This document shows positions 1-64,000 of a stretch of 64,000 nt of DNA, one piece after another. This DNA is from Candidatus Spongiisociaceae bacterium. Its GTDB lineage: Bacteria > Actinomycetota > Acidimicrobiia > Spongiisociales > Spongiisociaceae. A program made the translations under genes and the position numbers. Each line of letters opens with the position of its first letter. The stretch's first letter is position 1. A model generated the notes under the pieces. That model saw nothing but the letters and a program-made list of their open reading frames with translations. It searched no databases and was not told the DNA's origin. The stretch spans positions 320,001-384,000 of the forward strand of contig OZ241841.1 in assembly GCA_965202665.1 (NCBI GenBank). Reading direction: 5' to 3'.

Positions 1-632
1 TAGCGGCGGTAGTCGGTGTCGTAGTTGATGCCGGTTCCCGTGTCCAAAATCACCTGCGTTATCCCCTCTTCGGCCAGTTCCCGCCGCCGGGCCTCCAAGC
101 GGGCCGCCGCCCGTTGCGGCTTGCCCGCCCCGTCGTCGCGCAGGCGCACTTTATGCGGGTCGGCTCCTTCGATGTACATCAGCACGAAAGGAACCTGCGA
201 CCGGACCGCCAAACGGATCATTTCCGGGTTCTGCAAACCGGAGGTGTCGTTGACCAGAACCGCCCCGGCGTCCAGCGCCGCCTCCGCCACCGCCGGGTTG
301 AAAGTGTCGATGGAAACCGCCCATCCCCGGGCGGCCAGGGCGGCCACGGTGGGAACCGCCCGGTCGGTTTCTTCGCCGGTGGACAGCCGGGGAGCCAGGA
401 AGCTGGAGGACTGCCCGCCCACGTCCACCACCCGCACCCCCAGTTCCCGGTAACGGTCGGCCGCCAACACCGCCTGGCCGGGGTCGGCGGCGTAGCAGTC
501 CCGGCTGATGGACTCCGGCGAGCGGTTGATCACCCCCATCAGGACAACCCCGCCCTCCCCCACCGCAACCGAATCCCCGCCCATCGGGTTGCGGAGGGTG
601 ACAGCAAGCGGGGTTTCGGTGGGCGGGGCCAT
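1..632 (-). CDS. folP: Dihydropteroate synthase (3' part outside window)
   Basis: Hand translation (not in ORF track): MAPPTETPLAV...VLMGVINRSPES...VDVGGQSS...VSIDTFNPAVAEAALDAGAVLVNDTSG...VILDTGTG, pterin-binding barrel motifs; TAATAT -10 box 7 nt before the ATG. Confidence 0.85.
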   Translation of the reverse strand, partial: MAPPTETPLAVTLRNPMGGDSVAVGEGGVVLMGVINRSPESISRDCYAADPGQAVLAADRYRELGVRVVDVGGQSSSFLAPRLSTGEETDRAVPTVAALAARGWAVSIDTFNPAVAEAALDAGAVLVNDTSGLQNPEMIRLAVRSQVPFVLMYIEGADPHKVRLRDDGAGKPQRAAARLEARRRELAEEGITQVILDTGTGINYDTDYRR

Positions 633-642
633 CACCCGGATA

Positions 643-2850
643 TTACGCGGCCGGGGCGGCTACGGGCAGGGGAATCACCACATCGCCTTCCCGGTCGGTG
701 CGGCGGACGGCCATGCCGGCTTGGGCGAGACGGGCCAGCAAAGTTTCCGACGGGTGGCCGTAACTGTTGGGGCCGACGCTCACCACCGCCAAGCGGGCTT
801 GGGTTTCCGTCAGCCACTCCGGATGGGAGGTGTCCGCCCCCTGATGGGGGACTTTCAAAATGTCCACCGGCGGCGGGGGCATTTCCCGCTGGGCGATGGT
901 TTCAATGTCGCCGCTGAGCAGGATGCGGGTGTTCGCATATTCCGCCACCGCCACCAGGGACTGGTCGTTGCGGGAGGCGTAACGGCGCCGGGGTCCTATT
1001 ACCTGCAAAGTGACGGACCCGACGCGGTAGGTTCCCAGTTGCGGGGCGATCACCGCGGTGCGGGCGGCGGCGTCCCGGATGAACTCGGTGAACCCCGCCC
1101 CCTGGCCGGGAAAGGGGGCGTGCCACAGCATCCCCACCGAGTGGGCGGCCAGCACGTCCCGCAACCCCCCGTAGTGGTCGAAATGGGAGTGGGAAACCAC
1201 CAGAAGATCTATATGGCGCACCCCGTGCCGGGCCAGGCCGTCCAACACCAGCACCCCGTCGGAGCCTCCGTCCACCAGGATGGTTTCCCCGTCCGCCCCC
1301 AGCAGCAGCAACGAGTCGCCTTGGCCCACGTCCAGGGCGACGAAGGCCGGGCCGGAGGTTCCTCCCGCCGCGGGCAGGGTCAGGGCCAGGACGATCCCCG
1401 CTCCGGCAATGGCCGCCGCCGGCCGGGTTTTTTTCCAGAACAGCCCCGCCCCGCCCGCCGCCAACAGGATGAAAACCGCCCAGCCCGCCTGGGGGAGGTG
1501 GGCGGCCGCCCGGGCTACGCCCAGCACCAGTTCGGCGAGGAAACTTCCCACCGCCAGCAGGGGCCCGAATCCGGTCAAAGCCCCCAGCCCGCCGGCGATG
1601 GTGGCGGCGGCCACCAACGGGGCGGACAGCACATTGGCCAGCGGGGACCACAGGGGGATGGAGCCGATGGCCAGGAGCAAAACGGGGGCCACCGCCGCCT
1701 GCGCTCCGCACGAAGCTCCCAGCGATGTTCCCAGCCAGCGGGGTTTCACCGCCGGGAACCATGCCGACCCGACCACCACTCCGGCGGTGGCGGCCACCGA
1801 CAGCGCAAAACCCAGGCTGAAAGCCAACTCCGGGGAGATCAACAGCAACATTCCCACCCCCGCCCCCATTACTTTCCAGATGCCCGGCAACAGGCCGAAG
1901 GGGATGGCGACCAACACCAGCCCGGCCATCACCGCCGCCCGCAGCACCGACGGGTCGGGCCCGATTAGCAGAACGAAAAACACCAGCCCGGCCAGGCCCA
2001 GGGCCGCCCGCCGCCGGGAGTTCCATCCCAGCGGCCCGGCCGCCAAAAACAACGCCCCCAGAAACAAAGCCACGTTGCTGCCCGACACCGCCACGTAGTG
2101 GGACATGCCGGAGCGGCGCATTCTTTCCACGTCGATGCTTTCCAAATGGGAGGTGTCGCCCAGCAGGAACCCGGCCAAAAGGGCCCGCCCCCGTGCGGTG
2201 TGCGGTTGCAGCCTGTCCAGCAGATAGTCGCGAAACCCGGCCACCATCCCGCCCGGCCACCCGCCTCCGTAGCCCAGGAAACGGGGAGTTTTGGCGGTGC
2301 CAGACCAGGCGACGGGACGTCCGATGCCTCCGCCGGGGGCGGGGCGCATGACGGTGCGGATTTCCCAAAGTTGGCCGAGGCGCCAGTCGGACACCTCCCC
2401 CCGCAGCCACCCGGGCGGCCCGTCCCAGGGCCGGGACTGCCCGTCCCGGACGACGGCCGTCGGTTTCACCAGCGCCGAGCCGTTGTCCGGCGACCCGCGG
2501 CCGGGGGTTACGGCCCGCACCTCCATTCGCAACTGCCCGGCGGGGAGTTCCGCCTCCCGCACATTCTGCTCGCGGTCGGCGAGCAACATCCCGCTGAGCG
2601 CCCCCGCCGCGGCCAACCCGAGAAGAACCCCCCAAGTCGCAGTTTTGGCAAACCTCGGAGCGAACTTGGGGGCTATCAGCAATATCCCGCCGGCCGCGGC
2701 GAAAACTACGATCACCGTCGCCGTCAAAACCGCCGGCCGCAATTTGACCCCGGCCGCCACTCCCGCCCAGATAGCGGCCGCCGCCAGCGGCCAGGCCATC
2801 TCTTTTTTATCCGGAAAACGGCCCAGGAGGGAACGTTTGCCCGTTGTCAT
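643..2850 (-). CDS. comEC: ComEC/Rec2 competence protein with metallo-beta-lactamase domain
   Basis: SGMSHYVAVSGSNV competence motif, many TM segments, LDVGQGDS, SHSHFDHYGG, LKVPHQG, NSYGHP. Confidence 0.93.
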   Translation of the reverse strand: MTTGKRSLLGRFPDKKEMAWPLAAAAIWAGVAAGVKLRPAVLTATVIVVFAAAGGILLIAPKFAPRFAKTATWGVLLGLAAAGALSGMLLADREQNVREAELPAGQLRMEVRAVTPGRGSPDNGSALVKPTAVVRDGQSRPWDGPPGWLRGEVSDWRLGQLWEIRTVMRPAPGGGIGRPVAWSGTAKTPRFLGYGGGWPGGMVAGFRDYLLDRLQPHTARGRALLAGFLLGDTSHLESIDVERMRRSGMSHYVAVSGSNVALFLGALFLAAGPLGWNSRRRAALGLAGLVFFVLLIGPDPSVLRAAVMAGLVLVAIPFGLLPGIWKVMGAGVGMLLLISPELAFSLGFALSVAATAGVVVGSAWFPAVKPRWLGTSLGASCGAQAAVAPVLLLAIGSIPLWSPLANVLSAPLVAAATIAGGLGALTGFGPLLAVGSFLAELVLGVARAAAHLPQAGWAVFILLAAGGAGLFWKKTRPAAAIAGAGIVLALTLPAAGGTSGPAFVALDVGQGDSLLLLGADGETILVDGGSDGVLVLDGLARHGVRHIDLLVVSHSHFDHYGGLRDVLAAHSVGMLWHAPFPGQGAGFTEFIRDAAARTAVIAPQLGTYRVGSVTLQVIGPRRRYASRNDQSLVAVAEYANTRILLSGDIETIAQREMPPPPVDILKVPHQGADTSHPEWLTETQARLAVVSVGPNSYGHPSETLLARLAQAGMAVRRTDREGDVVIPLPVAAPAA

Positions 2851-2880
2851 CCGCCCGCCCCGTTGCCGCGCCGGGCCCGC

Positions 2881-3609
2881 TCAACCGACCATCGCGTAGT
2901 CGCGGATGGCGGCCAGTTTGCCTTCCCCGATGCCGGGCACGTCCAGCAGGTCCTCCACCGTCCCGAACGGGCCGTTGGCCTCGCGGTAGGAAATGATTCT
3001 CTGGGCGATCACCTCCCCCACCCCCGGCAACCGGGTCATATCCGACGGGCCCGCCCGGTTGATATCCACTTTCCCGTCTCGCGAAACGCCCGTTCCCATG
3101 TCGCCGCCGGCCCCGGCGGGGGCCTCGCCCGCCCAGGGCACCGCCAGGCGCATTCCATCCCGCACCGTCTCCGCCAGGTTGATGGAGCCGAAACCGGCCC
3201 CGGGCCGCATCCCTCCGGCGGCCCGGATGACATCCGCCACGCGGCTTCCTTCAGCCACCGACACCAGTCCCGGGTCGGCCACCGCCCCCGACACATGCAC
3301 GGTGAGCATTCGGGACGGAGCGGACGGGACGGGCGGGGTAGCCGCCACCGGGGCGGCGGGAAGAGTCTGGGCGGGCGGCGGCGGGGAGTCCCCGGAGCGG
3401 GTTCCGTACCACAGGGCCGCCCCGACGGTCACCGCCAGCCCCCCGGCCAGCACGGCCGCCATCAGCCGCCGGTTGCCCCCGAAGCCGGGGGCGCGGGATT
3501 CGGACATCCCGGCGGGGCTAACGGTCCGTTCCATCTGCTCCGTCTGTTCCGCGCTTTGAGCCTGGTTGGCCTGGGTTTGGGTGTGGTTGGCGTATTCCAT
3601 ATCTTTCAT
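2881..3609 (-). CDS. comEA: ComEA DNA-binding competence protein (SLBB + HhH); exact start uncertain
   Basis: TM anchor, VHVSGAVADPG, VDINRA...LPGVGEVIAQRII...GPFGTVEDLLDVPGIG; adjacent to comEC. Confidence 0.92.
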   Translation of the reverse strand: MKDMEYANHTQTQANQAQSAEQTEQMERTVSPAGMSESRAPGFGGNRRLMAAVLAGGLAVTVGAALWYGTRSGDSPPPPAQTLPAAPVAATPPVPSAPSRMLTVHVSGAVADPGLVSVAEGSRVADVIRAAGGMRPGAGFGSINLAETVRDGMRLAVPWAGEAPAGAGGDMGTGVSRDGKVDINRAGPSDMTRLPGVGEVIAQRIISYREANGPFGTVEDLLDVPGIGEGKLAAIRDYAMVG

Positions 3610-3765
3610 ATACCCAATAAATCGTCAAAAAATAAGGGGGTTGTTTTCAGCCAACCTGTCCCGGGCAGGCGAAAACCCACTCTGACCAGGCGAAACGGGG
3701 AAATAAAATTTTTGCTCCCAGGAGGGTTTTTCAAACCTGGGCGGCGCAAACCCGGGTTTTAACCC

Positions 3766-6561
3766 TCAAACGACGATGTTCAGCAAATGGGGCAGCCGGT
3801 ACACCACTCGGCGGATTTCGGACCCGCCCAGGGAACGCTGGATGTTGGCGGAGCCCGCCACCAGGGCCATGGCTTCCTCCCTGGTGATTCCCACCGGAGC
3901 CGGGAAGCGGTCCCGCACTTTGCCGTTGACCTGCACCACCAGGGTCACCTGTTCGTCGGCGGCCGCCTCCGGGTCGGATTCCGGCCACGGCTGCAGGTGG
4001 ATGCTTTGCCGATGTCCCAGCCGATGCCAGGCTTCTTCAGTTACATGGGGGGCGATGGGGGCGGCCAGCAAAAGCAAAATCTCCAAAGCTTCCCGCCATA
4101 TCCCTTCGGAAACATCGCGGGCGGCGCGGACTTTGAACAGGGCGTTGCGCAACACCATCAGTTCGGCCACGGCCGTGTTCCAATGCAGGTTTTCCATGTC
4201 GCCGCCCACCCGTTCGATGGCCTGATGGGCCCGGCGCCGCAGTTCCTTCTCCGCGTCGGGAGAAACTTCCCCGGGCCGGTAGCCGGTTTCGCCCAGCCGC
4301 CACAGGTCGGTGATGAACCGGTGCGCCCCCCGGATGCCCCGGCTGTTCCAAGGGCCGCCTTTCTCCCATTCGAAGGCGAACATCAGGTAGGTGCGCACCG
4401 TGTCCGCCCCGTATTCCCCCACCAGCTCGTCCGGGTTGACCACGTTGCCTTTCGATTTGGACATCCGTTGCACGTCCAACCTTTCCCGCAGTTGCAAGAG
4501 GGCGTTGTCGCCCGGTATCCCGGGGATGTCCACTACGGCGTCCGCCGGGACCGCCACTTCCATTTCCGCCGGATGGGCTTCCCCGTCCCGGGCCCCGGCC
4601 CCGGCGAAGGGGCGCACCCACAGTATTTTTTCACTGCGGCGGATCACTTCGCCCGCCACCTCCCCGTTCTTTGGCTCACCGTTCTGAGGCCGGGCGGGCT
4701 CTTCCACTACCCGCACCCGGCGGGCCGTCGCCCGACCCCCCTCCCCCCCCGGTTTTAGTTCTACGACTACCAGGTCTCCGGACCGTTCTTCTCCCAGCAC
4801 TTGCCCCTGGTTGCGGAGCATCAACATCGGTTCGTCCAACAGCCCCGCCGGGTCCCGCCCCCGGGCCCGCATGGCTTCCATAGTGGAGTCGAAAATTCCC
4901 ATGTCACGCAGGGCTTTGTTGAAAAACCGGGTGTAGAGCAGGTGCATCACGGCGTGTTCCGCCCCGCCGGTGTAGAGGTCGACGGGCAGCCAGTAGGCGG
5001 CCTCTTCCGGATCGAACGGCCCCTGTTCGTAACGGGGGCTCAGGTAGCGCAGGTGGTACCAGGAGGAGCACATGAAAGTGTCCATGGTGTCGGTTTCCCG
5101 GGCGGCGGGGCTTCCGTCGGGGGCTGCGGCGCGCCGGAAACCGTCGTGTTCCAGGAGCGGACTGCGGCCGGTGGGTTTGAAATCCACATCGGCGGGGAGT
5201 TCCACCGGCAGCTGGCCGTCGGGGACGGGCATCGCCCGGCCGTCCTCTCCGTAGAGGATGGGGATGGGGCATCCCCAGTAGCGCTGGCGGCTGATCAGCC
5301 AGTCCCGCAAGCGGTATTGGACTTCCCGCCGCCCGTGGTTGTTTTCCTCCAGCCAGTCCATCATCGCCCGCTTGGAGTCCTCCATGTTTTTGCCGTCCAG
5401 GAAACCGGAGTTGATGGAGGGGCCGTCCCCCAGGTAGGCCCCGCCCGCGAAGTCGGCGGGGGGCTGGACGGTACGCAGGATGGGCAGGCCGTAACGTTCG
5501 GCGAACTCCCAGTCCCGTTCGTCTTCCCCGGGCACGGCCATGATGGCCCCGGAGCCGTAACTCATCAGCACGTAGTCGGCCACCCACACCGGAATGCGCT
5601 CCCCGTTGACCGGGTTGACGGCGAATCCGCCGGTGTCCACCCCGGTTTTTTCCTTGCCCAGGTCGGTGCGTTCCATCTCCGTCCGGGCGGCGGCCGCCTC
5701 CCGGTAGTCGGCCACCGCCCTGCTCTGCCCTTCGGAGGTGAGATCCTCCACCAGCGGATGTTCGGGGGCCAGCACCATAAAAGTGGCTCCGAACAGGGTG
5801 TCGGGCCGGGTGGTGAAAACTTCGATGGCCCGGTCGGGGTCGGCTTCGCCTTGGACGACCAACGGGAAGGCCACCCGGGCTCCTTCGGAACGGCCGATCC
5901 AGTTGGTCTGCATGGCCACCACCGGGTCCGGCCAGTCGATGCCGTCGTATTGCAGCAGCTCCTCGGCGTAGCGGGTGATGCGGTAGAACCATTGTTCCAT
6001 CATCTTCTGCACCACCGGCTGGCCGGTGCGTTCGTCCCGGCCGTTGATGACCTGTTCGTTGGCCAGCACGGTCTGCATGCTGGGCGACCAGTTGACCAGC
6101 GCCTCCCCCCGGTAGGCCAAGCCCGCCTGGTAGAGGCGGGAGAAGAACCATTCCGACCAGCGGTAGTACTCGGGGGTGCAGGACACCGCCTCCCGCCGCC
6201 AGTCGATCATGGTCCCCATGGAACGCAACTGGCCCCGCATCCGTTCGATGTTGGCGTAGGTCCATTCCCAGGGATGGATGTTGGCTTGGATGGCTGCGTT
6301 TTCAGCGGGGAGGCCGAAGGCGTCGAACCCCATCGGGAACAGCACGTTGAAGCCCCGCATGCGCATGTAACGGGCGCGGGCGTCGGAGGGGGTCATGGCG
6401 TACCAGTGGCCGATGTGCAGGTCGCCGCTGGGGTAGGGCAACATGGTCAGGGCGTAGTGCTTGGGGCGCGACCAGTCCACATCGGAGTGGTATATGCCGG
6501 CTTCTTCCCAATGCCGTTGCCATTTTGTTTCCACGGCGCGATGGTCGTAGCGTTGCGTCAC
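3766..6561 (-). CDS. leuS: Leucine--tRNA ligase
   Basis: PYPSGDLHIGH, FTTRPDT editing domain, DWLISRQRYWG, RMSKSKGN, VVQVNGKVR; GTG at 6561 chosen because TAACAT lies 7 nt upstream (leaderless). Confidence 0.96.
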   Translation of the reverse strand: MTQRYDHRAVETKWQRHWEEAGIYHSDVDWSRPKHYALTMLPYPSGDLHIGHWYAMTPSDARARYMRMRGFNVLFPMGFDAFGLPAENAAIQANIHPWEWTYANIERMRGQLRSMGTMIDWRREAVSCTPEYYRWSEWFFSRLYQAGLAYRGEALVNWSPSMQTVLANEQVINGRDERTGQPVVQKMMEQWFYRITRYAEELLQYDGIDWPDPVVAMQTNWIGRSEGARVAFPLVVQGEADPDRAIEVFTTRPDTLFGATFMVLAPEHPLVEDLTSEGQSRAVADYREAAAARTEMERTDLGKEKTGVDTGGFAVNPVNGERIPVWVADYVLMSYGSGAIMAVPGEDERDWEFAERYGLPILRTVQPPADFAGGAYLGDGPSINSGFLDGKNMEDSKRAMMDWLEENNHGRREVQYRLRDWLISRQRYWGCPIPILYGEDGRAMPVPDGQLPVELPADVDFKPTGRSPLLEHDGFRRAAAPDGSPAARETDTMDTFMCSSWYHLRYLSPRYEQGPFDPEEAAYWLPVDLYTGGAEHAVMHLLYTRFFNKALRDMGIFDSTMEAMRARGRDPAGLLDEPMLMLRNQGQVLGEERSGDLVVVELKPGGEGGRATARRVRVVEEPARPQNGEPKNGEVAGEVIRRSEKILWVRPFAGAGARDGEAHPAEMEVAVPADAVVDIPGIPGDNALLQLRERLDVQRMSKSKGNVVNPDELVGEYGADTVRTYLMFAFEWEKGGPWNSRGIRGAHRFITDLWRLGETGYRPGEVSPDAEKELRRRAHQAIERVGGDMENLHWNTAVAELMVLRNALFKVRAARDVSEGIWREALEILLLLAAPIAPHVTEEAWHRLGHRQSIHLQPWPESDPEAAADEQVTLVVQVNGKVRDRFPAPVGITREEAMALVAGSANIQRSLGGSEIRRVVYRLPHLLNIVV

Positions 6562-6661
6562 GCCGGTAATGTTACCCCGTCCCGTGATTTGTCCCGCCGC
6601 CGCGCAAAACCGGTAAATTCCAGGCAAACGGAGAGCAAACGTCTATATTTCTGCTGACCCG

Positions 6662-7441
6662 ATGAATTCTATGAACCCTAAACCGCTGATAGCCCTCACC
6701 ACCACCGTGCGGGTGGCCGACACTTATCTGGGCCCGAAGACCCGGTTGCACGGCCTGGGGCTGTACTACACGGAGGCGGTGCGGCGCGCCGGGGCGGCGA
6801 TTGTGGCGCTGGCGGAAATGGACCCGGAGGACGCGCCGTTGCTGCTGACCGGGGCGGACGGGTTGCTGGTGACCGGCGGGCACGACATTGATCCGGTGTT
6901 ATACGGTCAGGATAACACGGCCAGCGTGGATCTGGACCGAGCCGACGACGACCGCGACTTGGCCCTGGTGTTGGAGGCTCGGCGGCGGCGCATTCCGGTG
7001 CTGGCCATCTGCCGGGGAATCCAGGTTCTGAACGTGGCCCTGGGAGGGACCCTGCACCAGCATATTCTGTCCGACGACGACCCGGACCATCCGGCGATGG
7101 CCGACTCGGCGGAGATACGAAACGCCCACCGGCATAGGGTCAAGTTTGAACCGGACAGCCGCTTGGCCGATATCTATCAAAACGGGGAACGCCAGGTGAA
7201 TTCCCTGCACCATCAGGCCATTGACCGGTTGGGACGCGGCCTGCGGGTGGTGGGGAAAACCACCGGGGGGCACATTGAGGCGGTGGAAAGCTCTGATACG
7301 GAATGGCGGGCTCTGGCCGTGCAATGGCACCCGGAAATGCTGGACGACCCCGAAGAACAGGCCCTGTTCGAAGCCTTCGCTCTAGACGCCCGCGACTTCC
7401 GCCGCCGTCGCCGAGGCATGGGCTACCGCACCGACTCTTAG
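6662..7441 (+). CDS. Gamma-glutamyl-gamma-aminobutyrate hydrolase family (peptidase C26, PuuD-like)
   Basis: LLVTGGHDIDP, LAICRGIQVLNVALGGTL, VNSLHHQAI, AVQWHPE. Confidence 0.9.
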   Translation: MNSMNPKPLIALTTTVRVADTYLGPKTRLHGLGLYYTEAVRRAGAAIVALAEMDPEDAPLLLTGADGLLVTGGHDIDPVLYGQDNTASVDLDRADDDRDLALVLEARRRRIPVLAICRGIQVLNVALGGTLHQHILSDDDPDHPAMADSAEIRNAHRHRVKFEPDSRLADIYQNGERQVNSLHHQAIDRLGRGLRVVGKTTGGHIEAVESSDTEWRALAVQWHPEMLDDPEEQALFEAFALDARDFRRRRRGMGYRTDS

Positions 7442-7468
7442 TCCCAACCCCAGGTTCCCAGGCCGGTC

Positions 7469-8710
7469 TCAACCAGGCCCGGCGCGAACAGGCGGCCCGG
7501 GCCGGGGCCGGGTTTTCCATCGGCCGTCTTGCTGGAAAAGTTCCAGGTTGTCGTCCTGCAGTTGGCGGTGGTGTGACCCGCAGAGGGAGGCCAAGTTGTC
7601 GATGTCGGTGGGGCCGCCGTCGTACCAGTCCCAAATATGGTGCAACTGGGTCTGGTGGGTGGAAATGTCACATCGGACGCATCCCCCGTCCCGCACCGCG
7701 GCCGCCATCCGCTGAGCGGCGTTGCCCAGACGTTGTTTGCGCCCCAGCCACAGCACCCGTCCTTTCCCCCCGAAGATAATCCCACTCAGCGAAGTATCAG
7801 GCGAGAGACGTCCCAGAACGGAAGGCGGCACCGGCCCGCTCCCCAAAACCTCACACCGCCCCCCTGGACGGGAGCCGTCCAAAACCCCAATGTCGGCCAC
7901 CACCACCAGCTGAGTAGAAGGCTTGCCCGTTTGAGCCCCCGCCTCGGAAAGGGGTTGAAAAGTTTCAGAATCGCGGCCGGTCAACAGCTCAAACAGGGCG
8001 TCCGCCCGCCGTTGCTCGTTGGAACGAAACTCATCCGGGGAAACTCCGCGGCCGGAATCATCCCGTCGCAACCGATCTACGCCCAAGTCCAAAGCCTGCC
8101 GGACCTGCCCAAAAGCAATCCGGTCCAACTCAGCGTGCAACACCCCCATATCCTTAGCCGGGTCCCAAAACATATAAGCCTTACGCCGCCCACGTTGCCG
8201 CCGCAAAGACTCTTCTTCCCGGTCCCGGCTGTTAGCGGAAGTCCACTCCCGGGCCTTCTTGCGGAACCCATCCGGATTGGAAGCAACCGCCTCCCCCAAC
8301 AACCCCGCGTCCTGATCCACCCGCCGCGCACCGCACTCTCGGGCGGCGCCGGTCAAGGCGGAGGCGTGCTCCAAAGTGATTTCCCCCGCCGCCAACTTGG
8401 CCCGCGTGTTGGGCATCTCCGCCAACCCCTCCGACACTTTGGTGATGTATTTGGCCTGGTGGGAAGTCATCCCCATCTGGTCTTGCATAATCTCAGCCGC
8501 CTCCCGCTTCCCCTCCTCCCGGGACAGACGCAACGCGATAGCGGTCTCCAAGCCGGCCAAACGGGCCTTGGCCCGCTTCACCGCCCCCGCCACCTCCTCC
8601 AACTCAGCCCGAGACCCAGCACCAGCGGCCTCCTCCCCCAGGATGCCCAACCCGGCCCCGATCTGCTCATCAGCCGCCCGAACCCGCTCGGAATTAGCAA
8701 CACGTTTCAT
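7469..8710 (-). CDS. DUF222 / 13E12-like protein with C-terminal HNH endonuclease
   Basis: QRRADAL motif; RDGGCVRC...LHHIWDWYDGGPTDIDNLASLCGSHH HNH; start placed at ATG 8710, 7 nt after TACGTT (track ORF to 8830 reads through a repeat unit). Confidence 0.88.
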   Translation of the reverse strand: MKRVANSERVRAADEQIGAGLGILGEEAAGAGSRAELEEVAGAVKRAKARLAGLETAIALRLSREEGKREAAEIMQDQMGMTSHQAKYITKVSEGLAEMPNTRAKLAAGEITLEHASALTGAARECGARRVDQDAGLLGEAVASNPDGFRKKAREWTSANSRDREEESLRRQRGRRKAYMFWDPAKDMGVLHAELDRIAFGQVRQALDLGVDRLRRDDSGRGVSPDEFRSNEQRRADALFELLTGRDSETFQPLSEAGAQTGKPSTQLVVVADIGVLDGSRPGGRCEVLGSGPVPPSVLGRLSPDTSLSGIIFGGKGRVLWLGRKQRLGNAAQRMAAAVRDGGCVRCDISTHQTQLHHIWDWYDGGPTDIDNLASLCGSHHRQLQDDNLELFQQDGRWKTRPRPGPPVRAGPG

Positions 8711-9075
8711 ACTTTCCAACGTAACCGGAGGCTGTGACAAATTCCCCCCACTCGTCGCAACGCCCGCGTCGACGCGCTCAGCCGCCTGCGGCAACCGCCC
8801 GGAATTAGCAATGTGCTTCATACCCCCCACGTAACCGGAGGGTGTGACAAATCCTCCCCGCCCATAGCAACACCCACGCCGACGCGCTCAGCAACCTGCG
8901 GCAACCGCCCAGAATCGGATATACGCTTCATACCCCCCAACGTAATAGAGGGGTGTGACAAATTCTCCCCACCCGAAGTTACGCCCGCCTTGGCGCGCTC
9001 AGCGACCTGCGGCAACCGCCCGGAATTAGCTATGTGCTTCATACTCCCTAACGTAATAGGGGGGTGTGACAAATT
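8690..9075 (-). repeat. Tandem 110-111 bp repeat (about 3.5 units); each unit is a promoter plus ATG plus about 27 codons
   Basis: Plus-strand GTGACAAAT at 8734, 8844, 8955, 9066; CCTGCGGCAACCGCCC in three units; minus-strand ATGs at 8710, 8821, 8931, 9042. Confidence 0.93.
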
Positions 9076-9103
9076 CGTTTGGGGGAGGCGAGCATCCTCC
9101 AAA

Positions 9104-11861
9104 TCAAGTGGGAATTGCGGTCTGGGTGGGACCTTGGGCGCGGCGGGCCTCTTGGGATATGCTTTCCCAGGCGGTGACCAAGCTGTTGTAGGCCACGGCG
9201 TCCTCGGTGGCACCCTCGGAGTCCGCCACCTGGTAGAGCAGATAGGCAAGATGGCGGGCTTGGTCGCTCATCCCGCCCCCCACCTTGGCTAACAACTCCC
9301 CAGCCTTGCCTTCGGATTTTTCCATTCGGGCGATGAGGTGCTGGGTAATCTCCCAAACGGTCAATCTTCGGTCGGTCCTAGGATCCCACTCTGGGTCCAA
9401 CTCGTCCCGGCGCAACAACCGAACCTTGCCGCCCTTGGACTCCACAACCCCCGCATCCTCCACCCCCTCCACCGCCACCCCCATCGCCTTCGCCAAAACC
9501 TCAGCATCCCCGAACGATCCCAATTCGAATCCGTATTGGCGATACCAGGTAAGAGCAAACCGACTGTCGGAATCCAATTCAGACTCTTCCGCCGACAAAA
9601 TCTCCTCCAATTTTTCGTTGATGAGACCCAACGCCGTACGAACCGACATCGTGGACCCATCCGCCTCCACCACCCGGGCATAGCGGGAGAAAATACGCAT
9701 TCCCGGCCCGATAGCCGACTGAGCCATATCCACCGGCGGAATAGCCTGCTCCTGAAGTAACTCTATGGCCTCCGGCATCTCATCCCGCAAGGCGGCTATA
9801 AACCCACCCCTCGTTTCTAACTGAGCATTATCAGAACGAGGACGGCAAACCAACACCACCGAAGAGGCCAACGCTGCCGTACCTTGTGAAATCATTCGGC
9901 CAGTTGTTTCAGTATGAATGGGCCAAGTGGCGGTTATCTGTAAACCAGCATCTACCAATCCTTGAAGGAAAGTTTCCCAACCAGTAGAAGTGATTTTTCC
10001 GTTCTTCTTTTCTTGTTGCTTAAATGCGTAAAAAATGGTAGCAGGAAACTTCCGGTTTTGAGCGAGGGCTATTCCCTTCATTACGTTTTTCATACCCTCC
10101 TCAAAATTTTTTTGAGCAATTGTCATTGAACCTACCCTCCATGGACTAGCTACCAATTCATCGAGTTTAGGGGTTAATAAAGTAGAGCATTCATCTGGCC
10201 ACAAATCAAACAAATTATGACGTAACCATACATAGAAAAAATCTGAAATATCTGCATATTGAATGTTGTCATAGTAAGGAGGATCGGTGCAAATTATTGG
10301 TGATACTATCTCCTCTAATCTAGTTTTTGATTCGCGTTGTTTAATATCAGATAGGACAGTATCTTGGATTAAAGGCCAATCTTTAGATGAAAAAGATAGT
10401 AGGACTCCATCAACCATTCCTTTCCAGGAACCTGAAGAATTGCTTAACGGATTGGCTTCCGCATAATCCCATATCATAGGAATAGCTTGCCGACCAAATA
10501 AACCAACAGGACATTCTGAGCTTGGCCTCCATCGAACTAATGAATTATTTGCTTCCGCTAACTTATCAAAAGCAAAAGATAAGTATGTAACAACTGCATC
10601 CGCATAAGCTACAGAACCAGCCCCTCCATCTCGTAAACGTATTCCATCATTGGCTAAGCCTGCTTGCTCAGAATCTGATTTTATAGTATTCCATACTTCC
10701 AACAAAAGAGTAGACAATGTACCAAGTGATATTAATTGTCGAGTAGTAAAGAGATCACTCCATTTTGTCATTCCATATAAAGAAACGCTGTCGGTAGCCT
10801 TACCCAATAAATTCCCTTTAGGAATGAAGTTAGGTTCTGGGAGATTTGGCAACACAGTAGGATTAAAATACATCCTACCAGACTCACCTTCCACAGCAAC
10901 CGCAATCATTGTTTCACTCATCAATCCTTGTTGACTTTGATACTGTATATATTTGGAACTAACTGACGCCCCAGTAGCAATACAAATACCACCTCCTCTA
11001 GCGATTGTCCTCTTTATAGGAGTACCACCCTCCCTAATATTATATCTCACAGTGTGCGTTGAACGATCAACAATCGGTTCTACCCAAATCAAAGGCTTGC
11101 CCTCTTTCTTACGTAATATCCAATTACTTACTAGTGGAATATGACCACTCCAAGATGGATCAGGAGATTTAACGGAACGAGCCCAAATCCATGCTATTAC
11201 CGTTGAATCCTCCACCCTTGGATATATATAACCGATATGTTCCTGTGCTCCCCTATGAATTAAGTCTCCATAGAACTTGATATCCTCCGCTAAACCTTGA
11301 GCTCTATTCCATGTTTTGAGGGTAGTAACATCCTTAGATGCAGGATTAACCGGTGGATAATTTTTAAACCGGGGCGGAATTTCTACCATAGCCTTGGAAA
11401 TTAACACTGCTACTGGATTTAAATCGCCTCCAAACGATGGTAAACCCAAACGCTGGGCCTCCAGTGGAATAATTCCTCTCCCGCAAAAGGGGTCTAAAAC
11501 CCTTACCCCCCCCCCCGTTTATAGAAGGCTCTATCTCCCTCCGGGCCTCGTCCAATACTTGAGGATTGTTAGAATTCTCTCGCGTCAACAACCTTTCCAA
11601 AATACTAAACAGCCGCTTGCGCTCCAGTGTTCTATCCTCCTCTGTAGGAAACCTATCAGGATCAGCAAGGGGATCATCCACTAAGGATGCCCACAAAACC
11701 GCCCGTGCGGCAGGCAATGGACGACGCGCCCACCACCTATGAAGATTAGAAGGATGACCCATCTTGACATTTATATCCCGCACAGACGCTTCATTTATGG
11801 CCTGGAGGGGGAGGGCCACCTCTATTAGTTTGGGGCCGCGGGGGAGGACTACGTCGGCCAT
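9104..11861 (-). pseudogene. DUF1156 adenine-specific DNA methyltransferase, frameshifted at a G11 tract (phase-variable gene, pseudogene or sequencing error)
   Basis: 5' frame KLIEVALPL...GHPSNLHRWWARRPLPAARAVLWASLV; after the tract the other frame reads VRVLDPFCGRGIIPLEAQRLG (motif I) into ORF 9104-11449 with TDPPYYDN (motif IV); G10 restores a 918-aa ORF. Confidence 0.88.
11506..11516 (-). repeat. G11 homopolymer at the methyltransferase frameshift
   Basis: Plus strand ccttaCCCCCCCCCCCgttt. Confidence 0.95.
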
Positions 11862-11867
11862 TAGGGG

Positions 11868-11944
11868 TGGTGGAGCTGACGGGATTTGAACCCGTGGCCT
11901 CTTGCATGCCATGCAAGCGCTCTGCCGACCTGAGCTACAGCCCC
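11868..11944 (-). tRNA. tRNA-Ala (GGC)
   Basis: GGGGCTGTAGCTCAGGTCGGCAGAGCGCTTGCATGGCATGCAAGAGGCCACGGGTTCAAATCCCGTCAGCTCCACCA; cloverleaf, G3-U70, anticodon GGC, encoded CCA. Confidence 0.97.
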
Positions 11945-11958
11945 TTTGATTGGTTCCA

Positions 11959-12405
11959 TCATAGTGGGGATTTTACATTCCGCAAACCATCCTCCAAATC
12001 CGCCAAATTCCCGGCGGGGGCGGGAGGCGGCGTCCACTCCACGCGGGGGGCGTCCCCCCACAGGCGCTCCAGGGCGTAGAATTCACGGGCTTGCTGGGAG
12101 AACAGGTGCACCACCAGGTCGCCGTAGTCCATCAGCAGCCAGTCGCCCTCCTCCCGGCCTTCGATGCGCACCGGCTCCCGGTGGTGGCCTTTCAGCCGCT
12201 CCTCCACCTCTTCGGCCATAGTGCGGATCTGCCGTTTGGACGAACCGGTGGCGATCACGAACACGTCCGCCACCCGCAACAGATCCCCCACCCACAGAAT
12301 CGCCACCTCCCTCCCCTGTTTGCCGTCGATCGCGTCCGCGGACGCCCGGGCCAAATCCGCCGAAGACAGTTCCGCAATCGTAACGGCCCGTTCGGTGATA
12401 TTCAC
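11959..12405 (-). CDS. rsfS: Ribosome silencing factor RsfS
   Basis: DVFVIATGSSKRQI, WLLMDYGDLVVHLF...REFYALERLWGDAP; follows nadD. Confidence 0.94.
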   Translation of the reverse strand: MNITERAVTIAELSSADLARASADAIDGKQGREVAILWVGDLLRVADVFVIATGSSKRQIRTMAEEVEERLKGHHREPVRIEGREEGDWLLMDYGDLVVHLFSQQAREFYALERLWGDAPRVEWTPPPAPAGNLADLEDGLRNVKSPL

Positions 12406-13034
12406 CCCCCTTGGCTGGCAACGGCGTTCATCAACCCCACTTTAGCATCCCCCGCCCCGTATCCGTACAACCCGTGCACCAGGATGTACGCCCACACCGG
12501 TTGGGGAAGCAGATAGTGGATGTTCCCCCTCCGCTCCGCCTTGGCCCGGATTTCGGAGCCGGACACGGGAAACTCCGGCATATCCAGCCATTCCGCCCGA
12601 CCGCCCAGGGCCTCATCCACCGCCGCCCGCTCCTCCCCGGGACGGGGAACCACCGCCACCCGGGCCAAGCCCATCACCTCCCCCGCCCGATGCCAGGTGG
12701 GAAGCCCGCGGGCGGCGTCCGCCCCCAGAATCAAAACCGGTTCGGCGTCCCCCCGTTCCAGCAACGTGTCAATCGTGTAGGTGGGGCCGGGGCGGCGCAC
12801 CTCCCGGTCGTCCACTTCCGCAACATCCCAGTCGGCGACGGCGGCCAACGTCATCCCCAGGCGATGTTCGGCGGAGGCGACCGTCTCCCCCGTTTTCTGC
12901 CAGGGCGAGCCGGCGGGAACGAAAACCACCCGCTCCAAACCCAGTTGCCTGTATGCGGCTTCGGCGATCAGCACATGGATGATGTGGGGAGGATCGAACG
13001 TCCCTCCGAAAATCCCGACCGGCCCGCCGTCCAT
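12402..13034 (-). CDS. nadD: Nicotinate-nucleotide adenylyltransferase
   Basis: GIFGGTFDPPHIIH, TYTIDTL, LILGAD, VSGSEIR. Confidence 0.94.
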   Translation of the reverse strand: MDGGPVGIFGGTFDPPHIIHVLIAEAAYRQLGLERVVFVPAGSPWQKTGETVASAEHRLGMTLAAVADWDVAEVDDREVRRPGPTYTIDTLLERGDAEPVLILGADAARGLPTWHRAGEVMGLARVAVVPRPGEERAAVDEALGGRAEWLDMPEFPVSGSEIRAKAERRGNIHYLLPQPVWAYILVHGLYGYGAGDAKVGLMNAVASQGG

Positions 13035-13059
13035 AACCCCTACCTCCTGCCGCCGCCCA

Positions 13060-13842
13060 TCACATTTCCAACAGGGCGTCCAACCCCACCGTCACCGGCT
13101 CGGCCAAATCCGCCACCGACCGCAACGCCAGCACAATCCCCGGGGCGAACGCCCGGTAGTCGGTGGTGTCGTGGCGGATGGTCAGATATTCGCCGACCCC
13201 GCCCAGCACCACCTCCTGATGGGCCACCGACCCGTGGGCGCGCAACGAATGAACGGCCACCCCTTCCACCGTCGCCCCCAACGCACCCGCCGCCAACTCC
13301 CGCCCCCGGCCGTGCGTCTCCACCCCCGCCCGCCTCCGGGCGGCCCCCATGCGGGCGGCCGTGTTCAGGCTGGTGCCGGACGGGGCGTCCGGTTTGTCGT
13401 GATGGTGCATTTCAACGATCTCCGCCGAAGCGAAATGGGGGGCGGCCAGTTCGGAGAACAGCATCATCAGCACCGCCCCCACCGAAAAGTTGGGGACCAC
13501 CAAGCAACGCCCCCCGGCCCCCGCCCATTCTTCCCGCAGAGCCGCCACTTTGCCCTCATCGTATCCGGAGGTTCCGATCACCACATCCGCCCCGAAAGTC
13601 CGCCAGCGGGAAACGTTTCCGGGCGCGGCATCCGGGTTGGTAACTTCCAAAATCACATCGCATCCCCGCAGGGCCTCCGGGTCGCCGGAGCAAACAACCC
13701 CTCCCAGGTCTTCCCCGTCGTGCCCGGGAGCGTACAAACCCGCCGCTTCCAAATCAGGTTCGGGCAAAAGGGCGCCCAAAGCCAACCGGCCCATTTTGCC
13801 CGGAGCCCCCGAAATCCCCACCCGCAACTTTTCGGCGGTCAT
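13060..13842 (-). CDS. dapB: 4-hydroxy-tetrahydrodipicolinate reductase
   Basis: GAPGKMG, VIGTSG, PNFSVG, EMHHHDKPDAPSGT. Confidence 0.95.
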   Translation of the reverse strand: MTAEKLRVGISGAPGKMGRLALGALLPEPDLEAAGLYAPGHDGEDLGGVVCSGDPEALRGCDVILEVTNPDAAPGNVSRWRTFGADVVIGTSGYDEGKVAALREEWAGAGGRCLVVPNFSVGAVLMMLFSELAAPHFASAEIVEMHHHDKPDAPSGTSLNTAARMGAARRRAGVETHGRGRELAAGALGATVEGVAVHSLRAHGSVAHQEVVLGGVGEYLTIRHDTTDYRAFAPGIVLALRSVADLAEPVTVGLDALLEM

Positions 13843-15095
13843 AGCATCATCACCGTCAGCTCCGCCGAATCGAGCGGCCCCACCGCCCCCATCACCAGCG
13901 GCCCCCGCAACACCCGCCCCGCCACTTCCAACACTTCCCCGACGGTGATCCGGTCGATGCGGGCCAGCCGCTCATCCAAAGAAAGTTGGGGCAAACCGCA
14001 CAGGTGGTTGCGTCCCAGGCGCACCATCCGGGTTTGGGTGTCCTCCATGGACAGGGCCAGCGACCCCCGCATATGGCCTTTGGCCCGTTCCAGTTCCGCC
14101 TCGGTCACCCCCTGTTCGATCATCGTCGCGATTTCGTCGATCAGAATCTCCATCACTTCCGGCACGGTAGCCGGAGTGGTGCCCACATACACCCCCCAGG
14201 CCCCGGTTTCGGTGAAAGGCACACTGAAACTGTGCACGGCGTAAGCCAGCCCCCGTTCCTCCCGGATTTTTTGGAACAGACGGGAGGACATTCCCCCGCC
14301 CAAGATATGCTGCATGGCGGAATGGGCGAACCGCCCCTCGTCGGAGGCGGTGATGGACAGCCCCCCCATCGCCAGATGGGCCTGTTCGGTGTCCCGCCAC
14401 ACCACCATCGTCCTCACCGGAGTCTCCAAGACGACTTCCCGCAAAGGGCGTCCCGTCTCCGGGGTGTCCCATTCCCCGAAATGCTTCTCCACCAGTTCCA
14501 TCACCCGCTCATGTTGCACGTTGCCCGCCACCGCCACCACGCAACTGTCCGACCCGTAGCGCCGCCCCCAGTAGCCGGCCAGGTCGTCCCCGGTCATCGC
14601 CCCGATGGATTCCCTGGTGCCCAGCACCGGCGGCCCCAGGTAATGGCTGGAGAACATGGTGCGTATGAAAGTTTCAAAGGCGGTGTCGGACGGGTCGTCC
14701 TCGTTCATGTTGATTTCTTCGATCACCACCTGCCGTTCCGAGTCGATTTCATGCGGGCGGAAGGCGGGGCGCTGCAGCATTTCCGCCAACAGGTCCATTC
14801 CGGTGTCCAACTCCGAGTCCAGCAGGTGCGCCCAAAAGCAGGTGCGTTCTTTGGAGGTGAAGGCGTTGCTTTGGGCGCCGATGGCGTCGAACGTTTCGGA
14901 AATGTCGCGGGCCGACAGCCGGTCGGTGCCTTTGAAAAGCAGATGTTCCAAAAAATGGGCGGCCCCCGCCTCATGGGGTCGTTCGTCGCGGCTGCCGGTG
15001 TCCAGCCAGCATCCGACGGCCACCGAACGCACCGCCGGAACGGTTTCGGTTACCACCGTGACGCCGGTGGAGGACCGCGAGGTGACGATGCTCAT
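13839..15095 (-). CDS. M16 (pitrilysin) family zinc peptidase
   Basis: AHFLEHLLFKGT, NAFTSKE, LGGGMSSRLFQKIREERGLAY. Confidence 0.93.
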   Translation of the reverse strand: MSIVTSRSSTGVTVVTETVPAVRSVAVGCWLDTGSRDERPHEAGAAHFLEHLLFKGTDRLSARDISETFDAIGAQSNAFTSKERTCFWAHLLDSELDTGMDLLAEMLQRPAFRPHEIDSERQVVIEEINMNEDDPSDTAFETFIRTMFSSHYLGPPVLGTRESIGAMTGDDLAGYWGRRYGSDSCVVAVAGNVQHERVMELVEKHFGEWDTPETGRPLREVVLETPVRTMVVWRDTEQAHLAMGGLSITASDEGRFAHSAMQHILGGGMSSRLFQKIREERGLAYAVHSFSVPFTETGAWGVYVGTTPATVPEVMEILIDEIATMIEQGVTEAELERAKGHMRGSLALSMEDTQTRMVRLGRNHLCGLPQLSLDERLARIDRITVGEVLEVAGRVLRGPLVMGAVGPLDSAELTVMML

Positions 15096-15197
15096 ACCCC
15101 GATGTTACCCCGCCCCGCCCGCTTCCGCCCCGCCCGCCGGGAGCCCCCTCCTTAATTAAAGGGGCTTAGAGGAGCGCCCCTCCCCTACAATGGGGGA

Positions 15198-16049
15198 ATG
15201 GACCTCACCCAGCCGGTATGCCATCGGCACCGCGACCGGATCACTTTTCTGCGTTGCTCCCGATGCGAACGGCACATCTGCCCGGACTGCTCCATCGACT
15301 CGGCGGTCGGACAGCGGTGCCCGGACTGCAGCCCGCAGCAACCCCGCCGGGTGGCGTCCCGCGCCTCCGGCCCGGCCCGGACGGGCGGCGGCTCCCGCGC
15401 CCGCAACATCGGCGGTTCGCTCACCCCGGCTACCCTGGCCATCCTCATCATCACCGCCGTCGTCTACCTGTTGCAGTGGGTGATGGGGAATACCATCTTC
15501 AACTATTTCGCCCACGCCACCTGGCTGGTCGCCGAAGGAGAATGGTGGCGGGGCGTCACCGCCGCTTTCCTGCACAGCGAAGGCTTCATCTTTCACATTC
15601 TCTTCAACATGTATTTCCTGTACGTGCTGGGCCCCCGCATGGAACAGCAGGTGGGGTCGGCTTCTTTCATCGCCCTCTATCTGGGGTCGGCGGCGGGCGG
15701 CGGGGCGGCCTTCCAGTTTCTGGTGGACGGACGGGCGGTGGCCCTGGGGGCGTCGGGGGCGGTGTTCGGTTTGCTGGGGGCGGCCCTGGCGGGGGCTTTC
15801 CGGGTGCGCAACACCCCCGCGGGCAGGGCCGCCTTCCGGCAGTTGGCGTTCCTGCTGGCCATCAACCTGGTTCTTCCTTTCGTCATCGGGAACGTGGCCT
15901 GGCAGGCCCATTTGGGCGGACTGGCGGCGGGCCTGGTGATCGCCGGCCTCTGGCAGCGCATCCCCCCCGGCCCGAAACTGAACCGGTCCCGCACTTTGAC
16001 GGCTTGGGCTGTGGCGGCCATCGCCTTGGCTTTGCTGTGGGCGGCCTGA
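15198..16049 (+). CDS. Rhomboid intramembrane serine protease with N-terminal B-box-like Zn finger
   Basis: CHRHRDR..CSRC..ICPDC, WR motif, HILFNM, GASGAVFG, HLGG. Confidence 0.92.
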   Translation: MDLTQPVCHRHRDRITFLRCSRCERHICPDCSIDSAVGQRCPDCSPQQPRRVASRASGPARTGGGSRARNIGGSLTPATLAILIITAVVYLLQWVMGNTIFNYFAHATWLVAEGEWWRGVTAAFLHSEGFIFHILFNMYFLYVLGPRMEQQVGSASFIALYLGSAAGGGAAFQFLVDGRAVALGASGAVFGLLGAALAGAFRVRNTPAGRAAFRQLAFLLAINLVLPFVIGNVAWQAHLGGLAAGLVIAGLWQRIPPGPKLNRSRTLTAWAVAAIALALLWAA

Positions 16050-16116
16050 ACCGCCGCCCCGCCCCCCTTTCCGACCGGGGGATTTTTGTCGGACGGGTAT
16101 GGCAAACTGAAGAACC

Positions 16117-18306
16117 ATGACCCAAACCCGGCCCCCTGCCCCCGGCGCCCTGCTGGGGGAAATCCTGCCCGCGGAGGAACGGGCCATCGAGTCGGTGGTG
16201 GCCCGCTACCAGCGGGTGTCGGGAGCGGTGACCCGGGTGGCCCGCGCCCTCACCGGCCGGGAGGATCTGCGGGTGACGCTGGGTTCGTCCAGCCGGGCGG
16301 AGGGGGACGAAGTGGTGATCGACCCCGGACTTTTCCAGGCGGCGTACGGGCGGCGGGCCCCGGTCACCCCGGAGGAAACAGCCCTGGCTTCCGCCTTGCA
16401 CGAGGTGATCCATTTGGTGTCCACCGACTTGGAGGAAACCCGCCCCCCGCCGCCCGACTGGGAACCGGAAGCCGACGGGGAGCCGATGACCCTGCTGGAG
16501 GCCCTGCACGAGGCGGGCGGCCCCCCGGCCGAGGCCCTGTTTTTCGCAGTGGAGGACGCCCGCCAGGAAAACCAGGGGCTGGCCGCCTACCCGGGGGCCT
16601 GCTCGGTGCTGGAGGATCTGTACCGGGCGGCGCTGAACGATGGACTGCGGGGGCGGGGGGCGGGGGCCCAGTTCGCGGTGGCATGTTTCATGCTGGTGGG
16701 CGGCTACGCCGACCCCGGCTTTTTGAACCCCCTCCTGCAATCGGAAGTGGCGGAAGCCCTGGGGGAAGCCGCCCCGTTGCTGGCCGCGGCCGCCGCCGCC
16801 GCCGACCCGTGGGAGACGGCCGGGCTGGCTTTGAAGTTGCTGGAAATAGCCCGCCGCCGCGGTTTGGCGTCGGCGGGAGGCGGGGAGGGCGGCGAAGGCG
16901 GGGACCGGCGGCGGCAGGAGGCGGAGCGGGAGGCGATGGCCGACGGCTTGGACCGGGTCCGCCTGCTGTCCCCGGTGGTGTCCGACGCCGACTCCTATGA
17001 GGAAACCCGGCGGGGCGGGGAGGCGATGGAATCCAGCAACGGGGACCGCCGCGAGCAGGCCGAGCGGGCGGGCGAGGAAGGCGCCGAGCAGTTGCTGACC
17101 GTCAGCCAGGCCCCGCTGGTGTACCTGCCCACCGGCCAGAGCGGCAAGCTGGTGGTGGGTCCGGTGCCCGACTCTTTCCGGGGGTTCGCCTCCCAGGGAA
17201 GGGCGGCCCTCATGGAAGCGGCCCGTTCCTGGCAGGTGGATCAGCACCGGGTGTCGGGCGAGCTGTTTCCGCTGTTCGCGGCCAACCAGCGGCGGGGGTT
17301 GCGTTCCGGCTACGACGCGGGCGACCTGTCCCCCTATTCGGCCCTGTTGCTGGGGGGCGGCCTCTATCAGCGGATGTTCGAACGGCGCTCCCGTTCCACC
17401 CGCCGTTCCTACGCGGTGAGCGTGCTGGTGGACGGTTCGGCCTCCATGTTGCAGCCCCGGCGCCTGGCTTCCGCCGGCGACCGGCAGCCGTGGGGCCTGT
17501 CGGCGGCCATGCTGGGGGCGTGGACGTTGGCGGCGATGTGCAACGAGTTGCAGGTGGATTTCGAAGTGTCCCTGTTCAACCGGGCTTTCGCCGCCAAAGC
17601 GGACGACACCGAATGGTCCTATTCCCGGCGCCGGAGCACCGCCGCCGGCCAACTTCGGCAAAGCCGGGGGGAGGCTGCCAAACGGCTCACTTCCACCGTC
17701 AACCACTATTTGCTGTCCACCTTCGATCAGCCGTGGCGGCGCGCCGAGGACGTGCTGGCCGGGCTGTTCTGGGCGGCGGCCCGCACCGGGGAGGCGAACA
17801 TGGCCGCCCGCCGCGCCCCCCGGGAGTGCGCCCCGGTGTCCATGTTCGAAAACGCGGCCAACGTGGACGAGTTCAACCTGACCTACGCCGCCGGGCGGCT
17901 GTCCGCCCATCGCGCCCGGGTGTCGGTGATGGTGGTGCTGGCCGACGGGATGACGCGGGGGTCGGTGGAGAACCTGTCCCGGGCGGTGGCGGAAATAGAC
18001 GGCTTGGGGATCACGGTGCTGGGAATCGGAGTGGGGGACGATACGGTGGTGGCCGCCTACCCCCGGCATCAGGTGGTGACGCGCCCCAATGAGCTGGCCG
18101 CTTCCATGGTGGACGGGGTGCGGCTGGCCCTGCGGCGGGGCTTGGCCCTGTTCGGGGAGGACCGCTGGTGGAGCGGGGCGTGCCGGGCCGGAACCGGGGA
18201 GGCCGCCCGCCCCGGGGCGGTCGACGGCCGGCCCCTGCCTCCGGGCGGCCGGATGCGCCCCCCCGGCCGCCTATCATCCGGGCGGGCGGCGGAACCGATC
18301 CGCTGA
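16117..18306 (+). CDS. CobT/NorD-like protein with HExxH motif and C-terminal vWA domain
   Basis: ALHEVIH, VEDARQE, MIDAS VLVDGSASM, VVLADG, VLGIGVG; stop overlaps start of AAA gene. Confidence 0.78.
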   Translation: MTQTRPPAPGALLGEILPAEERAIESVVARYQRVSGAVTRVARALTGREDLRVTLGSSSRAEGDEVVIDPGLFQAAYGRRAPVTPEETALASALHEVIHLVSTDLEETRPPPPDWEPEADGEPMTLLEALHEAGGPPAEALFFAVEDARQENQGLAAYPGACSVLEDLYRAALNDGLRGRGAGAQFAVACFMLVGGYADPGFLNPLLQSEVAEALGEAAPLLAAAAAAADPWETAGLALKLLEIARRRGLASAGGGEGGEGGDRRRQEAEREAMADGLDRVRLLSPVVSDADSYEETRRGGEAMESSNGDRREQAERAGEEGAEQLLTVSQAPLVYLPTGQSGKLVVGPVPDSFRGFASQGRAALMEAARSWQVDQHRVSGELFPLFAANQRRGLRSGYDAGDLSPYSALLLGGGLYQRMFERRSRSTRRSYAVSVLVDGSASMLQPRRLASAGDRQPWGLSAAMLGAWTLAAMCNELQVDFEVSLFNRAFAAKADDTEWSYSRRRSTAAGQLRQSRGEAAKRLTSTVNHYLLSTFDQPWRRAEDVLAGLFWAAARTGEANMAARRAPRECAPVSMFENAANVDEFNLTYAAGRLSAHRARVSVMVVLADGMTRGSVENLSRAVAEIDGLGITVLGIGVGDDTVVAAYPRHQVVTRPNELAASMVDGVRLALRRGLALFGEDRWWSGACRAGTGEAARPGAVDGRPLPPGGRMRPPGRLSSGRAAEPIR

Positions 18307-19322
18307 TGGGAAAGAAAGCGACCGTGTCCGACGAAGTTACCTTCACCGACCCGTCCGGCGCGGGCCAGCCGATCGTTTTGGAACGGTTCGCCCTCCCGGC
18401 GCGGGGGTTGGCCGACCTGTCCCACCGCCGAGGGAAAATCCCCTCCCCCGATCCGCATTACGTGGATGTGGGGATGCTGTACCGGTTCGCGGCGGTGGAG
18501 GCCGTCCGCCGGGCCGAGCCGCCGGGAACCGTCCCCCTCCATTTGGCGGTGCGGGGCCATATGGGCACCGGCAAAGACCACGACATCGAGCAGTTCGCGG
18601 CCCTGCTGGGCTTGCCCTATTACCGCATTCCGCTCACCGGGGAGGTGCGTGACATCACCCTCATCGGGTCGGTCAAATTGTACGGGGACGGGAAGGGCGG
18701 CACCGAAAGTCGCTGGGAGGACGGCGACATCACCCGCGCCCTGCGCGGGCCGGCCCTGGTCAACCTGTCCGAGTTGAACGCGGCCGGGGCGGAAACCCTG
18801 TTCGCTTTGCACAGCCTGCTGGACCGCTACGGGGCCCTGGACTTGCCCACCGGGGAGTCGGTGCCGTTGCGGGGCGACGTGCGGCTGTTCGGGACGATGA
18901 ACCCCACCGACCTGCGCGACTACGCCGGCACCCAGACTTTGAACAAGGCCTTCGCCGACCGGTGGGTGATCTGGGAGAAGAGTTTCCCCACCGCCGACGA
19001 GATTAAAGCCATGTTGCGGCGGCGCTACCGGGGGTTGGACGATGAATACATCGGCCACATCTGCCGCCTGGCCTCCGAAGTGAACGATTCTTTTACGGCC
19101 GCCGACCCGGCCGGGCGGGTGGAGACTCCGATGAGCCTGCGCACCGTGCTGGACCGCCTCCCCGCCGGGCTGCTGATGTTCGCCGACCGGCCCGACCCGT
19201 TGCGTTCCGCCTGGGAGACGATGGTGCTGCCCCACATCGACTCCTATGACGTGGACCACTACGAGACGGTGTGGTCGGCCTGCGTTCGGAAAGGCCCCGG
19301 CCATCCCCCGTTCGCTTCCTGA
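18306..19322 (+). CDS. MoxR/CbbQ/CobS-like AAA+ ATPase
   Basis: Walker A GHMGTGKD, GTMNP...YAGTQTLNKAFADRW; ATG at TGATG overlap. Confidence 0.82.
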   Translation: MGKKATVSDEVTFTDPSGAGQPIVLERFALPARGLADLSHRRGKIPSPDPHYVDVGMLYRFAAVEAVRRAEPPGTVPLHLAVRGHMGTGKDHDIEQFAALLGLPYYRIPLTGEVRDITLIGSVKLYGDGKGGTESRWEDGDITRALRGPALVNLSELNAAGAETLFALHSLLDRYGALDLPTGESVPLRGDVRLFGTMNPTDLRDYAGTQTLNKAFADRWVIWEKSFPTADEIKAMLRRRYRGLDDEYIGHICRLASEVNDSFTAADPAGRVETPMSLRTVLDRLPAGLLMFADRPDPLRSAWETMVLPHIDSYDVDHYETVWSACVRKGPGHPPFAS

Positions 19323-19349
19323 ACGCCCGGTCGGCAAACGGGGGCGGAG

Positions 19350-20234
19350 ATGAGCGGGCGGGCCGCGGCGGTGGACATCGGCACCAACAGCGTCCGGTTG
19401 CTGATCGCCGAGCCGGATGCGGGGGCGGACGGCGGGTTGGCGGATGTGATGCGCCGGGAGGAGGTAACCGGCTTGGGGCGGGGGGCGGACGGCTCCGGGC
19501 GGCTGGACCGGACGGCAATGGAGCGCACCGCGGAGGCCCTGGCCGAATACGGGGGGGAGATTCGCCGGGCGGGTGCGGAGCGGGTGCGGGCGGTGGCCAC
19601 CGCCGCCGTCCGGGACGCCCCCAACCGGGAAGAGTTTTTGGAGTCGGCGGCCGGGGCGTTGGGTTTGCGGCCGGAGTGCGTCACCGGGGAGGAGGAGGGA
19701 CGGCTGGCCTTTGCGGGGGCGACCCTGGGTTCGGCCGACCCGGAGCGGACGACGGTGGTGGACATCGGCGGGGGCAGCACCGAGTTCATCACCGCCGCGC
19801 GGTGCGTTTCGGCGGACATCGGTTCGGTGCGTTTGACGGAGCGGCTCCTGCCCGGCCATCCGGCCACGGAGGATCAGGTCATCGCCGCCAAAATGACCGT
19901 CGCCTCCCTGTTCAACCATCTCCGCCCGCCGGTGCGGGAACGGGTGACGGGGGCGGCCGGAACTTGGACCAGCTTGGCTTCCATCCTGGTTTATCCGGCG
20001 GGAGCGGACGGGGCGGAGGTGGGTTTGACCGACCTGCTGGGGCTGATCGACCGCTTAGCGGGGATGACTTTGGAGGAGAAAAGGAGAATTCCCGGGCTGG
20101 ACCCGAAACGGGCCCCGGTGATCCTGGGCGGGGCGGTGACCGCGGCGGGGGCCTTGCAGGCGATGGGTCGCACTGAGGCGGCGGTTTCCGCCCGCGACCT
20201 GTTGGACGGGGCGGCGCTTTCGTTGCTCGGCTGA
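19350..20234 (+). CDS. ppx: Ppx/GppA exopolyphosphatase family
   Basis: AVDIGTNSVRL, VATAAVRDA, GEEEGRL, VDIGGGSTE. Confidence 0.9.
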   Translation: MSGRAAAVDIGTNSVRLLIAEPDAGADGGLADVMRREEVTGLGRGADGSGRLDRTAMERTAEALAEYGGEIRRAGAERVRAVATAAVRDAPNREEFLESAAGALGLRPECVTGEEEGRLAFAGATLGSADPERTTVVDIGGGSTEFITAARCVSADIGSVRLTERLLPGHPATEDQVIAAKMTVASLFNHLRPPVRERVTGAAGTWTSLASILVYPAGADGAEVGLTDLLGLIDRLAGMTLEEKRRIPGLDPKRAPVILGGAVTAAGALQAMGRTEAAVSARDLLDGAALSLLG

Positions 20235-20267
20235 CCGGGAGAGCCGCCCGCCCCGCCGGGCGCGCCC

Positions 20268-20480
20268 TTAGTGAATAAGCAACCGGCCCGTCGGGTTGAC
20301 CAGGGCGGGGGCGATGGCGGACATGTCCTCCATCTCCGGGTGGTCGCCCCACGCGGAGTCGGCGTGGTGGTCGGCGTGCCAGTGGTCATGGACGTCGTGG
20401 TGGGGTATCCCCAACGGACGTTGCAAAGACCGGGACAGGGTGAGTCCGATCCGCCTTCTGAGGTCTCGTTCGATCAGCAT
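20268..20480 (-). CDS. Small His/Asp-rich hypothetical protein (70 aa)
   Basis: AAAGGAG RBS before ATG 20480; HHDVHDHWHADHHAD; host-like codon use. Confidence 0.6.
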   Translation of the reverse strand: MLIERDLRRRIGLTLSRSLQRPLGIPHHDVHDHWHADHHADSAWGDHPEMEDMSAIAPALVNPTGRLLIH

Positions 20481-20655
20481 CGCGCTTCGTCTCCTTTCGC
20501 CCAAACGAAGAAACCGGACGATACCCTACCCGAATGCCGGGGACGGGGGGCGGATTTCCCCCGCCTAGCCGACGCGGCCCCGCGGGACGGCCCCCCGCCG
20601 CCCGCCCAAACCGGGCCGGCACCCGCCTGACCAGGCAAAACAAGGGGGTGTTTTT

Positions 20656-20677
20656 TGTCACGGAAGTAGGCTATATT
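20656..20677 (+). promoter_or_regulatory. PafBC/RecA-NDp-like promoter TGTCAC-N10-TA-N3-T
   Basis: TGTCAC-GGAAGTAGGC-TATATT; same geometry as the copies upstream of the HNH gene. Confidence 0.55.
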
Positions 20678-20746
20678 GAAAATAGCGGGACAAACGAAGC
20701 GGACGGAGGCAACCAAGCCGCCCCTGGGGCGGAAAGGAGTCACAAG

Positions 20747-21007
20747 ATGGCCAAAAACAAGGCCGCGCGCCTGGCCAGAAAGGCCGCGCGCAAAAGGAAA
20801 AGGGAGTTCGCCCGGGCGAATAAGTTGTTCCTCCGTTCACTCAACTCGGGGGTTCCCATTTCTATTTTGATGCCCGACACCCCCGTACACCCCAATCCCC
20901 CCTGTGCGTTGCTGAACCCCCCGTACAAGACCAAACCTCCCAGCCGGTCAAAATCCAAGGAGGAGACCCGATATTGCCGCACACGACGCTGGGTTTGCAA
21001 ACCGTAA
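20747..21007 (+). CDS. Small Lys/Arg-rich hypothetical protein (86 aa)
   Basis: GAAAGGAG RBS then ATG; MAKNKAARLARKAARKRKREF. Confidence 0.55.
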   Translation: MAKNKAARLARKAARKRKREFARANKLFLRSLNSGVPISILMPDTPVHPNPPCALLNPPYKTKPPSRSKSKEETRYCRTRRWVCKP

Positions 21008-21045
21008 TAAGCAGGCAAGTAAATCCCGTTTCAGAAAGGAAGGCG

Positions 21046-21306
21046 ATGTTCAACCGTAAGCCCAAAATGGGCTCACGCTCACAGCGGAGTTCCAGACGCG
21101 AACGTCTGCGCTCCAAGCGGGAATATCGGCGACGCCAGCACTTTGAGCCGAAAGGCGCGCAAGTGGTGCCAATAGTGCCGGTCACCGTTAAAACGGACGC
21201 TCCGTCCGCTATTCCATTGCCTCCCCTGCAAGAGGATACAGATCAGGCAACAGCAAATACTACCTCCCTAGAGACCAAGTTGTTATACCCAAAAAGAGAA
21301 TGGTAA
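21046..21306 (+). CDS. Small Arg-rich hypothetical protein (86 aa)
   Basis: GAAAGGAAGG RBS then ATG; MFNRKPKMGSRSQRSSRRERLRSKREYRRRQH. Confidence 0.5.
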   Translation: MFNRKPKMGSRSQRSSRRERLRSKREYRRRQHFEPKGAQVVPIVPVTVKTDAPSAIPLPPLQEDTDQATANTTSLETKLLYPKREW

Positions 21307-21399
21307 GTGATGGTGTTATATGAGGAGCACGGCCGTGGGACATCATCTCAGCCGCGAGGCGAAGCGGCGAACATGATGGGCGGAGGAAGGTGAGTCGTC

Positions 21400-22470
21400 A
21401 TGGGCGGGTATGACACGGGGCGGGAGGAGTTGGACCGTCTGATTGGGCGGGTCGTGGCCGCGGCCGGGGAGGGGGGGCATCCGGATCTGATCGCCGAAAT
21501 CATCACCACCGCCGTGAAACTGCATCGGGACGGGGCGGACAAAGGCGAGTTGAAACTGTTCAACGCCGCCCTCAAGGAAATGCGCTACTCGTCGCTGGTG
21601 TTCAACAATGCGGGCGAAATCCCCAAACTGACCATCTTCGGTTCGGCCCGCACCGCGCCCGACCATCCCGACTACCGGCTGGCCGGCGACCTGGCCGGGC
21701 ATATGCGCCAACTGGGCTGGATGGTGGTTACCGGGGCCGGGCCGGGAATCATGGAGGCGGGCAACCGGGGGGCGGGGCCGGGCGGGTCGTTCGGGGTGAA
21801 CATCCGCCTCCCCTTCGAAGCATCCGTCAACCCTTATATCGATCCGGAGCTGATCATCAACTTCAAATATTTTTTCACCCGCAAACTGGGGTTCGTGAAA
21901 GAGTCGCACGCCTTCGCCATCTTCCCGGGCGGGTTCGGCACGATGGACGAGGCTTTCGAACTGCTGACTCTCATCCAAACCGGCAAAGCCCCCGTCCAGC
22001 CGGTGGTGATGATGGAAGCGGAAGGCGGGTCCTACTGGGAGCACTGGCAGCGGTTCGTGTCGGAGCAACTGGCGGCGGGCGGAATGGTCGGCGAAGATGA
22101 CCGGCACCTGTACCGCTTCACCCATCGGGTGGAGGAGGCCGCCGGGGAAATATGCGACTTCTACCGTAATTACCTTTCGCAACGGCGGGTGGGTTCCATG
22201 CTGGTGTTGCGCCTGCGCCATGCCCCCTCCGACGAACAGGTGGAACTTTTGAACAACGAGTTCGGCCATCTGGCCCCCGGCGGGCGCATCGTGAAGATGG
22301 AACCGACCGCGGCCGAGCGGCGGGACGGCGACCTGTTGCATTGCGCCCGGCTGGGCCTGCCTTTCTCCGGCCGCCGCTACGGGATGCTGCGGGCGATGAT
22401 CGACCGCATCAACTCTTTCCCCGCCGAAGACGAAGGCTATACCGGCCCGCTCCCCCGCCCGCTTTCGTAA
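21400..22470 (+). CDS. LOG family (TIGR00730-like) Rossmann-fold nucleotidase
   Basis: TIFGSAR, TGAGPGIMEAGNRGA, FKYFFTRK, PGGFGTMDE. Confidence 0.92.
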   Translation: MGGYDTGREELDRLIGRVVAAAGEGGHPDLIAEIITTAVKLHRDGADKGELKLFNAALKEMRYSSLVFNNAGEIPKLTIFGSARTAPDHPDYRLAGDLAGHMRQLGWMVVTGAGPGIMEAGNRGAGPGGSFGVNIRLPFEASVNPYIDPELIINFKYFFTRKLGFVKESHAFAIFPGGFGTMDEAFELLTLIQTGKAPVQPVVMMEAEGGSYWEHWQRFVSEQLAAGGMVGEDDRHLYRFTHRVEEAAGEICDFYRNYLSQRRVGSMLVLRLRHAPSDEQVELLNNEFGHLAPGGRIVKMEPTAAERRDGDLLHCARLGLPFSGRRYGMLRAMIDRINSFPAEDEGYTGPLPRPLS

Positions 22471-22552
22471 CCCGCCCCAACGCCCGGCGCGTCCGCCCGC
22501 CGTCAGCCCCCGCCAAATTGTTAGTAATCCGCCAAACCTGTAAAATGGCCCC

Positions 22553-23290
22553 GTGAGGCAAATACTTTCCGATCTGGTGGCGGAACAACAACATCTGGAC
22601 CAGTTCCTGCAGCAAATCAACATTCGCAACTGGTCGCTGGAAACTCCGGCGGAGGGCTGGGACATCCGGGACACGGTTTCCCATTTGGCCCACATTGAAG
22701 AGTACGCCGGCGACGCCCTGAACGGGAGCGGCTCCCGCCTGGACGAGTTGGACGACTACCGGGATTTGAACGAGTTGACCGAAGCGGGGGTGCGCCGGGG
22801 CCGGAACATGCGCCCGCAGGATGTGATCGAATGGTGGCGGCTGGAGCGGGCCAAAGTGGTGGAGGCCCTGAGCCGAACCAAAGCCCGGGAACGGGTGCCC
22901 TGGTTTTTCGGGGACATGTCGGCCCGCAGTTTCGCCACTATGCGCCTGGCCGAAACCTGGGCCCACGGCCTGGACGTGTACGCGGCGGTGGGCGAGGAAG
23001 CGGAAGATTCGGAACGGTTGCAACATGTGCTGTTGCTGGCGCAGATGAGCCTGCCGTGGGCTTTCCGGATGGCGGGCTTCGACTACGACCAAGCGGTTCG
23101 GTTGGAGGGAATAGGGCCCATGTACGCCAAATACGTGGCTGGCCCGGAAGACACCGACCAGCTGATCCGGGGGCCGGTGGGGGAAATCTGCCGTATCGCC
23201 CTGCAACGGCTGGACCCTGATGACGCCGAAAACCTGATAGTCAAGGGGGACACGGCCGCCGCCGCCGTGCAAGTAATGCGCACCTATTAA
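22553..23290 (+). CDS. Maleylpyruvate isomerase (MDMPI/DinB) family metal-binding protein
   Basis: TPAEGWDIRDTVSHLA, RLAETWAHGLD; TAAAAT -10 box 6 nt before GTG. Confidence 0.85.
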   Translation: MRQILSDLVAEQQHLDQFLQQINIRNWSLETPAEGWDIRDTVSHLAHIEEYAGDALNGSGSRLDELDDYRDLNELTEAGVRRGRNMRPQDVIEWWRLERAKVVEALSRTKARERVPWFFGDMSARSFATMRLAETWAHGLDVYAAVGEEAEDSERLQHVLLLAQMSLPWAFRMAGFDYDQAVRLEGIGPMYAKYVAGPEDTDQLIRGPVGEICRIALQRLDPDDAENLIVKGDTAAAAVQVMRTY

Positions 23291-23331
23291 ACGGGCCGCC
23301 CCGCACCCGTTTAGACGGGCCGCCCCGCACC
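23291..23331. repeat. 17-bp direct repeat overlapping a short hairpin
   Basis: ACGGGCCGCCCCGCACC at 23291 and 23315; TAAACGGG...CCCGTTTA inverted repeat. Confidence 0.7.
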
Positions 23332-23355
23332 GGTCGGCACGCCCGGAGGACGACG

Positions 23356-24132
23356 ATGGGTGATTTGTTTATGGTCGGGATGGTCCATCTGGGCCCGCTC
23401 CCCGGCTCCCCCCGCTATACCGGCGACTTCCCGCAGGTGCTGGAACAGGCGGTCGCCGATGCGGCCATCCTGCAGGAAACCGGGTGGAATGCGGCGTTGG
23501 TGGAAAACTTCGGAGACGCCCCTTTCTACGCCGATGACGTCCCGGACATTACGGTGGCGGCGATGACCCGGGCGGTGGCGGAGGTGCGGCAGGCGGTAAC
23601 CATCCCGGTGGGGGTGAACATGTTGCGCAACGATGCGCAGGCGGCCCTGGCGGTGACGGCGGCCTGCGGAGGAAGTTTCATCCGGGTGAATGTGCTGTCG
23701 GGGACGATGTTCACCGACCAGGGAATAATCGAAGGCAAAGCGGCCGAGTTGTCCCGCCTGCGCCGCACCCTGGGAGCGGAAGTGGAATTCTGGGCGGACG
23801 TGTTCGTAAAACACGCCGTCCCGCCCCCCGGCACAGAAATAGGAGCCGCCGCCAAAGACCTGTGGGAGCGAGCCGGGGCCGACGCCCTGATAGTGTCCGG
23901 CCCCGCCACCGGCCATCCGCTAAACGACCAGGACCTACGCCAGGTGCGGCAGGCCCTCCCCCAAGCCCGCCTAATAGCCGGTTCCGGAGTAACCCCCGCC
24001 AACATAACCGCCCTAACCCCCCACATAGACGGAGCCATAGTAGGAACCGCCCTAAAACAAGAAAACCAACCCCAAAACCCAATAGACCCCACCCAAGCCC
24101 AAACTATAATAAAAGCCGCCCACCCCCGCTAA
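23356..24132 (+). CDS. BtpA/SgcQ family TIM-barrel protein
   Basis: GMVHLGPLPGSP, VENFGDAPF, GVNMLRND, ADVFVKHA, GSGV, DGAIVGT. Confidence 0.92.
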   Translation: MGDLFMVGMVHLGPLPGSPRYTGDFPQVLEQAVADAAILQETGWNAALVENFGDAPFYADDVPDITVAAMTRAVAEVRQAVTIPVGVNMLRNDAQAALAVTAACGGSFIRVNVLSGTMFTDQGIIEGKAAELSRLRRTLGAEVEFWADVFVKHAVPPPGTEIGAAAKDLWERAGADALIVSGPATGHPLNDQDLRQVRQALPQARLIAGSGVTPANITALTPHIDGAIVGTALKQENQPQNPIDPTQAQTIIKAAHPR

Positions 24133-24135
24133 CCT

Positions 24136-26265
24136 CTACAACGGGCCATCTCCCCTCGGTTGCCAAGCCCATCTAGAAACATGATCAGCCAGCTTACGAA
24201 CACCAGAACCGTCCAACTCCACCACCCACAACCCCCCGTCACTCGCAGTAAAGGAGATCCGTCCATCATCCGGCGACTCTTCCCACCGTGTAACATCGTC
24301 TGCTAATAGACGATTGCCCGAACCATCCAAACCCATCACCCACAACTCCCTAGTCGCGTTGTTAGAAGAATCTCGCACAGCCACCTCATATATTATTTGG
24401 TCTCCAGTCCCCTTTCCGTAACTATAAATAGTGACATCGCTAGTCAACTGACGATTGCCCGAACCGTTCAACCCCGCCACCCATAACTCCGAGCCTACCA
24501 CAGTCCGACTAGAATTCCTCACTTTTATCTCATAGATAATGCTCTCCCTACTCAATATCCAATTCCAACCTCCCACAATATCATCGGCCAGTTGACGAGC
24601 GTTCGAACCATCCGCCTCCGCCACCCACAACCCCGTACCCAACCATTTACCAAACTCCCACACTTTCGACTCAAAAGCTATCCGATCTCCACTGGACGAC
24701 CACGCCCACCTATAAGCAAAATCTTTAGTTAACTGATGCTCCATCAAACCATCCAATTTCATCACCCACAACTCATCTGCCATTTTATTACCAGAATTAT
24801 CTCGCATCCTCACCATATAAACAATCCGCTCCCCATCAGGTGACCACTCCCAATCACCAACGTCATCGGTTAAACGATTAATACCCGAACCATCCACCGC
24901 TACCACCCATAACTCCTCATAGGTATGCCGACCATAAGTCTTATAGGCGATCCGTTCCCCATCTGGTGACCACTCCAAATCCTGATTCCAACGAAACTCG
25001 TTACTCAACCGACGAGCACCCGAACCATCCACCGTCGCCACCCACAACTCATACTCCTCAGATCCCAAATTCCCTTGCTTATTTACTAGATACGCAATCC
25101 TTTCCCCATCCGGCGACCACCACCAACGATAAAAATCATCTGTCAACTGACGAGGGCTTGAACCATCTGCACCCGCTACCCACAAATTCTGGCCAGCCTC
25201 ATTACCGCGAAAATCGCGTAACGCAATATTATAGGCGATTCTATTCCCATCTGGCGACCACTCCCAGCTCCAACCAACATCGTAGCGGCGGAGCGGTCTT
25301 TCAATATAACGGAGGGCATCCGGCGACCACTCCCCAGTCCAACCAACATCAGTCCAACCAACATCGTTCGTTAACCGACGAGCACCCGAGCCATCCGCAC
25401 CCGCTACCCACAACTCATAAGCCACCTCTTCGCCAAGTGAATCGTACACCGAAACCCGATACCCAATTCGCTCCCCACCCGGCGACCACCCATAAACACC
25501 AAAATCATAGGGTAGATCATCGGTCAACCGACGAGTGCCCGAACCATCAGACTCCTCCACCCACAATTCCCCACCCACTCGATACGCAATCCGTTCCCCA
25601 TCGGGCGACCAATAATCATCATCAGAGACCCAACCGGGTAACCGACGCGCACTCGAACCATCGGCCTCAACTACCCACTCCTCAGAGGATACTTGATCGC
25701 CAGCTGAATCGTATTTTGGGACTGTGTAGGCGATTTTGCGGGCGGGCGGGGTCAGGTCGTTTAGGGCTTGGGTGCCTTGGCGCATGAATGTTGCTAGGTC
25801 TGCCCGGGTGGAACCGGCGGGGAACGCCCGACTGGCTACCGTTGCGATCTGGTTGGGGGTTATGGTTCGGTCGGGGCGGAAGGCGCCGTCTGGGTAGCCT
25901 TGGAACCAGCCCTGTTCCACCGCGTAGGCTATATCCCCGCTTTGGGGGTGCGACTCTGCCACATCGTCGAAATCGGCGGAACCGTCGGGGTCGCCCGGGT
26001 TGCCTCCCCTTAGGAAAGTGGCTAGATCGGCCCGGGTGGAACCTGTGGGGAACGCCCGGTTGATTACCGTCGCTATCTGATTTTGGGGAACCTCCCGATT
26101 GGGGCTGAAAGTCCCCCCGGGGTAGCCCTGAAACCAGCCTTGTTCACAGGCGTAGACGATGTCAGCCTGTTGCGGACCGGACTGCGGCACATCGGAAAAC
26201 CGGCAACCAGTCCCATCCTGGGCACCAAGCGGGGAGACGGCCGCCGTCAAACACGCCGCCGCCAA
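24136..26265 (-). CDS. Surface protein: 2 SLH domains + TolB/PD40-like beta-propeller repeats (copy 1; native start codon appears damaged)
   Basis: FSDVP...GWFQGYPxGxFxP...TRADLATF twice; repeated ELWVxxxDGSxxRxL...WSPDGERIAY. Confidence 0.85.
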   Translation of the reverse strand: MAAACLTAAVSPLGAQDGTGCRFSDVPQSGPQQADIVYACEQGWFQGYPGGTFSPNREVPQNQIATVINRAFPTGSTRADLATFLRGGNPGDPDGSADFDDVAESHPQSGDIAYAVEQGWFQGYPDGAFRPDRTITPNQIATVASRAFPAGSTRADLATFMRQGTQALNDLTPPARKIAYTVPKYDSAGDQVSSEEWVVEADGSSARRLPGWVSDDDYWSPDGERIAYRVGGELWVEESDGSGTRRLTDDLPYDFGVYGWSPGGERIGYRVSVYDSLGEEVAYELWVAGADGSGARRLTNDVGWTDVGWTGEWSPDALRYIERPLRRYDVGWSWEWSPDGNRIAYNIALRDFRGNEAGQNLWVAGADGSSPRQLTDDFYRWWWSPDGERIAYLVNKQGNLGSEEYELWVATVDGSGARRLSNEFRWNQDLEWSPDGERIAYKTYGRHTYEELWVVAVDGSGINRLTDDVGDWEWSPDGERIVYMVRMRDNSGNKMADELWVMKLDGLMEHQLTKDFAYRWAWSSSGDRIAFESKVWEFGKWLGTGLWVAEADGSNARQLADDIVGGWNWILSRESIIYEIKVRNSSRTVVGSELWVAGLNGSGNRQLTSDVTIYSYGKGTGDQIIYEVAVRDSSNNATRELWVMGLDGSGNRLLADDVTRWEESPDDGRISFTASDGGLWVVELDGSGVRKLADHVSRWAWQPRGDGPL

Positions 26266-26331
26266 CCACAGCCACCACCATCGAAACCGGCCCTGATTAA
26301 CGATGATATGCGTCTTCCACTACGAACTGGA

Positions 26332-26595
26332 CGGTTCGGAGAAGCCCACGCCTAGCAGGTACCGTTGGGCGTCGGGATCGTTGATTATCTCGTTGGTGGA
26401 CATTCGGCGACTATGTTACAGGAAACCACCACCAGATGCCGTTCCGCCACCGCCGACCTGCGGGAGCGCGCCGGAGCCGACGCCCTGACAGTGTCCAGCC
26501 CCGCAACCGGCCATCCGCTAAACAACCAATATCTACGCCAGGCGCGACAAGTTCTCCCCCAAGTCTAATAGAGGCCACCCGACCCCGCTAACCAC
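26332..26595. pseudogene. Chimeric duplication scar: decayed livF 3' fragment joined to decayed btpA 3' fragment
   Basis: 26332-26456 aligns by eye to 30462-30587; 26455-26565 to 23857-23967; CCCCGCTAACC matches the btpA stop region. Confidence 0.85.
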
Positions 26596-26636
26596 CACCT
26601 GAACCCCACCCCGCCTATTTCAGCAATGAAACGGGC

Positions 26637-28796
26637 CTAACGCTCCATTGGTTGCCATAACCAAATATCAACATCTTCAACCAATTTACGAACACCCGAA
26701 CCATCAGCCCCTGCCACCCACAACTCTGAGCCTGCTTTACTACCAGAAGAATCTACTACATAGGCAATCCACTCCCCATCAGATGACCACCTCCAATCAT
26801 TAATGGCAACCGCATCAGCTATCTTATGGGGGGAGGTATCCCCTCCCGTTACCCATAACTCCACGCCCACCTTATTTCCAGAAGAATCTCGTTTATTTAC
26901 CCCATAAACTATTTTCTCGCTATTAGGCAACCATCCCCAAATATTATTAGCAATATCATCTATTAACCGATTAGGGTTCAATCCACCCGACTCCACTATC
27001 CACAACTCAGAGCCCACCACACTCCGTCGAGGATCCCTTTTTTTGACCTCATAGGCAATCCTCTCCCCACTCGGCGACCATCCCCAACTTTGAATATCAT
27101 TTGCTATCTGCCTAGTATTCGAACCATCAGCATCCGCCAACCACAACCCCGTACCCAACCATTTACCAAACTCATATACTCTCGACTCATAAGCGATACG
27201 ATCCCCACCGGACGACTTCCCCCAGTTATAAGCAAAATCATCAGTTAATCGACGAGTGCTAGACCCATCCACACCGGCAACCCACAGCTCTTTAGCCTCC
27301 ACGCTTCCAGGAGAATAAGGACACTCGTCTAAAGTTACCTCTAAAACAATACTCTGCCCATCGGACCACCACAAATCGCTAAACGGCGATCCCCCACACC
27401 TATTATCACTTGGGATTAACCGACGAGCACCCGAACCATCTAGTCCCACCACCCACAACTCCCAACCAAAGTCCATTGAAATACTTTCATAAGCAATCCA
27501 CCTACCCCCCGGTGACCACCAAAAATCTTCCCTGATGTTGTTTATCAGCTGACGAGCACCCGAACCATCCGCCTCCTCTACCCATAACTCCTCATCCACC
27601 CGATACGCAATCCGCTCCCCATCTGGTGACCACCCCATGAGAGACCCCCACCACCATCTAGAAGCAAGGTCCGTCATCTGACGAGAATTTGAACTATCCG
27701 CACCTGCTACCCACAACTTCTCCCCAATCTCATTACCGCGAAAATCGCGTAATACAACATTATAGGCGATGCGATTTCCATCCGGTGACCACCGCCAAGC
27801 AGAACCAACATCGTCCGTCAGTCTACGAGCACCCGAACCATCCGCTTCCTCCACCCATAACTCATAAGCCACCTCGTCGCCAAGTTTATCGTATACCGGA
27901 ACCCTAAACGCAATCCGCTCCCCATCCGGCGACCACTCCCAACCAGGGCGCCACCCCCAACCACGAACATCGTCGGTTAAACGCTTGGCATCTGAACCAT
28001 CCGCCTCCTCCACCCATAACTCTTCATCCACCCGATACGCAATCCGCTCCCCATCCGGTGACCACTGCCACCACCGCCACCAATAATAATCATGAGAGAC
28101 ATAACCGGTTAACCGACGGGTGCCCGAACCATCGGCTTCAGCTACCCATACCTCAGAGGCTACCTGATCGCCGGATGAATCGTATTGTGGGACTGTGTAG
28201 GCTATTTTGCGGGGGGAGGATGGGGTCAGGTCGTTTAGGGCTTGGGAGCCCCTTCGCATGAATGTCGCTAAGTCGGCACGGGTGGAACCGGCGGGGAACG
28301 CCCGACTGGCCACCACCGCTATCTGGGTTGGGGTTATGGTTCGGTCGGGTCGGAAGGTGCCGTCCGGGTAGCCCTGGAACCAGCCCTGCTCCACCGCGTA
28401 GGCTATATCCCCGTTTTGGGGGTGCGACTCTGCTACATCGTCGAAATCGGCGGAACCGTCGGGGTCGCCCGGGTTGCCTCCCCTCAGGAACGTGGCTAGA
28501 TCGGCCCTGGTGGAACCGGTGGGGAACGCCCGGCTGACAACCACCGCTATCTGATTTTGGGGAACCTCCCGATCGGGGCTGAAAGTGCCACCCGGGTAAC
28601 CCTGAAACCACCCTTGTTGGCAGGCGTAGACGATGTCAGCCTGTTGCGGACCGGACTGCGGCACATCGGAAAACCGACACCCCGTCCCGTCCTGGGCGCC
28701 GAGCGGGGAAACGGCCGCCGTCAAACACGCCGCCGCCAACCACAGCAACCACCATAGGAGCCGACTCTGCTTGCCGATGATGCGCATCATTCCCAT
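26637..28796 (-). CDS. Surface protein: signal peptide + 2 SLH + TolB/PD40-like propeller repeats (copy 2)
   Basis: N-terminal region nearly identical to copy 1; same WSPDGERIAY repeats. Confidence 0.88.
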   Translation of the reverse strand: MGMMRIIGKQSRLLWWLLWLAAACLTAAVSPLGAQDGTGCRFSDVPQSGPQQADIVYACQQGWFQGYPGGTFSPDREVPQNQIAVVVSRAFPTGSTRADLATFLRGGNPGDPDGSADFDDVAESHPQNGDIAYAVEQGWFQGYPDGTFRPDRTITPTQIAVVASRAFPAGSTRADLATFMRRGSQALNDLTPSSPRKIAYTVPQYDSSGDQVASEVWVAEADGSGTRRLTGYVSHDYYWWRWWQWSPDGERIAYRVDEELWVEEADGSDAKRLTDDVRGWGWRPGWEWSPDGERIAFRVPVYDKLGDEVAYELWVEEADGSGARRLTDDVGSAWRWSPDGNRIAYNVVLRDFRGNEIGEKLWVAGADSSNSRQMTDLASRWWWGSLMGWSPDGERIAYRVDEELWVEEADGSGARQLINNIREDFWWSPGGRWIAYESISMDFGWELWVVGLDGSGARRLIPSDNRCGGSPFSDLWWSDGQSIVLEVTLDECPYSPGSVEAKELWVAGVDGSSTRRLTDDFAYNWGKSSGGDRIAYESRVYEFGKWLGTGLWLADADGSNTRQIANDIQSWGWSPSGERIAYEVKKRDPRRSVVGSELWIVESGGLNPNRLIDDIANNIWGWLPNSEKIVYGVNKRDSSGNKVGVELWVTGGDTSPHKIADAVAINDWRWSSDGEWIAYVVDSSGSKAGSELWVAGADGSGVRKLVEDVDIWLWQPMER

Positions 28797-28821
28797 TTTC
28801 TATGAAGCGGACGATTCGGAA

Positions 28822-30306
28822 TCACTTTTGGATCACTCCGTCCACGACCGGAGTGGAGTTGCCGATCCAGGACAGGCTGCGGGGCTCGCAGGTGGGAATC
28901 TCACGGCTGGGCATGGTTCCCTGCGCGAAAGATCCTCCGAAGGTCTGATCCACCCCCGGAATGACCGCCACCGTCGTCAACCCCAAAGCCCCGTCCGGGC
29001 CGGCCACCAACTGCCGAACGTAGGAGTCGACGATGGCCTGACGGTTGGAATCCAAGGAGATAGGCCCGTAGGGGCCGTCCACTGTCAAACCGGACAAAGC
29101 CGCCTGCAGAGCCTGATGGTCATCGGAGATATCCCCGCCCACCTCCTCCAAAGCCTGAATAAGGGCTTTGGCGGCCACGAAGTAGTGAACCAAGAACCCA
29201 GAGTGGGCTTGCGCCCCCGGAGGAACCGGATCGCCGCCCGGACCCTGGAAATCATCGTAATGCCGGTCGATAATAGCCGTATGCTCGCCCACCGACGGAA
29301 TGTCCAAATCGGCGGCGGTGCCGAAACCGCCCACATGAGCCCCTTCCATACTGGAATCCATTCCCCCAGGCGTAAACTCCCAGAACAGGTTGCCCATATG
29401 CTGCTCCGGATTAAGGTCGCCTTTGGCGTCTTCGAAGGCTTTCAAGGCGGGCAGGGTGCCGGCTCCGCCCACCACCCAAAAGTAGCCGTCCACCTCGTCG
29501 GGATCGGGCAACCGGGCGGCGAAAGTGGAATAATCGGTGGTGTTCAAAGGCGGGAAAACCCGCGAAGTCACATCACCGCCCGCCGCGCAGAATCCAGCAA
29601 TGAAACCGGCGGCCGACGTCCAGCCGAAGCTGTAGTCGTCCATCATCACCGCCGCCGTGTCCCAGCCGAGGACGTTTTTGGCGTAATCGCCGGTGCCGGC
29701 GTTCCACTGCGCCCCATCCCCGTTAAAACTAAAAAAGTTGGGAGCCTGCACCTCCAAAGTGGTCTCCATGGCGCCAGCAGTGCCGTTCACGAAAGTCTGC
29801 GTGGGATGATCTTTGGCGTAGTTGGCCACCGCAATCGACTCGTCTTCGGATGACGGGCCGATCATAATGTCGGCGCCCAGCTGCTCCATCAGGCGGCGGG
29901 TTTCCTCAATGGCTTTGTCGGCCGTGTCATCGGCGCATCCGATTCCGACCAACTCCACCGGCACTCCCGCCACCGACGCCCCGGTGAACCCGTCCGTAGG
30001 CTTGTTCGGGTTAGTGATAGTCGCCCCCGCAAACTCGGCGAAAGCAGCCCCCACCCCGGCTACGTCCTGCTCATGGAACCCGCCGAAAACCCCTTCGCAG
30101 TCCGACAAGACGGCCAGGTTGATCACCTCGGTTCCCATCACGGAAGCTTCGGTGGTGGTCGTCGCCTCGGTGTCCCGCGGGGCCGCGGCGGTGGTGATGG
30201 TGGTGGTCTCCGCCGCGCCGTCCCGGCCGCAGGCGACGGCCGCTAAAGCCAACGCGGCCAGCAAGCCCAGGGCCTTCCCGGTCCGCGTCCTCAACAAGTT
30301 ATGCAC
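28822..30306 (-). CDS. LivJ/K-type ABC substrate-binding lipoprotein (duplicate copy)
   Basis: Lipobox LAAVAC; near-identical to 31959-33461; GGAGGG RBS before GTG 30306. Confidence 0.9.
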   Translation of the reverse strand: MHNLLRTRTGKALGLLAALALAAVACGRDGAAETTTITTAAAPRDTEATTTTEASVMGTEVINLAVLSDCEGVFGGFHEQDVAGVGAAFAEFAGATITNPNKPTDGFTGASVAGVPVELVGIGCADDTADKAIEETRRLMEQLGADIMIGPSSEDESIAVANYAKDHPTQTFVNGTAGAMETTLEVQAPNFFSFNGDGAQWNAGTGDYAKNVLGWDTAAVMMDDYSFGWTSAAGFIAGFCAAGGDVTSRVFPPLNTTDYSTFAARLPDPDEVDGYFWVVGGAGTLPALKAFEDAKGDLNPEQHMGNLFWEFTPGGMDSSMEGAHVGGFGTAADLDIPSVGEHTAIIDRHYDDFQGPGGDPVPPGAQAHSGFLVHYFVAAKALIQALEEVGGDISDDHQALQAALSGLTVDGPYGPISLDSNRQAIVDSYVRQLVAGPDGALGLTTVAVIPGVDQTFGGSFAQGTMPSREIPTCEPRSLSWIGNSTPVVDGVIQK

Positions 30307-30377
30307 TTTCCCTCCAAACACAGCCACCACCATACAAACCGGCTCTGCTTGCCGATGACGCGCGTCATTCCCGTTTT

Positions 30378-31187
30378 CTACGAAGCGGGAGTTTCGGAGG
30401 AGTCCACCTCTGGCCCTGGCGGTCCCTCCGCCGCCTCCTCGGCCGTTTCCAACGCTCTGGTCGGTTCGGAGGAGTCCACGCCTAGCAGGCGCCTTTGGGC
30501 GTCGGGGTCGTTTATCAGCTCGTGGGGGGACATTTCGGCGGCTATGTTGCCGGAAACCATCACCAGATGCCGTTCCGCCACCGCCGAGGCCACCGCCAGG
30601 TTCTGCTCCACCAGCAGCACCGCTTGGCCTTCCGACACCAAAGTGCGGCAGGTTTCAATCAGGTCTTCCACGATGGTGGGGGCCAAGCCTTCCGACGGTT
30701 CGTCCATTATCAGCAACGGGGCGTTCAACAGCAAAGCCCGGCCGATGGCCAGCATCTGCTGCTCCCCCCCGGACAACCGGGCCCCGCCCACCTCTTTGCG
30801 CTCCACCAACCGGGGAAACAATTCATACACCGCCTGCGGCGTCCAACGTTTGCCCCGCGTGTTGCGGGCCAGCATGGTCAGATGCTCGTCCACGCTCAAC
30901 GACGGGAACAGTCGCCGCCCCTGCGGGACGTATCCGATCCCCCGGGCGGCTATCTTGTAGGATTTTTGGCCGGTCAACTCCTCCCCCATAAACTTGATGC
31001 TCCCGGAACGGGCGGGCAACATTCCCATGATCGTTCCGCACAAAGTGGTTTTGCCCATCCCGTTGCGCCCGACGAGGGCCACCGCCTCCACCCCCATCTC
31101 AAACGACACCCCGTGCAGCACCTCGGCCGCCCCGTATCCGGACACCAGGTTGTCCACCGCCAGCAACGGCGCCCCGCCTTCAGACAT
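30378..31187 (-). CDS. LivF-type ABC ATP-binding protein
   Basis: GRNGMGKTT, LSGGEQQMLAIGRAL, MDEPSEGLAP, LLVEQN. Confidence 0.93.
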   Translation of the reverse strand: MSEGGAPLLAVDNLVSGYGAAEVLHGVSFEMGVEAVALVGRNGMGKTTLCGTIMGMLPARSGSIKFMGEELTGQKSYKIAARGIGYVPQGRRLFPSLSVDEHLTMLARNTRGKRWTPQAVYELFPRLVERKEVGGARLSGGEQQMLAIGRALLLNAPLLIMDEPSEGLAPTIVEDLIETCRTLVSEGQAVLLVEQNLAVASAVAERHLVMVSGNIAAEMSPHELINDPDAQRRLLGVDSSEPTRALETAEEAAEGPPGPEVDSSETPAS

Positions 31188-31947
31188 ATCCTTCCCTCCG
31201 CCCCAGGTAAATGTCGTGCACCATCTGGTTGGCCCGGATTTCGGCGGGGGTGCCTTCGGCCACCGTCAAGCCGTCCAGCATCACCACCACCCGCTCCGCC
31301 ACTTTCAGGGCCACGTCCATGTCATGTTCGATCAGCACCAAAGTGACGGCCCGGTCCAGCCCCAGCAACAGTTCGGTGAGACGCTCCCGCTCCCCCCGGG
31401 ACAGGCCGGAGGCCGGTTCGTCCAACAGCAACAGGGACGGCTCCACCGCCATCGCCATCCCCACCTCCAACTGGCGCTGCTCCCCATGCGACAGGTCGGC
31501 CACCGGGGCCTCCAGCCGATCCGACAGCCACACTTCGGCCGCCGCCCGCCGGGCCCGCTCCCGGTATTCGGCGTCGTCCCGGGAAGGGTAGAAACGTATC
31601 CGCCCCCCCCGTTTCCCGGCCAGGGCCACGAACAGGTTGTCGGCCACCGTCAACCCGGGAAACAGCCGGGTTTGCTGATAGGTGCGGGCCACCCCCAACG
31701 CGGGCCGCCACCGGGGCGGGGCGAAACTCACGTCCCGCCCGGCCACGGCCACCCGCCCTTCGGTGGGGGGCAGGTCGCCGGCGATCACGTTGAACAGGGT
31801 GGTTTTGCCCGCCCCGTTCGGCCCCAGAATGCCCAGGCGCTCGCCCTGCGCGACGTCCAAGTCGACGCCGCGCAGGGCTTGCACGCCTCCGACGGTTACC
31901 GCAATCCCGGCCAGTCGCAGGATCGGGGTTTCGCCGGTTTCGGCCAC
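31180..31947 (-). CDS. LivG-type ABC ATP-binding protein
   Basis: GPNGAGKTTLFN, LSHGEQRQLE, LLDEPASG, LIEHDMD. Confidence 0.93.
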   Translation of the reverse strand: MAETGETPILRLAGIAVTVGGVQALRGVDLDVAQGERLGILGPNGAGKTTLFNVIAGDLPPTEGRVAVAGRDVSFAPPRWRPALGVARTYQQTRLFPGLTVADNLFVALAGKRGGRIRFYPSRDDAEYRERARRAAAEVWLSDRLEAPVADLSHGEQRQLEVGMAMAVEPSLLLLDEPASGLSRGERERLTELLLGLDRAVTLVLIEHDMDVALKVAERVVVMLDGLTVAEGTPAEIRANQMVHDIYLGRREGYV

Positions 31948-31958
31948 GCGACCGTTGA

Positions 31959-33461
31959 TCAGTTTTGGATTACCCCGTCCACGACCGGAGTGGAGTTGCC
32001 GATCCAGGACAGGCTGCGGGGCTCGCAGGTGGGAATCTCGCGGCTGGGCATGGTCCCCTGCGCGAAAGATCCTCCGAAGGTCTGATCCACCCCCGGAATA
32101 ACCGCCACCGTCGTCAACCCCAAAGCCCCATCCGGGCCGGCCACCAACTGCCGAACGTAGGAGTCGACGATGGCCTGCCGGTTGGAATCCAAGGAGATAG
32201 GCCCGTAGGGACCGTCCACTGTCAAACCGGACAAAGCCGCCTGCAAGGCCTGATGGTCATCGGAGATATCCCCGCCCACCTCCTCCAAAGCCTGAATAAG
32301 GGCTTTGGCGGCCACGAAGTAGTTGACCAGGAACCCGGAGTGGGCTTGCGCCCCCGGAGGAGCCGGATCGCCGCCCGGACCCTGGAAATCATCGTAATGC
32401 CGGTCGATAATAGCCGTATGCTCGCCCACCGACGGAATGTCCAAATCGGCGGCGGTGCCGAAACCGCCCACATAGGCCCCTTCCATGCTGGGATCCATGG
32501 CCCCGGCCGCGAACTCCCAGAACAGGTTACCCATATGCTGCTCCGGGTTGAGGTCGCCTTTGGCGTCTTCGAAGGCTTTCAAGGCGGGCAGGGTGCCGGC
32601 TCCGCCCACCACCCAGAAGTAGCCGTCCACCTCGTCTGGATCGGGCAACTGGGCGGCGAAAGTGGAATAATCGGTGGTGTTCAAAGGCGGGAAAACCCGC
32701 GATGTCACATCACCGCCCGCCGCGCAGAATTCAGCGATGAAACCGGCGGCCGACGTCCAGCCGAAGCTGTAGTCGTCCATTATCACCGCCGCCGTGTCCC
32801 AGCCGAGGACGTTTTTGGCGTAGTCGCCGGTGCCGGCGTTCCACTGCGCCCCATCCCCGTTGAAACGGAAGAAGTTGGGGGCCTGCACCTCCAAGGTGGT
32901 GTCCATGGCGCCCGCCGTGCCGTTCACGAAAGTCTGCGTGGGATGATCTTTGGCGTAGTTGGCCACCGCAATCGACTCGTCGCCGGAAAGCGGGCCGATC
33001 ATAATGTCGGCGCCCAGCTGCTCCATCAGGCGGCGGGTTTCCTCAATGGCTTTGTCGGCCGTGTCATCGGCGCATCCGATTCCGACCAACTCCACCGGCA
33101 CTCCCGCCACCGACGCCCCGGTGAACCCGTCCGTAGGCTTGTTCGGGTTGGTAATGGTCGCTCCCGCAAACTCGGCGAAAGCGGCCCCCACTCCGGCTAC
33201 GTCCTGTTCATGGAACCCGCCGAAAGCCCCTTCGCAGTCCGACAGGATGGCCAGGTTTATAACCTCGGTTCCCATCATGGAAGCTTCGGTGGTGGTCGTC
33301 GCCTCCGCGGCTGCGGTAGTGGTAGCCGCTTGGGTGGTGGTGGGGGCGGCGGTGGTGGTGGTCTCCTCCGCGCTGTCCCCGCCGCAGGCGGCGGCCGCTA
33401 AAGCCAAAGCGGCCAGCAAGCCCAGGGCCTTCCCGGTCCGCGTTCTCAATAAGTTGTGCAC
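31959..33461 (-). CDS. LivJ/K-type ABC substrate-binding lipoprotein
   Basis: Lipobox LAAAAC, Thr/Ala linker, IMIGPLSGDES, APNFFRF; GGAGGG RBS before GTG 33461. Confidence 0.9.
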   Translation of the reverse strand: MHNLLRTRTGKALGLLAALALAAAACGGDSAEETTTTAAPTTTQAATTTAAAEATTTTEASMMGTEVINLAILSDCEGAFGGFHEQDVAGVGAAFAEFAGATITNPNKPTDGFTGASVAGVPVELVGIGCADDTADKAIEETRRLMEQLGADIMIGPLSGDESIAVANYAKDHPTQTFVNGTAGAMDTTLEVQAPNFFRFNGDGAQWNAGTGDYAKNVLGWDTAAVIMDDYSFGWTSAAGFIAEFCAAGGDVTSRVFPPLNTTDYSTFAAQLPDPDEVDGYFWVVGGAGTLPALKAFEDAKGDLNPEQHMGNLFWEFAAGAMDPSMEGAYVGGFGTAADLDIPSVGEHTAIIDRHYDDFQGPGGDPAPPGAQAHSGFLVNYFVAAKALIQALEEVGGDISDDHQALQAALSGLTVDGPYGPISLDSNRQAIVDSYVRQLVAGPDGALGLTTVAVIPGVDQTFGGSFAQGTMPSREIPTCEPRSLSWIGNSTPVVDGVIQN

Positions 33462-33472
33462 TTTCCCTCCTC

Positions 33473-34576
33473 TCAACCGGTTACCCCGGTTTTTTTCTCT
33501 GCCTCCCCGGCCGGTGGGCCGGGGCTTTCTTTATCGGAAGCCGGGCGCAACAGACGTTTGACTCGTCCGCCGACGCCCGCTCCAAAACCTATAAGGCCAT
33601 TGGGCGAGGCTAAAACGATTATCAGAAAAATCAACCCGACCAACGTGTTGAAACGATCCTCGGTGAGGCCGATGCGGTCCACCAACGGCACCGACCGCAC
33701 GTAGTTGTTGACCACCACGTAGATGAAAGCTCCCAGCCACGCCCCTTCCAGCCGGTTCATCCCGCCGATGACGGCCACGATCAGCAAAGCCAAAATCTCC
33801 CCCACCCCGATGGAAGCCGGGTCGATCTGCCGGTTCCACCATACGTTGAGAACCCCGGCCAGGGAAGCCACGAAAGCCCCCAGCGTGAAAGCCAGCGCCC
33901 GGTGGACGACCAGGTTGTAGCCGAGGGCGCTCATCCGCACCGGGTCGTCCCGCACCCCCTGCAAGGCCAGTCCGAACGGGGTGCGCACCGCGTAGCGCAA
34001 GAGCAGAAAAGAGAAAACGGAAACCAGCAGGGCGGCGTAGTAGAGCCTTTCCGGGAACTGGCCCGGCTCCCCGATCACCCCCGGGGCGACGATCTGGTTG
34101 ATGCCCCCGAACCCGGAGAAGGTGGTCACCTGTCCGAAAAAGTAGAAGCCGATCACCCCGAAAGTCAAAGTGATCATCAGGTAGTAGAGACCTGCGGAGC
34201 GCCCCGCCACCAACCCCAGCAGAAAACCCAGAACGGTGGTGAAAACGATCCCGATCAGCACCCCCAGCCACGGGTTCAAGCCCAGGTTGAGGCCTTTGCT
34301 GCCCCCCTGGGTGACCGCATTCCCGATCGCGAACCCGGCGAACCCGTACATCAGGGTCTGGGCCAGGGAAATCATCCCCCCGTAGGCGGCCAGGAAAATC
34401 AGGCTGGCGGCGGCGATCCCCAGCCACAGGGTTTGGGTGAGGACGAAACTCAAAAAGAATTCGGACGAGTAAGCGGGGGCCAGCAACAGGGCGGCCAGGA
34501 CGGCCAGCAGGGCGATCCGCTCCGGATGCGCCCAGTAGCGGCCGGTGAGGAGGGCGGAACGGGACGGCGTAAACAT
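33473..34576 (-). CDS. LivM-type ABC permease
   Basis: GMISLAQ, TPFGLALQGVRDD, AVIGGM. Confidence 0.9.
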   Translation of the reverse strand: MFTPSRSALLTGRYWAHPERIALLAVLAALLLAPAYSSEFFLSFVLTQTLWLGIAAASLIFLAAYGGMISLAQTLMYGFAGFAIGNAVTQGGSKGLNLGLNPWLGVLIGIVFTTVLGFLLGLVAGRSAGLYYLMITLTFGVIGFYFFGQVTTFSGFGGINQIVAPGVIGEPGQFPERLYYAALLVSVFSFLLLRYAVRTPFGLALQGVRDDPVRMSALGYNLVVHRALAFTLGAFVASLAGVLNVWWNRQIDPASIGVGEILALLIVAVIGGMNRLEGAWLGAFIYVVVNNYVRSVPLVDRIGLTEDRFNTLVGLIFLIIVLASPNGLIGFGAGVGGRVKRLLRPASDKESPGPPAGEAEKKTGVTG

Positions 34577-35635
34577 TCAGGCGGGCCTCCCGAACAGGCC
34601 GTAGGGGCGCCAAGCGAGCACCGCCGCCAACAGCACGAAAGTGAAAATGATGGAAAAGTTGGTGAAACCGGCCGGCAGGTAGGCGGGGGCGAAGGCGGTC
34701 ACCATTCCCAGCAGGAGCGAACCGGCCATGGCCCCCACCAGCGACCCCATCCCGCCCACGATGACCACGATGATGGAATTGAGCAGCCACTGGCCGTCCA
34801 CCCCCGGGGCCAGGCTGGCGAACGATCCGCCGAGCACCCCCCCGGCTCCGGCCAGGGCGGAACCGACCAGAAAGGCCAAGGCGAACACCACCTGCACGTT
34901 CACCCCCAGGGCCTGCACCATGGCCGTGTCGTCCACCCCGGCCCGGATGATTATCCCGGTGCGGGTTTTGCGCAGCCACAGCCACAGCCCGATCCCCACC
35001 AGGACGGCGGCCAGCAACATGAACAGGCGGGGCACCGAATAGCGGAATTCGCCCCAGTTGATGAAGCGGTCCAGCAAGCCCGGCCATTTGATGTCCACCG
35101 CGATCCCCCCGAAGCGGGCCAGCATCTGGTCGGCCAGAATCACCGAGATGGCGATGGTGATCAGCGTCTCCCGCATGTCCTGCCCTTGGAACCAGCGCAA
35201 AGTTACCTGCTGGGTGACGAGCCCGACCGCCCCGGCCACCACCATGGCCAGCAATACGGGGGCCAGCCAGCCCAGCACCCCCACCGCGGCGGTGGAGTAA
35301 CTGCCGGTCCGCCCCACCATGGCCCGTTGCAACTCCAAGGCGACGTAGCCGCCCAGCAGGAACAGCGACCCGTGGGCCAGGTTCACCACCCGCATCAGGC
35401 CGAAGATGAGGGTGAAGCCGGAGGCCACCACAAAGTACAGCCCGGCGATGGTCAGGGCGTTGAGCAGGGTGGCCAGGAAGTCGCCGTAGTCCCGGGCCAG
35501 CGGTTCGGCCGGGGTGTTGGAGGCGAAAAACAGCACCCAGGCGGCGAACAGGGCCAAAGCCGCCAGGCCCGCCCCCCAGGCGGCGCGCCGGACGGCGGCC
35601 CTCCCGGACCCCCGGGTCAAAGTTCCGACCGCCAA
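34577..35635 (-). CDS. LivH-type ABC permease
   Basis: GFTLIFGLMRVVNLAHG, TRTGIIIRA, RPYGLFG. Confidence 0.9.
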   Translation of the reverse strand: MAVGTLTRGSGRAAVRRAAWGAGLAALALFAAWVLFFASNTPAEPLARDYGDFLATLLNALTIAGLYFVVASGFTLIFGLMRVVNLAHGSLFLLGGYVALELQRAMVGRTGSYSTAAVGVLGWLAPVLLAMVVAGAVGLVTQQVTLRWFQGQDMRETLITIAISVILADQMLARFGGIAVDIKWPGLLDRFINWGEFRYSVPRLFMLLAAVLVGIGLWLWLRKTRTGIIIRAGVDDTAMVQALGVNVQVVFALAFLVGSALAGAGGVLGGSFASLAPGVDGQWLLNSIIVVIVGGMGSLVGAMAGSLLLGMVTAFAPAYLPAGFTNFSIIFTFVLLAAVLAWRPYGLFGRPA

Positions 35636-35639
35636 AGGC

Positions 35640-36254
35640 TCAGCCCAGCGCGGCGATCACCGCATCGACGTTGGTGACGGCGGACACGTTCTGCAGGGCG
35701 TAGTTGATGGAGGCGTTGTGCCAGTCGGCGTTCATCGTGGAGCATCCGTCTTCGGGCACCACCATGTGGTAGCCCTTGTCGGCCCCGGTGCGGGCGGTGT
35801 GCTCTATGGACATGTTGGTCCAGGCCCCGGTTACGATCACCGTGTCCCGCCCCAAGCCGGCCAGCATGGATTCCAGGCGGGTGCCCTCCCAGGCGCTCAT
35901 CCGCATCTTTTCGATCACGAAGTCGCCTTCCTGCGGTTCCAGGCCGGCGGCGGGGGCGGCCCCCCACGAGCCGCGCACCAGGCCGTTGGTGTCTTTCACC
36001 CCGTTGAAAAGCGGGGCGTTCAGTTTCAGGCCGGGGGCCCCTTCTTCCACGATGTACCAGACGTGCATCACCGGCGCCCCCAGGCGGCGGCAGGCGTCGG
36101 CCAAGCGGATCACGTTGGCCACCACGTTCTGCTCCCGGGCGTGGCCGGGGGCCCCCGAGTCGGCGAAGGCCCCGCCGTCCACCATCACGTCGTTTTGCAG
36201 GTCCTGGATGATCAGGGCGCACCGGCCCGCGTCCAGCGTTAACGCATCGTTCAT
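35640..36254 (-). CDS. Cysteine hydrolase / isochorismatase family
   Basis: ALIIQDLQND, IEKMRMSAW, TGAWTNMSIEHTAR (Ser at usual Cys site). Confidence 0.88.
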   Translation of the reverse strand: MNDALTLDAGRCALIIQDLQNDVMVDGGAFADSGAPGHAREQNVVANVIRLADACRRLGAPVMHVWYIVEEGAPGLKLNAPLFNGVKDTNGLVRGSWGAAPAAGLEPQEGDFVIEKMRMSAWEGTRLESMLAGLGRDTVIVTGAWTNMSIEHTARTGADKGYHMVVPEDGCSTMNADWHNASINYALQNVSAVTNVDAVIAALG

Positions 36255-36347
36255 AGTCGCTCTCCTCTCCTTAGATATTTGGCTGGTTGTCTTGGCTGGT
36301 TCTAATGGTTTGATTTTTGGCGGCGCGCGGGCCGCCGGGGGCGGGTT

Positions 36348-37265
36348 TCAAGCCCGCATGTAGGGTTCCCGATGGGGCCCGACTTTGGTGCGGAGCTTGT
36401 ACAGGGAAGTGGAGGACGGCATGTAGAGGGTGCGCCAGTCGTTGTCGCCCCAGGTCAGGTTGCCCACGTTTTCGGGCACCTGCACCACTCCCAGGCGAGT
36501 TCCTTCCGGGTCGAACACCCACACCCCGCCCGGCCCGGTAACCCAGATGTTGCCCAACTCATCGCATTTCATCCCGTCCGGAATGCCTTCTTCGATGACG
36601 CCGGAGCCGATGCCGTCGGCGAACCGCCGCCCGTGATGCAAAGTTCCGTCCGGACGCACGTCGTACACGTCGATGAGGGCGTTGGGGGTGTCGTTGATGT
36701 ACATGTGCTTCTCATCGGGCGAGAAGCACAGGCCGTTGGGCTGCTCGTATTTGTCCCGGTCCACCGCCAGTTCCAGCCCTCCCCCGGGGGGGATGCGGTA
36801 GACGGCTTGGAAGCCCAGCTCCCGCTCCCGTTCCAACCCGAACCCCGGCATGCGCCCGTACCAGGGGTCGGAGAAGTAGATGGAGCCGTCGGAGCCGACG
36901 CACACGTCGTTGGGGCTGTTCAACTCTTTGCCTTCGAAATGGGAGGCCAGCACCACCCGGGTTCCGTCGGGCCGTTCCATGATCAGCGAAGACGTGACGT
37001 GCTCGCACACGATCAGGTTCAGGTCGGCGTCGTAGGTCATCCCGTTGCACTTGTTGGACGGGTTGGCCATTTCCATCACCGACCCGTCGGCCGGGTCGTA
37101 TTTGCGGCGGACGTCCCCCGGCATGTCGGAGAACAACAGGTAGCCGTCCTTCGGATGCCAGATGGGCCCTTCCGTGAAAGTGAACCCGGTGGCGGCTTGG
37201 ACCAACTCCTCGTCGGCGTCCACCAGATCGTAAATTTGGTCCGAGTCGGCTTTTATCGCGCTCAT
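36348..37265 (-). CDS. SMP-30/gluconolactonase family protein
   Basis: FTEGPIW, LNSPNDV, PNGLCFSPDE, PDGMKCD. Confidence 0.92.
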   Translation of the reverse strand: MSAIKADSDQIYDLVDADEELVQAATGFTFTEGPIWHPKDGYLLFSDMPGDVRRKYDPADGSVMEMANPSNKCNGMTYDADLNLIVCEHVTSSLIMERPDGTRVVLASHFEGKELNSPNDVCVGSDGSIYFSDPWYGRMPGFGLERERELGFQAVYRIPPGGGLELAVDRDKYEQPNGLCFSPDEKHMYINDTPNALIDVYDVRPDGTLHHGRRFADGIGSGVIEEGIPDGMKCDELGNIWVTGPGGVWVFDPEGTRLGVVQVPENVGNLTWGDNDWRTLYMPSSTSLYKLRTKVGPHREPYMRA

Positions 37266-37356
37266 CGCTGCAACCTCCCTCCGTCGGCCGAACGGGCCCG
37301 CCGCTTCGCCTCCGAAAAAATTTTCCGGTTGCGACGCGCCTCCGCCGGCTGTTTCG

Positions 37357-37378
37357 GCTATGTTGTTTCAAACATAGC
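37357..37378. promoter_or_regulatory. Palindromic operator candidate between divergent operons
   Basis: GCTATGTT-GTTTCA-AACATAGC, perfect 8-bp arms. Confidence 0.55.
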
Positions 37379-37428
37379 ACCGGTTCGCCCGGCGCGGGCT
37401 GAAAAAGACAATTAGAATTGGGAGCGCC

Positions 37429-38211
37429 ATGGACGTTGATGTTCTGATACCCGAATCGGCGGAGGAGGCCGCGGCCGGCTTCGGAGACGGCGACGGGGTG
37501 ACGGTGATGGCGGGCGGCACCATAGTGATGCAGCTTCTCAACTACCGGAGGGCCCGCCCCCGCCGGGTGCTGATGTTGCACAAGGCGGGCCTGTCCTACG
37601 TCCGCCGCGGCAACGGGTCGCTGGCCATCGGGGCCGCCGCCCCCCTGTCGCAGGTGACGGACGCCCCCGCCCCGCTGGGTCCGTGCGCGGCCAACATCGG
37701 CGATCCGGAAATCCGGGGGCAGGCCACGGTGGGCGGCAACCTGTTCGCCTCCCCCACCCCCGAATTCCCCTGGGGCGACCTGCAGGGGCCGTTGCTGGCT
37801 TTGGGGGCGATGGTGCGTTCCGCCGGGGCGGGCGGGGAGCGCACCGAGCCGGTGGCGGATTTTCTGGCCGGGCGGAAGGGGCGGCTGGCTTTGGAGATAA
37901 CTTTGCAGGAACCGGCGGCGGGGGCTTTCGCCTCCCTGCGCCGCCCGCACACCAAGCATTACACCCCGTTGGCGGTGTCCGGGGCCCGTTCCGCCTCCGG
38001 GGAGATCCGGCTGGCGGCCACCGGGGCCGGGGGCCTGGGCCGCCGGTTGCCCGCGGCGGAGGCGGCCGCCGCCTCCGGCGGGGACGCCGGACGGGCCGCT
38101 TTGGAAGACGCCGAACCGGCCGACGACGCCCTGGCCTCCGCCTGGTACCGGGAGCGGACGTTGCCGGTGCTGGTGGAAAAAGTCGTTTCGCAACTGGAGG
38201 GGCCGTCATGA
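37429..38211 (+). CDS. Xanthine dehydrogenase family FAD-binding subunit
   Basis: MAGGT, IRGQATVGGNL, ASAWYR. Confidence 0.88.
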   Translation: MDVDVLIPESAEEAAAGFGDGDGVTVMAGGTIVMQLLNYRRARPRRVLMLHKAGLSYVRRGNGSLAIGAAAPLSQVTDAPAPLGPCAANIGDPEIRGQATVGGNLFASPTPEFPWGDLQGPLLALGAMVRSAGAGGERTEPVADFLAGRKGRLALEITLQEPAAGAFASLRRPHTKHYTPLAVSGARSASGEIRLAATGAGGLGRRLPAAEAAAASGGDAGRAALEDAEPADDALASAWYRERTLPVLVEKVVSQLEGPS

Positions 38212-38717
38212 AAATCACCGTCAACGGGGTCGCCCGGGAAATCTCCTCCGCCCCCCTGGATTCTTTGCTGTCCGTCCTGCGGGAGGAACTGGACGTAACC
38301 AGCGCCAAAGCGGGATGCGAGGCGGGGGGGTGCGGAACCTGCACGGTGCTGATCGACGGGCGCCCGGCCCGTTCCTGCCTGACCCCGGCGGCGATGGCGG
38401 ACGGGGCGGAAATAACCACCGTGGAGGGGCTGGGAACCCCCGACGAGCCGTCCGCCGTGCAGCAGTCGTTCCTCCACCATTACGCCCTGCAGTGCGGGTT
38501 CTGCACCCCGGGGCTGGTGGTGGCGGCCACCGCCTATTTGGACGGGGGCGGCTCCGACGATCCGGCGGCCATCGCCGAAGCCATCGGCGGGCATGTGTGC
38601 CGGTGCACCGGCTACGGCAAAATCGTGGAGGCCATCGCCGCCGCCGCCCGCCAAACTGAATTTGATCTGGAAAGCGCCGCTTTGGACGCCAACACGGTCG
38701 TGAAAACGGGAGGTTGA
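38208..38717 (+). CDS. Xanthine dehydrogenase family [2Fe-2S] subunit
   Basis: GCEAGGCGTCTV, QCGFCTPG, CRCTGY; ATGA overlap gives start 38208. Confidence 0.92.
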   Translation: MKITVNGVAREISSAPLDSLLSVLREELDVTSAKAGCEAGGCGTCTVLIDGRPARSCLTPAAMADGAEITTVEGLGTPDEPSAVQQSFLHHYALQCGFCTPGLVVAATAYLDGGGSDDPAAIAEAIGGHVCRCTGYGKIVEAIAAAARQTEFDLESAALDANTVVKTGG

Positions 38718-38720
38718 TAA

Positions 38721-40094
38721 ATGTCAGGCAAAGCAGTAGGAGCACGCCTTCCCCGCTACGACGGGATGGGGCATGTGACGGGGACCACCCGGTTCGTGGA
38801 CGATGTGCGGGCGCCCCGCATGCTGTGGGCGAAGATGCTTCGCTCCCCCCATCACCACGCGGCCATCACCGGCTTGGACACCTCGGCGGCGGAAGCCTCC
38901 CCGGGGGTGCGGGCGGTGATCACCTGGCGGGACGTCCCCCATCTGGAATACGGGCATTTGGAGGCCCTGGGCATCCCCGCCGACGAGCCGTTGCTGGCCA
39001 AAGACGAGGTGCGCTACCTGGGGCAGCCGATCGCGTTTGTGGCGGCCGAGGACGAAGACGCCGCCGCCGCCGGGGCGGAGGCGGTGCGGGTGGAATACGA
39101 GGAGCGCCCGGCCGTGTTCGACGTGCGCAAAGCCTTCGACGACGACACCGCCCGCGTCCATCCGTGGGGCAACTGGTATCCCCACTTCGAGGGGGAAATG
39201 GACCGCCGCCAAATCCGCAAAGGGGACTTTGCGCAGGCGGCCGAGCGGGCCGACAAACTTATTTCCGGGGTGTACCGCCCGGCCGCCATCGAGCACGTCC
39301 CGGTGGAAACCCAGGTGTGCCTGACCGTGCCGGAACCGGACGGGCGGCTCACCATCCACTCCTGCACCCAGGCCCTGTATTTTTCCATGGGGGTGGTGGC
39401 CGCCCATCTGCAGGTGCCCCTCAACAAACTGAAGGTGGTGGGGGGCACGGTGGGCGGCGGGTTCGGCGGGAAAGTGGACACCGCCAGCGACACCGTCACC
39501 GCTTTGGCCGCCCAGAAGACGGGTCGGCCGGTGAAATGGCGGTGGACGCGGGAAGAAGAGTTCCTGGTGTCGTCCACCCGCGCCCCCTGGCATATGGAAA
39601 TCATCGACGCGGTGACCGCCGACGGGTGGATTCTGGGGCGGAAGATGCTCACTTTGCACGATTCGGGGGCCTACTCCCGGTTCTCCCCCTACGGGGTGAC
39701 CAAGCACAGTTTCCACCACACCGGGGCCTACACCATCCCCAACCTGCATTTCGACGGTTACGTGGTTTACACCAACCGGGTGCCCACCACCGCCATGCGC
39801 GGGTTCGGGGTGACTTCGGTGTCGTTTGCGGTGGAAACCCATATGAGCCGGGTGGCCCGGGAGCTGGGTTTGGACCCGTATGAAATCCGCCTGAAAAACG
39901 CCAATCGCATCAACGACACCTCCCCCAACCGCATCCGCTACACCGATCCCAGCACGGTGGACGTGGTGAAGTCCATCGCCGAGGCGGAAGGGGTGGAGTT
40001 GGCGCCCGCTTACGCCGGGATGAGCCGGGAGCCGCGGGCGGGGGATCTGCTGCCCGAACATCTGGTTTCGCAAATGAAGACGGAGGGACACTGA
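38721..40094 (+). CDS. Molybdopterin-binding subunit, N-terminal half (split large subunit)
   Basis: LRSPHHHA, VGGGFGGK, AMRGFG. Confidence 0.9.
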   Translation: MSGKAVGARLPRYDGMGHVTGTTRFVDDVRAPRMLWAKMLRSPHHHAAITGLDTSAAEASPGVRAVITWRDVPHLEYGHLEALGIPADEPLLAKDEVRYLGQPIAFVAAEDEDAAAAGAEAVRVEYEERPAVFDVRKAFDDDTARVHPWGNWYPHFEGEMDRRQIRKGDFAQAAERADKLISGVYRPAAIEHVPVETQVCLTVPEPDGRLTIHSCTQALYFSMGVVAAHLQVPLNKLKVVGGTVGGGFGGKVDTASDTVTALAAQKTGRPVKWRWTREEEFLVSSTRAPWHMEIIDAVTADGWILGRKMLTLHDSGAYSRFSPYGVTKHSFHHTGAYTIPNLHFDGYVVYTNRVPTTAMRGFGVTSVSFAVETHMSRVARELGLDPYEIRLKNANRINDTSPNRIRYTDPSTVDVVKSIAEAEGVELAPAYAGMSREPRAGDLLPEHLVSQMKTEGH

Positions 40095-41194
40095 TGGCCA
40101 AGCACCGGGGAAGCGGGATTTCCGCAATCGAGTATCCGACGGGGATGAACCAGAACGGGGACCCGTCCCAGGCGTGGATCAAGGTCAAGCCCGACGGCCG
40201 GGTGGACGTGTTTTCCGGCACGGCCGACATCGGCAACGGGGCGAAGACCATCCAGGCCCAGATCGTGGCCGATACCGTCGGAGTGCCCTACGACTGGGTC
40301 ACCTTCGACAATTCCAACACCGATTCGTCTCCGGTGTGCACCGGCACTTTCGCTTCCCGGGCCACTTTCGTGGCGGGCAACGCGGTGTTGAAAGCGGCCC
40401 GGCAGGTGCGGGAAAAGTTGCTGGAAATCGCGGGCAAGGAAATGGAGATCAGCCCGGAGGATCTGGAAATAGAGGACGGGCGGGTGACGGTGAAAGGCGA
40501 CCCCGGCTCCTCGATGGACGTGGCGGAGGTGGCGGGGGCGGCCGCTTTCGGACACGGGATTCTGGTGACCGGCACCGGGGCCCAGTTGAACCCTTATGCG
40601 GCCATCACCGACCCGGAAACCGGCGAGGTGGACGGCCCTCCGCACGCCGCCATCTCCTATGCGGCCTGCGCGGCGGAAGTGGAAGTGGACGATGAAACCG
40701 GGCAGGTGACGGTGCTGAAACTCACCCAGTCCTACGATGTGGGCCGGGCCATCAACCCGGCTTTGGTGGAAGGCCAAATCCAGGGCGGGGCGATTATGGG
40801 CTTGGGCCTGGGCGTGCTGGAAAACTCCTATCCTTATTACCCGTCGGTGGATCACCGGGGAAGCCAGTTCGGTTCCTACTACGCCCCCAGCCCGCTGGAC
40901 ATGCCGGAGATGCACACCATCATCATCGAAAACCCGTCGGCGGACGGCCCCTACGGTGCGAAAGGCATCGGCGAGATGGCCAACAACGGCCAGCCGGGGG
41001 CGATAGCGGCGGCGGTGCACGACGCCATAGGAGTGTGGATAACCGAGCTCCCCATAACCCCCGAGTCGGTGTTGCGGGCCCTGGACAAGAAAGCAACCGG
41101 AGAGCACGAACCCCGCCGTGAAGGCAAAATGGTAATCTTCGACGAAGACATCTCCGTAAACACGGTAGCCGCCGGCATCAGCTGGACCCCGTAA
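40094..41194 (+). CDS. Molybdopterin-binding subunit, C-terminal half
   Basis: DIGNG, GTFASR, DVGRAINPALVEGQIQGG, GAKGIGE; own GGAGGG RBS and TGATG coupling. Confidence 0.9.
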   Translation: MAKHRGSGISAIEYPTGMNQNGDPSQAWIKVKPDGRVDVFSGTADIGNGAKTIQAQIVADTVGVPYDWVTFDNSNTDSSPVCTGTFASRATFVAGNAVLKAARQVREKLLEIAGKEMEISPEDLEIEDGRVTVKGDPGSSMDVAEVAGAAAFGHGILVTGTGAQLNPYAAITDPETGEVDGPPHAAISYAACAAEVEVDDETGQVTVLKLTQSYDVGRAINPALVEGQIQGGAIMGLGLGVLENSYPYYPSVDHRGSQFGSYYAPSPLDMPEMHTIIIENPSADGPYGAKGIGEMANNGQPGAIAAAVHDAIGVWITELPITPESVLRALDKKATGEHEPRREGKMVIFDEDISVNTVAAGISWTP

Positions 41195-42035
41195 AACCCT
41201 CCTGCCCGATCGCGGAACAGAGCTCCATCATATCCGCAAAAGGAGCAACAGAAAAGTTGACTATTGTACTATAACTAGCCATCTGACGAATCATATTCTG
41301 AACATTCTTTTTATTTAACTTCTCCATTCGCTCATTAAAGAAAGAAAAAATAGTAGCCAAGGCCCTTGGCTCATTCATAACAGCAAGTCTTTTGACTAAT
41401 TCCTCCGCCAATATTTCCCAAACCTGCGAAGGATGAAGCATACTATGGATAGTTTCAAAACTCAAATGCTTTTCGGAGGTATCTGCAATACGACCGGCCA
41501 TTCTTACTCTCCACCACACCCTCGCTAATGGGCAATTTACTAACACGGAAACCTTTCCTCTAACATGCGGCAATCCACCCAAATAACGACAAATATTACG
41601 AGCGGTCCTATCATTGTCATCTTTCTTAACCAATCTACTTGCCCACCCTTCCTCTAACAGTTCTTCCTCTGCCCAAATAATATGCATCGCTGTCCAAAAA
41701 GCGGGACGCATTGCGTCAGCCGCGCTAATAGCACCAAACTCTCCGACTATTTCTCGTTCCAATTCCACCGGGACACATCGAGCCTCATCAACAGTCAGAC
41801 GACGTACAAGCAAAGGTATTTCCTTTGTTGCCTCAAGAATTTCGTTTCTGCTCTTGAAACCCAACTGCTCTCGTAGGTATTCAACCAATGCAGATATACC
41901 CTCACCTGCCGCAATTGCCAGCTCAGCCTGCCTCTGATGGAGTTCCTTGTCGTCACTCTGCTTTCCTTTTTTCACCACCACCCGCTGTTGCCAGGATGCC
42001 ACCGCCTCCTCAAAATTTTTTGTGATCATTATCAT
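41178..42035 (-). CDS. Hypothetical protein, DUF6339-like (gene 4 of low-GC operon)
   Basis: Low-GC 285-aa ORF with ATGA coupling; PAFWT..H and NCPLARVWW recall DUF6339 (from memory, unverified). Confidence 0.6.
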   Translation of the reverse strand: MIMITKNFEEAVASWQQRVVVKKGKQSDDKELHQRQAELAIAAGEGISALVEYLREQLGFKSRNEILEATKEIPLLVRRLTVDEARCVPVELEREIVGEFGAISAADAMRPAFWTAMHIIWAEEELLEEGWASRLVKKDDNDRTARNICRYLGGLPHVRGKVSVLVNCPLARVWWRVRMAGRIADTSEKHLSFETIHSMLHPSQVWEILAEELVKRLAVMNEPRALATIFSFFNERMEKLNKKNVQNMIRQMASYSTIVNFSVAPFADMMELCSAIGQEGFTGSS

Positions 42036-42808
42036 TCTCCTTCATCTATTGGCAGTAACAGTTCGAGACAAGTAGCAGCCGCCGCAGGATCATAATCTTC
42101 GGCGCACCAATCGGATACTCCCTTTTCATTTAAGCGCAAACTGATTTCTCTGAGAATCCGCGACTCATCCGGGTTTTGATATTCAGGATCGAATTTTGCC
42201 AAAGATCCTATCAAGGCAGCTATCCACACATCCCGCCGCTGCTGTATTTCTTTATGAATATCCTCAGCTAAATATACTGTAAATTTGATATGTTCGTTTG
42301 GTCCTTCAATTCTCATCGTCCCTGGTCTTGCTTTATCATCACGTAAGAATTCCAACATTGATGACAGCAAAGGTTCGGCAGAATAGATAATACCTTTTGC
42401 CAAGTAAGTACCTTCGACAAAAGTCAAAATTTCCTTGTCATTACCTTGCCAAACTTCATTAAAATACTTGGTTGGTATAGTCAGTTGCTTAACTACTACC
42501 AAACCAGAAATAATAAATACAGGAAGATGCCCACCAGTTTCGTTGATATCCCAAGAAACGGTAGTAACAGTATCCTGTGTCTGGTAAGATTTGGAGTACA
42601 GAGCTGCGGGAGAGCGAATCTCGATAATCCACTTTGCCTTGCCTTTGTCTACTAAACTATGCAAAACATCAGCATTAGAACCCTCAAATCTATTCGTCAC
42701 CAGAGCCTCCCCACCTCTAGTAGGCTGAACCTCGTTTTCATACTGAATGTCTAGAAAATCGGTACTTTGACCATCTGCACGGAGCATCGGACGCGAATAT
42801 GTTTTCAT
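42032..42808 (-). CDS. Hypothetical protein (gene 3 of low-GC operon)
   Basis: 258-aa low-GC ORF with ATGA overlaps on both sides; YSRPML N-terminus. Confidence 0.7.
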   Translation of the reverse strand: MKTYSRPMLRADGQSTDFLDIQYENEVQPTRGGEALVTNRFEGSNADVLHSLVDKGKAKWIIEIRSPAALYSKSYQTQDTVTTVSWDINETGGHLPVFIISGLVVVKQLTIPTKYFNEVWQGNDKEILTFVEGTYLAKGIIYSAEPLLSSMLEFLRDDKARPGTMRIEGPNEHIKFTVYLAEDIHKEIQQRRDVWIAALIGSLAKFDPEYQNPDESRILREISLRLNEKGVSDWCAEDYDPAAAATCLELLLPIDEGE

Positions 42809-44648
42809 TTTCGAACTACCAAATCAACAGCCAACACACCCTCCCCTATTCGAACAGGATGCTTTAATTTGACAACAAGTCTACCAAATCTTTCTGTTTC
42901 TACCTCGTATGGATCTGATTGCCGTGTTTCATCACATGCCACAATTTGAAAAAATTTATTGGCGAGCAACTCATCACATGTTTCATCCGAGCCCGTCTCT
43001 CGCAACACGCGCACACCTAATTTAGGATAAGTATGCTCACCAATATAACAATCAAAACCAACTATTTTGCCATTTTCTATTTTTTCCCGAGCCGAAAAAG
43101 ATACCTTTGCCGGTCTGCCTCTCTTCGCACGTCCAGCTGGTACATCAGGTTTCTTTGGCGGTACCCCCGTCTTGATATCATTACCATTTTTTCCCGTACG
43201 GCCACCACCCTCGCCTGGTTCTTCAACAGGCTTAGGAGTACGAGGAGGCGTACTAAGTGGCTCTGCTTTGACAACAGTACCAGAAGGAAAATCCGCAAAG
43301 CCAGCAGGGATAAATATCTTGCCCCTCGATTCTCCTACCTGTTCTTTCAACAAATTACAAGTTTCTAAAAGCAAACTTTCCAGTTTCTTTTTCTCCCGAC
43401 TGTTCAAATTACTTAAGTCAATTGCCATATGATCAGTACCTTCTGAACTTCGTATCAACTGATATAACTCGCTTGGCGAGTCTTGGGGATCAGGTAAAAT
43501 CACTGCATCAAATTGTTCGTAACCGGCAAACTTTGGAGGATCGAGATGAGGAGATTCCCAAGTGATCCACATTCCTTCTCTAAAAATATTAACACGGGTG
43601 TTCTTCTCCCTATCCTTAAGGAGACGAAACTTTATCAAAGTACCCATATCATGCTTTAAATTTTTACCTTTGACTATTGTCTGATAGGCTCGGTAAGCTA
43701 ATCCTTCTGGGAATGAACAATTTTTGCTACGAGAAACAGCACCAGATGAATCTAAAAACGACTTCACATTGCTGTTATCAACTCTTATGAGATTGTTGCT
43801 CTCTTGATCTAATCGGTTGTCGATCGAGACAGTCATTCTTTTATCAAGAATAGCAGCCAAAAAGTGCGAAGCAGACACTTTATAAATTTGTTTCATTGCA
43901 TAATTTGAATCTTCTCCAAAAAAATTGAATCCCAATATCGCCACTACCGTCCCAGTGCCACTTATACTTCTAATCTCTTTTGACAGTATCTTAGGTGACT
44001 CTGTTAAATATTCAACGCTACTATCAAATAGATCCAGTTGTTGTTTTTTTCTTAGGGCTAGAGTACCTTTGGCGGAAAGTGGTCCATTCCTCCCCCCCCC
44101 CCCATACGAGCAGCTAGTATCGCTCTACCTGAACCGGTAAAACCACTATCGGTCTTACCTCCATAAACAACATATCGTAAATCACTGGCTGCGAAAGCAG
44201 TAAGGTGGCCTAAACCGACCGAACCAGCTCCCTTCTCCGATTTATCCGTATTTCCTTCACTTAGTAGTCTATTCATCGTATTTCCATCGATTCCTATACC
44301 GTTATCTCGACAAAACAGTACGGGAATTTCACCACCTTGCATAGCAGTTTCTATCCGCTCACATATTTTCACATCTTGTTGCGAAAGTTGATTGTGTTGC
44401 TGGCGTTGTTCACGGGCAGATCTAAACGCTTCCAAGTAATCTTTCCAGGCTGGAAGATCCTCGGTGGCAACTATATCGATAGTAAACACTACATCTACCG
44501 AGTCGGTATCACGGTGACGAGCGTCCAAGCAGTTCTGGAGCAACTCGCGTATGACGGGCTCGGCATTCCCTCTGCTGTGAATATTGATCTGGCTGGTGGC
44601 AAACCCATCGCTGGTTTGCTCTTCGGGGAAAATAAGTTTCTCAGCCAA
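42805..44648 (-). pseudogene. GHKL/HATPase-fold protein frameshifted at a G12 tract (gene 2 of low-GC operon)
   Basis: IRELLQNCLDA (N box), DNGIGID (G1), GAGSVGLG (G2); after the tract another frame stays open (RNGPLSAKG...GTGTVVAILGF, G3-like) into ORF 42805-43944; G13 gives 614 aa. Confidence 0.82.
44092..44103 (-). repeat. G12 homopolymer at the GHKL frameshift
   Basis: Plus strand attcctCCCCCCCCCCCCatacg. Confidence 0.95.
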
Positions 44649-44666
44649 CTTTCAGACCTTCCTTGC

Positions 44667-45908
44667 CTAATCCGTACAGTCGCAAACGGGCGTACCGGTC
44701 GCCCCCGGAGCGCGTTTGCGAAAATTGCCAGCCCGCACTTGGGCATACGAAGGGGCGCCTACCCCCAAGAACCCAAACTTGGTAGTTCCGGTTCCGTCGC
44801 GACGGGTGGCCTCCCTCCGGTATTTCCGTTCTATTGTCTCCCACCATACTATATCTGACGGGGTTCCGTCAATTCGTTGTGGGTCGTCAATCTTTGTCAA
44901 ACGAACCAGCTGGTTGGTTCCCTTCATGAAGCAGAACGTACAGTTGCCCGCCTCGGCGGGCATCGACAAATCAAATGGGGCGTTACGCCAGTAATCGTCC
45001 ACCTCCTGTTTGGTGAAACCGGAATCGGCTAGAGGAAAGTGGGGGTGCTCCCCTCCCGGCTGGGATGCCGTACCGCACTGCTGACTGGACGCACCCTCGG
45101 AGATGAACGTTCTATCCAACACTCGGTTAACTCTCCTAATCTCATCGGAGCGTAAGCCCAGCAGCGTAAGATGATCAATAGGAGGGCGACCCCACAAACC
45201 TTCGCCTGGTTGAGGCGGATTTGTTATAGGAACATCAGTGAAATCATTCCACTTCTGTTCATCACGGGCTGATGGCTGGTCGAGCATGAATTCGGCCCGT
45301 CGCATAAAATCTACTCTTCTAGCCGTACCTCCCCTCTTCTCATATTCATCGGCCACGAACTCCGAGGACAGGTAGGGCTCATCCCTGTAGTGCCCTTGAT
45401 GGGCCGGACCGCCGCTTCCGCTGAACCATTCTTCAAGCAACTGATGGGCGGGTTGCAACTTTAGCTTGTACGTGCAGGAGCGTTGTCTCGGATTCGGCAA
45501 CATCTGCTGGAAGGAAAGCATCTCCTCAAAAACCTCTCCCCGCCAGCGGTAACCCTGCGGATGCTCTTCTACAGGCAACCGCTTCACCAGCCGAAAGGTT
45601 GGACGGCGACGGTAACCATAGTACGTTGCGTCCTCCACTGTACAGAATTCGTACCAAAGAACCGGCAGGCCATGCTCCACCTCCAGCAACCGGCTCACCT
45701 GGTCAGCGAACCGATAGGTGGCGGGATGCTCGGCGCTGGTGTTGGCGAAAAGGACCAAATCCCCCCGACTCGGATCAAGGGTTCGGCTCTCCGCCAACGC
45801 CACAGCGACAAGGGCCGACGACCGCCCACCGGAAAATTTGACGATGTGCGGCATCGCGGCATGTCGCGGATGCCGATATCTGACTTGGACTGCAGGTATT
45901 TTTTTCAT
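44667..45908 (-). CDS. PP-loop / PAPS-reductase-like (adenine nucleotide alpha-hydrolase) protein with Cys motifs (gene 1 of operon)
   Basis: VKFSGGRSS PP-loop, FANTSAEHPATY, RSCTYKLK, GLRSDEIRR, GNCTFCFMK, terminal CDCTD; ATG 45908 follows promoter. Confidence 0.82.
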   Translation of the reverse strand: MKKIPAVQVRYRHPRHAAMPHIVKFSGGRSSALVAVALAESRTLDPSRGDLVLFANTSAEHPATYRFADQVSRLLEVEHGLPVLWYEFCTVEDATYYGYRRRPTFRLVKRLPVEEHPQGYRWRGEVFEEMLSFQQMLPNPRQRSCTYKLKLQPAHQLLEEWFSGSGGPAHQGHYRDEPYLSSEFVADEYEKRGGTARRVDFMRRAEFMLDQPSARDEQKWNDFTDVPITNPPQPGEGLWGRPPIDHLTLLGLRSDEIRRVNRVLDRTFISEGASSQQCGTASQPGGEHPHFPLADSGFTKQEVDDYWRNAPFDLSMPAEAGNCTFCFMKGTNQLVRLTKIDDPQRIDGTPSDIVWWETIERKYRREATRRDGTGTTKFGFLGVGAPSYAQVRAGNFRKRAPGATGTPVCDCTD

Positions 45909-45917
45909 TGCCCGGGG

Positions 45918-45945
45918 ATTGTAGGCATGCCGCAAGCATATGCAA
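45918..45945 (-). promoter_or_regulatory. Sigma70-like promoter of the four-gene operon
   Basis: TTGCAT-N16-TACAAT-N9-ATG; overlapping palindromes GCATATGC and GGCATGCC. Confidence 0.6.
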
Positions 45946-46420
45946 GGCATTTCGACCTTCCAGGCGGCTAGGTGGGCAACGACGCAGGTGGGCCGCTCAA
46001 TTCTCCTTTGCCGATTCCGCCGGTTCGCCTTCATCAACTGGAGGGGCCTGTGCTTTTCGGCCTGCTCCCCTAAGCCGCCGTTGTCAGCAGGCGGAGCAAC
46101 CCCGTTTTCGGATGGCGCGGTGGCAGTGGAAACTTACCGGAATCCCCCTCATGGCCGGATGGCGTAATGACCGGCGTGGTCGGAGCGGTGGGATCACGCT
46201 TCCCCGGGGGGTGGGGGCGGAAAAGGGCCGCTGCTTCCGAATCATCATATCTAGGGGCCGACTGGTCGGAACTGCAAGGGGACGGACGGCGGTAAAAGGG
46301 TCGCCCCTTCCGAATCATCATATACGGCACCTTCGGATATATAAAAATCCTGCAGGAAGTTAGCGTCGGTTACCAGCATCGGAAGGTCTTTGTCTATGCC
46401 TATACGGCCTTCGGTGATTG

Positions 46421-47290
46421 TCATCCTTTTACATCTGCTTCTTTCACTTTTCGGGTTAGCTCAGCTAAAGGAATATTCAAACGAGCGCGTTGTTCATCTG
46501 TTCGCGCATATCTAATATCCGCCGCAACGGCCCTAATTTCATCTGATCTATTTCGTTGGACTGACCAAACAATAAAAAAACCTCCAGCGTTCCAAGATTC
46601 TACCGCTAACGTGAAAGGTAAATCTAGAAACAAAACCAACTCTCTCCCTTCAAAAGCATTAGCGGTTCGGGCTCTCGGATCATCGAGATGTTGCGTTGCC
46701 TCCTTAATGCTTTCCAAATTGTTAACATCAATTCCCCATAGGTTTTCTCTGTGTATAGACACCGTTAATATTGGGGGACCCGACCCAACCATATATTCAC
46801 TTATTGCTAAATCAACAAAGCAATAATAGTGGTAAAGTCCATTAATATCTTTACGCATGTATTTAGCTGGTATGAATAGATATGCAGCGCAACGAGTAGT
46901 ATCAGGGACTACAACTCCTCTAACAACTATATGAGGGGTATATCTTGCATCGTATCCTTCTCTGATCAACAGTTGCTCAAAAGTAATCTCATTTGCTGTA
47001 GGCAAATAGGGAGGCGCAGCGTTAACGGATAGCATTTCTACTCTAGCCAGAAGCTTTTTTGAACAAGGGTCTTGATTACCAAATTGAACAGTACAGGGAG
47101 GGATAACTCTGTCTAAATACGACACCTGAGGCCTTTTCATACTACGAACCTTATTCCCAGTGAACAACGACGACACCGTATTTGTAGTACTCTCACTCGG
47201 GGAAAGGTCGGTTTGCCCGCCGCAGGACAGCGCTAGCAAGGTTGCCCCAGCCAACAGCAGGGAGATGATCGCTCGGCGGCCTATTCGCAT
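46421..47290 (-). CDS. Hypothetical lipoprotein (YLxxxIPPC family), possibly 3'-truncated
   Basis: Lipobox LALSC; VSYLDRVIPPC..DPC, PHIVVRG, YYCFVD..EYMVGSGP; low GC. Confidence 0.7.
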   Translation of the reverse strand: MRIGRRAIISLLLAGATLLALSCGGQTDLSPSESTTNTVSSLFTGNKVRSMKRPQVSYLDRVIPPCTVQFGNQDPCSKKLLARVEMLSVNAAPPYLPTANEITFEQLLIREGYDARYTPHIVVRGVVVPDTTRCAAYLFIPAKYMRKDINGLYHYYCFVDLAISEYMVGSGPPILTVSIHRENLWGIDVNNLESIKEATQHLDDPRARTANAFEGRELVLFLDLPFTLAVESWNAGGFFIVWSVQRNRSDEIRAVAADIRYARTDEQRARLNIPLAELTRKVKEADVKG

Positions 47291-47312
47291 GGAGATTCTC
47301 CCGACACGGTCC

Positions 47313-49550
47313 CTAGTTCCAATGCCAATTCCAGGCAGTGTCGTCTTTCAGCAGGCGGGACTCCGATCCGTCCCGTTTGGCCATCCACAATTCGCCGTCC
47401 AAGCCGTAGGCCACCCATTCCCCGGTGCGCGGCCACTCCACTCGGTGGGTTGAGTCGGCAACGGCTACCAGGCGCGGAGGCGAGCCGTCCGCCGCCGCCA
47501 ACCACAACTCATCGCCCACCTGTCTTCCGGCAGCGTCCCGCTTCTCCGACCAAAAAGCGATCATTTCCCCATCCGACGACCAGTACATGAAAAGGATGTT
47601 GCCCAAACCCCCCGCCAAACGGCGCCGGTCGGAACCATCGGCGTCGGCCAGCCACAACTCGTCTTCCATCCAGATGCCCTGCGCGTTCCGCACCTCCGTA
47701 ACGTAAGCCGTCTTGCCCCCATCCGGGGATTCTTCCAGAATGACCGAGCCGGGGAACAGGGGAACGTGGCGGCGTTGATTGGAGCCGTCCTCGTCCGCCT
47801 CCCAAACCCCTCTGTCGACCGTCTCCCCTTCTTCGTTCCGTTGCACCGCCGAATATCGGACGGTCCCGTCATCCGACCAACCGAACCCGGTGTAGAACCA
47901 TTCCCCATCGGAGGGGGCGGTCAGACGGCGCCGCACCCGACGGTCCGCATCCGCCGTCCACAGGCGGTAGGCGTGCAGCCAGTATCCGTCTTCATCGTAG
48001 ATCGGTTCCCGAAAGGCGATGCTTCCCCCGCTCGGCGACCACCTATACCCGCTGTGAAAGTCGCTGACGTCGTCGGCCAACTTGTAGGGCCCGGCTGAGC
48101 CGTCCACTTCGATCATCCACAATCCCGTTTCTCCGGTCCGCTTTCCCCTCTCGTCGACCTGTTCCACCTGATAGGCGAGCCTTCGCCCGTCCGGGGACCA
48201 CTTGTAACGGAAGAAAAAGTCTGGGTTTTCCAGCAACCGGCGCGGCCCGCCCCCGCTGAAATCGGCCACCCGCAGCCCGGTCAGCGTCAGCGGCAGGGAG
48301 AAACCCACAGCCGGGTTCCCGTAACCGGAGGCGGCGGGGAAGCCGAAGCCGGAAAATGATGCGGCGGCGCCCTCGGGGGAGGCGGGCTCCGATGCTTCTT
48401 CTATCAGATACGCCAAGCATTTATCACCGTGGGAAAACTCGTATCGCTCTAAGAAACCGTCCAAACTGAGCAAACGCCGCCGGCGATCCGCGTAAAAGTC
48501 GTAAGACCAGACCTCCGTCCCCGTCAACTCCCCGGCGGCGTCCCGCGCGATCGTTGAATATTTGATGGTTCCCGCGCCCCGCGATGTCAAAAAAGTCCAG
48601 CCGTCGGCGGAGAGGCGGCGCGGACGCAAATCCGGCCCCTCGTACACCCACAGTTCGCGGATCCCCCGCCCGCCGTCGGCAAGCGTTCCCGTATAGGTGA
48701 GGATGTCCCCCGACCACCACAGGTCGTTTCGCCACTCCCCGACGGCGTGTTCGCCCAGCATCCGGGTCTGCGAGGTTGCGGCGTCGAACACCCAAATCTG
48801 CTCGCCCCCGCCGTCCCGCGCGCTGTAGGCGAGGGTCCGGCCGTCCGGGGACCACCGCCAGTAGTAGACGTTTTCGGTCAACCGGCGGGGCTCCGAACCG
48901 TCCGTTCCGGCCACCCACAGTTCCCTCCGCTGGTCGGAATGCAATTCGTAGGTGAAAAAGTTGTTTTCCGGGTCGCCCCGGTTGATGCGGGCCAGCTCTT
49001 GCGCCCCGGCCCGCATGAACAAGGCCAGGTCGGCCCGGCTGGCCCCCTCCGGGAAAGCCCGCCCCACCACCGCCGCCAACTGACCGCCCGGCACCGCCCC
49101 GTCCGGCCGGAAAGACCCATCCGGATACCCCTCGAACCAGCCGAAGTCGGCGGCGTATAGAATGTCCCAACTCTGGGGGTTGCGATATGTGACATCGGCG
49201 AACACCGGCCATTCGCATCCGGGCCCGCCCACCGGATCCCGGCCCAACGTCCGTACGCCGGCCAGCATAAAGGAGGCCAGGTCGGCCCGGCTGGCCCCCT
49301 CCGGGAAAGCCCGCCCCACCACCGCCGCCAACTGACCGCCCGGCACCGCCCCGTCCGGCCGGAAAGACCCATCCGGATACCCCTGAAACCATCCCCGGTC
49401 GGCGGCGAACAAAATGGCCTCCCTTTGCGGATGGGAGGCGGGGACGTCGGAGAACCGCTCCTCCCCCCCGGCGGTCCCCGCGGCGAGCGTCCCGGCCGCC
49501 AACCCCGCCGCCAGCAACGCCCCGGCCGCCCGCGCCGCCCCGCCTTTCAT
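47313..49550 (-). CDS. Surface protein: signal peptide + 2 SLH + TolB/PD40-like propeller repeats (copy 3)
   Basis: GWFQGYPDGSFRP twice; ELWxAxxDGS / WSPDG repeats. Confidence 0.85.
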   Translation of the reverse strand: MKGGAARAAGALLAAGLAAGTLAAGTAGGEERFSDVPASHPQREAILFAADRGWFQGYPDGSFRPDGAVPGGQLAAVVGRAFPEGASRADLASFMLAGVRTLGRDPVGGPGCEWPVFADVTYRNPQSWDILYAADFGWFEGYPDGSFRPDGAVPGGQLAAVVGRAFPEGASRADLALFMRAGAQELARINRGDPENNFFTYELHSDQRRELWVAGTDGSEPRRLTENVYYWRWSPDGRTLAYSARDGGGEQIWVFDAATSQTRMLGEHAVGEWRNDLWWSGDILTYTGTLADGGRGIRELWVYEGPDLRPRRLSADGWTFLTSRGAGTIKYSTIARDAAGELTGTEVWSYDFYADRRRRLLSLDGFLERYEFSHGDKCLAYLIEEASEPASPEGAAASFSGFGFPAASGYGNPAVGFSLPLTLTGLRVADFSGGGPRRLLENPDFFFRYKWSPDGRRLAYQVEQVDERGKRTGETGLWMIEVDGSAGPYKLADDVSDFHSGYRWSPSGGSIAFREPIYDEDGYWLHAYRLWTADADRRVRRRLTAPSDGEWFYTGFGWSDDGTVRYSAVQRNEEGETVDRGVWEADEDGSNQRRHVPLFPGSVILEESPDGGKTAYVTEVRNAQGIWMEDELWLADADGSDRRRLAGGLGNILFMYWSSDGEMIAFWSEKRDAAGRQVGDELWLAAADGSPPRLVAVADSTHRVEWPRTGEWVAYGLDGELWMAKRDGSESRLLKDDTAWNWHWN
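49022..49384. repeat. Exact 111-bp direct repeat between the two SLH domains of copy 3
   Basis: 49022-49132 equals 49274-49384 by eye. Confidence 0.85.
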
Positions 49551-51370
49551 ACGACGACGATCGTAACGTGGATGTTGCGCACCGGTGAAGGCCGGCGCAC
49601 GGCCCGTTCCATGGAAAAGTCCCCCGCCCAGCCAAGCAGCCGCTCGGCGGGATCATCGGCCGCTTCCACCCACAATATTCCGTTTTCCTTGTAGGCGATG
49701 TTTCCGCCGTCGGGGGACCATTCGTACGGCTCCCCCCTGTCCGGCTGATGCGTCAAACGGCGCCTCTCCGACCCGTCGGCCGCCGCCGACCAAACCTCGT
49801 CCCGTTCCCCACTCGCCCAGTAGGCGATGCGCTTCCCGTCCGGCGACCACCTAACTCGTTGAATGTGGGAGATCGCCCCGGACAAACGACGCTGGTTGGA
49901 GCCATCGGCGGCCGCCGCCCGCAATTCGGTTCCCACGTATTCATCGTCTTCGTTCCGCACCTGCACCAAGAAGGCGATGTCCTCCCCGGTGGGCGACCAT
50001 CCCCACCATTGGTTGTAACTTAAATGGTTGTCCGCCAAAAGGGCCGTCTCCCGTCCCCCGGCCGCTACCCGCAACTCCCCGAACACCTGAAAAGCGACGC
50101 TTTCCCCGTTCGGCGACCAATCCCACAGCCCGGAGGAACTCAGATTGTCGCTCCACATAACCGGTTCCGACCCGTCCAAGGCCGCCACGTACAACTGCTG
50201 TTTGCGGGGAATGCGCACGCTTCTTTTGTAGGCGATGCGCTCCCCATCCGGCGACCAGCGGAAACCGCTGAACCCCGCCGAATTTTCAGCCAGCAACCGG
50301 GAACCCGACCCGTCCGCGTTTTCCGCGCGCAACTGCGTTCCCCTCCAGTAACCGTCCCGGTCCCGGGTAGCCGCGACGTAGGCTATTCGCTCCCCGTCCA
50401 ACGACCAGGTCCAGTGGTAGTCGCTGTCCAGCAAATCGGTCACCAACCTCTTGCCCCTCCCGTCGTACGCCGCCGTCCACAACTCATATGGGTTGTTTCT
50501 CCCCGTGCTGTAAGCGATGAAGCCGCTCAACCCCCATTGCCACGACCGGGGACCGGTCAAGTCGCTGGTGAGAAGGCGGTGGTAGGAACCGTCGGCCGCC
50601 GCCGCCCACAATCCGCGTCCCGTCGGCTCGCCGTCCGCTCCCCGCAGCACCGCTTCGTAAGCAATGCTTTCCCCGGAGGGGGCCCATTCCCAGTCGCCGG
50701 TGGCCCAGCAGGTTCCGTCGTAGACAAGATGTTCGCTCACCCGGCGGGGGGCCGACCCATCCGTACCCGCCACCCACAATTCCGACCCCAGCCATTCCCC
50801 GTCCTCGTCCCGGACGCCCTTCTCGTAGGCGATGTTCCCGCCGTCGGGCGACCATCTCCAGAATTCGGGCGTATGACAACGACTCTGGTCCAAGCCTCCC
50901 ACCAACCGGCGGGGCGCCGTCCCGTCCAATCCCACCACCCACATTTCAACCGCTTCCCAGGCACTTTCCTCGTTTCGTATTACCACTAAGTAAACGATCT
51001 TTCCCCCATCCGGCGACCGCGAAAAGTCCAATATTTCAACCGGGTCCTCCACTAATCGAACCGGTTCCGTCCCGTCCGCTCCCGCCGCCCACAGCTCAAC
51101 CCCGCCCGGGACCCGCACTGCGTAAACCAAAAGATCGTCCTTTGGCGAAAGGGCGGCCGGATCGCCGCCGTTCGGAGCCGGCGCGGAGGGGAGGGTGGCG
51201 GCGCCTTCCCGCATGAAAGCGGCCAACTCGGCCCGGGTGGAACCGGATGGGAAGGCCCGCCGCAACACTTTGGCTATCTGAGCCGGGGTTACCGTCCGTT
51301 CGGGCCGAAAGGTACCGTCCGGATAACCCTGAAACCACCCCAGCTGAACGGCGACGACGATGTCCAGCAG
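49547..51370 (-). pseudogene. SLH + propeller protein copy 4, 5'-truncated (no signal peptide, partial SLH)
   Basis: Frame extends upstream of 51268 as LLDIVVAVQLGWFQGYPDGTFRP until it meets low-GC lipoprotein sequence and a TAG. Confidence 0.75.
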
Positions 51371-51839
51371 GGCCCGTCCCTACTAAGTATTCGTTGATCG
51401 TAATATCCATAAAGCAAAGATAATGAAAAAGACCGATATACAAGTCATCAAGCATCTCTCGTTCAGGTCTAAACATTGGATACACATCACATCGGATACT
51501 ATTAGGCTTGGCAATGCCCCTAACCGCAATATGGGGGGCTAACCTGGGATGATATACACCTGTTAGTAAACTAGCACCGAGCAACAAATCAGTGAAAGTA
51601 GGCGGATCACCTTCCTCCACTGGCCAAAAGGGGATTGCCCCCTGTATGGAAACCGTCTCCAAGTCCGGAATGTCCGTAGCGCAAAGTTCCTGACCACTCC
51701 CCTCATTATCGGCGCAAGGAGGAACAACGGCCTCTAAATATGACACCTCATCTCTAGACATGGCCTGTTCCCGCCCGCCGTTATCACTACATGAAATCGC
51801 AAGCAATGCTAAAACTATTAGTAAAATCCTAATATTCAT
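51370..51839 (-). pseudogene. Lipoprotein paralog truncated after EYLVGTGP, fused out of frame to SLH copy 4
   Basis: Lipobox LAISC, VSYLEAVVPPC, PHIAVRG, HYLCFMD..EYLVGTGP; tail of track ORF is an off-frame reading of SLH DNA. Confidence 0.75.
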
Positions 51840-52044
51840 TATTGAATCTCCCTAAAAGGCAAGGATTATGATCAGAACTCCAGAAAGGAATACAGGGAGG
51901 AATCGTCTCTTCTAAATACCAAACAATAGGCCTCGTGGGTTGCTCGTTACGTAACTCCACACTCTCAGCACTATCAGTCTTGCAAGACGGCAAAACCAAA
52001 ACAATCAGCACTACCCAAATGCTCAAGAATCTCACAGATCTCAT
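51829..52044 (-). pseudogene. Short lipoprotein paralog remnant (71 aa)
   Basis: AGGAGG RBS, lipobox LPSC, VWYLEETIPPC..NPC then stop. Confidence 0.6.
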
Positions 52045-52218
52045 TTGCCGTAATCCTCCTTGACGCGCGCCTCTATACAACCATCAACCCACCCCTCACC
52101 GGAACCAGCCCGATGATCCAACTACTCCTCCTTTCAAACTCCAATAAAACTAACTTAACACCACCGCAAACACCTGTCAAATCCAACTTGAAAAAATCCC
52201 GCGCCGGGAGAGAAGCCG

Positions 52219-52986
52219 TCAGTACATTAGGAAGCCGCCGCTTACGTTTATGGTGGCTCCGCTTATGAACGATGAGTGGCGGCTGGCTAGGAACACCACC
52301 ACCCCGCCCAACTCCTCCGGGGAGGCCACCCGGCCCAGGGGGGTGGCTTTGGTCATCGCCTCCAGCACCTCCGGGGCCAAATCGGTCATCAGCATCGGGG
52401 TGTCCACCTGGCCGGGGGCCACTGCGTTCACCGTTATCTGATCCCCCCCGTAGGTGCGGGCCAAACCCCGCACCATGGACACGATCCCCCCTTTGGCGGC
52501 GCAATACACCACCGAACCGCCGAAGCCGCCCGTCCACCAGCCCTGCGAGGAAAAAGCTATGATCCGGCCCCCCTCCCCCGCCTCCCGCATCATCGTCGCC
52601 GCCTCCCGCATCAGAAAAAAGGAGGCTTTCAAATTGGTGTCCAGCTGGAAATCCCAGTCATCTTCGGTCACCGCGTCCACAGAATCTACCCGGCGCAGCA
52701 CCGCCGCCAAATGAGCCAGCGCGTACACCCCGCCCAGCTCGTCCCGCGCCCGCTCCAGCAACGCCCTTTGCGCCGACCGGTCGGTCAAATCCGCCCCCAC
52801 CGCCGCATGGCCCGGCCCTTCCAAACCGGCTACCGCCTCATCGGCCGCCGCCTGATGCAAATCCACCGCCATCACCCGCGCCCCGGCGGAGGCGAACGCG
52901 GCGGTGACCGCCCGGCCTATCCCCCCGGCCGCCCCGGTGACCACCACCCCTTTGCCCTCCAAACCCGCTCCTACGCTCCACGCCAC
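52219..52986 (-). CDS. SDR family oxidoreductase
   Basis: TGAAGGIG, YCAAKGG, VNAVAPG. Confidence 0.93.
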   Translation of the reverse strand: MAWSVGAGLEGKGVVVTGAAGGIGRAVTAAFASAGARVMAVDLHQAAADEAVAGLEGPGHAAVGADLTDRSAQRALLERARDELGGVYALAHLAAVLRRVDSVDAVTEDDWDFQLDTNLKASFFLMREAATMMREAGEGGRIIAFSSQGWWTGGFGGSVVYCAAKGGIVSMVRGLARTYGGDQITVNAVAPGQVDTPMLMTDLAPEVLEAMTKATPLGRVASPEELGGVVVFLASRHSSFISGATINVSGGFLMY

Positions 52987-53028
52987 TTCCGGCCTCCCTT
53001 CCCTGAACTGAACCGAACCGCCCCCGGC

Positions 53029-54165
53029 CTATCCGAGAACTTTCTCAGTGCGGAACCTGTCCACCACCGACTCTTTCACCTCCACCCCCAGCCCCGCCCC
53101 AGCGGGCGGAAACACCCAGCCCTCCCGGTGCTCAAACGGCTCCTCCACCAGCTCATGCTGCATCGGGTTCTCCAACGGCTTGAACTCGAACAACTTGCAG
53201 GCCCGGCTGCTGAAACTCACCGCCAAACTGGCCGCCGTCACAATCGCCGACGACCAGGCGTGGGCGTTGGCCTGCCTGCGGCGGCTTTCCGTCAAATCGG
53301 CCACCCGTTTGAAGCCGGTAATCCCCTCCGCCCGTCCCGGATCGCACCCCACCACGTCCACCGTCCCCGTATCCAACACCCGCTCAAAACCGGAAAGGGT
53401 CCACTCCCGCTCCCCGTAAGCCAGCAAAGTTCGGGTTTTGGAACGCAGGTTGGCGTAGCCTTCCGGATCCCACGCCCCCAGCGGCTCCTCGATCCAGTCG
53501 ATTCCGTATTCGTCGAAGGCCTGCGTGCGCCGCACCGCGGTGGACACGTCCCATTTCACCGCCACCCCCAGGTCGATCATCAGCGACTTGCCGGGGCCGA
53601 TCGCCTCCCGCATCCGCCGTACGTATTCCACGTCCCGGTCGTGTTCGAACCCCAGACGGGCGTTCCCCCGCTTCCCGAACCCCACTTTCATCCCATGCAA
53701 ACCGCTCGACAGCCACTCCCGCGCCTCCTCCGCCATCTCCGGGATGGACTCGTAATGGGCGTGGGAGGAGGCGATGGCGGGCAACCGGTCATGCACCGGC
53801 CCGCCCAGCAGATCCAGCACGCTGCTCCCCAAAGCCTTCCCTTTCAAATCCCACAGGGCGATGTCCAAAGCGGCGATGGCGAAACTGGCGATCCCGCCCC
53901 CGTGCCCGTACCACCAGGCCCGGTCTTTCAAATCCCCGAAGATGGCGGCGTTGCGCACCGGGTCCCGCCCCACCAGCAAATCCGCCATCCCCTCCATCAC
54001 CTCTTTGGCGGCGAAACTGGCTTCGGGCCACATGGTCACCGACTCCCCCCATCCCACCGTCCCGTCGGCGGCGGTGACCTTCGCCAAGCACAGGTGGCGG
54101 ACGGCGTTGAAGTCGTTCGGCTCCGGGTAACTGACCGGAATGGCCTCCACGGACTGGATTTTCAT
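53029..54165 (-). CDS. Mandelate racemase / muconate lactonizing enzyme (enolase superfamily), probable acid-sugar dehydratase
   Basis: MKIQSVEAI start with RBS, GWGES, DIALWDLKGK, MIDLG, WIEEP, YGERE, AHAW. Confidence 0.9.
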   Translation of the reverse strand: MKIQSVEAIPVSYPEPNDFNAVRHLCLAKVTAADGTVGWGESVTMWPEASFAAKEVMEGMADLLVGRDPVRNAAIFGDLKDRAWWYGHGGGIASFAIAALDIALWDLKGKALGSSVLDLLGGPVHDRLPAIASSHAHYESIPEMAEEAREWLSSGLHGMKVGFGKRGNARLGFEHDRDVEYVRRMREAIGPGKSLMIDLGVAVKWDVSTAVRRTQAFDEYGIDWIEEPLGAWDPEGYANLRSKTRTLLAYGEREWTLSGFERVLDTGTVDVVGCDPGRAEGITGFKRVADLTESRRRQANAHAWSSAIVTAASLAVSFSSRACKLFEFKPLENPMQHELVEEPFEHREGWVFPPAGAGLGVEVKESVVDRFRTEKVLG

Positions 54166-54248
54166 CTCCCGCCTTTCCCCGCCCGGCGCCCGCCCGGCGG
54201 TTGGGCCGGTTCGCCGGCGGATGTTGGATTTTGCGGCATCGCCCAACC

Positions 54249-54767
54249 TTACCCGGCGGCGGCCCGGGGAGGCGGCTGCAGGAGCTCCAGCGTGATCCCG
54301 TCCGGGTCCCGCAGGTAACAGGCCCGGGCCCCGGCGTTGGGGCCGACCGTAACCTCCACCGGGCCGGGGCTGACCGGGACCGCCCCGCACGCCAGCGCCC
54401 GCTCCCGCATCGCCCCGATGTCGTCCACCGCCAGGCAGATGTGAACGTTGCCCGGGTTGGCGGTGTCCGGCGGGTTGGGATGCTTGTCGGGAATCAGGTA
54501 TTCCAGAATTTCCAGCACCGCCCCATCCCCGCCCGGCAGGTCGATGACCGCCGCGTCCAAATGAATTCCCTGGTATCCGGTGATGCCGCCCAGGTACTCC
54601 CCGTCCAGCACCCGCCGCCAGCGGGGTTCCACCCCCAGGAAAGCGCTCCAGAAAGCGGCCGACCTGCCCACGTCGGCCACCGTTACCCCCAGATGGTGAA
54701 TGCGGCGCAGGCCGGCCGCCCCCGCCGCCCCGTCCCCGTCCCCGGCGTCCGGCTCACCAGGTGACAT
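54249..54767 (-). CDS. VOC / glyoxalase family protein
   Basis: IHHLGVTV, HICLAV, YLRDPDGITLELLQ. Confidence 0.9.
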   Translation of the reverse strand: MSPGEPDAGDGDGAAGAAGLRRIHHLGVTVADVGRSAAFWSAFLGVEPRWRRVLDGEYLGGITGYQGIHLDAAVIDLPGGDGAVLEILEYLIPDKHPNPPDTANPGNVHICLAVDDIGAMRERALACGAVPVSPGPVEVTVGPNAGARACYLRDPDGITLELLQPPPRAAAG

Positions 54768-55488
54768 AGCCTCCGCCCAGGTTGACCGCCTGCCCGGTCA
54801 TGTAGGAGCTTTCTTCGGAGAGCAGAAACCAGATCAGCCCGGCCACTTCCTCCGGGGTTCCGGAGCGGCCCATCGGCACCAGGGAGTTGCGGGCCGCCCG
54901 CAGTTCATCGGGGGTCATCCCCCGTTGGGGGGCCACTTCCGCCAGCACCCGTTCCTGCATGGGGGTGTCGATCACCGCCGGGCACACCGCGTTCACCCGC
55001 ACCGGGATCTCCGCCAGCCGGTAGGCGAAGGAGCGGGTGACGGACAGGATGGCGGTTTTGGAGGCCCCGTAGACGGCCGCCTCCACCGTGTTGGACAACT
55101 TGGCCGAACTGGACGACATGTTGACGATGGAGCCGCCGGGGGGCATGGAAAACCCGATCCCCTGGCACAGGAAAAAGATTGATTCCACGTTGACGGCGAA
55201 CACCCTCCGCCAGTCCTCCACGGAAACTTCGGACAGGTCTTTCAGCAGGATCACCCCGGCCGCGTTGACCAGATGCCGGCACCCCCGCCCCTCCTCCGCC
55301 ACCCGCGCCCGGTCCTCCGGCGAAGACAGGTCGGCGGCCATGATCCGGGCGCCGCTCCCCGCCCAGGCTTCTTCCAGGCCCTCCCGGTTGATGTCCACCA
55401 CCGTCACCCGGCATCCTTCGTCCAAAAGCCGCTGGGCGGCCGCCCGGCCGATCCCGCTGGCCGCCCCGGTGACAACCGCCTTCGGCAT
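54754..55488 (-). CDS. SDR family oxidoreductase
   Basis: TGAASGIG, VNAAG, YGASK, VNAVCP. Confidence 0.93.
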   Translation of the reverse strand: MPKAVVTGAASGIGRAAAQRLLDEGCRVTVVDINREGLEEAWAGSGARIMAADLSSPEDRARVAEEGRGCRHLVNAAGVILLKDLSEVSVEDWRRVFAVNVESIFFLCQGIGFSMPPGGSIVNMSSSSAKLSNTVEAAVYGASKTAILSVTRSFAYRLAEIPVRVNAVCPAVIDTPMQERVLAEVAPQRGMTPDELRAARNSLVPMGRSGTPEEVAGLIWFLLSEESSYMTGQAVNLGGGYVTW

Positions 55489-55521
55489 AAGCCCGCCCGC
55501 CCGTCCGGCGCCCGAAGCCGG

Positions 55522-56607
55522 CTAGTCGGCCCCGGCCAGCCGCAACCGCACCTGGTCGAAGGTGACCGCCCCCACCAACAGCACCCCCTGCGCCACTTCG
55601 ATCCAGAACGATCCCACGTTCAGCTGGATGAGGCCGTTTTGCAACACTCCGATCACGCACACCGCCAGCAGGGTGCCGCCGATGGTGCCCCGCCCCCCGG
55701 ACAGGCTGGCCCCGCCCAGGATGACCGCGGTCAGCACCGCCAGCTCGAATCCCAGGCCGGCGTTGGTGGAAGCCCCCCCGATCTGCGACAGGCGGATCAG
55801 CCCGCCCAGGGCCACCGCCAGGGCCGACAGCATGAACCCGATGAAGATAAGCAACCGCACCCGGATTCCGGCCAGGCGGGCCGCCTCCGGGCTGGCCCCG
55901 ATGGCGTACATGGACCGCCCGTAAACGGTGAACCGCATAATCACGAAAAAGATGGCCACCATGGCCGCGAAAAGGTAAACCGACAGCGGGATGTTAAATA
56001 AGGGCCGCACCACCCCCAGTTTGTTGAACCCGTTGATGCGGATGGTCTGGCCGTCGCCGATGACTTTGGTCATCCCGCGCAGGATGGCCAACGTCCCCAA
56101 AGTGGTGATAATGGAATTAAGCCCCACCACGGTCACCAGCGACCCATGGATGCCCCCGATGAGCAAAGTGGCCAGCAGGGCCACCAGGAAGGCCCCCACC
56201 AGGGTCAGCCCCAATCCGTAAGGGGTGGTTTCGGCGTTGGTGGCGGTGGCGGCCACCGCCATGGACATTCCGATGAACCCGGCCGCCGAGCCCACTGACA
56301 AATCCACCTGTCCCGCCACCAACAGCAAAGTGGCCGGGCAGGCGATGATGCCGATGACGGCCACGTTCTGCAAAACGTTGATCAGGTTGTCGGTGCGCAG
56401 GAAAAAATCGGAGGTGATGGAGAAAAAGACGAACTCGATCAACAGCACCGCCAGCAGGGCGGTGGTTTCCGGCAGTTTGAGCTTGGCCCGCCGCCGGCCG
56501 ATTTCCTCAACTTCCGCTTTGGCGGCCGCTACCTGCTCGGCGCGGGTCGCAATCTCCCCGTCGTCTCCGGCGTCGGAACGGCCGTTGGCCGCGGTTTCAT
56601 CGTTCAT
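55522..56607 (-). CDS. Sugar ABC transporter permease (RbsC-like)
   Basis: VDLSVGS, YAIGASPEAARLAGI, AVILGGASLSGGRG. Confidence 0.93.
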   Translation of the reverse strand: MNDETAANGRSDAGDDGEIATRAEQVAAAKAEVEEIGRRRAKLKLPETTALLAVLLIEFVFFSITSDFFLRTDNLINVLQNVAVIGIIACPATLLLVAGQVDLSVGSAAGFIGMSMAVAATATNAETTPYGLGLTLVGAFLVALLATLLIGGIHGSLVTVVGLNSIITTLGTLAILRGMTKVIGDGQTIRINGFNKLGVVRPLFNIPLSVYLFAAMVAIFFVIMRFTVYGRSMYAIGASPEAARLAGIRVRLLIFIGFMLSALAVALGGLIRLSQIGGASTNAGLGFELAVLTAVILGGASLSGGRGTIGGTLLAVCVIGVLQNGLIQLNVGSFWIEVAQGVLLVGAVTFDQVRLRLAGAD

Positions 56608-56613
56608 TTTGGG

Positions 56614-58107
56614 CTAACCTCCCGAAGCTTCGAGCAGTCCGCTCATGGTTACGTCGTCGCCGGACAGTTCCGCGACCGCCCGGCCTTTGGCGATCACCAG
56701 GCACCGGTCTGCCACCTGCACCGCCTCCTCGTAGTCGGAGGTGACCACCAGCACCGCGATTCCCTCCTCCGCCAACTCGCGCAGGGCGCCGTAAATGTCG
56801 CGGCGGGCCCCCACGTCCACCCCCCGGGTGGGTTCCACCAGCACCATCACCCGCGAGCGCCTTTCCAGCCAGCGGGAGATGAGCACCTTCTGCTGGTTGC
56901 CGCCGGACAGGGTGCGCATAATTTGGCGGGGGTCGTTGCGGGAGCGGATGGACAGGCGGTCGTGCCAGCGGCGGTAGGCCCGGTTTTCCACCCGGGCGGT
57001 GATCCACTGCCCGAAGCGGGCCAGGAGCGGCCAGGAGGCCACCGCCGTGTTTTCCGCCACCGAACGCACCATCAGCGCCCCGCCCGCTTTGCGTTCCGCG
57101 GGCAGAAACCCGATTCCCCGCTGCACCGCCCCCACCGGGGTGGAGAAGTCGGCGGGCGCCCCGCCCACCTCCAACCGGCCGGCGTGCAACTCGCGGATTC
57201 CGAAAGCGGTTTCCGCCAACTCGGCCGCCCCCGAACCCAGTTTGCCGTAGACGGCCACCACCTCCCCCGGACGCACCTCCAAATCCACCCCCTGGAACTG
57301 GTTTTCCGCCCCGGCCCCCGTCCAGCGCAGGGCCGGTTCCTCCCCCAAGTCGTGGCTGATGGGGGCCGGGCGGCCCAACTCGCCGCTTTTCCGTCCGATC
57401 ATCGCCTCGATCATCGCCCTCCGGTCGGTTTCCGCGACTTGGGACACCAGGGCGGTGTGGCCGTCCCGCAGCACCTGCACCCGGTCGGCGATCAACCCCA
57501 CTTCGTCCAGCCGGTGGGTGATGTAGACGATGGCCACCCCCTGCGAACGCAGTTTGCGGATGAACTCGAACAGCACCTCCGCTTCGTGGTGGGAGAGGGC
57601 GGCGGTCGGTTCGTCCAGGATGAGCAGTTTGGCCGAATGGGAGAGGGCCCGGGCGATTTCCACCAGTTGCCGCTCCCCGACCCGCAACGACCCGACTATC
57701 GCATTGGGGTCGATTTCGATTTCCAACTCGTCCAGGATGTCCACCGCCCGTTTGCGCATCGCCCCCCACCGCACCATTCCCCCTTTGCTGGGCAACCGCC
57801 CCAGGGAAATGTTTTCGGCCACGCTCAGCGGCGGGGCGTCCTGGAACTCCTGGGAGATGATGGCCACCCCCAGGGCCCGGGCCTGGCGGGGGGTGAGGAC
57901 CTCGAAGGTTTCCCCTTCCGCGGCCAGCTCCCCGGAGTCGGCTTGGTAGTCGCCGGACATTATTTTGACCAGCGTCGACTTGCCCGCTCCGTTCTCCCCC
58001 AACAGGGCCAGAACTTCGCCTGCGGAGGCGCCGAGGTCCACGCCATGCAGAACCTCGACGCCCCCGAAGGACTTCCTTATACGGCGAGCCTCAAACGAGA
58101 ACGCCAT
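56614..58107 (-). CDS. Sugar ABC transporter ATP-binding protein (RbsA-like)
   Basis: GENGAGKST, LDEPTAAL, LSGGNQQK, EPTRGVDVGA. Confidence 0.94.
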   Translation of the reverse strand: MAFSFEARRIRKSFGGVEVLHGVDLGASAGEVLALLGENGAGKSTLVKIMSGDYQADSGELAAEGETFEVLTPRQARALGVAIISQEFQDAPPLSVAENISLGRLPSKGGMVRWGAMRKRAVDILDELEIEIDPNAIVGSLRVGERQLVEIARALSHSAKLLILDEPTAALSHHEAEVLFEFIRKLRSQGVAIVYITHRLDEVGLIADRVQVLRDGHTALVSQVAETDRRAMIEAMIGRKSGELGRPAPISHDLGEEPALRWTGAGAENQFQGVDLEVRPGEVVAVYGKLGSGAAELAETAFGIRELHAGRLEVGGAPADFSTPVGAVQRGIGFLPAERKAGGALMVRSVAENTAVASWPLLARFGQWITARVENRAYRRWHDRLSIRSRNDPRQIMRTLSGGNQQKVLISRWLERRSRVMVLVEPTRGVDVGARRDIYGALRELAEEGIAVLVVTSDYEEAVQVADRCLVIAKGRAVAELSGDDVTMSGLLEASGG

Positions 58108-58141
58108 TTCGCTTGCCGAATGTAACCCGGCGGCGGCTGTC

Positions 58142-59242
58142 TCAGCAGTCGGTCACCGTGTAGACGTCGTCGATGTTGTCCCGGGTGATCACCTGGTGAT
58201 CGGTGAACAACTGACCTGCGACAGACTGGCCCGCCACCGCGTTGAGGATGGACGGGATCAGAATCTTGCCGTAGTTCTCGGGGAAATAAGCCACCGAGGC
58301 CACGTAGTTGTCGTTGTTCTTGATCTCGCACCAGATGCTGGGGTCGGTGCCCTGGCCGGAGTAGTACATGTCGTCCTGGCGGCCCAGGGTGTTGCCCGCT
58401 CCGATGGCGCCCAGGATGCCGTCTTCGTTGATGGCCACCACCACGATGCGGTCGCCCGGCAGGGCGGTCAGCAAGTTGGTCATCTGCTCCAAAGCCGGGT
58501 CGGTGCGGTCCGCGCCGTCCTGCACCCGCTCGTTGACGATCGGGCAGAACTCCTCGAAGCCCTCCCGATATCCACCCATCCGGTCCCGGTTGGCGGCCCC
58601 GGCGGCGGTGGACTCCAACGACACATAGGCCGTGTAATCGCAATCGAAGTTGTCTGAAATGAACTTGCCCATGGCCCGTCCGCCCAACTGGCCGGCCAAC
58701 CGGTTGTTGGCCCCCATGAAAGCGGTCTGGCAGGGAGGCTGAATGATGTCGATGGCGATCACCGGCACATCCCCGTGCGCGGCGCAAATCTCCGGAGAGG
58801 ACTCCTGGAACACCTGGAAATTGAGCACGCCCTGCGCGCCCCGCACCGCAAAGTCCTGAGCGCAGGCCAAAGCTTTGGCGGCGTCGATCTCCGAATCGCA
58901 GAAAATGAGGTTCACGCCCAAGCGATCCGCCTCCTCTTTGATCCCGTCCGACACCAACTTCACGAACGGCACCGCGTCGCCCAACGAGATGTAACCGATG
59001 GTCACTTCCTCTTCGGGGGCAGTGACCTCGACTTCCACGATGCTGGTCTCCACCACCTCCACCTCGACGAGGCTTGTCTCCACCACCGTCTCGGTTACCA
59101 CCTCGGTTACCACCACCGTCTCCGTGACGGTCTCGGTAATGGTCTCGGTGCGGGTGCAGGCGGTGGCGGTCAAGGCCAACACCGAGGCCAAGATCACCAA
59201 GCGGGTCGTCAACCGCCTTCTGTTTCTAATCCAGTCGTTCAT
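58142..59242 (-). CDS. Sugar ABC substrate-binding lipoprotein (RbsB-like) with Thr/Glu/Val-rich stalk
   Basis: Lipobox ATAC, VPVIAID, RDRMGGY, AINED. Confidence 0.88.
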   Translation of the reverse strand: MNDWIRNRRRLTTRLVILASVLALTATACTRTETITETVTETVVVTEVVTETVVETSLVEVEVVETSIVEVEVTAPEEEVTIGYISLGDAVPFVKLVSDGIKEEADRLGVNLIFCDSEIDAAKALACAQDFAVRGAQGVLNFQVFQESSPEICAAHGDVPVIAIDIIQPPCQTAFMGANNRLAGQLGGRAMGKFISDNFDCDYTAYVSLESTAAGAANRDRMGGYREGFEEFCPIVNERVQDGADRTDPALEQMTNLLTALPGDRIVVVAINEDGILGAIGAGNTLGRQDDMYYSGQGTDPSIWCEIKNNDNYVASVAYFPENYGKILIPSILNAVAGQSVAGQLFTDHQVITRDNIDDVYTVTDC

Positions 59243-59291
59243 TCTGTTTCTCCTCCCGATAGTCCGCCGGGACTCGTTCCGCGGCGGGTTT

Positions 59292-59307
59292 CTGGAAACG
59301 TTGCCAG
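59292..59307. promoter_or_regulatory. LacI-type operator
   Basis: CTGGAAACGTTGCCAG near-palindrome with central CG, between divergent SBP and amidohydrolase genes. Confidence 0.75.
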
Positions 59308-59461
59308 CCTACAGGCTACCCCGCCCCGTAAACCCGGTCAACCGATTTTTTTGATTTTATTTTTCGGGACGGCCGGGCGGCGGCGGGGGTAGACTGCGGG
59401 GCGCAAGCCGACAGACGAGGCGTCCGCGCCCGCGCCAGGCGGGAGGACGCAGGAGGTTGAA

Positions 59462-60346
59462 ATGAGCGACATCGCGTTCGTGGACACGCACATCCATTTC
59501 TGGGAGCGCCCCCACCCGACCTTGAAGTGGGTGTGGCTGGAGCCCGACTTCATCCATCCGCAACTGGGGGACACGGTGCTGCTGAAGGAGATGAAGACCT
59601 ACACCGCCCCCCAGTATTTGGAGGACATCGCCGGGTGCGGGGTTTCCAAAGCGGTGCATGTGCAGGCCGCCATCGGCACCGAAGACCCGGTGGAGGAAAC
59701 CAAATGGCTGCAGGCTATGGCCGATGAAACCGGGTGGCCGCACGGCATCGTCGGCGACGCCCGGTTGCAGCATCCGGATGTGGAAGGGGTGCTGGAACAA
59801 CATGCGGAATACCCCAACTTCCGCGGCCTGCGCGACTTCGCCGAAGGCGACTACCTGGTGGACCCGAACTTCCACCGCGGCTACTCCCTGTTGGAAAAAT
59901 ACAACCTGGTGTACGATTTGGACTGCACCTGGGAGAACATGCACAAGGCGGCCGACATGGCCCGCAAGTTCCCCAACATCATCCTCATCCTGGATCACGC
60001 CGGGTTCCCCCAGGACCGCACCGACGAATACTTCGCCAACTGGATGAAAGGCATGAGAACCCTGGGCCAAGTGGAAAACGCGGTCATCAAAATCTCCGGG
60101 CTGGGGATGGGCGACCAGATGGCGGGGAAAGTGTGGACGGTGGATTCCATCCGCCCCTACGTGCACGGCTGCATCGAGGCTTTCGGGGTGGAACGCAGTT
60201 TCTTCGGCACCAACTGGCCGGTGGACAAGATGTACTCCGCCTATTCGGCGCTGGTCGACGCCTACCGGGAGTTGATATCGGAGTTCAGCCCGGACGAGCA
60301 GGCCGCCCTGTTCTCCGCCAACGCCGAGCGCATCTACCGCATCTGA
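59462..60346 (+). CDS. Amidohydrolase-2 family, probable sugar lactonase
   Basis: DTHIHFW, AVHVQA, ILDHAG, KISG, FGTNWP. Confidence 0.88.
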   Translation: MSDIAFVDTHIHFWERPHPTLKWVWLEPDFIHPQLGDTVLLKEMKTYTAPQYLEDIAGCGVSKAVHVQAAIGTEDPVEETKWLQAMADETGWPHGIVGDARLQHPDVEGVLEQHAEYPNFRGLRDFAEGDYLVDPNFHRGYSLLEKYNLVYDLDCTWENMHKAADMARKFPNIILILDHAGFPQDRTDEYFANWMKGMRTLGQVENAVIKISGLGMGDQMAGKVWTVDSIRPYVHGCIEAFGVERSFFGTNWPVDKMYSAYSALVDAYRELISEFSPDEQAALFSANAERIYRI

Positions 60347-60421
60347 CCGAGCGCCGCCGGTTCCGCCCCGCCGGGGGACGGCCGCCCGGCCGCCCGGCCC
60401 GCCGGTAGGGTGGACGCGGCC

Positions 60422-61456
60422 ATGTCCGCCGCCGACCGCGCCCCGCCCCCCACTATGAACGAGGTGGCCCGCCGGGCGGGGGTGGCCCTGTCTTCGGTGT
60501 CCCGGGTGATGAACGGGCATCCGGATGTGAGCGAAGAGATGCGCCGGCGGGTGTCGGAGGCCATGTCGGAGTTGGGTTACGAGCCCAACCTGTTGGCGGC
60601 CGGCCTGCGCCGGGGCAGGAGCCGCGCCATCGGGTTCATCGTCTCCGACATAGCCAACCCGCTGTTGGCGACCATTCTCAACTCCGCCCAAGCCGTCCTC
60701 GGCCGGCGGAAATACGCGGCGATGGTGGCCAACTCCAACGGGAGCCCGGAGCAGGAGGCGGAACTGGCCCGGCTGCTGCGGCAACGGCGGGCGGACGCGC
60801 TGGTGGTTTCCCTGTCGGACGAAACCAGTCCGGGGATTATGCGGGAGTTGCAGCGGCTGGACGGGCCGGTGGTGCTGTTGGACCGCCAAGCCCCCCTGTT
60901 GCGGGAGAAGGCGTCGGTGGTGGAATCCGACCACGATGCGGGAATGCGGCGGGCGGTGAAGCATCTGCTGAACCTGGGCCACCGCCGCATCGCCCTGCTG
61001 GCCGGGCCGCCCGACATCCGGCCCACCACCCGGCGGGTGGCCGGACATCGGGAAACCTTCGCCGAACTGGACCGCCCTTTCCCGGAAGATTTGGTGCGGT
61101 GGGGGTCTTTCACCCCCAAATTCGGGGAGGCGGCCGCCACGGAACTGCTGGATCAGCCGGAGCCGCCCACCGCTTTCATCTCCGGCGGCAACCGCATTCT
61201 GGTGGGCCTGATGCGGGTCCTGCGGCGCCGGGGGCTTCAGCCGGGGCGTGACATTTCGGTGGTGTCCTGCGACGACGTGCCCCTGTCGGAGCTGTACTCC
61301 CCGCCCATCACGGTCATCAACCGGGACATGCGGCTGATGGGGCAGACGGCCGCCGAACTGGCCCTGGAAAGAATCGACGATCCGTCCCGTCCGCCCCGCA
61401 CCGTCGTCCTCCCCACTTCCCTGGTGTTGCGGGAATCAACCGGCCGGGCGCCGTAG
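60422..61456 (+). CDS. LacI family transcriptional regulator
   Basis: TMNEVARRAGVALSSVSRVMN, LGYEPN, GHRRIA, LVLRES. Confidence 0.94.
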   Translation: MSAADRAPPPTMNEVARRAGVALSSVSRVMNGHPDVSEEMRRRVSEAMSELGYEPNLLAAGLRRGRSRAIGFIVSDIANPLLATILNSAQAVLGRRKYAAMVANSNGSPEQEAELARLLRQRRADALVVSLSDETSPGIMRELQRLDGPVVLLDRQAPLLREKASVVESDHDAGMRRAVKHLLNLGHRRIALLAGPPDIRPTTRRVAGHRETFAELDRPFPEDLVRWGSFTPKFGEAAATELLDQPEPPTAFISGGNRILVGLMRVLRRRGLQPGRDISVVSCDDVPLSELYSPPITVINRDMRLMGQTAAELALERIDDPSRPPRTVVLPTSLVLRESTGRAP

Positions 61457-61473
61457 CCGGGCCCGGCCCGCGC

Positions 61474-61713
61474 CTACCCGGTTTCTATTACGCAAACCGG
61501 GTCGCCCACCTCCACTTCGTCGTCGGGGGCGGCCAGCAATTCGGTTACCACCCCGGCCGCCGGGCTGGGGAAATCGGCCTCCACCTTGTCGGTTTCCACC
61601 CGCATCAGGACGTCCCCTTCGGCCACCCGGTCCCCTGCCGCCACCAGCCATTCCAGCACCACCACCTGCCCGGCGGTTTCCCCCAGTTTGGGCATTTTCA
61701 CTTTGACCAGCAT
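61474..61713 (-). CDS. Stand-alone lipoyl-domain protein
   Basis: VKMPKLGE...VETDKV...SPAAG; 79 aa only. Confidence 0.88.
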   Translation of the reverse strand: MLVKVKMPKLGETAGQVVVLEWLVAAGDRVAEGDVLMRVETDKVEADFPSPAAGVVTELLAAPDDEVEVGDPVCVIETG

Positions 61714-61735
61714 CGTCGCTCCGCTTCCCAGGCTC

Positions 61736-62728
61736 TCAGGGGGCGTAGATGTTGGCGAACATGTCCTCCACCCCGGCCGGTTCCCCGGCGGCGGCCTCCG
61801 CCTCCGCCTCCGCCAAGCGCCGCGCCACCCCGGCTTCCATCTCCGCCGCCTGTTCTTCGGTCAACTCCCCTTCGTCCAACAACCGGCGGCGGTAAGTGTT
61901 GATGGGGTCTTTCTCGTACCACAGGTCGAATTCGCCTTCCGGCCGGTAGGGGGCCTTGTCGGCCCGGGAATGGCCCGCGTAACGGTAGGTTTTCATTTCC
62001 AGCAGGGAAGGCCCCTCCCCAGCCCGGGCCCGCGCCAGGGCGTTTTCCATGGCGGAGGCCACCGCGTCCACGTCCTGGCCGTCCACGATTTCGCCGGGCA
62101 TCCCGTAGGAGGCGGCCCGGTCGGCCAGATCGCCGATGGGGGTGGTCAGCTCAATGCGGCTGTACTCCCCGTACTGGTTGTTTTCGCACACGAACACCGC
62201 GGGCAGTTTCCAGATGGCGGCCAGGTTCAAACCTTCGTGGAAAGCCCCGATGTTGGCGGCCCCGTCCCCGAACACGGCCACCGCCGCCCGGTCGGTTCCC
62301 CGCACCTGGGCGGTGAGGGCCGCTCCTGCCGCCACCGGAATGCCCGCCCCCACGATGGCGAAGGTGGGGAGCAGTCCCACCGACGTGTCGCACAGGTGCA
62401 TGGAGCCGCCCACCCCGCCGATCGCCCCCAGTTTGCGGCCCATGATCTCCCCCATGATGCTGAGCGGGGTCATCCCCAGGGCCAGGGCCACCCCGTGGCC
62501 GCGGTAGGTGCAGGTGACGGTATCGTCGGGCCGGGCGGCGGCCGCCACCCCCACCGCCACCGCCTCCTGCCCCTGGCAGGTGTGGGTGGTGCCGTGCACC
62601 GTCCCTTCGAAGAACATTTCCTGCACCCGGTCTTCAAAAGACCGGATTTCGAACATCGCCTCGTAGCGGGCGGGGCGGCCCGACTGCAGGCGGCGGCGCC
62701 TTTCCAAAGAAGCGGTTCCGGGGCTCAT
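61736..62728 (-). CDS. TPP-dependent dehydrogenase E1 alpha subunit (PdhA/AcoA-like)
   Basis: GQEAVAVG, TYRGHG, GGSMH, GDGA...ENNQY, YRYAGHS; ATGA overlap gives start 62728. Confidence 0.92.
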   Translation of the reverse strand: MSPGTASLERRRRLQSGRPARYEAMFEIRSFEDRVQEMFFEGTVHGTTHTCQGQEAVAVGVAAAARPDDTVTCTYRGHGVALALGMTPLSIMGEIMGRKLGAIGGVGGSMHLCDTSVGLLPTFAIVGAGIPVAAGAALTAQVRGTDRAAVAVFGDGAANIGAFHEGLNLAAIWKLPAVFVCENNQYGEYSRIELTTPIGDLADRAASYGMPGEIVDGQDVDAVASAMENALARARAGEGPSLLEMKTYRYAGHSRADKAPYRPEGEFDLWYEKDPINTYRRRLLDEGELTEEQAAEMEAGVARRLAEAEAEAAAGEPAGVEDMFANIYAP

Positions 62729-63753
62729 GCTCCCGCCTCCCTTCTCATCGGCTGTCTTTCCCACCAGTGGCGGGGGCGGCGGCCGGTTTCCAGCAACTCG
62801 CCGATCTGGGCGGCGATGTATTCGGAGTCGGGCATGTAGCGCTGCTCCAACTCGGCCGGGAAAGGGACGTTGGTGTCGGGGCTGGTGATGCGGATGGGCG
62901 GGGCGGCCAACTCCCCGAACAGTTCGCCGGTGACGTAGGAAACTATCTCGTTTCCCCAGCCGCCGGTGAAAGGGTTTTCCTCCACGGTGGCCAGCCGTTT
63001 GGTTTTGCCCACCGACCGCAACAGGAGCTCCTTGTCGTAGGGGAGCAACGTCCGCAAGTCGATCACCTCCGCCGACCAGGGGGCGTCCTCCGCCGCCTGC
63101 CGGGCGGCCCGCACCATGGACCCCAGGGCGACCACGGTGACGTCGTCCCCTTCCCGCAGGACTTCGGCTTTGCCCAAAGGGACGATCCCTTCTTCGCCGA
63201 CGGTCACTTCGTCCCGTCCGGCGTAGAGGGCGCGCGGTTCCAGCACCGCCACCGGGTTGTCGTCCCGCACCGCGGAGCGCATCAGCCCGTAGGCGCTTTG
63301 CGGCCCGGAGGCCACCGCCAACTTCAAGCCGGGGGCGGCGGTCATCCACGACTCCAAAGTCTGCGAATGCTGGCATCCGAACCCCAGTCCGGCCCCCACC
63401 GACCCCCGCACGGTGAGGGGCACTGTGACCGTCCCCCCCGACAGGTAGTGGAATTTGGCCGCTTCGGTTACCAGCTGGTCCAAAGCCACCCCCAGAAACT
63501 CGATGAACATTATTTCCACCACCGGGCGCAGTCCGGTGGCGGCCGCCCCCACCGCCGCCCCCAGGAAACCCATCTCCGAGATGGGGGTGTCCCGCACCCG
63601 TTTCGGGCCGTAGGCGTCCAGCAGGCCGGCCGAGGTTTTGAAGGGCCCTTCGGCCACCGCCACATCCTCCCCGAACACCACCACGTCCGGGTCGGCGGCC
63701 ATTTCGTCCGACAGGGCGGCGGCGATGGCCGCGTTCATTCGCAACTTGGGCAT
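62725..63753 (-). CDS. TPP-dependent dehydrogenase E1 beta subunit (PdhB/AcoB-like)
   Basis: FGEDV, RDTPISE, QHSQ, VIDLRTL. Confidence 0.93.
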   Translation of the reverse strand: MPKLRMNAAIAAALSDEMAADPDVVVFGEDVAVAEGPFKTSAGLLDAYGPKRVRDTPISEMGFLGAAVGAAATGLRPVVEIMFIEFLGVALDQLVTEAAKFHYLSGGTVTVPLTVRGSVGAGLGFGCQHSQTLESWMTAAPGLKLAVASGPQSAYGLMRSAVRDDNPVAVLEPRALYAGRDEVTVGEEGIVPLGKAEVLREGDDVTVVALGSMVRAARQAAEDAPWSAEVIDLRTLLPYDKELLLRSVGKTKRLATVEENPFTGGWGNEIVSYVTGELFGELAAPPIRITSPDTNVPFPAELEQRYMPDSEYIAAQIGELLETGRRPRHWWERQPMRREAGA

Positions 63754-63830
63754 GACCCGTTTCCCGCTTTCGTTGGCCGCTTTCTTGGCCGGTTTTGTCT
63801 GTTTGCCGCCAACACTATACCGCCCCGATC

Positions 63831-63846
63831 CTGGAAACGTATCCAG
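63831..63846. promoter_or_regulatory. Second LacI-type operator upstream of E1 beta
   Basis: CTGGAAACGTATCCAG, 14/16 identical to 59292-59307. Confidence 0.72.
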
Positions 63847-63879
63847 CCGGGGGGTTTGTTTCCCGCCTCCCGGTTTTCT

Positions 63880-64000
63880 TCATCGGGCGGCCGTCCGCCG
63901 GGCCGCCTCCCGCAGCCAGCGCACCCCGTCGGCCACCATCCGGTCTTCGTCGCTGCCCGCGGGCAGGGTGGCCAACTCCACGCAGGCCAGCCCGTCGAAC
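63880..64000 (-). CDS. C-terminus of a probable sugar-phosphate isomerase/epimerase (TIM barrel), partial
   Basis: Hand translation FDGLACVELA...MVADGVRWLREAARRTAAR*. Confidence 0.55.
   Translation of the reverse strand, partial: FDGLACVELATLPAGSDEDRMVADGVRWLREAARRTAAR

Follow-up and report, generated by a model that had tools for sequence, protein, structure and literature searches.

Why does a nuclease gene carry several copies of a promoter and start codon in front of its own? The question arises in a 64,000-nt stretch of DNA (the window), where the original prediction had placed four stacked copies of a DNA-damage-type promoter plus start codon ahead of a DUF222-HNH gene. The sequence TTTGTCAC occurs there on the minus strand with four starts, at 9073, 8962, 8851, and 8741, separated by steps of 111, 111, and 110 nt. 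Four boxes of the form TGTCAC-N10-TA-N3-T/G, each located 28–29 nt 5′ of an ATG (9042, 8931, 8821, and 8710, minus strand), precede the gene, which extends from 8710 to 7469. TRF describes the repeat as 3.5 copies of a 111-nt period with 80% matches and a score of 471, by a wide margin the top-scoring array of the window. The stacking of promoter and start copies before a DUF222-HNH gene is therefore borne out by the coordinates, TRF, and Pfam. The number four holds for the boxes and ATGs, but not for the composition of the array, which is made of three extra units and the gene's own promoter and start. The features of the locus are the following:

8963..9073, minus strand: extra unit 1, 111 nt, with a PafBC-type box at 9071–9050 and ATG1 at 9042, followed by codons derived from the gene 5′ end
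8852..8962, minus strand: extra unit 2, 111 nt, with a box at 8960–8939 and ATG2 at 8931
8742..8851, minus strand: extra unit 3, 110 nt in the window, with a box at 8849–8828, a degenerate −10 TACGTG, and ATG3 at 8821, in the gene frame (450 aa)
8718..8739, minus strand: PafBC-type box of the gene itself, TGTCAC-N10-TACGTT, located 29 nt 5′ of ATG4 (8710)
8823..8828, minus strand: G run, G6 in the window and G7 in other assemblies (a contig of run X1, database protein P0001)
8818..9042, minus strand: upstream ORF present in the G6 allele, of 74 aa (from ATG1) or 37 aa (from ATG2), RTGA-coupled to ATG3
7469..8710, minus strand: DUF222-HNH (13E12-family) gene, 413 aa, with DUF222 at aa 45–341 and HNH at aa 344–384; its core is confidently modelled
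9104..11860, minus strand: orphan HmaB-like DUF1156 adenine methylase gene, frameshift-split at a G11 run (11516–11506); same neighbor at the orthologous site of the sister species G001
11868..11944, minus strand: tRNA-Ala(GGC), also at the G001 orthologous site

Four sequencing runs were compared at the locus. As a check on read support for the repeat, a contig of run X2, which may be the source sample itself, spans positions 8582–9400 with zero differences or gaps. This gap-free contig and the occurrence of the same units in proteins of other assemblies rule out an assembly artefact. The units had been described as starts of about 27 codons resembling the N-terminus of the gene. They are 76–88% identical among themselves and just 54–65% identical to gene 5′ ends, and they do not form separate ORFs. 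A 111-nt unit corresponds to 37 codons in frame with the DUF222-HNH gene, a point missed in the original prediction, and the units read in frame into one another and into the gene, save across the 110-nt step. This step is a strain polymorphism of the G run: a contig of run X1 covering 8780–9035 has one extra C behind 8822 (G7), and both X2 and a 151-nt piece of X8 at depth 2 carry the window allele (G6). In the G7 allele, all four ATGs share a single frame of 524 aa, matching the database protein P0001. In the G6 allele, the 74-aa upstream ORF ends at a TGA overlapping ATG3 in an ATGA stop-start. The short peptides that had been envisaged next to the nuclease thus have counterparts in the ORFs of 74 and 37 aa, but in the G6 allele only. 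Seven of the eight junctions characterized at the DNA level in this genome (G000) and in G001 are a multiple of three and stop-free; the eighth is the G6/G7 site. Once a single unit is 3n long, its tandem copies obtain the frame for free.

The boxes match a motif found throughout the 2.77-Mb genome, where TGTCAC-N10-TA-N3-T occurs 37 times, against 0–5 times with other spacers. Outside DUF222 genes, there are 25 occurrences versus 0–4 at spacers of 6–9 and 11–14. The TGTCGC variant behaves similarly (23 at spacer 10 vs. 3–9 at other spacers), and the contrast is weaker for TGTCGG (25 vs. 3–21). The motif precedes two recA genes, ruvC, recR, dnaG, an Lhr-type helicase gene, and SSB, that is, all seven repair-type genes tested, which were chosen by eye from the list of motif hits. 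A pafBC pair is encoded by adjacent WYL-WCX and HTH_PafC-WYL-WCX genes. The motif before repair genes and pafBC had both been proposed as checks, and both are present. By the enrichment at spacer 10, the repair-gene context, and the presence of pafBC, the motif of the array boxes is the PafBC-type motif of the genome, which bears out the claim of putative PafBC-type promoters. Three of the four array boxes fully match TGTC(G/A)(G/C)-N10-TA-N3-T; the third box ends in TACGTG and has lost the conserved final T of the −10. A box-like sequence is also found about 29 nt 5′ of the start in all eight full paralogs. In mycobacteria, the PafBC (RecA-NDp) promoter consensus is tGTCgg(N10)tA(N3)T with a strict GTC (PMC8635444), and TGTCAC is a tolerated variant in Mycobacterium tuberculosis (PMC8151990). 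The promoters described here share with them the bipartite box, the N10 spacer, the invariant GTC, the position before recA, ruvC, recR, and dnaG, and the pafBC pair. They differ in that TGTC(A/G)C dominates and in that the box is tandemly repeated with a start codon within an ORF. The two recA genes, located at G000:C1:133665 and 1277230, each have their own TGTCAC box.

At 20 of 61 boxes (9 of the 48 not associated with DUF222 genes), the distance from the box start to an ATG is 29 nt, and no offset beyond 28–30 is represented by more than three boxes. As the published position of the box is −23 to −28 (PMC8635444 or PMC8151990), this distance fits leaderless starts. The putative leaderless starts of the original prediction fit this geometry and the lack of a Shine-Dalgarno (SD) sequence at a spacing of at least 4 nt. 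At this spacing, each of the 12 array starts pairs with the 16S 3′ end at −1.8 to −3.9 kcal/mol, compared with −8.5 to −9.7 kcal/mol for 20 starts of another DUF222 clade in G001. Three other-clade starts in G000 reach just −4.0, and at several array starts, a G-rich stretch gives strong pairing (−7 to −11), too near the ATG at 1–3 nt. In the absence of a properly spaced SD at the array starts, upstream leaderless transcripts would need frame continuity to yield the nuclease. Among the other-clade copies of G001, 6 of 14 have an upstream promoter stub, and all six stubs are out of frame or stopped. That copies without an SD keep the frame whereas copies with an SD need not is suggestive, although the contrast is not clean. 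According to PMC4633059, mycobacterial leaderless small ORFs show an over-representation of the coupled (RTGA) arrangement downstream. The predicted SD-less ATG start and the RTGA-coupled upstream ORF of the G6 allele, whose sequence is free to vary, resemble this arrangement. Here, however, the upstream ORF is a copy of the 5′ end of the gene itself, and the other allele represents an in-frame fusion.

The gene following the array belongs to a multicopy family. Its DUF222 (E 7e-13) and HNH (E 4e-7) domains both score over the Pfam cut-off, and the HNH residues are conserved across 111 homologs. Eight full DUF222-HNH copies are dispersed in G000 and 15 are present in G001. No transposase domain was detected, Pfam giving DUF222 and HNH only and NCBIfam a single HNH match below its cut-off. 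Foldseek returned no match at E 0.001 or better, and the best VIA scores were Z 7.4 to a KorB/ParB helix-turn-helix (residues 158–272) and Z 6.7 to the HNH of IscB, all below 8. The nuclease is without a PADLOC match. In M. tuberculosis, the 13E12/REP13E12 family is described as damage-induced and recombinogenic, its loci being inversion and gene-conversion hotspots (PMC13157036; PMC13061034; see also PMC10589994). The family described here resembles 13E12/REP13E12 by the association of DUF222 and HNH, the eight dispersed copies, the damage-type box at each of them, and the location of several G001 copies at synteny breaks with respect to G000.

Array length varies. The two nearest paralogs, 88–92% identical, also carry arrays, with two and one extra units, respectively. 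In the sister species G001, an array of units of 153 and 144 nt occupies the orthologous site, both flanks being common; among 60 relatives searched, the array DNA matched G001 only. With the gene body as query (120 of 161 proteins listed), 14 of the 15 full-length clusters at least 72% identical carry in-frame units, and these 15 stand apart from the remaining matches listed, which are at most 64% identical. From zero to four extra units occur at the same loci in members of seven clusters (57 sequences). Within six of these clusters, units are present in 37 of 43 full-length members (three fragments were excluded), out-of-frame units being invisible in protein databases, so that the six members without extension could hide some; none of the ten full-length members of the sister cluster P0015 carries any. 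The gene-proximal units measure 26, 29, 34, 37, or 48 codons, all in frame. We estimate the chance of five whole-codon lengths at about (1/3)^5, or 0.004, if they were independent, which kin are not. In P0283, a single sequence, the inner ATG is lost and the 499-aa frame is kept. In-frame stacks are also found independently in four other-clade proteins (P0026, P0031, P0036, and P0058). By contrast with 13E12/REP13E12 and other DUF222 loci outside this genus, where promoter stacking was observed at none of 58 loci (22 have one box), upstream duplicate boxes are found at 5 of the 61 boxes of the genome, every one at DUF222 genes. The 58-locus scan, in which two loci came from the unpublished G106, excluded duplicates, loci with less than 500 nt upstream, and hits whose alignment did not include the N-terminus; it called all ten stacked controls and both single controls correctly. 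Scans of metagenome contigs found nothing. As far as seen in these sequences, stacking is confined to DUF222 genes of this genus, and the restriction of upstream duplicates to DUF222 genes points to the multicopy family or its nuclease as the cause.

We propose, with a probability of roughly 55%, that the array is a VNTR of the gene's PafBC-type box and start, mostly in frame, which likely multiplies the damage-induced output of the nuclease through leaderless read-through mRNAs. This proposal builds on the observed repeat, its frame, its variation between strains, the motif context, and the presence of pafBC. Upon DNA damage, PafBC would activate each intact box and the transcript would begin at the A of the ATG. 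Without a properly spaced SD, an upstream transcript would give the nuclease only with the ribosome staying in frame. Nested isoforms of 413, 450, 487, and 524 aa would result, with a predicted disordered tail whose sequence would hardly be relevant. In the G6 allele, translation would instead terminate and reinitiate at the ATGA overlap. The extra promoters could, however, interfere rather than add. If the mechanism works in this way, the array represents a natural copy-number dial on a damage-induced nuclease, and expression level and N-terminal length would covary between strains. It would also offer a leaderless gene a simple route to gain promoters, by duplicating promoter and start and keeping the frame. 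The parts are known, namely PafBC promoters, a damage-induced and recombinogenic 13E12 family, and leaderless and coupled translation. For an in-frame promoter-plus-start array, we found no report in the titles and abstract openings of the open-access literature. Tandem promoter units are otherwise familiar from the 5′ monomers of rodent L1 elements and the tandem repeats of fungal cyp51A. As in these cases, the promoter units vary in copy number, which would tune output; their units are non-coding, whereas here each unit has a start codon and is predicted to be translated. As the arrays begin at the box and not at the transcript start, an origin by L1-like RNA copying does not fit.

Conservation along the units bears on several alternatives. 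Over 12 copies, two of nine key box positions vary, compared with 8 of 10 in the spacer, 12 of 24 in coding nt 4–27, and 48 of 51 in nt 28–78; gene conversion can also keep the boxes alike. The pN/pS ratio is 0.52 for the units versus a dN/dS of 0.13–0.22 for the genes. For the units, neither of the two better-fitting models rejected omega = 1 (2ΔlnL of about 2.4–2.5; 4.1 in the poorer MG model). Selection against stop codons was discarded, as their absence from the units is not significant in neutral simulation (P 0.23–0.44). The control on DNA indel rates was unusable, since intact genes too gave 31 apparent frameshifting gaps, which are alignment artefacts. By these measures, the units' amino-acid sequence is nearly unconstrained. 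Such near-neutral evolution would be expected if recombination between DUF222 copies had left a 5′ stub of by chance 111 nt, subsequently copied by slippage and gene conversion, the upstream boxes being unselected. The out-of-frame stubs common in the other clade, the gene-conversion hotspots at 13E12 loci reported in PMC13061034, and the faster divergence of the units than of the gene body (0.68–0.76 vs. 0.92–0.98 in several pairs) are in line with this scenario. It accounts poorly for the five unit lengths, every one a whole number of codons, in 14 of 15 clusters, for the frame kept by P0283 despite the loss of its inner ATG, and for boxes that remain intact at the orthologous site of two species whose unit coding parts are barely alignable. 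We consider neutral debris possible but rather unlikely.

A role of the encoded peptide itself appears quite improbable. A basic disordered N-terminal tail, or the free peptides of 37–74 aa of the G6 allele, would regulate, inhibit, or destabilize the nuclease, and the promoters would merely hitchhike. The conserved frame, the first nine codons, which are better conserved than the later ones, and a pN/pS leaning below 1 argue in this direction. Against it, omega = 1 is not rejected, unit lengths span 26 to 51 codons, and the contrast between box and spacer tracks the promoter, not the codons. No fold is predicted either: AlphaFold2 gave the 524-aa form a pLDDT below 50 for residues 1–100, the confident core starting at about residue 109. 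We give very little credence to the possibility that the units act as structured small RNAs or as guides of the HNH nuclease. This idea, which extends the short RNAs of the original prediction, has in its favor that the array adjoins an HNH whose nuclease domain weakly resembles that of IscB. However, no Rfam match was found in the array (in 6500–12500, the tRNA is the only one), the folding energy is similar to that of shuffled sequences (z between −0.33 and 0.22), and no spacer-like unique segments were observed. The IscB profile matches the HNH part only, with 21.8 bits for a cut-off of 175, and the full architecture of an OMEGA (IscB) nuclease is absent.

The origin of the units raises a further alternative, contained in the original prediction, in which every unit was left behind as a 5′ footprint by a different DUF222 paralog, through insertions or replacements that took place separately at a single site. 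Across 23 loci of two genomes, all 20 upstream fragments correspond to the 5′ half of the gene and all seven downstream fragments to its 3′ half, on the same strand. Stubs at some copies are two or three deep, some of them lack the upstream sigma70-type promoter present at the intact copy behind, and units of one array are not mutual closest relatives (bootstrap of just 44–78). These features would suit successive insertions. However, a bootstrap of 100% supports the grouping of gene starts to the exclusion of all six extra units of G000. These six are uniform in length and junction, and 0.44 substitutions per site separate their clade from any gene start, which contradicts the footprints of different paralogs. 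In addition, the site is common to the sister species on both flanks, and the comparison of 15 G001 copies with G000 (flank identity of about 75–85%) revealed neither empty sites nor target duplications. Serial insertion, improbable overall, therefore fails as an account of the units of this array. Their common length and junction and their separate clade indicate descent from a single stub and subsequent shuffling, and one of the units is a chimera of two neighbors. Among the inverted repeats listed, none was terminal.

The polarity of the stubs excludes the decay of whole tandem copies. It is compatible with a broken copy having been repaired by copying a paralog, or with local duplications across one end, and an origin of the first stub by recombination between DUF222 copies thereby gains support. 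For the promoter VNTR that we favor, the first extra unit probably arose from a break close to the 5′ end of one copy, whose repair drew on the promoter and gene of a paralog and left the 5′ stub. Unequal recombination and gene conversion would then have expanded, shrunk, and shuffled the units. In a bolder and tentative extension, DUF222-HNH genes would spread when a copy already in place is cut and a paralog is copied into it, leaving polarized stubs, those at the 5′ end and in frame being recruited as a damage-promoter copy-number dial that raises their own expression. If this were true, stub junctions would map the cut and repair sites of the nuclease, a first handle on 13E12 movement. The strict polarity itself provides a testable lead on the movement or recombination of this long-unexplained family.

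Individual copies show additional arrangements. At L064 in G001, three stacked 5′ pieces are accompanied by a 3′ piece on the downstream side, and about 82 codons are duplicated internally in frame. L058 and G000:C1:2264094–2264881 share the same flank with a DUF222 copy in both species, of different clade and in opposite orientation, which suggests a reused site or an inversion between copies. Other-clade copies (L043–L046 and most of L059–L070) have an AT-rich sigma70-type promoter, TTGAC(A/T)-N17-TAGAAT, 80–90 nt before the PafBC box, and their flank homology ends at its 5′ edge. A remnant box lies 5′ of the sigma70-type promoter of the paralog at L043 (2533014). At L047 (G000:C1:2343444), an element-like box about 25 nt behind the paralog stop leads a short ORF, whose start we take to be RecQ-like.

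In both species, a frameshift at a G11 run (11516–11506, minus strand, in the window; about 7420 in L131) interrupts the HmaB-like methylase gene behind tRNA-Ala, a phase-variable-like configuration. No Hma partners are encoded between the methylase and the nuclease. DUF222-HNH copies at L057, L060, L062, L069, and L044 similarly lie just 3′ of a DUF1156-type methylase gene or beside restriction-modification-like genes. Finally, the matches of many family representatives of 500–820 aa among P0121–P0268 are split in two, which suggests a large insertion separating their DUF222 and HNH parts.
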